Shown one piece after another: positions 1 to 64,000 of a stretch of DNA of 64,000 bases. Source of the DNA: Octopus vulgaris. Lineage: Eukaryota. The notes under the pieces are model-generated. The model saw nothing but the letters and a program-made list of their open reading frames with translations, searched no databases and was not told the origin of the DNA. The stretch's first letter is position 1; the number at the start of each line of letters is the position of its first letter. Both the position numbers and the translations under genes were made by a program. The stretch covers positions 65,348,001 through 65,412,000 of the forward strand of contig OX597817.1 in assembly GCA_951406725.2 (NCBI GenBank), given 5' to 3'.

Positions 1-651
1 CCAGAGATTAGATACATTAGTGAAGATCTTTTGATAATACATAAATGCATAAATACTAGAATACAATCTCCGAATGTGTATATTTCCATGTCTCTGACTA
101 TGTTTCTATCAATTTTTTTTTCTTAATCACTTTTCCTTTGCCTCTCTGTCTTTCTCTGCTGTTATCCTTCTGTTGTTGCTCCGTCAGTCATTGTTCTGTT
201 GCCTTTCATTATGTCCGTTAGTATGTCAGTATGTCTGTTTATCATTTCCTGTCTTCTCTCTGTGTGATTTCCTCCTTTTACTCTCTCTCTTTTTCTCTCT
301 CTTTCTCTCTGTCACTTTCTGTTACGCAGTTCCACGCTCAGACAAATACACACATCATAGTCGCAACAGAACCATTAAGATGTAGGTGGTGGCATTCTCC
401 ACAAGCGACTGACATTACTAAATCTGCGTTTGATGTTTTGATACATACAGAAGCCTTGTCATTATCTTAATTACCAAGATATTTATTAGCCTTATACTTT
501 CGTAGCTTTCATTTTGATAGACTACCTACCTAACTATCTACCTGTAAAACTATCTCCTTATCTCCATACCTAGCTATCAGTATATCTATTCTATTTACAT
601 ACCTACCTAACAATCTATTACTCACGTTTTCACTCGATGAACTCTTTCAGC

Positions 652-652
<1 letters not shown>

Positions 653-746
<94 letters not shown>

Positions 747-775
747 CCTATCTATCTACCTATCTATCTATCTAT
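653..775. repeat. (TATC)n microsatellite
   Basis: Near-perfect tetranucleotide tandem; similar arrays at ~4870-4972, ~7285-7342, ~36532-36712 and ~57574-57658. Confidence 0.97.
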
Positions 776-1330
776 GTGTTTGTATGTTTCTCTGAATGCC
801 TGTATGTATATTTATCTGTTGGTTTGTTTGACCTGCATGTATATCTTCCCCACTTACAAATATATTCGTGAACTGTCGTAAGCGACATCTTGTTCAACAG
901 TTACAAAATTAAGTTAGTTTATTCTACAGATGTGGCGATCACCTGGAATAAAGGCCCAACTGAAGCCTCGCACTTTCAAAATTCCCTCTAAACAAATATT
1001 CTCATGTTCTTAGTATATCTTGAAGGATAATGTTCGCAAAAAGCTATCCAAGGTTAATTGCAGAAAACCGGCTGCTTTATTAAATAAATTACGTTATCGA
1101 TAATCGTTTAATCTATATAAAACATGTTTTTAATTGGTGTAATGAAAAGAAAAGAAAAAAAATATTGATTATAGTCCAATGGTGTCAAGAAAACATAAGT
1201 TAAGCTGTCAGTGTATAGTGAACTATGGCTAAAAGGAAACTCTGAAGTACGACTATGGGTAAAAGGAAACCCTGTCTAGAGCAGTGTTTCTCAAAGTGAG
1301 GTGCTAAAATTTCTTTCATAAATTCAACTA

Positions 1331-2132
1331 AAATTTAAATGCTTATAACCAGAGAGTTGGCCGTTTTGACATAGCATTATCATCGTCGTTTTCTAGCTTC
1401 ATTATTTGATTAAGTCTACAATGAAAGATAAATAAATGTTTGTTTGTTTTTTCTGACAGTATTTCTCAATGCTATAATAATAACAACAACACAAATAACA
1501 ATAATCCTTTCTACTGAAGACACAATGCCTGAAATTAAAGGGGAGGAGACTAGCCGATTACATTGACCCCAGCGTTTCACTGGTATTTAATTTATCAACC
1601 TGAAAGGATGAAAGGCAAAGGGAGAGGAATTTGAACTCTGTACATAAAGAAGGGCAAAATGCCGCTAAGCATGATGATGATGATGAAGACGACGGCATCA
1701 ATGACAGCGAAATTTAAATGCTTATAACCAGAGAGTTGGCCGTTTTGACATAGCATTATCATCGTCGTTGTCGTCTTCATCATCATCATTCCCACCATCA
1801 CCTTCGCCGTCATTGATGCCGTCGTCATCATCATCATCATCATCATCATGCTTAGCGGCATTTTGCCCGTCTTTACGTACAGAGTTCAAATTCCTCTCCC
1901 TTTGCCTTTCATCCTTTCAGGTTGATAAATTAAATACCAGTGAAACGCTGGGGGTCAATGTAATCGGCTAGTCTCCTCCCCTTTAATTTCAGGCATTGTG
2001 TCTTCAGTAGAAAGGATTATTGTTATTTGTGTTGTTATTATTATAGCATTGAGAAATACTGTCAGAAAAAACAAACAAACATTTATTTATCTTTCATTGT
2101 AGACTTAATCAAATAATGAAGCTAGAAAACGA
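1331..2132. repeat. Direct + inverted duplication (A-B'-A-C-B): 60-bp direct repeat and ~330-bp inverted arms
   Basis: 1331-1390 equals 1710-1769; 1386-1711 is the near-perfect reverse complement of 1803-2132. Confidence 0.95.
1847..2020 (+). mobile_element. tRNA-derived SINE family B, 5'-truncated (mirror copy at ~1500-1672 on minus)
   Basis: atgcttagcggcatttt...gagttcaaatt...tttgcctttcatcctttc...ggggtcaatgtaatc matches the other family B copies in the window. Confidence 0.85.
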
Positions 2133-2601
2133 TACAGAAGAGAAGTGGGGAGTAGGGGAGTAGACATCCCCCACCTCCCCAACAACAACCAATAAACGAA
2201 AATATCGATTGGCGTATTTACAGTTACTACGCATACGGGTCTGTGGGTGTACATGTTTATGTGTGCAGGCATGCGCATAAGTGTGCGCGTGCGAGCATGA
2301 TTGCGTCTATGTCTGTGTTCTCGCTGTGTGAGTCGGCTTCTGTTTGCATGTGTGTGTGAAATTTATGTATGTGTGTGCATTTACTTGTGAATGTGAATCT
2401 GTTTGCGTTTAGGTGTCAGCCTCTCTGAGTCTTTCGGTATGTGTATCAGCCTCTGTATGCCCGTCTGTGAGTTTGCCTGTATGTGTTTATATCTGCATGA
2501 ATATTTGTGTGTATATCTCTTTTTGCGAGGATAGCTTTGTATGTTTATTTGTGAGAGCAAGTGTATTTGTTCGGGAAAAAGAGAGTGACAGAAAGATAAA
2601 T

Positions 2602-2621
2602 AGACAGATAGATAGATAGAT

Positions 2622-2718
<97 letters not shown>

Positions 2719-2900
2719 TAGATGGATAGACAGAGAGAAAAATGGAGATAGAAGTAGATAAAAAAAGAGAGATAGAGAGAGAGGTAGATAAAAAGAGTGT
2801 GAGAGAGATAAAGAGAGAATGAAAGAAAGAAATGGAGAGGGGAGAGAAAGGGTGAAGGAGAGAGAAAAAGGGAAATAGAGAAAAAGAGGGAGAAAGGAAG
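2602..2900. repeat. (AG)n / purine-rich microsatellite tract
   Basis: Perfect (GA)n at ~2626-2700 inside a degenerate polypurine run. Confidence 0.95.
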
Positions 2901-3051
2901 AGCGACTGCGTGTGCCTACATGTTACTTGTATTCAATAGTACACATATTCATACATGTTTATAGAAGTTTAACATGGTGTCTGTTTCAACTGGTGTGTGT
3001 ATAAGTGAATACACGTACATATGTATGTAAGTATGTATGTTTGTATGTATG

Positions 3052-3099
<48 letters not shown>

Positions 3100-4867
3100 T
3101 ACGCATGTGCGTGTGCTCGCGTGCGTGATGAATAAAGGCGTACTTTTGACTAAATACAGCGTATAATTAAGTAAACCACTATCAAGACCTCTCTCTTCTG
3201 ATTCTCACCATAACAACTTTTATGACCACCACCACTTCCACAACAACAACAACAACAACAACAAACACAATTACTACCGGTACGAGCTCACTACTACCAC
3301 CATCACCGCCATCACCTTCACAATCACAATACCGTCACTATCACCGCCACTACCATTATCACCACCATCACCACCATCACCAACATTACTTCCATCATCA
3401 TCTCCACCGGCACCTCTAACGTCACAATGACCATCACGACGACGAATTCGATGGCCACCACCACCACCACCACCACCACCACCACCACCAAGTCAAGAGG
3501 AAGAGCAATATCATGGCGGTCATTGGCTTTGCCGAACTGTTGAGATCAATACATTGATGTTGAGATCGAATATTTTCTAAATGGATCCGAAGAGTAGTTT
3601 CTGATTTAGACACAAACTCAACAATTTTGAGGAGAGGTGGGTGTTAGTCGAAAACATCGATCCCGGTGGGATGAAAGGCAAAGTTGAGAGCGCTGAAATG
3701 ATTTGAACTCAGAAAGTAAAGAATCACAACAAATACCACGTATCATTTTTTCCCGATGCTCTAACGATTCTACCAGCACGCGATCATTAGTGGACACGAA
3801 GAATGATGACAAAAGTTGCTTCTTCCTAACTTAGGAAGCACAGACTAAAACAAGAACTTTGCGTGTATCATCTGACATTATGGTTGTGTGGTAAAAGTGT
3901 TTGCTTTGTTATTATGCCACTCCGGGTTCGATCTCAATGTGCGGCTTCTTGGGTGTGTATCTTTTATCATATTCTCGAGTCGCCGCGAACCTAGTGAGTA
4001 AAACTGAGAACATAGGAAAATGTGAGGAAGCTTGCAGGATGCGTTACACTTGTAATATGAGGGCTTAGCCCTCATAGACATTTTGTATTGAATCTGACTG
4101 TTTTTCAGAGAATGACTTGAAGATTGTGGAGCATCTTACTGGACGGTACAGTTGATCACACCCTCACACCAGCATATAAATTTATTGACTTCAGAAAGGA
4201 TGGTAAAGAAAATCTGAACGTGATTCGAGCTCAAGATGCAACAGAATGCAACCAAATTCTGCTGTCTGCTTGCCATTTGTAGATGATTCCAAACATCACC
4301 AGTAGTGCCACCACCGCAAAATTAGTACGACAATACTACCACCGTAAATACACCGGTTCCACGACCATCGATAGGCGCACTTTGGCAATTATCATACTTG
4401 TAGTAGTTCCATCATTGCTAATCACCACAACACTACAACCACTGTTGCCACTAAACAATTCCTATCATTCCAACTACCGACCCAACCATCTTTAATACCA
4501 CCATAACCACCCCCACGCCAATATATGTTATATTTCTTTAATCCCACTTTGGCTCAAATTCTGTAAAACTTCGATCAACGGTACAATAGTTTATCTAAGA
4601 CTATATTATCCAATGTCCTTCCTTCCACCTTATTTTCATTAAAGAGAGTAGGAGTAACAAAAAGGAGACATAACTAACATGCCACCAACTCCTTATTGTG
4701 ATGGTTCTTGGTAGATCAAGTATAGCAATTATTGGTGCTCTTCTTATCGGAAGTTAAAAATTACTTGCATACTTCGAATGGAAATTTAAAAATATAAATC
4801 GCATGAAAATTTAAAAATATAATTGACCAAGTAATTAAATTTCATGGTCATTCTCGTAATAATGTTA

Positions 4868-4972
<105 letters not shown>

Positions 4973-5093
4973 ATATTTAGATAGTTAACATATATATATA
5001 TATATATATATAAATTAGAAAAAAAAACACCTTTTATCAATTCAATAATAAAAAATTAAATTATACCTTTTACGAAAATTACATACTATAGAA

Positions 5094-5155
<62 letters not shown>

Positions 5156-5776
5156 TATATATATATATAATTTCTGATTCTGCAATACTTTTTCAGTATC
5201 TTCTATTAGTATGGTTTTCATATCCACCACTAACTGTATTTGACTCTCCCTCTGTAAAGCGGTATTTGATGAAACATGAGAGAAAAAATGAGAAACTCTG
5301 AAAAATTGTCTTTTGTCAAAAGTATCAGAGAGTGTACCCCCGTTTCTCGTAGCATAATTTTGATTTATTTTCAAAGCTGTTGGGTAAAACTGTTTTCTGC
5401 AGTTAACTAATTTTGAGCGGTAATATCCAATTTCCACGTTTAATGAGTTAAAAATTAATGAGTCACTTCGCATGGCAAGTTAAAAATATCGTGGCGTACA
5501 ACCTACTTCTTGCAGCAGACCGTTTGAGAACCATTTACGATCAGGATTCTTCATTTTCACCCCTCCATTTCTTCATAATACATAGATTAGATATCTTTGA
5601 AATAGAAAGGAGATAAAGGTTAAAAAAAGAACAAGAACAACAACAAAAACAATATAGATAACATAAATGGAATAATAATTTGAAATATATAAAGAAAATA
5701 TTCATACATACAATTACGCACAAATACACACACACGCACGCATACACACATACACACACATGTATATATGGGGATG

Positions 5777-5862
<86 letters not shown>

Positions 5863-6165
5863 TGTATGTATGTACGCGTACGCATGTCTAATACATATGA
5901 AATAGTGATATGCTGATATGAAAGGATAAGTTTCTAGGGTGTTCTTGGAGTTAAGTGTTTCAACATGCACCGAGAGAAGAGGTTAGTTCTGATATTCCAA
6001 CAAACCCTTCTTAAAATAAAACTAGAAATAGCGCTGCTGCTGTTGCTGTTGTTGTTGTTTTGCTCCAGTTCATCACCGACGGAGTAGATCTTTAATCAAA
6101 GTCGTGCGAGTCATAGCCATCCGAATTTTTTTTGAAGCACATGTACTCAAGACGATATTGTATGA

Positions 6166-6487
6166 CAGTGGTTCTCAACCAAGGACTGCATGGTCCCTGA
6201 GGGACCATATACAAAAAATAGTAAATTGGGAATCCACAATTGTATTTTAAGGGCCCCTGAAAAAAATTCTGCTTTAAATGTATGTGTTGGTATACATTCC
6301 AAGAAACACTTAAGATTCTTCCTCTCACATTTTGCATAGTTCGACATTCAAAAGTTAATGTGTGAAAAACAGAATAGGAATTTTGAAAGAAATTTCTATA
6401 AAACTGATTGAATGGTTATGGGGGTCCAGAGAATTAAAAAAGTAATCAAAGGGGTCCATAGATAAAAAAAATGGTTGAGAACCACCG
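6166..6487 (+). mobile_element. hAT-type MITE (Charlie/MER-like termini)
   Basis: TIRs cagtggttctcaacc ... ggttgagaaccaccg; a second copy lies at 38681-38926; no TSD recognisable here. Confidence 0.8.
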
Positions 6488-7286
6488 AGAGCTCCTGGAG
6501 AACCCCTTATATTAAAAGACGGTAGGCTCTTTGTTTGAGGGAAGATTAGGGGCTAATCAAATGACATTGTTGACTGGAACTCATGAACAAACCACACAAA
6601 GATTCAAACAGTTTATTCAATAGTCATATGTCGAATGCATCTTATTTACATATATTATGTATATTAGGTGCATTTATTAAATATCGTATCTATATATTAC
6701 ATATACATTTTTATATTAGATACATTTATCAAAATGTATTATCGGTATATTATGTATATTTTGTACATATACCAATTTATCGAAAATATTAATAGATTAG
6801 AAAGACATTTAAATTATGGAAACATTTTTTAAACTTAAAAATCAAATAAAATATAAAACACAATGAAACTGCATTTTTAGGATTCTTAAAAAAAAATTAG
6901 AAAGTCTAATATATAATTATAATCTTCTTTTAAATTTCCAACTTGTTTTAAAATTAAAACTTTCTATGCACAATTATCAAAATTATAAAATTCTAGATGC
7001 TCAGCCCCACCCTATACATACATACATACATACATACATACATACATACATACATACATACATACATACATACATACATACATGCACACACATATTCGAA
7101 ACTACATACACACAAAGATACATGTACATATATATGTATATATATATATATATATATTTACATATATATATATGTACATATATATATATATTTACATATA
7201 TATATACATGTATGTGCGTGTATATAAACACATAAAAAATATGAATATACATATGTGAGTGTGTATGCGTATGTATGAAATAGATT

Positions 7287-7342
<56 letters not shown>

Positions 7343-8085
7343 TGGTAGGCACTCAGTGATGCACACTTGATGAACATATCTGAAATGCGTTACTATGGCG
7401 ACGAAAAGCCAAATCTCCGGAATAGCAGAACGAAAATCCAAAAACATTGCAGTAACTGCTACATTTGGGGCATGGGGATAGTAAAGAATTATAGATAATC
7501 TGCCATAGATGCAGCAGAAATGCATTTACCGTGCACTGTGATGGGGAAAATGGAAATCGGCGGCTTAATTTAACCTGGGTGTAATATTTTATGTTTGCAA
7601 AACCAGATTATTTAATGTTTTCTTCCGTTCAGACACACACACGCATACACATACACATACACACACACGCGCGCGCGCACATGCACATGCACATATACAC
7701 AAAAGCACATGCATAAATATATACTGACATTCATGCGCATTGTTATGCAAAAATACATACATTCACATGGATACACATCGTGTTGCTGTATGATAAGCAT
7801 TTACAGGTGTGTATATGTAAATATACCTTTGTATTTCTGTGTAGCTATTGTGTGCGTGTGTGTGTGTGTATACATGCATACACACAATATATATTTATAT
7901 ATTTGTAGGGATATGTATATATTTACATACGCAAATATATATATTAGAAAAATAAATGGAAATTAGATAGATAGATAGATTGATAGACCAGATAGATAGA
8001 TAGATAGGGAACATTTTGATATTCATATCGTATATACAAATATATGAATTATTTATTTATATATATATATATGCATTTATATATG

Positions 8086-8138
<53 letters not shown>

Positions 8139-8310
8139 GTATAAATATAGACCAGTATTCTTTTGTTTTATCTCGTCATAACAATATATTGCAGTTTTAT
8201 TCTATTACTCCGTGTATCACTGTCACTTAAAAGCTTGCCCGCGCACATCATGCATTTATACATAAATACATACAAACACATGTCTCTCTCTATCTCTCTC
8301 TCTCTCTATG

Positions 8311-8406
<96 letters not shown>

Positions 8407-9550
8407 CATATATTTATATATATAGGCACATACATGCACACAAATAAGATATGTATTGAGCACATAATAGAGAACAAACACAAATCCTACGTCATTTGTA
8501 GTTTAATCTGAGGTATAATCCTCAGTATAGTTTTAGTTAAAGCTTCCTTTGTTGTTGTTGGTAGCAGTAGTAGTAGTGGTGGTAGAGTTAATGTTGGTGG
8601 TGGGTTTGGTAGTGATCCTGGTTTACGTGGTGATAGTTGTTGTGGCAGTAGAGGTTGTTATAGTGGTGGTGGCTTAATGTAGGATGTGATTGTAGGGGAT
8701 TCGGTGATGATGTTCACTATTATAACTGTATTGGTGAAGGTTTTGGTGGTGGTATAAGAGATTTGTTGTGGTTTTATTGCTGATGGTAATAATAGTGGTA
8801 TAAGTACTGGTGGTTGGGTTGTTGTTGTTGGCCCGGTGGTGGTACCATTGGTAGAATTATCGTGTAATGGGAAGGAAGGACTCAGAAATTATTTACTTCC
8901 TCGAAACAATTTTGTTTCATAACAGAAACAGAAAAGTTTGCTAAATGGGTAAGCCATTCAAAGAACGAAGAGTATTTGTATCAGAAAAGAACTTCCTCTT
9001 TTCCCTCCTACTTCTCTTCTTCCTCCTCCTCCTCATCATGATCATGATCATCATTATTTTCGTCCTCCTCCTCTTCCTCATTGTCCACAACGATGACAGC
9101 AACAACAACAACAACAACAACACCAAAAACTACATCTAACAGCTACAATATTTCAAAACATCTACAACACAAATATAACCCACTGTAACGACTGCAACAT
9201 AAATATCTATAATATTAGTCACCTTCTAATGGCATGTGTTCGTTGTTCGAGTATTACCCTTCTGTTAACCGTAATATATGGTGCAATATCGAAGACATAA
9301 ATGAAATCTGCGCCACGGCAATAAAAAAAAATGGCCTTAACTACGGAACGACATCGAAGACATAACCAAAATCTTTGACATAATGAGATAGCCTAACTAC
9401 GGAACAATATCGAAGATGCAACTAAATTTTTAAGATAATGAAGCAAAGTTATAAAGTTTATAAATTTAAGTATAAAAATAGAAAATACAAATAAGAACAT
9501 TTACAGAATACGAAATTTTCTCGGATCGTACAAGTTAAAACAATGAAATA

Positions 9551-9599
<49 letters not shown>

Positions 9600-10142
9600 G
9601 AGTTAGAAAGCAGCACATGCCATCAATGTGACGTTGGGATACAAATATACGAACCCCAATTTACCCATCATGACTACTCGTCTGGTGAGGGTACGCCAGG
9701 CACATGCATCACAACCATATCTACGTGACATCGTGATCTCATATCAAGGTAAACAACGTATGATCTTGCAAATGCAGCCCAGTTAGAATTTTCTTTAGGT
9801 CGAGTAGCCCATCCCATTCAAAAGGTACCCGAATAAGGAGTTTTTTTTTAAGGATGATGAACAAAACACACATATTTCCAGTGCGAAATTGTTCACCCCC
9901 CCCCGAATCTCTCTCGACACATACGGTTGTGATGCTCCCCCATTATTCCCGGTCATGATCTGAGATGCACATATCATCAGCCATAAAGGGATATGTTCAA
10001 CTGGTTATGGTCAAGCAGCTGACAAGCGAATCTGTGGTACCAAGCCGAATATTTGGTGTAGACTACCCTTCACACCAAGGCAAAGCATGTACGTTAACTC
10101 ATCAATCAGTTAAGATTAAAAGCCATGAAAGCCGCTATCAGG
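9600..10142 (-). mobile_element. ~540-bp non-coding interspersed retro-element embedded in (TTA)n
   Basis: Complex sequence bounded by TTA repeats on both sides (9552-9599 and ~10145-10163); resembles an abundant octopus repeat from recall only. Confidence 0.5.
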
Positions 10143-10164
10143 ATATTATTTATCGTTATTATTA

Positions 10165-10362
10165 AGGTAGCGAGATGGCAGAATCGATAGCATGCTGGAC
10201 AAAATGTTTAGTAATGTTTCTTCCAGTTTTACATTCCGATTTCAAATTCCGCTGAGGTTAGATTTGCCTTTTATCCTTTGGGGGTCAATCGACTGGAGTT
10301 GGTGTGATCGGCCTGCCACCTTCCTCAAAATTTCAGGGCTTGTACCTGCCGTTGAAAGAATT
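10165..10362 (+). mobile_element. SINE family B, diverged full-length copy
   Basis: ggtagcgagatggcagaatcgatagc (A box)...ttcaaattccgctgagg (B box)...cttgtacctgccgttgaaagaa tail. Confidence 0.85.
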
Positions 10363-11059
10363 ATCGTTATTACTGTTGCAGTTGATTTTACAATGCAAAG
10401 ACATGCCTTACTCGACGTTGTATAATATTTATATCTCTGATATAAATCAGATGAACTGTATTTCTTTTATTGATATTATTTCAAGGAATTGTAGAGTAAC
10501 TTTTTATGTATCTTCTCCATTTAAAGACGCAGGCTTAGTTGTTATTTGTTTCTGCTTACGCTGAAGAAATTAATTCTAACCTGGCTATTCTGGTGCCGGT
10601 GAATTTCATAACTGTAGAAGCTAACTTCCTCTTTCGGAAGCTGAGGAAGAATATAGAAATATTTATGGTATTGTGAAAAATTGCTCAAATGGCAACAATA
10701 ATTTCAGCTTTTACAGCAACGCCGGCAACAACACTTAGAACAACATTTACATAAACAATAAGATAATACTGAGACAAAAGAAAATCGATATTGTCACTTC
10801 TGGTAATGACAGCAGCAACAACAGCGACAAGGATGATAATAGTAATACCAAACAACAGAATAACAGCAGTCATGAAAGGGACGATAGTGAAAAAAATTGA
10901 TCCTGATGTATGTGTACAGATAAATGTTCGGACATCAACATGAAGTTTCAAAAAACATATATATGATTACTGCCATGTCAGCGGGAAGATTGGAGTAACA
11001 TACAATTATACGCAGATACATCTACGAGACAAAGCTTTCAATACGAGTGGAGATTTGGA

Positions 11060-11210
11060 AGATATTATTAAAGAACATAGTTCACACAGAAAACCTGTAA
11101 AGAAGGGTAGTGTTTTCACTAAGAAGAACAAGCGAAGAGTAAAAATTCCAAAATGCAAGTTCGGTTTACAAAGATAAGCATTTTGTGGAGGTCATATTAA
11201 TGGCAATATC
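11060..11210 (+). pseudogene. Possible Ty3/Gypsy reverse transcriptase fossil
   Basis: Manual translation gives EH...KCKFGLQ..AFCGGHI, resembling the gypsy RT motif EH....L...KC.F....v.FLGH.I; heavily degraded. Confidence 0.3.
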
Positions 11211-12254
11211 AATACAGGTGAACTATTGGATTATTTGCGCCATAGAGAAGGAGGAAGAACATAAATGCCTCTCTAGTGTAATATCAAGACTAAACTCTGA
11301 CACAAGATCATGCTATGAATGGATAACCTTGCGTGCCAAACGGGCCAAATGTACAGGAGAGAGAAAAAAAACGAAGTAATGTTTACAAGCGAAAACTTGT
11401 TGACCTGAGTAAAATAGTGACAATTTAGATATGATAACCTTCACTGATATCTGTATTTCCAGCATGTTGACTACCAATCTCTTCCTATCTGACTATGTTA
11501 CATTCATATCTCATTTGGTTTGTCCCAGTCGACTGAGATGGCAATGTTGCTTCGGAAATGACGAGATTTCGAAGTAAAGGGTGGATCGAAAGTTGGCACT
11601 TGGTGTTCAGAGTGTTATCAGGTATTCAAAATCCATTAATGGTGGTGTTGGTGAGGGAAATGCGACATTTAAAGGGTCTAGCCTTGAATCTACAGAGAGT
11701 TGGTAAAGAACATGAGCCACATTTCTTGAGAGACAATTTGAGTGTAGTGGGCTTGCGCTGATCAGCCTCTTCTTGGAGGACATTCAGAATTAGATGTAAA
11801 CATGATTTTCAAAACTCCTGAGACTGGATCTTCAATCGATTGAAAGGGTGGGTGTTGCCGATTCGTGATATGCTGCATATGCACAAAGTCAACTAGACGT
11901 GATGTGCGGCGAGAAGGCAAAAAATGCAATCCACACGTGCTCTAGGTTATCAAAATAGAAACAAGAACAGTATAATTATAAATCGTGTAATTTTCACGGG
12001 TTCTGTTAGCCCTTATTATCATTTTAGTATTTCCGTTATTATTGCGAGCCTTTTACTTTCTTTACCCAGTGCAATGACGAGCTTTGGGCACTGCATTATT
12101 TTTTTAAGTATCGAAAATACTTTTCGTAATATACTTGCTAAGTCCGGCAGTTGTAGCTTGTGTATGCGTATAAGTTACTGAAGATACTGTATGTGTGTGC
12201 ATGTGTGTATGTGTGTGTGTATGTGTGTGTGTGCACGTGTGGTAAAGTGTGTGC

Positions 12255-12680
12255 GTATCTTTTTTATCATTCACAGGAAATCTAATACTATGAGGATTAC
12301 TTCTGTTTTCAATTCCCACACTTTGGTTATCTCTATCTTCATGTCTTTGCATTTGGACAGCCTCTGCATTCCTACCAGACATAGTGTCGCCCGTTGGAAT
12401 TGATACGTCGATTACAAGACATTTTTTCTGATTATTTTCATAGCATGTGGACGACTTGCCTGTATGCGTGACATAGCATGTCCTGCAGTTCTGTTATTTT
12501 GTCATTCTCCGAGAACCTTTGTGGAGTGTTTTATATCAACCCTTTCCTGTACATATTCCAGTTGGGTATAATTTTCAGTGTATTAAACCTCCAGCCCTAT
12601 CATGTTTATATGTTCAGTGTTGAAAGATTGATATTTTCGGGTATTGTTTCGCCTTCTTTCCTCACAACTGCTTTCTAGCT
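12255..12680 (-). pseudogene. R4/Dong-clade LINE remnant, restriction-like endonuclease region
   Basis: Minus strand translates, with frameshifts, to KHDRAGGLIH*KL...ENDKIT...IQASRP...QKKCLVIDVSIP...LSKCKDMKIEITKVWELKTEVILIV, the RHD and PD-(D/E)xK signatures of R4-type ORFs. Confidence 0.8.
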
Positions 12681-12710
12681 TAGCCTCTATTTTATATTTG
12701 GCTGTCTTGA

Positions 12711-12779
<69 letters not shown>

Positions 12780-12782
<3 letters not shown>

Positions 12783-12866
12783 CTGGGGGCGATTTGTTCG
12801 ACTAAAAACCCTTCAAGGCAGTGCCTCAACATGGTCACAGTCAAATGACTGAAACAAGAGATAAAA
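12780..12866 (+). mobile_element. SINE family A, 3' fragment
   Basis: gatttgttcgact...catggtcacagtcaaatgactgaaacaag; tail-to-tail with the next copy. Confidence 0.8.
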
Positions 12867-12929
12867 TATACATGCGCGTGCGCGAGCACACACATACAGA
12901 GTATATTTTTGTTTTAAGGATATTCTTTT

Positions 12930-13122
12930 TTTATTCTTTTATTTGTTTTAGCATTTAGCTGCGGCCAAGCTGGAGCACCGCCTTTAGTCGAACAAATCGA
13001 CCCCAGGACTTATTCTTTGTAAGCCTAGTACTTATTCTATCGGTTTCTTTTGCCGAACCTCTACGTTACGGTGACATGAACACACCACCATTGGTTGTCA
13101 AGCGATGGTGGGGTGACAAATA

Positions 13123-13199
<77 letters not shown>

Positions 13200-13356
13200 G
13201 CATATACACGACGGGGTTCTTTCAGTTTCTGTCTACCAAATCCACTCACAAGGCTTTGGTCGGCCCGAGGCTATAGTAGAAGATACTTGCCCAAGGTGCC
13301 ACGCAGTGGAACTGAACCTGGAACCATGTGATTGGTAAGTAAGCTACTCCTGCGCC
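12930..13356 (-). mobile_element. tRNA-derived SINE family A (CORE-like), full length with internal (CA)n
   Basis: Minus strand reads ggcgcaggag...ggttcagttcc (B box)...cttgggcaagt...gccttgtgagtggatttgg...microsatellite...cggcaaaag...gtcgatttgttcgactaaag; about nine copies in the window. Confidence 0.92.
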
Positions 13357-13379
13357 TATATGTTCATAATTTGTACCTC

Positions 13380-15060
13380 TTTGAATTAGGTTTTCTTTAT
13401 TCTTTACTAGATAATTTTATAGTTCTGAAGTAGATATTTTCTAATAGTTTTCTAGTTGCGGAAGGTCTCTATGTGTTCATTGTTGAAAAAAAATAATTTT
13501 TGCTTTTGAGTGATGTATTCTAAATAATGTAATTATTTTCTTGTTTCCTCACTTAGTCTTGGTAACTCAATTAGTTTCATATTAAGACTAACTACATCCT
13601 ATTATTAAAACAGCTCTGTTACTGATATTTGTTGCTTTATTGTTGGTATTTAACTGTATTTCATAAATTTAGCGCAATATTAATCTCCGCATCTGTTGCA
13701 TTTCTTCCTAGCGTGTTGTACATTGTGTCGTAGTCTATCTTGTAAATTTATTCTGAAGTCTTTGTAAGTTTATCTTCAGTTTAATTCTCTTATGAGAATG
13801 AAATGTCTTCTCTATCTAATATCATATTGGGAATTTTTTTCGTGAGCTCTCATCTGTTCAAAATAACATTCAAAGATTTTTAAAATAAATTTCTCGCCAA
13901 ATTTCTTTTGAATTGGTGCATCGCATTTATTTATTTTTATTTTTTTAAAATTCTCTGTTGCTTCCAGTTAGCGATTTGAAGAAATTTGCCAGTATGAGTT
14001 AGCTGATTATTGCTACTTCGGAATTTTAATCTTTTGGATTGATTTGGTTTTTTTATCCTCTCCACCCCCTTTTTTTACTGTGAAATCGTCTTCTATTTAT
14101 TCGTGTCTGGTTTGATGAACCACCTTGATAGTGATACTATTTTACTCCTGGCTCATCCAGAATCTTATTCATGGAGAACACTGTCCACTCATACTAAGAT
14201 TAAATACTTCTCTTTTTACTATTTAATCTTCAGTTATTAAGTTGTTGAACATCAGCTGGTCTTTAGATCTTTTTAACCGTCTTCTTTTGTGTCGTAGTCT
14301 ATCTTGTAAATTTATTCCTAAGTCTTTGTAAGTTTATCTTCAGTTTAATTCTCTTATGAGAATGAAATGTCTTCTCTATCTAAGACATTTCTCTATCATA
14401 TCGGGAATTTTTACTCAGGACATACGTATGTTAGGGCTAGAACGTGTACCCTTTATTATACAACTGATATTAACATTTAGTCATTTTTAATCAAGCAGAT
14501 TGTGCATCTGTAGTTTTGGGGGCATTGAAGATGCCTCAGGCGTGGTTTTAACATGCTGAAGAATTCAAATATTCTTTCTTGTTCTATCAGTAGATCAATG
14601 AACAACTTTGCAAGTATTTTGTTGCTACCTTCTGGGTATTTTAGCTATAAGTTTGGCACACTATAATTTTTCTTGGCTGTTATTTTTCTCAGAGTTTTTT
14701 TCTGGTGTTGCTTGTTGCTTTGAATATTCTTGCTTGTGGCGATCCTGTCATTGTTCATACTCTATTCCCCGAATTTTTCTACTTCTCTTTTTAGCGCTTC
14801 ATTAGTTTCTATTCTGTTTCTATCTAGTTAGTCATAAAATCGTTTTCCGTTGAAGACAAAGTTCCTGTAGTTGAAAAACGCACTGCACTTTTCATAAGAA
14901 CAGATTATTTATAATTTAGCGAAGCTCACTTATCACGCAGGTGTGCTTTGACTCCAGGTAGTCATTTTTGCCTGTTATTTGCTTTTGTATTCTTTATTTC
15001 TTCCTTTACTATTCTCTTCTGTGTGTTGCTTTTTCACTGTTTTGCTTGGTTTCAATGATA
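13380..15060 (-). pseudogene. Highly degraded LINE-like sequence containing an internal ~100-bp direct repeat
   Basis: T-rich strand bias typical of an antisense LINE; weak RT-like motif (DYDT) at ~13725-13750; direct repeat 13723-13819 vs 14287-14383. Confidence 0.3.
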
Positions 15061-15209
15061 CTGCATTAGAAAGTTTACACAGATAGACGCCTGCCCTTTA
15101 TGAATACAGTAGATAGCATATACTTTATGCTGGCAACGTTGGCGTTCACAACTCTCCAATATGCTTATGATGACATACTTTAGGTATTATTTGTATCATT
15201 TATTTAGAA

Positions 15210-15420
15210 GGGTGGATTGGCAGAATTGTTAGGGGTGTTGAACGAAATGTTTCACGGTATTTTTCCGGCTCCTTACATTTTGCATTGATATCCTGCAGAA
15301 GTCAAATTTGCTTTTCATTCTGTTGGGGTCGATCCAATAAAATCTCAGTCAAGTACTCATGGCGATTAAATCGATTAACTTCTCTCACAAAGTTTATGGG
15401 TTTATGCTTATATTACGAAA
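15210..15420 (+). mobile_element. SINE family B, old diverged copy
   Basis: tggcagaattgttag...aaatgtttcacggtattt...tttgcttttcattctgttggggtcgat. Confidence 0.7.
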
Positions 15421-16044
15421 TAATTATTTCTATATTTTTATGATTTATTTTATATTTAGTGAAAATAGCAACGTTTGACTGCATTTATGGTTGTAGCTGG
15501 GCAGAACACATTTCATAAATGACATTTTTTATTCGAAAGTACACTTTTTTTTCCAGTTTTCCCGCCGATATATACCATTCTTCGCTGGTATATATCGGCG
15601 AAAAACGTATACATACACATATGCACCATACACACAAACACTCTCTCTCACACATGATAGTTACTGCTCAGGATAATTGGTCAACGAAAGCTATGGTAAA
15701 AAACGCTTCACCGGGAAGTTGCAAAGTAAGATCGAAACCGGGGATATATAGTTACGAAGCGAACTTCTCAACCAGTTAACCATATCTGTAATCTTGAATG
15801 TAGCTGTTTTATCGTGAAGTTCTAGTTTTAATAGGGTTTTTCATTGGGCCACAAGATATAAGATTTATAGAATTTAATTCTTTAAGTTTTCCCACCTTTA
15901 GATTATTATCATATTCAAAATGTCCAACTTTTGATCTTTCGATCTACCTTATATATATCATATTTATATAGCCTTCTAATATTCAGTTGTGTACATATTG
16001 TCAGGCTTCTAATATATATTTACTTATTTATTGTTGTTGTTATG

Positions 16045-16133
<89 letters not shown>

Positions 16134-17800
16134 CTTTCAACTCTTTTGCTCGATATGCTATTAGTATGATGTGGGTATCGTTTCGTTGTTTTATTTGTTA
16201 GTTTTGTCGGTGCTAAGTCTATCTTTTTGATTTATGTCTTCAGTGTGTGTAGTTTTAATAATTTTATGTTCGATTTAGTATTCTTGTTGATTGCTTATTT
16301 CCCATTTATATTTTTATGCCGTCTTTTTTCCCCTTCCAAAGCGTTCTAAGCTTTTTTTAGTTTTCAAGTGTGTCTCTAATGAGAACAACTTTCAGATAAT
16401 CATTTATTGTCTCTCAAGAGAAAAGGCATCTACATTGTAGCAGTTCCATTATGTAGATTGTTTAGATGTAAAACATACATTACATACTTGTCCATAGATG
16501 ACATTTCTGTCTTATTTGCAGGTATTAGGGGCTAAACACCAACCCTTTACAAAAATTTTCAATATTTGTTATTGTATATAGATTTATTCGTTTCTGACAA
16601 CATAGTACTTTCCCTACTTCTTTTTTCGTACTTTTCGTCTAAACTTCAAGCTAAGTATTCTTCTTTAACCTTGGGGCAAGTAATACGATTTTCATTTGTA
16701 TAGTTTGTCATGTTTCGTGCGAAATTTGCGTGGCTGGCACTGATTTGATTTCTTCTCCGCAAACGTGTTTATAGTTGTTGATCAATCGGTATTTAGTACA
16801 AAGTTAGTAATATATAACTTGTATTAAGCTAAGAGCCATAAAATCTAAATAAGAATTTAATGCATTACAGGCGCAAGCATCCTATAACATTTTCGTCTCG
16901 TGTTTCATCGGGCGGAAGGAATATCTTCATAAATCTTCAATCCTTGTTAGCAAAACATTAATGCCAAATCTGCTGCATCATATCAATGTAACAAATTATT
17001 TTTATTATAATCCTAGTTTTATGCGAGCTTCTATACGCCTCCTAGTGCCACACCATGTTCCTGAAATATTTGCTTTAGAGATATAGAACTGCGTTTGTAT
17101 ACTATATCTATTTTGCAATGTTGCGGGGTTTGCTATGTTGTTAGATGTTACATTTGTATGTTGTGCAGAGAGTGTACGTTAAGAGTTGTGTTATTTTGTT
17201 GGCTGGTGATTGTGTATGATTAGCGTTAAGCGTTTTAGTGTACCGTGGTCATTAAGGGGAATATGTACTGTTTGATTGGTGTTATGTATTTCAGTTCTGG
17301 GTGTTGATTATGTAGATTATGCTGTGTGGAGTGTACTGTTTTGTTCCCTGGTGTTTGTGCTTTGTATGTGTTGTACAAATGGTTTGCCAATATTCTTTTA
17401 GGCAATGTTTTTGTCAGAAAGGATCGAAGTACTTATCAGAGTACAGACATTTTTGTACCAGTTCCAGATGATTGTGGCCAAGTTGTTGTCATACACTATG
17501 GTTCATACATGTTTTTTATCACTTATCTGTCTTCACGTCGAAGTTTCAGTAACTTGCCCAGCAGACGCAGCGGCTTACTCAATCCTGTCTGTAAATATAT
17601 TCACATTTAGGGCAGCCAAAATTATAAAGTTAACCGCCTCATTGTACTGGTTGTATGGTCTATACGTGATAATAACATTTCAGTATTTCGTTTTTGCTGT
17701 TCTTTGTGGATAGGTATCAGTCTTCTACAGCTAAAATCAGACATGTTTATGCTTTCAGCCCAGTTCATTTGAACGATTGTTACTTGTCATTCTAATCAGT
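16045..17800 (-). pseudogene. Degraded R4/Dong-type LINE with (TAA)n 3' tail
   Basis: Minus-strand remnants KEYWQTI (~17385-17405), TCPKVKEEYL (~16650-16685) and KVVLI (~16375-16395); ends in a long (TAA)n at 16045-16132. Confidence 0.5.
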
Positions 17801-18024
17801 ACAATTCTAACTTAAAGTTTTGGTACATACAGCAATAGTTTCGTTCAAAATGTCGAACCGATAAATAACTAAATAAATAAATATATAAATACAATTAGCT
17901 CAATAAAAGGAGAAAATAAAGATGGAATCGGAAAAAAAATAGTATTTCTTTCATTTCTAGGCATTTTTCATTGATTTCAAGAAAACATTTCTAAAATTTC
18001 GGTTGCTCTTAGGATTACTGCCTA

Positions 18025-18098
18025 GCTCGTAACGCAACGTTGGAAGCTGCGTAATGAATGTCACGTGACTTTATACGTGATTAACCACGCAGCGGACA
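18025..18098. promoter_or_regulatory. Candidate cis-regulatory cluster: GTCACGTGAC E-box/CLEAR palindrome, TACGTG, TGCGTAAT
   Basis: Motifs at 18060-18069 and nearby, in a short CpG-dense non-repetitive patch; motif match only. Confidence 0.3.
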
Positions 18099-18437
18099 TT
18101 TTGTTTTGGTTGCTTGTTTTTCCTTTGTCTTGAGATTTTTTCTCGTTTTAAACAACAAAAATGTCCTTCTCTTTTGTGTGAAAGTGTATGTGAATGTGTG
18201 TGTGTGTGTGTGTGAGTATGCATGCGTCTGTGTGTATCCTATTTTTGACTGCCTATGTATATTTATGCTCCTTTCATACAGCGCACTACTGAAAATAATT
18301 TCATGCATATCAAGAAATTGAAACAAAACGAGAAAACAAAAACAACGGCAATAACGACAATAGCGGCAGTAAAAATACACATATTCTTTATATCTAATTG
18401 CACCGCATACACACACACCACTGATATGTATATACTT

Positions 18438-18475
<38 letters not shown>

Positions 18476-18552
18476 AAATAAATATATAGTTTATATATAC
18501 ATTTATATATTAATGCGTTTCGCCATCTGTATTCCTCCACATATGCACACAT

Positions 18553-18638
<86 letters not shown>

Positions 18639-19399
18639 GCACACACACACACACATATATATATGTGTATATATTATATATATTTATATATGTATATATT
18701 AGATAGATAGCTAGGTAGATAGATAGATAGATATGCATGTATTGATACAGAGACATATGGATAGATTTATATATAAAGAGAAAGAGAGCGAGAAAGAGAG
18801 AGAGAGAGAAGTGGGAGGATATATAAGTACCATTACACCCACACGGACACAGGCACATATATACCTAAACGTGCATGTATTTGTTGTTAATTAAAGTATT
18901 TCTTTCATGTTCAATTGCTCTGTATGCATTTATATATTTTTAATAAAAAATATTTAATTAGCAATGTAATATTGTCTTTTCTTACACACACACACACACA
19001 CACATATAACTATATATATATATATATACATGTACGCACATATAAACACACACACACACACACACACTCACATATATATATATACATACATACATATACA
19101 TATAGAAGTATACATACATACATACTAACATACATACATACACACATACACATATATTCCATGTCTGATGCAATCAATAACATGATATCACAAAATCGAT
19201 TTTTATCTGAATGAAGACGCTAGTAGTTCACTTCGAAATTTCGCATGTTACAAAACCGATTAAGTACAAAATGGGTTCGATATATCCAACTACAACACTT
19301 GAAGACATTGCTGCCTCATAGTCTCAATCCTATCTCTAAAACCAATGTACGACAATATATGCAAACATACCTCTATACCTATATACTTACGTACACATA

Positions 19400-19470
<71 letters not shown>

Positions 19471-19474
<4 letters not shown>

Positions 19475-19770
19475 AAAGTTAATCCAAACAAGAAGACAAA
19501 AAGACAACAACGCAAGGATGTGGAACAAATAAAGTATTATTGGACGCTCAGGAAAGAAGGGTTTGACGTTTCGAGCGGAGCTCTTCGTCGGAAACATAGG
19601 AGAAGGAAAAATCCCGAGACGGGAGGACAGAGGAAAAAAAATCGCCGGTGGTATTCACGAGGTCACATACTAAAAAGACGGAAGTGGTAAAAAAGGAGGA
19701 AAATGTTTTTAAAAACAAGAGAGCTATATCAAAGAAGGAATGGTAAAAAAGGTGTGCGAGATGACAAGAG
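19471..19770 (-). mobile_element. Penelope-like pseudo-LTR/terminal fragment adjoining (TA)n
   Basis: Carries a minimal hammerhead motif; abuts a long (TA)n; shares downstream ttcctgagcgt...aatac with the element at ~35630-35745. Confidence 0.6.
19561..19595 (-). ncRNA. Minimal type I hammerhead ribozyme-like motif
   Basis: Minus strand GUUU-CCGACGA-A-GAGC-UCC-GCUC-GAAA-CGUC-AAAC: stem I, core (U4C variant), stem II, GAAA, palindromic ACGU in place of stem III, GUC site. Confidence 0.65.
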
Positions 19771-20583
19771 TGTGTGTGTGTACGTGTGCGTATTTTTGTG
19801 TGTATGGCGGGTAACTGTGCTTAACTTAGTGTATGTGTGCGTGTGTGCTTGTACGTGCGTGTGTGTGTATATATACGTATGTATAATTGTGTGCGTGTAT
19901 GTGTGTGTGTGTGTGTGTGTATGTATGGTTGTGTGCCGTATGGGATGTATGTGTGGGTTCATTTGTGTGTGTGTGTGCGTGTGCGTGTGTATGTATGTGC
20001 GTGTAATTGTGTGTGCGTGTATGTGTGCGTTTGTATGTGTGTGTGTGTGTAAGCGTAAATGGATGTATATGCGTGTATCCGTGGGGTTGTGGGTTTTTTT
20101 GCGCGTGTGCGTGCGTATGTGTGCGCATGTTTTGGTGTGCGTATGTATGTGTGTGTGCGCGTGGAGGTATATGTTGTGTGTATGTATATGTGTCGGTGTG
20201 TATGTGAATTAGTGTGTGTTTGTACGTGTGTATGTGTGTGTATTGTATATATATGTAAATGTGTGTGTGTACGTGCGTGGGAGTGAATGTATGTATGTAT
20301 GTATGTGCGTATGTGTACAAATGTAGGGGTTTATATGTGTGTTTATATGTTTATATGTGTGTATATATATGCATGCAAGGACACACTTCGCAACTGAAAG
20401 ATTGATCGAAAAGACTCTTGCGGTGCGGACGCATGCGAATCTACAGGCACACACGCACACGCTCCGACGTACGCCCGAAATAAAGCCAGACCCCAAAGGC
20501 ATGCGTGCATGCATGTATGTATGTGTGCGTGCGCGCGCGCATGCATGTGTGTGTGTGTATGTTTGTTTGTGTGTGTGTATGTT

Positions 20584-20614
<31 letters not shown>

Positions 20615-20960
20615 ATGTATGAATGAAAGTATGAATGTATGTATGTATGTGTGTGTACGTATATGTGTGTGTGAATGTATGCGTGTGTGCGTGGGGTTTC
20701 CTCTGGAGTTGTGTGGGCGTAATGTATGTTGTGTATGTATGCGTGTGTGTATGTATGTATGTATGTATGTGTGAGTGTATGTGGGTATGTCTGTATGTAT
20801 GTATGTCTTGTGTATGTATGTATGTGTGTGTATGTGTGTGTGTGTGTATGTGTGTGTGTATGTATGTATGTGTGTAGGTATGTATGTTTGTGTGTGTACG
20901 TGTGTATGTATGTATGTATGTATGTGTGTATGTGTGTAAGTGTGTGTGCGTGTATATATG
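19770..20960. repeat. Long degenerate (GT)n/(GTAT)n low-complexity tract
   Basis: ~1.2 kb of alternating purine-pyrimidine sequence; source of many spurious ORFs. Confidence 0.93.
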
Positions 20961-21062
20961 ATTCTGTGACCAGCGAAGGTCGGGGAATCTTTAAATATGC
21001 ACTTTCCATGGATTTCTGTGATATCTAAATATTATGGAGAGTTTAGTTTTCGAATTACCCGC

Positions 21063-21100
<38 letters not shown>

Positions 21101-21258
21101 TAATAATATTGCTATACATATACATATATGTGTGTGTGTTTGTGTGTGTGTGTGTATGTGTACATATGTATGTTTATATACATATATATGAATACATGCA
21201 TATGCATACGCATACATGCGTACTTACAAACACGTCTTTTATCTTGCATGTTTTATCA

Positions 21259-21455
21259 TTTACGTGTTCCAGGTCATTGGATTGCGGTCATGCCGGGGCA
21301 TCCTCCTGAATGGTTTAGTCGAACAAATCAATACCTGAAATTATAGTTTTATAGCCTGATACTGATTCTATCGTTCTCTTTTGCCAAACCGTTACTTTAT
21401 AGGGACGTACACAAACCAACCCTGGTTGTCAACCGGTAGTGCAGACAAACACAAA
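21259..21455 (-). mobile_element. SINE family A, 3' half
   Basis: gtcattggattgcggtcatg...tagtcgaacaaatc...ttttgccaaaccg...ggttgtcaa. Confidence 0.8.
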
Positions 21456-21879
21456 TAGAAAGTTACATACATACATACAAGTTATATATGCTTCCGAATA
21501 AATATTCAATCATAAGCGATGCTACATTTATGCCCTAGTATTTAATGTAGATCCGTTTGAACTATTATGTAATTTTGTTTTGCGGGAACAAAGTTCTCCA
21601 GCTAAAGGCTGGAGTTAGTGATGCTTGATATGTTCCGAGAAATATGAAACTAATTATTGTGATCCTCATTCCACGTTGTAGGAAAGATCTGGGGGTCAAC
21701 CATTGCGCCAATTTCCCAGATGGACCAAGTACCTATCGACCGGGCTCCGAATAAATGAGTTAACTTGATATCCTTTATATTACCTTCGATCAACTGCAAA
21801 TAGCAACTAAATCTTTCTCATAGCATACCATATTATTTTATATAAAGACAGGACTCATTAAATAATGTAATTATGTAAA

Positions 21880-22040
21880 TTGCTGTCTTTACGTTCTGAG
21901 TTCAAATTCCGCCGAGGTCGATTTTGCCTTTCATCCTTTTGGGGGTCGATAAATTAAGTACCAGTTGCGTACTGGGGTCGATCTAATTGACTGACCCCCT
22001 CCCCCAAAATTTCGGTCCTTGTGCCTAGAGTAGAAAAGAA
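21880..22040 (+). mobile_element. SINE family B, 5'-truncated, young
   Basis: acgttctgagttcaaattccgccgaggtcga...gtgcctagagtagaaaagaa. Confidence 0.9.
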
Positions 22041-22369
22041 TCATGTAAATTCCTAAAAAGATGAGACGGTCATGGTTGGAATGCCTTTCATCATAGATCA
22101 ATAATAACTTCAACACCGTTAAACGAACCATCGATCGAGTTTTTGTGACACAGGCGGGGAAACTGTTAATATCATTGAAGAAGAATTAAGACTGCACTGG
22201 AGCCTATGGTTATATAAATGTGTGTGTGTGAGTGTGTGTGTGTTTGTGTGTGTGTGTGTGTACGTGTGTACGTGTGTATACCAACATGCGTGTCATAGTC
22301 TCACAATCGCTCCTCCATATCATTTAGCGTAATCAGAATTAGTTATTTGTAACGTTAGAAATTCACTCG

Positions 22370-22800
22370 AAGCTCGCTCATAAATCACTTAAGTGGCTAG
22401 TGATGTCGACCAAAAATGCCAATCACATAACCATTCTTTTAACACTCATGAAGAGATTCACTGAATCTTTTAGCACATTGAAGTTCTTGAGCATGAGTGC
22501 ACTTGCTTAGCCAGAGAGCATTACAACAACGCTACTATAAATCACCGCGTTCCATTTCGATGTCCTTCAGTATTTCTTTAAATTACCTGCTGTTTAACCC
22601 TTTATAATATCTTCATATAAATTGATCCCTTTTGCCAGCAATTTTCTCGTATTGTTTTTTTTAGAAAATGAACGCTTAGATTTTGTTAACACACTTTTAA
22701 ATTCTTGTTGACAGTTCTTCAGCTGTTTCTTGTTCCAAGCAACAGGTTATTCGTGAGATCCTACTACATACAGCACAATGTCCGTAACAATACAGTTTAA
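22370..22800 (-). pseudogene. hAT transposase fossil (SPIN/Charlie/GTF2IRD2-like)
   Basis: Minus strand, with frameshifts: CIVTD...KGLNSR*FKEILKDIEMERGDL...ALWLSK...MLKNFNVLKDSVNLFM...KEWLCD/AFLVDITSHLSDL, matching the hAT motifs TTDG, LNHRQF, RWLS and WLxDLAFLVDI. Confidence 0.75.
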
Positions 22801-23399
22801 GTTTTTCAAACGGTAAATCTAAATGACTATTTATCATTTGAACTCACTAAAAATGATCTTCACTTCCGGAAGTCCTCATGCATCGATTTTATACCGAATA
22901 AATCTTTGGTTTGAAAAATATGTCCTCTTCCAAGTACAAGTAAAGAAAACTGTACTCTACTATATTTGTTGTCGAACCCACTGTCGTCCAATAAAGCACA
23001 ATGCCCGACCTTATTGTTTCAGAGAAATCGTTAACCCCTTCTTTATTCGATCAAAAAGTGCCTTTCATGATAAATTAATATTCTTAAAAGAATTTGACTT
23101 CTACTGTAGTTAAAATTTGCTTAGAAGTAATTTTATATTCTTTATGAAATTTGCCTTCGATCTGTATGGTTTCACTTTCTTTGCAATTGGCTCACACACT
23201 TCATAACTTGCTTAGAATATGAATTAATATGGTGTTCGAAAACAGATTGCTCTTTTGCATAAAAATTCTTAAGAATAAAAATGCTTGCTTGTCGAAACGC
23301 ATAGTCTTTTTTTCGTATTAATGCTCGTCAAATAAGGACGTCTAAGATCACAGTTCTTAAAAACTACTACCAAAACATTAGAAATAACGTATACAAACG

Positions 23400-23461
<62 letters not shown>

Positions 23462-24333
23462 ATGAGGTTTTCATTTACGTCTAATCGGAGAAAGTACTAT
23501 TGGTGGAAAATCTTTTTTTATTAATATTAGCAACTGCGATGCAAATGAAAATATTGATTTAAAAGCTTTAATAAAATTAGGCAAATGAACTACTAAATGC
23601 TGTATTCTGATTGCCTGTAATAATGTTGTGACTATTTGATATTCAATTTGCACTTATTTCGACGCGTGATTAACGTTACAAGACAAATATTACAGTTAAA
23701 AGACTGTTGCTTATGCCTTACGGGTTGTTGAAGGCAACATGCATTAAATTACTATCTTGGTTTTAAAACTTTAACAATCTTCCTTAATATGGTGTTTTAA
23801 AGAACTTTGAAGGGGTTCCTTACAAGATCACTTGACCTTTAGCTATAACAGCCAGTTCTCCGTCGAATCATGCCCTTCCACCGTTCAAAAGGAAGGACTC
23901 ATTAACTAATGTATGTATAACACATACATACATACATACATACATACATACATACATACTAACATACATACGTAAGTACGTACATGCATATATGCATGCA
24001 TATATATATATGTGTGTTTGTGTGTGTATAGTATTCGTACGTTGCTTTATGTGCAACAAATGAGATAAGAGTCCTCAATATAGGTCGTAGAGCGTATGTT
24101 TTTTTTTGAAACTGAAGATTTTTCTCACAACTTGAGTTGATACATACACATACACAGACAAATACACACACATGTATGTGTATGTATTTGTGTGTATGTA
24201 TATCGACATCGGCATGTAAATACACATTCACACAAACATACATATGTGTATATCTATGTGAATAAGTATGTTAGTGTGTATGCAAATGGAGAAAAAAGAT
24301 ATATATATATATAAATATATATATATATGTATG

Positions 24334-24380
<47 letters not shown>

Positions 24381-24456
24381 GTATACATGTGTATATGCAT
24401 AAAGGGATACCTATACACACATGCGTGCGCGCGCACACACACATATGCTTCACTCA

Positions 24457-25261
24457 TCTCTCTATATATAAACGGCAGTTTGTCTGACGGTGTGTCTGTG
24501 TGTCTGTCAGGTTGTACCCTCACCCTGACCACGGCTTTCAACCGATTCTGATGAAACTTGACACACACATAGCCCCATGTCATAATTCAAAACTAACGCA
24601 GCGAAAATTTTGAAAAGTTCTCCCAGTTCTGAAAAAAAATCGATAAATTCGACATGGGTCGAGAATCTAACTTTTATATGCAACACATTTTCTACAGACT
24701 ATCTAGGGGACGCAACTCGACCTTTTTAACTCTCGGAACACGTGAGGTAAGTATCCCAAAATGTATAAAAATGTACAAAAACGGCAAAAAAGCGGGCAGC
24801 AATGTGAGTGACAACAACGAAAAAGTCAAAAGTGACCAAACTGAACAAACGAATGGAAAAGGTTTTTTGATGCACACGACAAAAGCGGTTTATAATAAAC
24901 CAAGAGTTTGCAAGTAGCGTCCGAGGACCCTTAGGGTACGTCAAAAATTTAAGGTAAAACGTTTGGGGTGGTAGTTATAAAGAAAGTGTAAACAAAAAAA
25001 GTATTCGAATAACTTGCGGCTGCAGCAGCTATTAGCAGAAGTGGCGGTGTTGAGGGTAAAGTCTCGAATGTAATTTCTTCCTGGTAGGAATTGGTTGGGT
25101 TGAATTATCGATAGCTGTTTGATAGTTATTTGGGAGCGAAGAGAAGACATTGCAACCTACACATGCGCCTTCGTTCCCTAGAGGGAAAGGACTAGATTGA
25201 GATTAGTCGTTGCCTACTAGGGGCTCTTACATACCCGGGCAACGCCGGGCTATGCTGCTAG
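24457..25261 (+). mobile_element. Non-autonomous Helitron (805 bp)
   Basis: 5' A|TCTCTCTATATATAAA; 3' GC hairpin cccgg-gcaacg-ccggg (25234-25249), then CTAG|T (25258-25261); inserted in AT without a TSD. Confidence 0.88.
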
Positions 25262-26107
25262 TATACGTATAAACGGAAAAGTCAAGGTCATTTCAGTACC
25301 ATTAATAATCTTTAGTATTATTACCATGGTTACCAACATAAAATACTCGCTCGCGATGAAGCAGTGTGACCTTTAGATGTCGAAGTCATCTGGTCTGAGG
25401 GATCTACTGTCTACCAATTTGCTTCTGATGCGTTTTGGTTATTAATCTTTGATGTCATTGCTATCACGTGTAACAACAGCAACAGCGCAACAACAACAAC
25501 AAAAACAAGGGTTACAACTACAACAACAGCACCAGCAACAACTTGAGTACCAACACAAAAAAATAATAGCAAGAACAACAATAACAATTACAAAGCGAAA
25601 AATTACATCGACGAGGAATTGAAAAACAACATTAGCAACAATAGCAACACTAAAACAATAAGTACGGCAACTGCAACGCTAACAATACCCACGACAACAA
25701 AAGTTGCAACAATAGCAACAATAACAGATTCATGGCATTAACAATATCAGAAACAATAGTAACAGCAGCAACGACAACATTAGCAACAGCATTTAACAGC
25801 AACAGCATCTACATTGTAATAGTAACTGCAACAGGAGCAGCAACAGCAACAATAACGACAACGCTAGCTTCTGCAATAAGTTCAACAACAACAACAACAG
25901 CATCAAAAACAAGCGAATGAGGGAGCCTCTACGTCACCACTCAAATTGTTTGAAATAGCAGCCATATCTCTCGTTATCACACCCTACCCTCTTAGTTGAA
26001 AAAATAACAATGTTTATATTATCAGACAAAAAAAATATATATATAGGAAGATAGATATATAGGAAGATAGATATATACTGTATATGTATATATATATATA
26101 TACTGTA

Positions 26108-26138
<31 letters not shown>

Positions 26139-26147
26139 GCATATATA

Positions 26148-26337
26148 TTCTTTTACTTGTTTCAGTCATTTGACTGCGGCCATGCTGAAGCACCACGTTT
26201 AGTCGAACAAATCGACCCCAGGACTTATTCATTGTACGCCTAGTACTTATTCTGTCGGTCCTTTTTGCTGAACCGCTAAGTTACGGGGACGTAAACACTC
26301 CAATATCGGTTGTCAAGCGATATATACACACACACAA

Positions 26338-26382
<45 letters not shown>

Positions 26383-26532
26383 ACACATACACACATATAT
26401 ATACGACGAGCTTCTTTCAGTTTCCGTTTTCCAAATCCACTCACAAAGCTTTGGTCGACCCGAGGCTATAGCAGAAGATCTCGCCTAAGGTGACACGCAG
26501 TGGAACTGATACCGGAACAATGTGGTTGGGAC
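26148..26532 (-). mobile_element. SINE family A
   Basis: Both halves and the internal (CA)n are present; 5' head slightly truncated. Confidence 0.92.
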
Positions 26533-26615
26533 ATAAGATTAATATAAGAATAAAGCCTAAGACGCCCCATCCTCGTGTTACATTATTCTTATATTTTCAA
26601 TGTGTATATGCATAT

Positions 26616-26980
26616 CTCTCTTTTACTCTTTTACTTGTTTCAGTCATTTGACTGCGGCCATGCTGGAGCACCGCCTTTAGTCGAGCAAATCGACCCCGGG
26701 ACTTATTCTTTGTAAGCCCAGTACTTATTCCATCGGTCTCTTTTGCCGAACCGCTAAGTGACGGGGACATAAACACACCAGCATCGGTTGTCAAGCAATG
26801 CTAGGGGGACAAACACAGACACACAAACACATACACACACATACATATATATATATACATATATATGACAGGCTTCTTTCGGTTTCCGTCTACCAAATCC
26901 ACTCACAAGGCATTGGTCGGCCCGGGGCCATAGCAGAAGACACTTGCCCACGCAGTGGGACTGAACCCGGAACCATGGGA
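26616..26980 (-). mobile_element. SINE family A (young copy)
   Basis: Close match to the other family A copies; (TAAAAGAG)n-like tail on minus. Confidence 0.92.
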
Positions 26981-27074
26981 CACCGATCCATCGCAATGTG
27001 TATATGCGTATATAAATAAACGATGAAGATCCTTTACAAGTCATGTAGACACATATGGCGGGTTTGCCGATATC

Positions 27075-27262
27075 AGTAGTGCATATATTACCCCCTGGAT
27101 GGGACGCCGATCTGTCGCAGGATTACTTATTCTTGCCAGCTGAGTGGACTGGAGCAACGTGAAAATGAAGTGTTTAGCTTAAGAACACAACATGCTGCCC
27201 TGTAAAGGAATAGAAACCACAATTTTACCCTCATGAATCAAAAGCTAAATGACCCACGCACC
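27075..27262 (-). mobile_element. Third tRNA-derived SINE family (CORE/V-SINE-like), diverged
   Basis: Minus strand ggtttctattcc (B-box-like)...tgttgtgttcttaagctaaacacttcattttcacgttgctccagtccactcagctgg...gcgtcccatccagggg. Confidence 0.6.
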
Positions 27263-27280
27263 TCTACACAAACGCACGCG

Positions 27281-27311
<31 letters not shown>

Positions 27312-27586
27312 ATACACACACATATGTTTATATATATATATATACGCATATATATGTGAATGTGTTTGTGTTGTATATATATATATATATATGCATATTC
27401 ACATGGATGATGGATGAAGGGCACGTAACTAACAGGTGTTTAAGGTCGCACAACCTTAGTAAGAGTTTTGGCCGTTTGTGATTTATATTACCGGGGTATA
27501 ATTATTTGGTGGGAAGTAATTTCATCTGAGATCAGGTTTCTTCATCTGAAATCAAGTAAATATATGTATATATGTATGCATGTATG

Positions 27587-27620
<34 letters not shown>

Positions 27621-27837
27621 TGTATGTATGTATGTATGTATGTATGTATGTATGTATGCATGCATGTATGTATGTATGTATGTATGTAGGAAGTTTTGCA
27701 TGCATGCATGTTAGCATTGAAGTATGTATGCATACATGCACCTATGTTTGTTTACATATTCATACATGTACATACGTATATGCGTATGAATAAATTTATA
27801 ATATATATATAATATATATATATATTATATATATATA

Positions 27838-27877
<40 letters not shown>

Positions 27878-27925
27878 TACGTATATATTTATAATGTACA
27901 TATATATTATATGTGTATATTTATT

Positions 27926-27991
<66 letters not shown>

Positions 27992-28579
27992 TTCATTATT
28001 AGTTATAAAAAAACAATGCTAAATACGAACGGCTTTTTCCTATTTACAAAGAAAGCAAGATTGTTACATTGTTGTTGCTGTTGTTGTTTTTGTCTGATAA
28101 TATAAATAAAAGACAGAAAAATGAAAAGAAACAAAAAAGTAAAATATATAAGAATAGAAGAACAAAACCAATGAAATTTTATATCATACAGCATATTTGG
28201 TAAATAAATTTATAGAATAAAGATTTAGGAGGTTAAAAAATCTATATTTATGCATTGTATTCAGTTAATACTTATTCGTTATAAGTAAAAAAAAATTATT
28301 CATATTATAGATATGTGTGAGTATATCTCAGTGTGTGTATGTGCATGTGTATATAAACATACACATACGTAAATATATGTATATATCTATGTGTGTGTGT
28401 GTTTGTGCGGGCTTATGTGTGCAGATGTATTTCTTTATGTGTGTGTATGTGTAATGCTAAAAAAATATCAAAAACGGTTTACTGAAATTGTATGTTTTAA
28501 AAACCGCCCACCTATCTTCCTACCTAACTGCCTATCGATATTTCTGCTCAGATAACTACCCCCTTTTCTCTCCCACGCC

Positions 28580-28614
<35 letters not shown>

Positions 28615-29299
28615 GTTCTAATCTACCCCTTGTTTTTAGTCTTTCATAAATACACACACACACCACACATGCAAACACACACACACACCACACACATGCA
28701 AATGTACACACACACACGTACTCACACACAATAGATACATACACGTTAATAAACTCATTTATGTGTGTGTGTGTCTCATCTTTTTCTTTCCTTACATATA
28801 ACGAGAAACTCGAATAACGATGGAGTGATCAATAAGCTTCATACAAATATATAACTACTATGAGTACAACATATATTGCCCCAAGTCGCGCGCACACGCA
28901 CACACACACACTCTCTCTCTCTCTTTCTCTCTCACACACATATGTATATCTATACAGGTATATAAATATATTGTGTGTATATATATATATGTGTGTGCAT
29001 ATATGTATGTATGTTTGTGTGTGTGTATGTGTGTGCTTGTGAGTGCATACTGAGGGAAATAGAGAGAGAGAGAGAGAGAGAGAAGGGCGAGAAAGAAAAG
29101 GACAGAGAAATACAAATATATATTGGGTAATAATAAACAATGCAATCCTTTACGTAAATTGTTCTATGGTGTATCCTCTATGCACAGCAGAAAATACAAC
29201 AAAACTTCCCAATAAATATGCATAATAAGAGATATGAGATAATGTCGCAGCGCCGACATCAGAAAAAATATTTTAAAAATCTGATTTGCATTGTATCAA

Positions 29300-29592
29300 G
29301 GTATGGCTGTGCGGTAAGAAGTTTGCTTCCATACTACATAGTTCTAGTTCCAGATTCAGCCCCACTGCGTGTCACTTTGGGCAAATGTCTACTATCATAG
29401 ACCCAGGCCACATAAAGCTTGTGAGTGGATTTGGTTGACGGAGACTAAATAAAACCCGTCGGGTGTATATATGTGTGTGTGTGCGTGCGTGTGTGTGTAT
29501 GTGCGTGTGCCTTTATATTTGTATTTGTCCCAATTACAGCTTGACAAATGTTTTTGGTTTGTTTACGTCCCCGAAATTTACCGGTTCGACAG
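29300..29592 (+). mobile_element. SINE family A, 3'-truncated
   Basis: tggctgtgcggtaagaagtttgc...cagccccactgcgtg...ttgtgagtggatttgg. Confidence 0.85.
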
Positions 29593-30098
29593 ATAAAACC
29601 ACGTCAGGCTTTATCACACCTAAAAATGGCAATTTAAAACTGAGGAAATCGTATACCTCCAAGAGCATTCAAAAACGTTGTTAGCTGTTACTGATACGGA
29701 AAATTCTTCATTTAGAGTCATTATGAAAATTACTAGAATATTGATATCTATGACAAAGTTAGAAAGCTTATAATGTGTTGCCTGATTCTTTTAAATTGTT
29801 TCAGACAGATAAATACAAGTGTGTATTTATCTGTTTTTGTAAGAATTTTCATATTTTCGTACGACTTTCCAAAACCCATAATCAGCATTTCTAGAGTGTC
29901 AGAGACACATCATCAGGTCGAAGTAAATATTATTTTCTCTTTACGGCACGTATGGTCCATGTGACTGATGTGTACACATTACCACCGGGTTCTAAATTTT
30001 GACAATTAGATATGTCATCAATTAGGTATTTATTTTCGTTTGAGACTGCATGCTTCGGTGTATTTATTCTACTGTTATTCTTTGTTTTCTATCCACCC

Positions 30099-30133
<35 letters not shown>

Positions 30134-30365
30134 TTTTGCTGTGATATGAGAATTGCTTCATACTTCTATTTTTGAATGGAATTTTGTAGAAAACGCATTA
30201 TTCAAAAGCATAAAAATAAGTCATAATCGTATTTTCAATGCAAATAGACACACGCGCGCACGAGCAGACGGGAGTAGGAGACACAAACACATCCACACAC
30301 GTACGAATCTCTGTATGCTTCTTCCATAATCATTCCTTAGTGATAATGTATTAGCCTGTCTATTG

Positions 30366-30441
<76 letters not shown>

Positions 30442-30493
30442 TGTGTGTATATATATATATATGTATGTGTGTTTATATGTATACATATATCTG

Positions 30494-30526
<33 letters not shown>

Positions 30527-31265
30527 GTCATCTATCTATCTATCTATCTATCTAATACTCATGCATAAAGACAGGTACACATATCCAAACACAATTGCGG
30601 ACATACCTGTGTGCGCATATGTGTGTGTAGGTATACCTGCCATATATACATAAACATGCATACAATAATAGACGCATTCATGCAATGCACATACATATAT
30701 GCATATACATATACCTACACATAGACATATGCATGCATATGAAAAATACCTGAGGCGACATACATAGCACCCTACATGCGTAGATACATACATGCATGCA
30801 TGCATACATATATACTATCGTACATACATACAAGCAGGAACATACATGCACACACACAGAGAAGCATACTCCCATCACACACACACACACACACATACAT
30901 ACACAAACACATACATAAACAGATTATGTGGTTGGCAGTCGATGGAATCGATCTGATCCGGCCTAAAGTTAAATGATTATATAGATTGTAACAATCAGAA
31001 ATGTCGACTTCTTTTTTTATGCTAGTTGTCACGATCTCCATTAGATGACTGGAGTCTTCAAAGATGGACTGATAGCGGTGTCTCAGAGAGAACACATCCG
31101 CTAGTAATGATGGTGGCATTGGTTGTGATAGTGTTAGTGGTGGTGATGATGGTGTTACTAATAATGTTGACGGTTCTTGAAGGGTTGATGGTTTTGAAGG
31201 TAGTGGTGGTGATGTTAGCTATAGTTGTGATAGCAATTGTAGTGATGGTGGTGGTTTTGGTGGTG

Positions 31266-31309
<44 letters not shown>

Positions 31310-31457
31310 CGTAGTAGTGGCAGCAGCTGCAGCAATACTACTGAAGCAGTATTGATGCTTAGATATCGTGTTTTAAAGTACAACTACCTCGCCCGAAGCT
31401 AGGTACGAACTATCGCATCTAGCTTCAGGTGATACATTGTATATATTTTTTTAGCCA

Positions 31458-32029
31458 CAGCAATGATAACAACGACAACAACAATAACAGCAACACACAT
31501 TAACTAGGATTCTTAATCTTGGTCATTCGATCTGCTTTACATAGCAGCCAAAATTTCCCTCAAATTTGTTGAATAAGGCTGTCCTACTTCACTTCATTAG
31601 AAAACTAAAAGCTGGACCCGATGATCACAACTGTAATTACTATCGCCGTAAGTCTGTTCAAATAGTGTTACCATGGGGGTAAACGAAAGTAACAACAACA
31701 ACAACAGTAATATCAAGAGTAAATGCTACATCCACAGTCTTTTCAACAGGAACGGGTTTGTTCTATCAGGACCGTACTACAACACCAATGACAAGACGAA
31801 CAATAACAAAAACAAAAATTACTTCGTCGAATCATCCGGTCCGGTTTTTAATTTTCTAACGTAGTGCATCTAAGAAGCCTTATTCAACAGGTCTTTCCAT
31901 TGTTAAAAGAAAAAGGTAGTGATTCGAAGGAAATTTTGGCTGCTATATAAAGGAGATCGTGTGACCAAGGTTAAGAATCCTAGTTAACTCGTGTTCTCGT
32001 TATTGTTGTTGTCGTTCCTATCATTGCTG
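31458..32029. repeat. Degenerate inverted repeat (arms ~31458-31625 and ~31831-32029)
   Basis: For example ttaactaggattcttaatcttggtca pairs with tgaccaaggttaagaatcctagttaa, and tgttgaataaggct pairs with agccttattcaaca. Confidence 0.85.
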
Positions 32030-32059
32030 TTGTTGCTGCCGCTGCTGCTGCTGCTGCTG

Positions 32060-32120
<61 letters not shown>

Positions 32121-32121
<1 letters not shown>

Positions 32122-32498
32122 GTTGGCATTCTTTCGTCTCGGGAGACAATGGAGTTGCGCATAAAATCAGTTTTTGCGCAGGCCTGGGCTAGATGTAAGA
32201 AAATCCTGGGTAGCTCAATCGTCAAGATTCCTCTCCCGACCTTGCTGACGTAGTCCTAAGGAGTGCAGAGTATTACGTTTGGCACCAGCTTGGTTGCAGA
32301 AGCTGCTGGAAGAGTGTCAAGTCGAATACTAAACCACCCACGGGGATCCACTCCGGATTTCTTTGAAGGTTGTCTCCTTTCCGTAACCCTCTATAGGGGC
32401 CCATACCGGGTATTATCAGCCTGAGCCAGCTGAACCCGGGATTCGTGTGAAGATCGTCACTCCCTGAAGTAGTGAAGAAAATCGCTACCCACTCCCTT

Positions 32499-32499
<1 letters not shown>
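32121..32499 (-). mobile_element. Non-autonomous bipartite RTE-derived element (RTE 5'UTR joined to RTE 3' tail) in (TAC)n
   Basis: Minus strand has the RTE/BovB-like 5'UTR motif ccaagctggtgccaaacgta...ggaatcttgacga...cccaggcctg, followed directly by the tail ccattgtctcccgagacgaaagaatgccaaca(gta)n; flanked by (ACT)n on both sides. Confidence 0.65.
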
Positions 32500-32559
<60 letters not shown>

Positions 32560-32947
32560 GGCAATATAACGCGAACGACAAAACAGCAGCAAATGATAAC
32601 AACTGCTACTTTTTTCTTTATTCGAATCATCCCTAGGCTACTTCTAGGCAATTGATTAGAGGGAAGAGAATTAATGCCATAAAAACCCTCTCTACATATA
32701 TGCATAAGCTGTCAATGATGTATTTGATAAAACTGAATACAAAGATAAAATTATAAAAGAACTAATGGAAAATCTAATTGCCATGAAATACTGTACATGA
32801 GATGATAATAAGGAAACTAAAAAAAAGTGGAATAATGTGACATGTTAATAACAAATACGCTAAAAATGTTAATATGAAAGCAATTGCCAAAGTTAGGCAA
32901 AGTACTTGTTAACCCTGCATTAAAAAAAAAGATGAAGGTCATATTCT

Positions 32948-33180
32948 TATTTCTTTATTGCCCACAAGGGGCTAAACGTAGAAGGGACAAACAAGGACTG
33001 ACAAAGGGATTAAATCGATTACATCGACCTCAGTGCGTAACTGGTACTTAATTTATCGACCCCGAAAGGATGAAAAGCAAAGTCTACCTCGGCGAAATTC
33101 GAACTCAGAACGTAAAGACAGACTAAAAACTGCTAAGCATTTCGCCCGGCGTGCTAACGTTTCTGCCAGCTCGCCGCCTT
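32948..33180 (-). mobile_element. SINE family B monomer with 16-bp TSD
   Basis: Full head aaggcggcgagctggcagaaacgttagc; TSD atgaaggtcatattct (32932-32947) vs atgaagatcaaattct (33181-33196). Confidence 0.93.
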
Positions 33181-33769
33181 ATGAAGATCAAATTCTGCCG
33201 GAAAAGAAGAGCGGGACGTCTTTTCCAAAATTCAGCGGCTTTTGGAAATGCTTTGTGCATGGAACTTGCAGCGTATCTGTGAAATACCCATGAAACATGG
33301 ATGTAATTTGTGAAAATTGGCAAATTGAGTATAGATGAGAAGTGACCTGATTGACTGGACCAGGGAATGAACTCATCCGAACATCTTATAATACCACCAT
33401 GACGACCACCAGCGGCAACAACAACAGCAGTAAAACAAAATAAACAAGATCATTACCACTACCAGCAACGATAAACGTTTCACAAAAATCCACAAATCAT
33501 CGCAGCAACATGAGTAACATAAAACAACACTAAAAACTGAATCAACAGCAATAACAACGAAGATAGCAACCATCACACGACAACAATAACAATAATAACA
33601 CCAATAAAAACGTCAGAAGACGTTGCCGTCCTAATATAAACAGCGGTAGCAATTTCAACAATAACAATTACATTAACATACAGCAGTAGTAACAGCAATA
33701 ACAACAACAATAAAAAGGAAAGCAATGTCGGAAGCCGGCAACGACAGCAGATACTGCAAAAAGAACAAC

Positions 33770-33838
33770 AATACGACCGTCATAATATACGAATACGACC
33801 GTCATAATATACGAATACGACCGTCATAATATACGAAT
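33770..33838. repeat. Perfect 22-bp minisatellite x3
   Basis: aatacgaccgtcataatatacg three times with no spacers. Confidence 0.95.
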
Positions 33839-34794
33839 CCAGAGTCACTGACAGCAGTAACAACAATTAACAAATACATTATCAGCTACCGAGGATGCCT
33901 CTATGTGGTTACTAGACTTGTTGGAAATAGCTACTAAATCACACCTTAGAGACTTAGAAAGGGCCACATTAGACAATGCGATCCTCGGTTTCTTCCATGT
34001 AGTAAAAAGTTAGAATGTCAGCTGGAATAGATTCGTTCGCATGTCTGACCTACAACAGCAACGATGACAGCGACAAGAATAAAAGCAACAACAGCATCAA
34101 CAGCAATGCTAAGGAATCCCGTGATGTAATGAAAGAGAGATTCTGATATTAGAAATCGCTGTGTTACTATGACAACGTTTTACTTGTACGTGACAACATC
34201 AATATTAATAAATGTGGAGGCTTGCTTGTTTGTGTATGTGTGTGTGTTGAAGGGTGGGGCAGTGAGCAAGAGAATGATTGCATGTCAAAGGCTTTTCTTA
34301 GATGTTTTATGGTTAGTGTTATCGATTTCTGAAGACAGAAACCCTAAAGTCTGATGATTAAATCTGTTGCCTTAGCTAATCGGTCTTGTTGGTGTGCTAA
34401 GTTCTAAGATCTTTAATTTCGTCAGTGTGAGATCAATAAAACGCAGTACCAGAAGTATATTAGAGTCACATTTTGTCTGAGGGGGAAATCCCTTGCTTTT
34501 GCTAGTTGGACCTGTTGACATTCTAAGTTCAAATTAAATTGAGAATTAGACCTAGACTTTCATCAGGCTCTGATCGATAAAACACTGTGCCAAATGTGTA
34601 ATGAGATCAAATTTAATCGATTATACTCCTTCTCAACTCAACAAATTAGATTAAACGTGTGATTCTTTATGCTGGTAGTTCTGGGGGTGAAATGAAATAT
34701 TACAGAGACACCTCAGAATGTTTAAAAACAATTATGTGTGGAAAATTTAGAGAAAGAAATGTTTGATTTAGGCAGAATACAAGCAATTTTAATT

Positions 34795-34985
34795 ACAAGT
34801 GGGGACAGACGATTCCATTGATCCTGTGCGTGACTGTTTCTTCATTTTATAAACCGCGAATGGATGAACGGCAAAGTCGATTTCGGCGGGATTTGAACTC
34901 CGAATGTAAAAAGGCAGAACAAACTCTGCAAAGCATTTATTTTTTTCTGACGCTATTACGATTCTTTCTGTTCATTGCATTCCTT
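34795..34985 (-). mobile_element. SINE family B, diverged
   Basis: ggatgaacggcaaagtcgatttcggcgggatttgaactc...aagcattt. Confidence 0.75.
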
Positions 34986-35639
34986 GTTTTATTAATCATA
35001 TTTTGGTATAGCAAAATTATGAATAACACGTTTCTCAAGACGTCCAGTTATTAGAATTGAATTTTTCAAGCTAACCTCCTTGATGCACCTTCGGAAATCG
35101 GTTCCGTTTAAAAACCACTGAAATACACAATCGTTCTAGCTAAGAAAGGAGCTGCAATTTATACCCAGTTTTTTGCTCGTTTTTTAAAGGAAAGAATGAG
35201 CAAAAGTCTTCACATCAGGGCCAATTGAAGTCTAACCAACAGCAACACCACTAGCATCAATAAATAACGACAATATGCCATAATTGCTTAGAGTGGTGCA
35301 CATAAGTGCTCTAAGTATATTATAACACCTTTTCTCGGTCATATATATGCGACGAAGAAGAATCACGATTGCTGCTGTTGCTGTTACTGTTGTTGTTGTT
35401 CGTGGTGGTGAAGGAAATAGTTACATCTTCTGACTGTTACTGATAATAATGTTAGTGGTGTTGGTGGTAACGGAGTGGTAGAAGAGATGCTTTATCACTT
35501 GATGACGTTTTATTGAAGTTGAGTGGACTTTATATTAACGTTTTGCAATCTGTTGTTGACCAGATAAAGCTTTAAATGTTTTACAACTTTGTCATGTCCA
35601 TTAGTACTGAATACATTAGTACTGTTTCTTTCTGTGTTC

Positions 35640-35675
35640 CTTTCTGTGGAAGGGCGTTGGCTCGAAACGTAAAAG
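35640..35675 (+). ncRNA. Degenerate minimal type I hammerhead ribozyme-like motif
   Basis: CUUU-CUGUGGA-A-GGGC-GUUG-GCUC-GAAA-CGUA-AAAG; same architecture as 19561-19595 with compensatory stem I. Confidence 0.55.
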
Positions 35676-35752
35676 ACTTTTCAATTCCTGAGCGTTATAC
35701 TAATACATCTGTTTCTTTTCTACACCACCTGTCTTCGTCTTTTGTCCCCCCC

Positions 35753-35798
<46 letters not shown>

Positions 35799-35803
35799 TA
35801 TAT

Positions 35804-36197
35804 GGCGCAGGCATGGGTATGTGGTAAGAAGTTTGCTTCTCAACCGCATATATCCGGGTTCAGTTCCACTGCATGGTACTTTGGGCAAGTGTCTTCTACT
35901 ATAGCCCCGCGCCAACCAAAGCCTTGCGAGTGGATGGATTTGGTCGACGGAAACTGAAAGAAGTTCGTCGCGCACGTACACACACATGTGTGTATGTGTG
36001 CGTGTGCGTGTGTGTGTTTGTCTTTGACAACCGATATTAGTTTGTTTATATCCCCGTAACATAGTGGTTCGGCAATAGAAAAAGATAGAAAAAGTACCAC
36101 GCTTTAAAAAATGAATAAACTGGTTGACGCGTTCGACAGAAGGCCGTCATGGCGTTGCACCTGCATGGCCTCGGTCCAACGACTGAAACAAATAAAA
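35804..36197 (+). mobile_element. SINE family A, full length
   Basis: ggcgcaggcatgggtatgtggtaag...gggttcagttcc...gactgaaacaaataaaa. Confidence 0.9.
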
Positions 36198-36531
36198 TAT
36201 GTATGTATGTGTATATCTGTGTGTAGGTAGGTGAATGTATAGGTTGCAGGGACACTTACAAAACATATTCTACAATATAGTATTATGCAGCCTCTCACGC
36301 CACTGCGATCGTCAGATGGGTTCTCGCCTGAGGATTGTTATGTGTAATCATATAAAGTGATAGTTATCTAGCTAGTTAGCTAAGCACCAGATCGACCGAT
36401 TGATCAATTGACAGAAAGGTAGATAGCTGGCTAATAGATAATTAGATGCACAGGTAGATAACAAATGAATTAATAGATTGTTAAAAAGACAGACAAATGG
36501 ATAAATAGAAAAAGAGAGATAGATAGTTAAT

Positions 36532-36586
<55 letters not shown>

Positions 36587-36652
36587 GTAGGTAGATAGAT
36601 AGGTAGATATATAGACAGACAGACATACATACAGACAGACAGACAGACAGCC

Positions 36653-36714
<62 letters not shown>

Positions 36715-37191
36715 ACAGATAGTAGAGACTTAGCCAGCCTTACAGATAGGTTGGCGCATAAATCACGAGAGATTATTACATGTAAGTTCTCTGCTTACCA
36801 AGAATCTAAAAAAATGCATTGACTCACCCAAATCTCGCGCGTGCAAACGCACAAACGCGCACACTCGCATGCATCCACACAAAGACCATACTGACACAGA
36901 CACTCATGCGCATACATTCACACACACACGCTCCATACAGAAATACGTAATTATGCACAGACAGTCATATACATATGTCTACATGTACAGAGACATGCAC
37001 ACTTACATAGGCATCTTCAGACATGCACATATTCTCAAATAGCATTTATCCTTCTACTACAGTCATCTACTTAGACATACACACAGATACATAACTACGT
37101 ACACGCATATACATTACACGATAGGACAGATTTGATTGAGTGGATAATGGCCGACAAAGTTGTTGGATTTTAGCGCTGAGGGCGTTGATGG

Positions 37192-37390
37192 TGTTGCTTA
37201 GTCCCGCTCAGACCCTGATTCAGCAGAACTATGAGAAAGCGCACCACATCCATGACCTAGTAGTATCTAGGACGATCTTAACCAACGTGTCTGTCTCCTC
37301 TTGTTTAAGAGGGTACGCTTTGATTTGAGTGAGATTGAATAAGATTTAGCTGCTATTTCTAGAAGTTTGGGAAACCACGGAGATGGCATG
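37192..37390 (-). mobile_element. ~200-bp dispersed repeat family C with (AAC)n tail (other copies ~39368-39543, ~60255-60483, ~25918-25995, ~33890-34050, ~54820-54880)
   Basis: Recurrent motif gatttggctgctatttctag...gaccacgtagaggctcc and terminal ttgttgtttagcccc...cagacc in several copies. Confidence 0.65.
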
Positions 37391-38295
37391 TATGGTTGTT
37401 GTTGTTAGTGGTGATGTAATGTTGACAGTGTTGTAGTAGTGACGGTGGTATTAATGGGGAGGGTGATAATGGCACGGTGGTGATGATGACAATGGTGGCA
37501 GTGTTGATAATATTGATAGAGATGTGTGTTGGTGATGGTGGTTGTGATGGTAGTTGTTGCGATGGTAGTGATGGTGATGGTGGTTGTGATGGCTATGGTG
37601 TTGGTACTGGTGGTAGAGATGGTGGATGTGGTGGTGATGATTTTTTTAATAGTTGTGTGGTACGGAGTGACCTGGGACGATATTTCTGAGCGGAAACGGA
37701 TCGGAATAGTGGAAGAATGAGTAAACGGAAAAAGAAAGGAGAAAAAGAAAGAGTAAAGAAGAGAGAGAGAGAGAGAGAGAAAATGTAAGGGAGGGTGGGA
37801 GAGACAGACACACAAACACAAAGAGAAAGGAAGAAAGAAAAGGGAGTTGATAAATAGAAAATTGGAGGGGAAAAAGATAGTAAGGCATGTGGAGTAATGA
37901 TAGTGGTAGCTGTAGAGCTAGTGGTTGCGGAGGTGGTGATGGTGGTGGTTGTAGCGGTTGTGGTAGTTGTGATGGTAGTGGGTGTTTTGATGGTGGTAGT
38001 TGTGGTAGTGGCAGTTGTGGTGCTGGTTGTTCTTGTGATGGTGGCATTCATGATGGCGATGTTGTTGGTGTACTGAAAGTATAGAAGTGTCTAAAGTAGT
38101 TGCGATGGTTGTGTAGGGAGTGGCCTATGCGGAGGCGAGCTGTTATTGTGTAATAGAGGCAGGCAGTGGTGGTTGTTGCTGTTTATTGTTCTGCTTACTT
38201 GCCTCCAAGTCAACTCTGTTTGAATGTTTCTGATATGATCATCCAGTGTGTGCCTATGTGTGTGTATGTGTGCGCGAAAAAGAGAGAGAGAAAAT

Positions 38296-38333
<38 letters not shown>

Positions 38334-38380
38334 GAGAGAAAAGAGAGAGAGAGAGAGAGAAAAGAGAGAAAGAAAGAAAG

Positions 38381-38418
<38 letters not shown>

Positions 38419-38439
38419 TATAGGTACTTGATAAGGGAA

Positions 38440-39090
38440 CAAGTGGTTATAAAGCGAGCTTCTTAACCACTTGCTTTTGGGTTCAGTCCCACTGCGCGGC
38501 ACCTTGGGAAAGTGTCTTCTATAGCCTCGGGCAGACCAAGACCTTGTGAGTAGGTTTGGTGAAAGGAAACTGTGGAAGTCTGTTGTATACATAGTGTATG
38601 TGTGTGTGTGCCTGTGCTTGTGTTTGACCCTCCCACTCACACACACCATCGCTTGACAGCCGGTGTTGTTTCCTTTACACCAGTGCACCTCAACCATTTC
38701 TTGTCTATGCACTCCTTTAATTTCTATTTTACTCTACTGGGCTTCCATGGCCATTCGAAGTTTTTAAAATCCTATTACATTTTTATAATTACATATTATT
38801 AGAAATTGTATAAGAAAATATTAAATGTAATGAAGAAGTATGACCAATTTATTGCATATAAATTTTAACAACAAAATCTTATATGGGGCTACCAAGGGCC
38901 ATATGGACCCTGGTTGAAAACCACTGCTCTGCATCCTCCTAACCAAGTGGTTCGGCAAAAATAGAGACCGATATAATAAGTATAAGAGAAAAAAAAATGT
39001 ACTGGTGTCGAGTTGTTTGTCTAAGATCCTTCGAGCCGGTGCCTCAGCACGGATGCAGTCGGATGACTGAAACAAGTAAAAAATAAAAAG
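38440..39090 (+). mobile_element. SINE family A interrupted by a hAT MITE
   Basis: 5' part ends at 38680 and the 3' part resumes at 38927 (gtggttcggcaaaaatagagaccgat...gactgaaacaagtaaa). Confidence 0.88.
38681..38926 (-). mobile_element. hAT-type MITE with degenerate 8-bp TSD
   Basis: Termini cagtgcacctcaacc ... ggttgaaaaccactg; flanks ctttacac / ctctgcat; reverse-complement homolog of 6166-6487. Confidence 0.82.
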
Positions 39091-39724
39091 CGTAAACGAT
39101 AGAATATGTAGAATCACATTATTCGATCTGCTTCTAACATGTGATTTGTTGTAGACATTTAACCCATGGACTACTTTGAGTAGGCCTATTATCAAAGTCA
39201 TTCCAAATATGATAGTTCCGCAGTTTTATTTTATTTTTTTTCTCATACATATATCTATGATTACACAATCCATTGTATCTTTCTTTTCTAAGACAGTAAG
39301 TTTGCCACCGCCGCCGCTGCTGGTGCTACTGCTGGTGCTGTTAGTGCTACTGCTGCTGCTGCTGCCATTGTTGTTTAAGCCCCGTCTGACCTGACTGAAC
39401 AAACCAGTGATTGATTGAAGGCATTCCATCCATGATCATCCTGGTTTGTGTATCTTGTATTTGCAAGATTGTAGCGTATATTTGAAGGAATTCAGCTGCT
39501 ATTTGCAACTTGTCGAGAGACCATGTAGAGACTCCTTCGTTGGATCATCAAACTGTGTTGCGGTGGAGAGGGATGATAGCTGTTCGATAATAGCGTGGTG
39601 CAGGCTACAGTTGTGATAGTGGTGGCGTGTTGGCGCAGGCTGCAGTTGTGATAGTGATGATACTGTGGTGCAAGTTGCAGAGATTGTGATGGCGAAATTG
39701 CTGAGTGTATGGACGCGCGCACAT

Positions 39725-39801
<77 letters not shown>

Positions 39802-40927
39802 TGTGTGTGTGTGTCTGTGCGTGTGTGTGTGTGTTTCTTTCAATACAGGCGTCAATTGCATATTGTACTGCTGCCGTTCGTAGGATGCTGCCGGCAACTT
39901 GATGTATGAGTCATAGATAATAATACTACTGCCTCAACCACCTCTACCACTATAATCGCCACAACCACTACTACCACCGCGATCAGCAACAGTACGACTA
40001 TGACCACCGTCACCAACACCATCATCATCAACACCATCATTACCATCTGCACCGCCACCGCCACCAAGAACCATAACCATCGACATCAATTCACCATTAA
40101 GCCGAGCGTCATCGTTTGACACGTGCGCAAATATACAACACACCACGTGTATATGGTGTCTGTCAACTCAATACATATACATATGCATAATATGTATGTG
40201 CGTGAGTGTGTTTGTGAGTGTATATATATATATATATATATATGCATACATACATACATACATACATATACATACATATGTATGAATGATTATATATGCT
40301 TCTATGTATACACTCATACACACACATACTCACACACATGTGTAAGAAGTAAGACGGAGAGAGAGAGAGATACTGATAACCCTAACAGCCGATGTGTGTG
40401 CATTTGTGCGCGCGGGCGTGTATCTGCAATACCTGCATACCTTTATGTCTGTTTGTGTGTGTGTGCATATGGACAGAGTTAAACCATTAGATATGCATCT
40501 ATATTTATATGACTCGAAAACGCATTAACTCATTTATTCACACCTTCGTGCATGTTCCTTGTTTTGTCATATGCATATATATATACACCCATGCACATAT
40601 ACAATTATAGGTTCATGTAGTATGCATGCATATGTACATGCCCCCCCCCCCCACATATGCATGTATAGGTACGTCCACACATAAACACAAATATAAATGA
40701 CAACTGTTGTGTTGAGACATTAGCAATATTATAGCCACAAGACTGGAAATTTGGTGGGAAGGACTAGTCGATTATATCAGCTCCAGCACTCAATTCGTAC
40801 TTATTTCATTGCCCCCCCCCCCGAAAAGACGAAATACTGCCAAGCACTTTCTCCGACACGCTAACGATTTTGTTCAGCACATACACGCAACAATACAAGC
40901 ATACATGTATGTATATATATATACACG

Positions 40928-42201
40928 CAGGGGTTGGACAAAATAATGGAAACACCTTAAAATTTCAAACAAATTTATTTTAATATGGGGTAGGACCACC
41001 TTTGGTAGTAATTACAGCTTGAATTCTATGAGGTATGGATTCGAACAAAGTTTAAATTGTTTCCAAAGGAATTTTTGTCCATTCTTCAGCTAAAACAGTT
41101 TCCAGTTCTTGTAGTGGTGATGGTGAAGGATATTGACTCCTTACTTGTTTTTCTACAATGCACCACAAATGTTCAATAATATTGAGGTCTGGGAACTGTG
41201 GTGGTCAGATAAGATGTTCAACTTCACTAGAATGTTTCTCGTGCTATTCAGTAACAACCTTAGCTGTGTGAATTGGTGCATTATCATCCTGAAAGATTGG
41301 GTTTCTCTCCGGAAACAGTTCCGCAAACATACGATGAATTTGATCAGATAAAATTCTTAAATAGTCTTGACTATTAATTCTGCCATGAAGGGAATCCACT
41401 GGGCCAGCGGATTTCCAAGATATTACCCCGCCAGATCATCACAGACCCTCCTCCATGTTTAACAGCTGGAAGAATGCAGTCTGGGTCAACTGCTTCTTTT
41501 GGCTGTATCCACACGTATACTCGGCCGGTAGTCGGAAATAAGGTAAAGGATAACTCGTCTGAGAGAATAACATTCTTCCACTGCACCAAGGACCAATTCT
41601 GTAGGTTTTTACTCCACTCTAAACGCTTTGCAATGTTCGTTTTTGAAAGTAGTGGTTTTCTGATTACAGCCCTCCCGTGAAATCCAGCTATGTGCAGCTC
41701 CCGACGAAGAGTTTTTGTGGAAACTGGGTTCTCGAGGTAGTCATTAAGCTCTGCAGTAGTTTTGGGAGCTGTACTTTTGTGATGCTTCCTAACAATTCGT
41801 GTAAGAGTCCGACGGTCCTTATCTGAAAGTTTTGGTTTTCTTCCGGAGTTTTGTTTCAACGAGGAGGTTTTTCCCTCTTTTTGAAAGGCTGTCATTACTT
41901 TCGAGAGAGTATTTCTTGATACACCAAACATTTCGGCTGTTTTCGTTACACTAGCGCCTGACATACGAGCACCAACAATTTGACCTCCTTGAAAGTCCGA
42001 TAGATCTGTCATTTTAATGAATTTTAATTACCTTTTTCTGATGATATCTGAAAAGAAGCAGCAATTTTAGCAAAACATATTAAGCAACACTAATGATAAA
42101 TAAAAAAACACAAAAATAAAAAAGCTTTTGAGGATTTTATAGATATTTGAAAGTTATGATGCTATGATACTCGGTGTTTCCATTATTTTGTCCAACCCCT
42201 G
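40928..42201 (-). mobile_element. Tc1/mariner DNA transposon, DD36E (Incomer-like), 1274 bp
   Basis: Perfect 29-bp TIRs caggggttggacaaaataatggaaacacc (40928-40956 and 42173-42201) enclosing a transposase. Confidence 0.95.
40980..42012 (-). pseudogene. Tc1-family transposase pseudogene
   Basis: 212-aa ORF (HTH, GRKPKL, ILSDE, KHGGGSVMIW), then a +1 frameshift near 41430 continuing ...FQDDNAPIH...*PPQFPDLNIIEHLW...KGGPTPY*, with three in-frame stops. Confidence 0.93.
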
Positions 42202-42314
42202 TGTGTGTGTATATATATATACACATATACTTGTATATATATATATATATATATGTATGTATGAATATAATGTATGTATATGTGTGTGTATCTATATTTG
42301 TGTGCCTGTGTGTG

Positions 42315-42718
42315 TATAATACATATTATGTGTGAGAATAATATGTATTATATTAATACACATGACAAGTACACATGTATACTCACAGTGGCTTGCACAT
42401 GTCTTAAGGAATGAACACATGTCTATTATCCAGACATAATGTAACATCCCAACACACCATTCCATCTCAGACTCCGTTCCAAACCACTATAGTTTGACAA
42501 TCCATCATCGATGTTTGCCCCATTTCTTTACTGCCGTTCCGATAGCTGAATGTATATCAACACGGACTGAAACAATGAATCTCTAGGCAATTGATGGTTT
42601 GGTTTTGTCTAAATTTACTATAAAGCCAGTAATAAATCTGTCTGAATGTATATCCACCAGTCTTGCTGCATCTTTCTCTATTTTATGGCTATATCTAGCT
42701 AGCTTGCTTATGTGATAT
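42315..42718. repeat. ~400-bp repeat, left arm of an inverted pair with 44881-45286
   Basis: Long shared blocks, e.g. ccatcatcgatgtttgccccatttctttactgccgttcc and its reverse complement at ~45055-45095. Confidence 0.92.
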
Positions 42719-43029
42719 GTATGTGTGTTGTATATATATATATGTGCATGCAAGTATATAAATTTATATAAACATACATTCATATACACACACACGGACA
42801 TATATATGCATGCATACATACATATATACATACATACATACATTCATACATCCATACATTCATACATACATACACACACATACATACATACATACATACA
42901 TACATACATACATACATACATACATACATACATACATACATACATACATACATACATACATACATACATGCATACATACATACATACATACATACATAGG
43001 AATATGTTAGCAGAAAACTCCGTGATGAT

Positions 43030-43700
43030 AGTAATATCGATCATCAAAGCAGTTTATCATTGAAGAATAGCCGGATTATTACCTCACACTTTGAAGAGTA
43101 TGCATTTATAATCCACGAACGGGAAATATCAACCTGATGCAGAAAAGGGGTAGGCATGCGGCAAAAGAAGTAAAATGTGACAACTGATGCTGACTTTTTG
43201 GAGTTCACACTGAAGATATCACCCACATCATAAGCAGTTGTCCGAAAATGTCATCACAGTATTATCTACTGATGAGACATGACGTTGTAGTTAGGACACT
43301 TTATAATGAAATCTGTCGGAAGGATAATCCTAAGGACAAAGAAATAAAAATCCACAGTATAGTAGAAGTCATAGCCACTCATAATAAAAAGGAATACTGG
43401 TGGAATGTACCAATGAAGACCTCAATACAATGTAAGCACAACAGAACTGCTAACGATTCTGTCATTTCGTTGCCTTAAAGAAATAATGAGAAACCTATGT
43501 CTCTTATATTCAAACTACAAATTTTCATTTGTTCCTATTATCATAGATTTACTGAGCTACGTAGCAACAAAGTTCCACAGAAACCTAGAAAATTTGGCTT
43601 CACCAAAAACGAAGAGAGCAAACTGATATGCTTTCTCCAGATACGGTCGATCAGAGGACAACTGAAAATTTGTAAAACAATTCTGGGATTCTCCATTTGA
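43030..43700 (+). pseudogene. R4/Dong-type LINE 3' remnant (CCHC finger + REL endonuclease)
   Basis: ITSHFEEYAFIIHEREIST...KCDN*C*LFGVHTEDITHIISSCPKMSSQYYLLMRHD...YWWNVPMKTSIQCKHNR...KICKTILGF. Confidence 0.85.
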
Positions 43701-44524
43701 TGTTCTTCGGTGCACATAAGCATTTAATCACAGATATGTATGGAATACATATGAACACGAACATACACAGTAATGAAATACACACAGATGTTATTTTGTA
43801 ACACGCAAACCCATGACTGTAGGATTATTGACATATACACAAATACACGCAAAACCTACATGCGTGCATTGACCACTTCAGGTCACCACAGTCATCAAAA
43901 ACTCTCTTGACTTAAACAAGGGAGCCTTACCAATTAGTTGGTGACTAGACTTAATTCCGGAAAGGAAAAAATTAATACTTTAAATGATTTGCAAAGAAAT
44001 ATACATACGTTTTTGAGTGCGTGCATATATGTGTGTCTGTATGCATGCATATATAAATACATAATCAAATTTGTGTGTGTGTTGGTGGGGTCCGTATATA
44101 AGGACATAAGCATATATACATGATTGAATAACTAAGATCGTTTTCCACCTGGAGTCCTTATGCTTAATCGTCAAGCATGGTAACTTGGGCAAATGGTTTT
44201 ACTATTAATTCTGGTCGGCTCAAGTTTTGTGAGTTAAACTCGCCAGACAGAAATTGATCAGAAATTCGTACCTGGAACTAAAAAGCTCAAGCCTGTTCAC
44301 ATTATGTCACACTGATTCTTCATGTGAAAATTACGTTAAGGGGCACACGTGGCTGTAGAATACTCAGCCACTTCAAACGTTATTTCAATAAGTAGGTCAC
44401 CACTTCATCGAACTACTGTATACTCATTTTTCGAAATCGACAGAGTCCATTATAAATGTCTGATGCTTTGTGTGTGACATTTTCTGTGTATGTACGCAGG
44501 TATGCGCTATTTTGTGTGTACGGT

Positions 44525-44580
<56 letters not shown>

Positions 44581-44710
44581 CAGAGAGAGAGACAGAGAGA
44601 GAAACAACTAGTTTTGAATTTCTGAGCGAGAAATATTTAATAACAGTACCGAACAGTAAAGTCTATTTGCCACATTGTGCTGGCCAATAGACTTTACTGT
44701 GTGTGTGTGT

Positions 44711-44830
<120 letters not shown>

Positions 44831-44880
44831 GCATGTATGTATATATGTTTGTGTGTGCTTCCACATATATTATATTATAT

Positions 44881-45286
44881 ATATCTCATTAGCTAGCGAG
44901 ATATAGCAATAAAATATACAAAGACACAGGAAGACAGGCGGATATACATTCAGACAGATTTATTACTGACTTTATAGTAAATTTAGACAAAACCGAGCCA
45001 TCAATTGCCTAGCGATTCATTGTTTCAGTCCGTGTTGATATACATTCAGCTGTTGGAACGGCAGTAAAGAAATGGGGCAAACATCGATGATGGATTATCA
45101 AACTATAGTGCTTGGAGCAGAGTCTTGGATGGAATGGTAAGTGTGTTGGGATGTTACATTATGCCTGTATAATAGACATGTGTTCATTCCTTAAGACATG
45201 TGTATTTCACTGTGTATATACTTGTGTACTTGTTACTGTGAGTACGAATATAATACATATTATACACTCACATAATATGTATTATA
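44881..45286. repeat. ~400-bp repeat, right arm of an inverted pair with 42315-42718
   Basis: Reverse complement of 42315-42718 with scattered mismatches. Confidence 0.92.
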
Positions 45287-45293
45287 TCAACCT

Positions 45294-45401
<108 letters not shown>

Positions 45402-46173
45402 CATGTATCTGTGTGTATGTGAATGGATGTATGTATGTATATATTTACTTACGTTAGACGTAACGGATTCGGAGAATAAGTACTCAAAGCTGATGCTAGA
45501 GTACAGATAATTCCAAACGGTCAGCTGAAACCAACTTGTAAAAAGCTTCAGAAAGTCCAAGTACATTTTGTAGGGTGTGTAGTTTCAACCAGTTTGTTAT
45601 AAATTATACTTCGTAGCATGATTGAATTTTGAGTGATTCAGAAAACGATGCAAGGTATTTAGAAAGTATGCTTTCTTTAAAAAAATCTTATCTTATTTGC
45701 TCTATCACATCCTACCGCGCGAAAGTATATCTTCGAAACTGTTTAAATATGTGTACCAGTGTATGCCTTTAGCTTGTTTGTGTGCGCGTGTGTGTGTGGT
45801 TGTCTGAGTGTCCGAGTTTACGCGCACGTGTGTGCTCGTGGCACAATTGCAGTAATCTATGATTAAAAAAGACTATACATTCTGTCACATTACGTATTGC
45901 AATCTGTACCACCGTTCACAAATTGTGCAGAATATGTACTCAGAACCCGCAAATTACTTGGTGACGCAAAGCGTATTTTAAAAACATGCCTAGACCCGTG
46001 TTTCCAAAGCATGAAACTATTAGTAACTCATATCTTTACATTATGTACATTAAATGATATTTGTCTCCCAGTGGTTAGAGTACTTTTTTCAGTTGAAGTT
46101 GCTTGATGCGAACTGTAAACTCTGTATGTGTGTGTTTGTGTGTGTGTTTGTGTGTGTGCGCGTGTATATATAT

Positions 46174-46755
46174 ATTCTTTTATTCTTTTACTTGTTTCAG
46201 TCATTTGGCTGTGGCCGTGCTAGAGGACCACCTTTAGTCGAGCAAATCGACACCAGGATTTATTCTTTTTAAGTCTAGTACTTATTCTATCCGTCTCTTT
46301 TACCGAACCGCTAAGTTACGGGGACATAAACAAACAAGCATCGGTTGTCAAGCGATGTTGTGAGGGGGGGGGGGCAAACACAAATATTAGTTCATATATA
46401 TATATATAGAACTATAAATAAGGATATCTGAGAGACACCACCATGGTGGTATCTCTCGGCATGGTGCTGTCTCTCAGATACCCTCATTTATAGTTGTAAA
46501 AAATTATTACCTTTGTATGGTATTTATTCCCATGCTGGCCACTTGATAATATCGGTATTATCCTTATTTATAAATTTATATATATATATACGACGGGCTT
46601 CTTTCAGTTTCCGTCAGCCAAATCAACTCACAAGGTTTTGGTCGGCCCGAGGCTATAGTAGACAACACTTGCCAAAGGTGTCACGCAGTGGAACTGAAGC
46701 CGGAACAATGTGGTTGATAAGCAAGCTACTTACCACACAGCCACTCTTGTGCCTA
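46174..46755 (-). mobile_element. SINE family A with an insertion in its central microsatellite
   Basis: Both SINE halves are present, separated by ~46410-46578 of foreign sequence bounded by (TA)n. Confidence 0.9.
46410..46495. repeat. 86-bp palindrome (36-bp arms, 14-nt loop)
   Basis: aactataaataaggatatctgagagacaccaccatg vs catggtgctgtctctcagataccctcatttatagtt, 33/36 complementary. Confidence 0.93.
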
Positions 46756-46767
46756 TATGAAATAAAG

Positions 46768-46811
<44 letters not shown>

Positions 46812-47205
46812 GTATGTATGTATGTATGTATGTATGTATGTATGTATGTATGTATGTATGTATGTGTGTGTATGCATCTGTGTATGTATGTGATATAATA
46901 AAACCCCAAAAGTACAAGTATCGACGGCTTCTTGGCTCAAATATTAATTTAGTTCACCATTTATGAAGCTGGTAAAAGCCATCTTGACAAATGGCGAAAT
47001 AAATTAATTTTTCGGCCAGGAAAACATGGGCAGCTGATTTTCCACAAAATGTTTTGTGGTTTTTGTTATAATTTCATGTACATACATACATACGTACATA
47101 CATACATACATACATACATACATACATACATACATACATACATACATGCATGCATACATACATATATACATATATAATACATACATACACACGTACATAC
47201 GTATT

Positions 47206-47264
<59 letters not shown>

Positions 47265-47298
47265 TTGTGTGTATACATTATTGGAAGCCAAAACTTCT

Positions 47299-49939
<2,641 letters not shown>

Positions 49940-50138
49940 TGTAGGTGCGGAGGATATTTCTATGTCTTTTGCAAGTCTTCAAAATTACTGCAATTGTCGA
50001 TTATTGCCGAATAGTACCGATTATTGACAAGCATTTGTTTACGTTTCACTTTGATTCAGGGCAGTGTACCCATCGTCTTATAAGTAGAAAGTTCGGTAGG
50101 CCGCTACAGTCCCTCCTAGATTGCTTAGTTTGTCATTG

Positions 50139-50330
50139 TTAACCCTTTAGTTACCGAATTTCTCTTGAAATACACCCTCTTTATTTCAATTAATGTTGTA
50201 AACAATGAAGAATTTAATAAAATATATTGGTCATTATTAAACTGGGGATTGGAACATAAATCAACGTGAGATTTTAATAAGAAATTTTGATTTATGTCAC
50301 TTTATATAGGAGTTTGCATCATAGAAGCAG
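50139..50330 (+). mobile_element. Possible piggyBac-type MITE fragment
   Basis: Begins TTAA|CCCTTTAG like the copy at 61698; the other end was not found. Confidence 0.35.
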
Positions 50331-51684
50331 GGACTGTCTTGGACGAGTTGGTATCGAAAGGATACCTCCTCAACTGGTGGAAAACTACAACTGCAGAAAA
50401 TAAAATAAAAAGCAAAAACAAAAACAAAAACCAACGATTGCAGAATCTCGGAGACCAATGTTCAGGAAAAGAGGGACTAAGTGTATCAGTTAGTGTAGGG
50501 CTAGAGATGATACAATATGAGTAAGAAGACAAAGTAAATGAGGTGGGAGTGTTTCGGTGGAGGTAGGCCAAGACCAGTAAGATACAATCCAGGAGTAGGA
50601 GTCATTATAATTAGTCTTGGTGTAATTTTGTTTGTGTTATTGATGTTATCACTGCTATTTTTATTACAGATGTTTCTGCTGTTACTGTTGATGCTGTTAC
50701 CATTCTCCTTATCGTTGCTGCTGCTACTACTGTTGTTGTAAATTCTTAATACTGATGCTGTTATTTTCAGTTCCAGGTCGATTGTTATTGTTGTTGTTGT
50801 CGTTGTTGCTGTTGTTATCATTGTTGTCGCTATTTATTTGTTGTTGTTGTTTCTGGTGTTGCTGTTATAGATGTCGCTGTTGTTAAAGTTGTCGCTGTCG
50901 TTACTATCATTGTTTAGCTCCAGGTCAGTTCTTGTTGTTATTACCGATGTTCTCATCGTTGTTGTTGTCGTTATTGTCAATGTTAAAGTTGTTTTCGTTA
51001 TTAGTGCTTTCGTTTCCGTCGCAGCCGCCGCACCACAACCTAACATAACACATATACGACATTCCCATACTGTTATCTAGAAATCTACCTTATCCTTTCA
51101 AACACTCCACTCCACTTTCCTTTCTTTCTGATTCTCCCACCTCAACCTCCTACCTCTCATTTTTCTCGTTTTACCTCCTACTTCACCTTGCTATCGCCCA
51201 CGTCATCTTCATATCTCCCACTTCACCCTTTTACCTCCCTATCATTGTTGTGTGTTTTATTGTACATCATCTTGCTCGTTGATCTAATTAAGTACACGAA
51301 TATTACATTGTCTTTTAAACTATTCCATTAGCCTGCTGCTCTTTGGTGATATGCCTGGTTGTAGATGTACATGTCTGGTGCGTATATATGTGTGTGTGTG
51401 TATGTGTGCGTGTTGTCTTGCTCTCTATGTCATCAACCCCCTCTCAAGCGCGCACACACATACGTGCACACATGAGTAAAAACATGTGTGTATGTATGTA
51501 TGTATGCATTCATGCACGTACGTATGTATGCAGTGTATAGACGGTGTACAGACACGTACATGATATATGTATTTGATCTAATTGAACTAACAATAAAATT
51601 ACCAACACTTTTAAAGTCAACAGCGATGACCTGCAAAATAATAACAAAAGCAAAACGACAACAAAGCATGAACAATGAAACAGA

Positions 51685-52910
<1,226 letters not shown>

Positions 52911-53312
52911 ATGGCATATTGTGAAAGTGATGGGCCCGTTAAATATTGAAGTATAATTAACCTTTTGTTTTCAAACCAAATGAAGGTTTAATTCCAGAAT
53001 TAATGGAAACTCGTCCGGACGAGAATCAGTCTCCGAAATGGCATTATTTTGGTTAATGGTAATCAAGATAGCAAGGAATAGCAGATTTCCTGGAGAGGCA
53101 CAGTGACAGATAGAGATTTAGAGAGAAAGAGTGAATGAGGTTGCGCGCGCGCGCGCAGACTCTGTGAATGGAAGAGGTCGAGGAAGAAGGCGAGGGCAAA
53201 GAGAAAGCGAGTACAGCGGGCACAGATAAAGAACGAAATGGAACAGAAAGAAGGGCAGATTACGTTCACACATACGCACATGAAAGCATACATCCATCGT
53301 ATCACCCAGCCA

Positions 53313-53387
<75 letters not shown>

Positions 53388-53564
53388 GCGCTCACACACA
53401 CACACACACACACATTAAACACTGCATACATAGATGTGCACAGATACTCACACACAACTCTGGTTATACAGAAAACGCACATGTATTACGGTTCAATACA
53501 ACTAAATGACAACCAACTTTGCTTTATTTTTGTCATTAGCTATATATAGTTAATAGTAATCGAT

Positions 53565-53780
53565 CAACTGGTAGAATCGTTTGAAAAAAAATGCCTGCAA
53601 CGTTTGTTCCTGCTCTTTATTCTTTACATTTTGAGTTCAAATCCCATCGAGGTCAAATTTGCCTTGCATCCTTTTAAGGTCGAGAGAATAAAGTACCAGT
53701 CCAGAACTGGTGGAGATGTAATTGACAAATTCCTCCCATCAAAATGGCTGGTTTTGCACCTAAATCGGAAACAATTATTA
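53565..53780 (+). mobile_element. SINE family B, diverged
   Basis: ctggtagaatcgtt...gagttcaaatcccatcgaggtc...tttgccttgcatcctttt. Confidence 0.8.
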
Positions 53781-54011
53781 TTGAAATGTTTCTTTAGAAA
53801 TATACTTGGGCACAACGTTGGCGTTAGTTATGAGACTAGTTAGTGTCGTATACAATAATTTACAGTATTTGTTCCCGTTCTCTCCGCTCCGAGTTCAAAT
53901 CTCCTATCTTGTTTCAAGGATTTATAAACCAAATACCAGTTCTTTTTAACTGGAGTAAATTCTAGTACTTCACTCTTTCCCTCTCTCTCTGCTTCTCTGT
54001 CTCTGTCTGTC

Positions 54012-54046
<35 letters not shown>

Positions 54047-54151
54047 GAATCAGCTGTTTTGCGCTGTGAGAAGCGTCGTGGAGTAGCACAATGTTTCTTT
54101 CTCCAGCAGCGGAGAATATTGAGCAAGGGGCTAGAAAACTCTTCTTATATT

Positions 54152-54582
54152 CTTTTCTACTCTAGGCACAAGGCCCGAAATTTTGGAGGAGGAGACCTGT
54201 CGATTAGATCGACCCCAGTACGCAACCAGTACTTAGTTTATCGACCCCGAAAGGATGAAAGGCAAAGTCGACCTGGGTGGAATTTGAACTCAAAACGTAA
54301 ACACAGACGAAGTACCGTTAAGCATTTCGCCCGGAGTGCTAACGTTTCTTATTTCTTTATTGCCCACAAGGGGCTACATACAATGGGGACAAACAAGGAC
54401 AGACAAACGGATTAAGTCGATTATATCGACCTCAGTTCGTAACTGGTACTTAATTTATCGACCCCGAAAGGATGAAAGGTAAAGTCGACCTCGGTGGAAT
54501 TTGAACTCAGAACGTAACGGCAGACGAAATACCGCTAAGCATTTCGCCCGGCGTGCTAACGATTCTGCCAGCTCACCGCCTT
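54152..54582 (-). mobile_element. Head-to-tail dimer of SINE family B with a single 16-bp TSD
   Basis: Two monomers with different 3' tails; perfect TSD aaactcttcttatatt at 54136-54151 and 54583-54598. Confidence 0.93.
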
Positions 54583-55014
54583 AAACTCTTCTTATATTAA
54601 AACTTAACTGCCACTGGAACTGTCAGCGTATTGTCGGATGGGCAGTACCGGACAGAAGTAATATAAAACAGAGTGCAGTGTTGGTAGAGAGGAACAAAAT
54701 GTCTTTTGTTCTTCTTTATATTTTAATCTGGAGAGGAGGATGGCAGTTATTGACTCATTTGATTTTTAAAATTTTATTCTAAAATACAGTATCCGATATG
54801 TTCTTTTCTTTTAATGGTAGAATATGATTTAAGGTTGATTCGGATGTTATTTCTAGCAGGCAAAGCGACCATGTGGAAGCCAGGTCATGACAAGTAGGCC
54901 ATTAAATATTGTGAATCCTGACAATTTTAAATTTTGCAAATGTTTCTTTCATATCTTGTGAAATGTCAATGAAAATGTACCAATAATATGTTGAGGTCGA
55001 CTATATTCTACACG

Positions 55015-55163
55015 GCGAGCTGGCAGAAGGCGGCGAGCTGGCAGAAACGTTAGCACGCCGGGCGAAATGCGTTGCCGTATTTCGTCTGCCGTTACGTTCC
55101 GAGCGTTTGTCTGTCCTTGTTTGTCTCCTCTGTGTTTAGCCCCTTGTGTGTAGTAAAGAAATA
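55015..55163 (+). mobile_element. Internally deleted SINE family B with duplicated 5' end and 13-bp TSD
   Basis: TSD tatattctacacg (55002-55014 and 55164-55176); ggcgagctggcagaa occurs twice; central body missing. Confidence 0.9.
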
Positions 55164-55792
55164 TATATTCTACACGTTAATAATGTAGTTTTGTTAATTT
55201 CTTTAGAGTATGTACATACATATTACAAAACTAAGAACAAGGAAGGTCGAGACAAATAGTGGTGATGATTTGTTTGAATAAAAAACGTGTTTTTCTGTCC
55301 TAGAGTTTATTCCGCATTATGCGGAGTCCACTTGTTTATTAATACGACTGATGCATTACCCTAATCGACACATAGCTCATTCTGACATTGGAGTCTTATC
55401 AGCGTTAGCCGAGTCTCGAAGGACTCGCTTAACTACTGCGTTACAGCGTTCGTTGGTAGAGATACCTTCAGACCTCTATGAAAGCTCTTTACATTCTGAG
55501 TTCAAATGACAAAGGACAACATTAATAATTCAAGCAAACCATTACCTTCGAATGGTGCTTTATTGATCGAACCGTTTCTTTTCTTTTATATATATATACC
55601 GAGGCTGTATTTGAACTCGGAGATTATAGAGACGAAACATACTGTAATACGATCATACATGTATGAATGTGTGTGAGTGTGTGTGTGTACGTATGTGCGT
55701 GGGCATGTGAATGCATATATTAAAGTCTAAAATTTATATGAAAATGAATACTTCATAAACTGCATGTATGTATGTGTATATATATATACACA

Positions 55793-55834
<42 letters not shown>

Positions 55835-57573
55835 TATACACGTAAATATTTATTGTATATGTATGTATATATATAAATATATATATTAATACTTACGTGC
55901 ATGTGAATGTCGTTATGCGCAATAATATATAAAATTAAATATATATATATATGCATACATACATAAATACACATTTGTGTATGAGTATTTATACATCGTG
56001 CATACATGCATGCTTAGATACATGTAATGATACACTTAAAAAGCAACACTTTATTCCGATAGACCATGAAAGTAAGTCATTAATTGTTTTGGGCAACACT
56101 AATAATTTTATCATTGGAATAAGTAAAAATAAGAGGAAAGTACAGAATGGGAGAGAGAGAGAAGGTGATAAGAGTGAGATAGATAGCGGGAGAGAGTGGA
56201 TAGTAATTATGAATACACGGTGGGAGATGCGGCGCTTGAAAAAAGAACATTTTGATTTAAATAATAATTTCAGTTTTATTGCACATGTTGCATTGAGGGT
56301 GGTTTTAAAAATTGATTTTTATTGTAGCTTATTTTTGAGATATTACGGAAGGGAGGATTAGATTAACTGTTTCGGTTAGGCAGGGCAGTAACTTTTCTGG
56401 AGAATGAATGAAAGTTACCATGTCTCGTTCTTTGCTTTAAACCTGTACAGAATAAATAGATAAATGAATAAGTTGAAGTCTACAACAGTTCACTAAGAAC
56501 TTACATATAACACCCGCTGTTATTATCTTTGATGACACGCATCAAAGATGTTGCCGTCTTCGTCGTCGTCGTCATTATCTTCATCACCATTATCATCCAT
56601 ATCATCATCCACATCATCATCATCATCATCATCCACATCATCATCATCATTTCTAAATTAGGCATTTCGCTGTAAAGTTATGCCAAATAACATTTGAGGG
56701 TCGAGTCATGATGTGCACGGCCTTTCCAGTGCCGAAGGCATTGCCGTCAACCAAAGCACGGCGACTATATAGTTACATAGAAGCACGTTTATGCTATCAT
56801 TTCGCTCTCTCACACACACACTCTCTTTCTCTTTCTCTGTGTTTGTCTCTATCTCTGTCGCTCTCTCTCTCTCTCTTTCCCCTCTCACTCTTTCTATCTT
56901 TCATATACCTTTCTAACTCTTCTGTTTATCCCCGTGTGTAATAATTACTAACACTCCTTTTACCCATCTATACTCTTCCTCTACACCGTGTATTTTTTTC
57001 TACCTCTCTATCTCACTCTAATCGCTTCCTCTCATTTCCAGTTCTATCTTCTCAACTTATCTTTACTTACACCACTGATAAAATCTATTGACATGTCGCC
57101 CACGGCAATCAGTAACTTACCTTCATGTTCCACTGGGTTAAAATACTGGTTATATATGTGTATGTATGTACACATATGAGCATTTGTGTGTGTATGTATG
57201 CCTGAATTTATGAATGGAAGTAAGTGAATATATATATACAGTTTATATACAAATCCGCATACACTTATGTGTGAGACATTTTAGATTTGTATGCATCTAT
57301 GTAAGTGATTGAAAAAGTTACACGGAAAGTAATGTATGAACGTGTGTGTGTATGCATGTATGAACGTATGTATTTGTGTGTGTATATGTGTTTGACCGGT
57401 TTTACTTTTCAAATTTCTTGACAAGAAAACGCCGTTTCAAACACAGATACGAAGTTTTGTCAATAGAATGTAAAAATCAACTAGCTGTTCTTATATATGT
57501 ATATGTATGCATTTAAATATGTATGTGTGTATATATGTATATTTGTCATTTATGTGCATATAATAGTGTGCAG

Positions 57574-57659
<86 letters not shown>

Positions 57660-57687
57660 TATATATGACTTATGTATGTGTACATGC

Positions 57688-57775
<88 letters not shown>

Positions 57776-58035
57776 TGTTTGTATGTGTTTTGTATATCTA
57801 TATGTGTGCATGTGGATATTCTACAGGCTAACTTTTTTGTAATGTTTTACATATTTTAAAGTTCTATTAATGACTCGTATTAATTATTTTCCCCTTGCGT
57901 GTATTGTAAAATCTAGTTTCTCAAGATTGATAGAAAGGTGGTTAGTTCCATAACCAAGCACCCAAATAATGTAAAGTTATATTACGAAGTGGGAACGCTA
58001 AGCCGTAATGTGTATAGATGCAATGTTATTTACTC

Positions 58036-58382
58036 CATGACGAAACACAGTGAATGGCTTGCTTACAGGTTCGAACGTGTCACAAGCATATTTGAACTGG
58101 TGATCACATTCTATTTATACACATCACTGCCCAGCGCTCCCACACCGAAATCTGTGTATAGTGAGCCGCCTATTGGCGCTACGATGACTGGAATAGCATA
58201 AGTTTCTGTGACTGAAGAGGCGATAACTATTCCGAAATGCTAGGTAGGTGGCGTTGCGAATTGATTTAGGTGTATTTACACAATTTGTCTGCACCGAAAA
58301 CGTTTTTGCATGACAAAACAGAGTGAATGACTTTCTTACGGGTTCGAACGCGCCACAAGCATATTTGAACTGGTAATAACAT
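58036..58382 (+). repeat. ~74-bp imperfect direct repeat, period 273 bp
   Basis: 58036-58110 vs 58309-58382 share gtgaatg..tt.cttac.ggttcgaacg.g.cacaagcatatttgaactggt. Confidence 0.88.
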
Positions 58383-59657
58383 ATTTAAAGTTATATATCC
58401 AAAATTATATAGGTATGCTGTATCAGCAAAATTCTTATTTGATCATTCAGATGCTTTTCTTTTTCTTTTGTCTTTAACATTAATTTAATATCTAATGGAT
58501 AAACGATTTCTTCAACTCTTCACAATTTCTTGTTTATGTCGCAGATAAATATGTCTGGTCTATTATAACTACATCTTACACTTTTTATTTCGCAGGAACA
58601 TTCCACCATTCTTTAATTCCACCATTCTTTCATTCCACCATTCTTCCATAGTATGGCTGAGAATACATTCTATGTCAGCGTAGCGTCTGATATGCAGATC
58701 TTTTTTACAGGTTATATCTTATGCTGTATTGGTATCAACATTATGTTTGATAGATAGACATATAAGACTAATATCATTTTCGGACATCTTTTTATAGTAT
58801 TTGGTCAATACGACTAAATCACTAGATGTGGTAACTAATTAAACCCTTTTGTTAATCCGATATTTGATTGTTAGTTTCCTGCTCCTAGATTGTTACGGTA
58901 TACCATTTTGAAGAGTGAGTTAACATGACGATTGATGATCCAAGATAGGCAACTCTATATATTTCATTGTCACTCAGAAGCTTTTTGAAACCATAGCTAT
59001 ATGTCAATTCCATTCCTTTTTCTTTGCGTTAGAGAGGAGTGTGTAATTTGAAGAATTTAGCTGATATTTCTGGCATATCAAGGGAACATGTGTAGATTAA
59101 TTCGTCTACTCAAATCTTTCTTAATGTCTCTGCTTCTCTGCCGGTCTTTCTGCGCGCGCGTGTATGTATATATATATATATGTGTGTGTAGATATATATA
59201 TATATGTATATATGTATATACACACACACATATATATGTTTGTGTGTGTGTGTTTATGTATGTGTATATGTATACATATGTGTGCGTATAAGCCGAATCA
59301 GTTATAACACATATATATGCTTGTGTAAATTCGTTTTCACTTTTATTTTGTGTAGCTATTACGGCAATATAATTCCAGATTCAAGGTACCTTTTGTGAAT
59401 GGCCATACATCTCATTAACTTCGATTTACATTTACAAAGATTCTTACTTACCAAAATTTAGAATCTAGGAGAGTCTTACAGAGGATGTGATTGTTTTCTA
59501 TTTTGATTCCCCCCCTCTACCAAGTATCCATGGAAACAGAATAGATCAATCGACCGTGAATATTTTGAGTGAAGTGCCGCGAAAACGCGAAAATTGTGTA
59601 TCATATACATGCATCCATCCATCCATACATACATACATACAAACATACATACATACA

Positions 59658-59711
<54 letters not shown>

Positions 59712-59758
59712 CATATATCTATATTTATATATACACACACACACACTCATACACATAT

Positions 59759-59879
<121 letters not shown>

Positions 59880-59903
59880 CGTACATATATGCATACACAC
59901 ACG

Positions 59904-59939
<36 letters not shown>

Positions 59940-60875
59940 AATACATATAAGATTGACGAAAAAACATAATATCAGATGAAGGACTGAAAACACTCGAGAT
60001 GAAGAGTATAAAGATAAAATAATATAAATAAAATGTATTAAAAGTTGGGATGCAGGTGGAGGAGAGAGAAGATCAAAAGCAATCGCGATAATAAGCTGTT
60101 GGCTGCTTCAATTGGCCTAGTTAAAGTATCTTTAATGTCAGAATAATGACGATATCTTCAGATGTTCACTAAGTGAGGGAGGTGTAGAACAAGATTTTTT
60201 AGCAGGATGGTATGATGACGATGGAGTTGATAACGATGAGAAGATGGTGTTGCTGTTGTTGTTTATACCCAGGTCAGCTCTAACTGAGGAAGACACGATC
60301 AAAGCTTTCCTGCCATGACAATTCTTTCATTTTCTTGGTTAGTGAATACCTAGGACTACATTATTCAATATGTCTCTCTCCCTCTCAAGCTATTTTTTCA
60401 CGACGATAGTGTACAATTTAAGGGAGATATTTGGCTCCTATTTTTAACAGGCCTTTACTGAGCTCGTAGAGACTCTCTTGTTAGACCGTTACAAAGATGA
60501 GGACAACTTTGAATTTTCATTTTGAAACACGGCTACACATTTGTAGATAAAGTAGTAGGGGGTGGTGGCGTTAGATAGCTGAGGAAAGATGGAGGTAAAG
60601 TCCATGTAATCATTCTCCGGTATATTATTTCTACTTTTTCTTTTACTTTTTCTTTTAAATCGAACTCGGGATGTTGACATGCAGAATCATCTGACTTTAG
60701 CACATGAAATAGCCAGGTGTAAGAATGAAGCTAATTGTGTGATACATATGGAAATTTGTCTGCTTCTGAATTCTAATAAGTTTTTTCAATTTTGGTTTGA
60801 TGCCAGCGTTCCTTAGCGAAGAAATGCCGCTAAGAATTTTGTCCGGCGTGCTAGCGATTCTGTCAGCTAGCCGAC

Positions 60876-60942
<67 letters not shown>

Positions 60943-61250
60943 TAAAATTTCATATTGGTGGCACAACATCAAAGCCTGCTTACCAAAAACTACCAGGCTA
61001 ACGTTCTTCAAAACGGTTCTGACCCTAAATGCAGATTCTGTGACACATTTGACGAAACAATAGCCCATCTCGTCTCGGGATATCCTGTGCTGACACCAAA
61101 CAAATACAAACATCGCCACTTTAGGACAGGACAGTATTTACATTGGAAAATATATATACACTACAAAATCAGCACTCCTGCTTACAGATATAAACACTAT
61201 TTTTACCTGTCGTTGAAAGTAAAAAATGTCACTACGCTCTGGATCTTCCA
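60943..61250 (+). pseudogene. R4/Dong-type LINE fragment (CCHC finger / RHD region) following (AAT)n
   Basis: AQHQSLLTKNYQANVLQNGSDPKCRFCDTFDETIAHLVSGYPVLTPNKYKHRH..TGQYLHWKI from the ORF at 60955. Confidence 0.88.
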
Positions 61251-61697
61251 GTCAGCGCCGTTTCTTTGTTGTTTTGAAATTCTCTGTGATAGATCGTTCT
61301 CCCTATCACTTTTGTCATCCTCGCTCTTTCTCTCCACTCACCTGTTACTATTTCTTTAACTTCACTCGAACAAGGCATCACAGCAACACCGCTTCCCACT
61401 TCCTGGTTCTTCTCTAACAAATGCTTTCTCAAACTGATCGATAAACTGGACAGTCGTCCTTTTTTTTTGTTCTCCCTCTTCACCCTCTTCTTTTTATATG
61501 CAGTTGGTTTCTCCACCAAGTTGTACACACACCTTAACAGTTTGACAAAACCAAATTGAAAACTATTGTCAGAAAGGGGTCGAGATACTGATGATATTTG
61601 ATTGACAACTAACGTCAGATGAACTCGTCGGTCGTCCATTTTCTTTTTAGTTCTCGATTTGTTTGATAATTTGTCCCTTAATACCGAAACATATCTT

Positions 61698-61915
61698 TTA
61701 ACCCTTTAGTATTCAGAATACTGTGTCATATACAATGATTGTCTATTCATATTGTATTTGCATTGATTATGCATTATCTTGTGGCTTCGGGATTTCGATG
61801 TGACTGCCTTTATTTTTAGAATGACCTTGTGGGGTAGCCGGATGTGGCTAGTTTGAACATATAACAGGTACAGTGTTTGAGCCAGATATGCCTCAAACAT
61901 CGTAATGCAAAAATT
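61698..61915 (+). mobile_element. Probable piggyBac-type MITE, right end degraded
   Basis: TTAA|CCCTTTAGTATT start; ends aatgcaaaaatttt, a decayed complement of the left end. Confidence 0.45.
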
Positions 61916-62098
61916 TTAGATTACATCTCCGGCGAATTAATTTGGGATACCTTGATGACAATGTGACCTTTATTTAATTAAGAAATCTTCGGCCTGAGGA
62001 GTAACTAGTTACTCCTTGAGTAATTATTACTTCTAAGGTTGTGATAGTTATGAAACATATGTGGATTGGATTTTACCTTGTCCATTCCCTCAATTTGG

Positions 62099-62145
<47 letters not shown>

Positions 62146-62679
62146 ATATGTATATATATAGTAGAAAAAATGGTAAAAATGAACAGTCAATATTTGCAAT
62201 GAAGCAATATATATATATGATACACAAAATATGCAAGTATTAGAAAAGCGATAGATAGGATTGTTAAACGGAATGGACACAGAAAGATAAACGGACACAT
62301 TGATATGTGTGTGTGTGTATGTATACATGCATGCATACTTATATTCATATATGTGTGTGTGTGTGATTGTGTGTGTCTGTGTGTTTGTGTGTGTGTGTGT
62401 CCGTGCGTTAATCTGAGTGGGGACGAGGGATAAAGGGATGTACATTTATTCATCCATAAAAATTGGTCTGTCGTCGTGTGTGTATGTATGTTAGTGTGTG
62501 TATATGGAGAGGTAGAAAACGAGAGAGAGAGAGAGAGAAAGAGAGGGAGAGAGATAAAGAGGCAGAGAAATTTGAGAGAAAGAATCTTGAGAAAATATAA
62601 ATCGATTTCACGTCATCCAATCATTATAGATAGATCCATAGATTATTACATGCATAGGGAATAAATAACTGGATAGTCA

Positions 62680-62744
<65 letters not shown>

Positions 62745-62845
62745 CTACGTATGTATTTATGTATAAATGGATATATATATGTGCATGTTTGTGCATATAC
62801 ATACGTATATATACATATGTATATGTATGTATGTATACATATGTG

Positions 62846-62909
<64 letters not shown>

Positions 62910-63227
62910 GATTAACTGTTGAACTGGACGGACGTCTATTTGTTTCTCTCCCGAGTCAGTAGCAAGCTACACAGCTTCAAAACTAACTGACCTTAAATAT
63001 ATATATATTTGTAACCACGTGTTTGCCTACAAACCCGTAAGTACGTTTTCATTTAACTACAAATTGTTATATACACCTGTTTTTCTTTTAATATCCTCAA
63101 ACAACCAAATAATCAAAAACTCACACCCTTAAGAGAGAACATTTATATATATATACACTTTAACTCCCAAGAAAGAATATATATATTTTCAAAAATCAAA
63201 AGGAAAACAAACAAAAGAAAAACAAAC

Positions 63228-64000
63228 ATGACTAACTTGCAGGCCTGCAACAGACGAAATTGGTCTGATAACGAAATTGATGTTTTAATAAACACATGGC
63301 TCTCTCTTTCCCAAACAGAAAATCTAAATGTCTTGTGTTTGAATGAGATTGCCGAAAAAACATCACAAGTGGTCAACACACGATCCGTCAAACAGATTCG
63401 TAGCAAGTTGAAACATATCGAAGTATCTTTCAAACTGATAAGAGGCCATTATGAAAAGCTTCTACATATTTTCACAGTTCAAGAACAACAACAGCTAGAA
63501 AATCAGCAGCCACAACAACAACAACAGAATGAGCCACTCCTGGTTCCCAACACAATGGCTGACCCTGACATCGGTCAGGCACAACAACAACAACAACAGC
63601 CACAGCAACAAGAACAACAACAGCCACTCCTCAACTCTAGCTTACTAGACGATTCACTAAATGCCAGTATCTTTTCACCGCTCTCACAGCAACCACCACA
63701 ATTATCATCATCATCATCACCACCGCTGCCACCATCGTCTTCTATCACCAAAAATACCAACAGAAAACCAAATAAGAAACCACTGCCCTCTTCCCCCACA
63801 TCACCACCTCAATACTACTGCAGTAACAAAAACTTAAAGAAACATAGGAAGCAGAATGCGCCCCCCACGGCACAAACAAGAAATCCCCAAATATGCCGCT
63901 ATTCACTGCGCCAGAGACTCTGCACAAATAGTGACTGCATCTTCACGCATCTACCTGGCACTAGACGCACTACTGGCCAAGGCCAAAGCACGCATCCCAC
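63228..64000 (+). CDS. Partial ORF (at least 257 aa, runs off window): Myb/SANT-like domain + Q/S/P-rich linker + CCCH zinc finger; probable LINE (CR1/L2-group) ORF1
   Basis: Manual translation from ATG 63228 has no stop: MTNLQACNRRNWSDNEIDVLINTW...EIAEK...RSVKQIRSKLKHI...QQQ...ICRYSLRQRLCTNSDCIFTHLPGT; absent from the ORF track because it lacks a stop codon in the window. Confidence 0.8.
   Translation, partial: MTNLQACNRRNWSDNEIDVLINTWLSLSQTENLNVLCLNEIAEKTSQVVNTRSVKQIRSKLKHIEVSFKLIRGHYEKLLHIFTVQEQQQLENQQPQQQQQNEPLLVPNTMADPDIGQAQQQQQQPQQQEQQQPLLNSSLLDDSLNASIFSPLSQQPPQLSSSSSPPLPPSSSITKNTNRKPNKKPLPSSPTSPPQYYCSNKNLKKHRKQNAPPTAQTRNPQICRYSLRQRLCTNSDCIFTHLPGTRRTTGQGQSTHP

Follow-up and report, generated by a model that had tools for sequence, protein, structure and literature searches.

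A deeply conserved HIV-type slippery junction between the two ORFs of a young octopus LINE, with frameshifting inferred from sequence

The open reading frame (ORF) at the end of a 64,000-nucleotide stretch of Octopus vulgaris DNA (contig OX597817.1; the whole stretch is called the window below) is the front of a young, autonomous-type LINE with two ORFs, the second encoding an APE endonuclease and an RT, and is not a host gene. The ORF1/ORF2 junction of this element, 340 bases beyond the window end, is a deeply conserved HIV-type slippery site, U_UUU_UUA. Judging from the sequence, ORF2 is probably made by -1 ribosomal frameshifting on this heptamer, giving an ORF1-ORF2 fusion, a reading to which we assign a probability of about 0.7. 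Because ORF2 lies in the -1 frame behind the conserved heptamer, the enzyme is likely to be produced by ribosomes that slip back one base.

The element, its copies and their flanks

A sequence-only reading of the window had reported 257 stop-free codons with a Myb/SANT-like N-terminus, a CCCH finger and a leader that starts right after a (TA)n. As shown in Table 1, an ATG opens this frame, which stays open to the window end; PF13837 matches aa 9-73 (E 1.5e-5; 25.7 bits, curated cut-off 27), the C-x8-C-x4-C-x3-H pattern with LPGT is present, and the 5' end common to the copies of the family begins at about 62907-62909, directly behind the (TA)27 array. The finger is not single, as a second one follows just past the window end. 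The ORF had also been called the only undisrupted complex one in the window, which is incorrect, since a stop-free ORF of 217 codons lies at 41377-42027 on the minus strand; we take it to resemble the N-terminal part of a Tc1/mariner transposase. A decayed fragment at 60946-61359 on the plus strand, beside an (AAT)n-like run, presumably resembles the C-terminal zinc-finger region of an RTE-type LINE.

Table 1. Features of the window copy. Positions are those of the window or, with the prefix L011, of the extended locus (L011 position = window position - 62000).
Feature	Position	Strand	Remark
(TA)27 array	62852..62905		5' junction of the LINE, likely insertion site
5' UTR of the LINE (family A)	62907..63227	+	Same start common to copies
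ORF1, codons 1-257 of 409	63228..64000	+	Element continues beyond the window end
Myb/SANT-like three-helix domain, aa 9-73	63252..63446	+	PF13837 match and predicted model
Low-complexity linker, Q-rich then S/P-rich, variable length	63480..63812	+	
First CCCH finger, C-x8-C-x4-C-x3-H-LPGT (C223, C232, C237, H241)	63894..63962	+	
Second CCCH-HLPGT finger	~L011:2068-2136	+	Just past the window end
ORF1/ORF2 junction	L011:2340-2361	+	T4A in the window copy; U_UUU_UUA in most copies; 7-bp hairpin directly after
APE and RT	~L011:2514-5275	+	Stops ~60 codons early
(TATCAAAG)n tail and (TA)34	~L011:5341-5431	+	

A genome search with the flagged stretch gave 488 candidates; 40 were scored, and each of them matched it along its full length at 99-100% identity. 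Counted by their junction pattern, at least 352 dispersed copies at ~99% identity make up this family, named A. Its element, defined from 20 copies, is 4.62 kb long, with one common 5' start and a (TATCAAAG)2-3 tail. The 8 kb that follow the ORF hold the second CCCH finger, the APE endonuclease and the RT. Family A ORF2 matches PF03372, PF14529 and PF00078 above cut-off, with APE preceding RT and the motifs LTETHL, GDFNLP, SDH and FADD; a Pfam scan of the element gave no match to a protease or an integrase. 5'-truncated copies occur in this family and in three further ones of the same genome (B, C and D). The window copy had been thought possibly full-length; its 5' end is intact and its tail retained, but the terminal ~60 codons and the 3' UTR are missing. 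Both of its junctions lie inside (TA)n, so any target-site duplication is unreadable there. One family A copy (L027) has predicted exons near its 3' flank, presumably of an ankyrin-repeat gene, and an exon at ~2730-3050 (oriented strand) of locus L052 looks to us like that of a fucosyltransferase.

The high copy number, the downstream APE-RT and the tandem tail thus identify a young LINE of autonomous type, as the sequence-only reading had proposed. Myb/SANT-like domains also occur in MSANTD/MADF proteins and in Harbinger ORF1, and a domesticated Myb/SANT-CCCH host factor of cephalopods, or the ORF1 of a Harbinger-type DNA transposon, would fit the head; this explanation retains practically no probability in view of the dispersed copies, numbering 352 or more and 99% identical, the adjoining APE-RT, the tandem tail and the 5'-truncated copies. 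An R2/Dong-type element is rejected by the location of APE before RT. CR1 elements end in a short tandem 3' tail, and the element likely belongs to the CR1 group, a label that we base on motifs and tail type.

The suggested association with (TA)n is borne out as a correlation. Of 19 full-length family A copies, 17 have an array of (TA)5 or longer no more than 40 nt from the 5' end (5.1% of window positions do); at the 3' end, 18 of 18 have one no more than 65 nt away (7.2% of window positions). Such arrays also adjoin the 3' ends in families B (16/20), C (15/18) and D (14/18), as well as 5'-truncated ends (9/14, 12/13 and 8/16, respectively); full-length 5' ends of families C and D were not counted, their reference sequences beginning inside the element. 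The two metagenome contigs of related elements that include a 3' end have no TA array there. Going by these flanks, family A likely targets (TA)n; that the Myb head steers the insertion is conjecture. At the 5' junctions of L013, L014, L018, L019, L029 and L030, short, repeated pieces of the first 5-25 bases of the element alternate with TA runs, as though second-strand priming had restarted several times. Copies of families A, B and C adjoin in the same TA arrays at L013, L028, L035, L037 and L054, often head to tail.

ORF1 and its relatives

With six T at the junction, ORF1 encodes 409 aa with two CCCH fingers, and is predicted to consist of a Myb/SANT-like head, these fingers and a C-terminal helix. 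PF13837 scores are below the curated cut-off also in families B (23.9 bits) and C (17.3 bits); a homologue (P0004) clears it with 31.7 bits. The predicted structure of the head has three helices (mean pLDDT 81.7). A Foldseek search with this model gave no match at E<=0.001; its best rows included many homeodomain, SANT, Myb and GT-1 entries, all with E>=1.3. In a second fold search the SANT domain of DNAJC2 (Z 4.9, rmsd 4.1, 69 residues aligned) was tied with unrelated rows and nothing was significant. Profile and model together give the Myb assignment moderate strength, and the head may bind DNA. Pfam CCCH families matched the fingers under their cut-offs (E 0.005-0.09), the match of the first finger to zf-CCCH_2 being weak (E 0.051). 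The CCCH ligand residues are kept across relatives; family B retains the first finger, and the metagenome relatives have it in the form H-L-K-G-T. None of the catalogued CR1 ORF1 types gave a Pfam match in the ORF1 of family A or B or in the first 100 aa of that of family C. The Myb/SANT-like plus CCCH architecture, as predicted here, does not appear in the CR1 ORF1 catalogue of Metcalfe and Casane 2014.

In ORF2, families A and B are 78% and families C and D 70% identical, with 36-41% between the groups; over these and two metagenome families the range is 36-78%. Family B has the same ORF1 plan as A, and its blastn likeness to A starts at the heptamer. Families C and D are 37% identical to A and share a Myb/SANT-like start (with profile support for C), one CCCH finger and S-F-L at the heptamer. 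The four family C copies that include the start of ORF1 (L055, L058, L065 and L066) all lose the frame between Myb head and finger around an A run, three copies being shifted by one offset and one by the other; either a homopolymer assembly error or a second recoding site would account for it. At their 3' end, families C and D (L061 ~6500-6540; L069) resemble by eye the 3' end of a short repeat common in the genome (L011:6918-6975), which suggests a SINE-LINE pair with a common tail.

A word-based protein search with the 409-aa ORF1 found nothing at E<=0.001 among 2162 candidates. A full HMMER scan with aa 1-329 gave 11 matches, including two unrelated multi-CCCH proteins (P0001 and P0008), which are 716-786 aa long, carry numerous CCCH fingers in tandem ahead of an unnamed domain at the C-terminus, and do not resemble a LINE ORF1. 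The ORF1 relatives found by HMMER have a Cys-rich head, the same finger and the same helix containing a Phe-Leu (F-L) pair; we read the head as PHD-like, and Pfam gave no PHD match in it. In a length-limited search, a profile of these relatives retrieved 120 separate proteins of at most 753 aa, three of them named Mnemiopsis leidyi. The distant relatives with the heptamer likely come from comb jellies. A weak search for longer, fused relatives found none among 5962 candidates. Among viral contigs, 0 of 189 pattern matches were confirmed. One 30-letter match was traced to a decayed copy without ORF1 (L052).

The ORF1/ORF2 junction and the translation of ORF2

In family A the T run at ORF1 codons 372-374 has six T in 207 of the 352 junction matches and four T in 18, and in all 145 matches depart from exactly six. 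With six T the codons are TCT TTT TTA, so that the ORF1 frame reads U_UUU_UUA and ORF2 is in -1. Six T were also present in contigs of 7/7 public runs from 7 studies; such contigs leave out variants of low frequency, and the assembly itself may stem from one of these runs. The -1 frame opens 4 codons upstream of the heptamer and runs for 1039 codons, with no Met ahead of the first APE strand. The window copy reads as one fused ORF only because two T are missing at its junction, and this deletion is either real or an assembly error. Copy L024 is likewise an in-frame ORF1-ORF2 fusion, complete, with 1410 aa.

The heptamer is kept as U_UUU_UUR at the same place in families B, C and D and in two metagenome families. 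Family B has 141 matches, and 94 of the first 100 in the list show U_UUU_UUA. The heptamer is U_UUU_UUG in 12 of 14 family C copies and U_UUU_UUA in two of five older family D copies, the remaining three having five T or a substitution (in L080 within the T run; L080 and L083 were scored by reading the sequence directly). Three of three metagenome contigs (L088, L090 and L089) have U_UUU_UUA at F-L. In L088 and L090, ORF2 is in the -1 frame and lacks a Met upstream of APE. L089 forms a single ORF, fused by a short downstream insertion, and a protein of the same family (P0135) ends ORF1 normally. In family A and its relatives this X_XXY_YYZ heptamer stands in the ORF1 frame, inside the -1 overlap. 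The -1 frame opens 1-8 codons before it in all six families and stays open for 50-66 codons from heptamer to APE in families A-D and L088/L090; upstream, 7-17 of 150 codons in that frame are stops. Given the peptide and the codon usage of the elements, the chance of the three heptamer codons is ~0.02 in families A-D and 0.07-0.09 in the metagenome families; A/B, C/D and the metagenome pair represent no more than three independent lineages.

No other pair in the helix is as conserved as F-L, which is present in 92 of 98 aligned ORF1 relatives (23 of 121 proteins were left out of this alignment for having no finger pattern; three of these still have H/D-F-L-E-L and one is non-homologous). Since F-L lies inside a conserved helix, selection on the protein explains part of the conservation. 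The residue before F-L is one of ten that can end in U, and never K, E, Q, M or W, which cannot (0/92). At positions -2 to -6 among 78 distinct contexts these five residues make up 79/390 (Fisher p 2e-7, a value that overstates the difference because the sequences are related). In the overlap of families A and B, 13 of 22 mismatches fall at third positions of the ORF1 frame, and 20 of 30 residues are alike in frame 0 versus 15 of 30 in the -1 frame. As the mismatches are mostly at ORF1-frame third positions, selection acts on the ORF1 tail as protein, and the arrangement in two frames is the native one.

Under the frameshift reading, most ribosomes would read 37 codons past the heptamer to the ORF1 stop and make the 409-aa protein, with a putative role in RNA packaging. 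A few would slip by -1 and make a minor ORF1-APE-RT fusion of roughly 1410 aa, which would nick the target and copy the RNA; in the window copy, the deletion of two T would hard-wire this fusion. At the usual spacing of 5-9 nt, no stable stem-loop was found as a conserved downstream stimulator in the six families (folding z -2.6 to +0.7). A perfect 7-bp hairpin that pairs with the U run abuts the T run in family A (z -5.4). Such pairing was rejected as a conserved feature, being seen only in families A and C; the hairpin is weak or missing in families B and D and in those of the metagenome. The family C heptamer ends in G, and a G-ending heptamer is a poorer slippery site.

The main rival is termination at the end of ORF1 followed by re-initiation at an AUG or near-cognate codon just before the stop, as in SART1 and L1, with U_UUU_UUR kept as coding for the start of the conserved ORF1 helix. 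It owes this place to an AUG in the ORF2 frame that precedes the ORF1 stop by 7 nt in family B and by 10 nt in family C, with CUG at the position of the family B codon in A. For SART1 and L1, the available parts of PMC3894237 and PMC2881922 name stop-start coupling as the mechanism, and the lack of a conserved stimulator for frameshifting also speaks for it. In-frame AUGs before APE exist in families B, C and D, with none in A and L088/L090. However, at the position in question family D has AUA and L088/L090 have only AUC/GUG, and the L088/L090 codon comes too late to keep the first APE strand. Re-initiation also leaves unexplained the opening of the -1 frame directly ahead of the heptamer, the 30-60 codons over which it stays open upstream of any such start, and the fixed codon choice. 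We therefore consider it unlikely.

A weaker rival holds that the active masters are single-ORF copies with four or seven T, the U run being a site of RT or RNA-polymerase slippage and the six-T copies making ORF1 only. The two in-frame fusions noted above would be such copies, and the T run is an indel hotspot: it is shortened in 11 of 20 family A copies and otherwise altered in one, whereas 11 other runs at least six long together show 3 events. RT slippage at U6A was shown in vitro for HIV, and single-ORF CR1 subgroups exist, according to the text available of PMC5737442 and PMC4120745, respectively. But T length varies within groups of copies that share SNPs and is therefore not inherited; four T are as rare as stated above, and family B keeps six T almost throughout the matches scored. 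The 120 relatives from the length-limited search are separate proteins of at most 753 aa, and no fused form appeared among longer proteins in the weak search. Hairpin-linked sequencing error and per-copy slippage both fit the short T runs. In our view single-ORF masters are very improbable, and frameshifting on the heptamer remains the preferred reading.

Taken together, these features describe a retroviral slippery site held at one position across families that differ widely in ORF2, which offers a precise and cheap test of a second route to ORF2 in animals. Family A, with hundreds of copies at 99% identity, is young enough to assay. If the fusion is true, the ORF1 domains ride on the enzyme, and the known modular swapping of ORF1 heads would be linked to target choice. 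A repeat library derived from single copies, or from assemblies prone to error, can wrongly class families of this kind as single-ORF. As a broader and doubtful proposal, an old animal LINE lineage, from ctenophores to cephalopods, might make a retrovirus-like ORF1-Pol fusion by -1 frameshifting on U_UUU_UUA, its exchangeable head (Myb/SANT in octopus, a Cys-rich one that we read as PHD-like in ctenophore-type relatives) serving as the targeting domain of the fused enzyme and the Myb head guiding it into (TA)n.

Comparison with known systems

Frameshifting was suggested for overlapping LINE ORFs in older papers. Outside subscription journals, Repbase Reports and Dfam, our literature search turned up no account of a slippery junction between ORF1 and ORF2 in CR1-group LINEs of animals, nor one of a LINE ORF1 with Myb/SANT and CCCH. 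The word 'frameshift' does not occur in PMC3708506, and neither 'frameshift' nor 'Myb' occurs in PMC13343379, PMC9115989, PMC10294476 or PMC11203168. The available text of PMC13282606 counts 13 recently active CR1 families in Octopus vulgaris and does not describe their ORFs; its consensus library may hold family A.

Like CR1-group LINEs (Jockey superfamily), the octopus element has two ORFs, APE then RT in ORF2, a short tandem tail and 5'-truncated copies. It differs in its ORF1, whose Myb/SANT-like head and CCCH fingers are not a listed type: for types I-V, Table 1 of Metcalfe and Casane 2014 (PMC4120745, available in part) gives only PHD, RRM, CCHC, Tnp22, zf/lz and esterase, and Myb, SANT, CCCH and frameshift have 0 occurrences in that text.

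TRE5-A and TRE3-A of Dictyostelium are likewise APE-type non-LTR elements, for which a -1 frameshift is stated as needed for ORF2 in the accessible text of PMC5911963; this is not repeated in that of PMC5006619. TRE5-A ORF1 also takes part in target choice via TFIIIB (PMC5911963, same text). In contrast to the octopus families, these elements are amoebal, targeted to tRNA genes and provided with an oligo(A) tail, and that text names no slippery sequence.

Re-initiation is the route given for ORF2 of SART1 and L1 (PMC3894237, PMC2881922 and, again in part, PMC5009743), and ORF2 translation in LINEs is called an open question in the first of these. SART1 (UAAUG) and L1 share with the octopus element a bicistronic LINE RNA and a presumably low ORF2 output. 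What sets the octopus-type ORFs apart is an overlap of 100-200 nt in -1 and, in two lineages, the absence of any AUG upstream of APE.

R2/Dong-type elements have one ORF, whose product carries a Myb domain at its N-terminus and a restriction-like endonuclease at its C-terminus. The proposed octopus fusion would similarly place a Myb-like domain and zinc fingers before the RT, whereas its APE precedes the RT and its fingers are CCCH.

A parallel at the junction is HIV-1 gag-pol, whose -1 frameshift site is given as U_UUU_UUA in the text available of PMC3458567, PMC5737442 and PMC4373837. HIV has a stem-loop at a set spacing, of which none is conserved in the octopus LINE families, and the octopus element is a non-LTR one with neither a protease nor an integrase match. 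The two share an identical heptamer in the frame of the first ORF, an overlap in -1 and, if the fusion is made in octopus as we infer, a structural protein joined to the enzyme.
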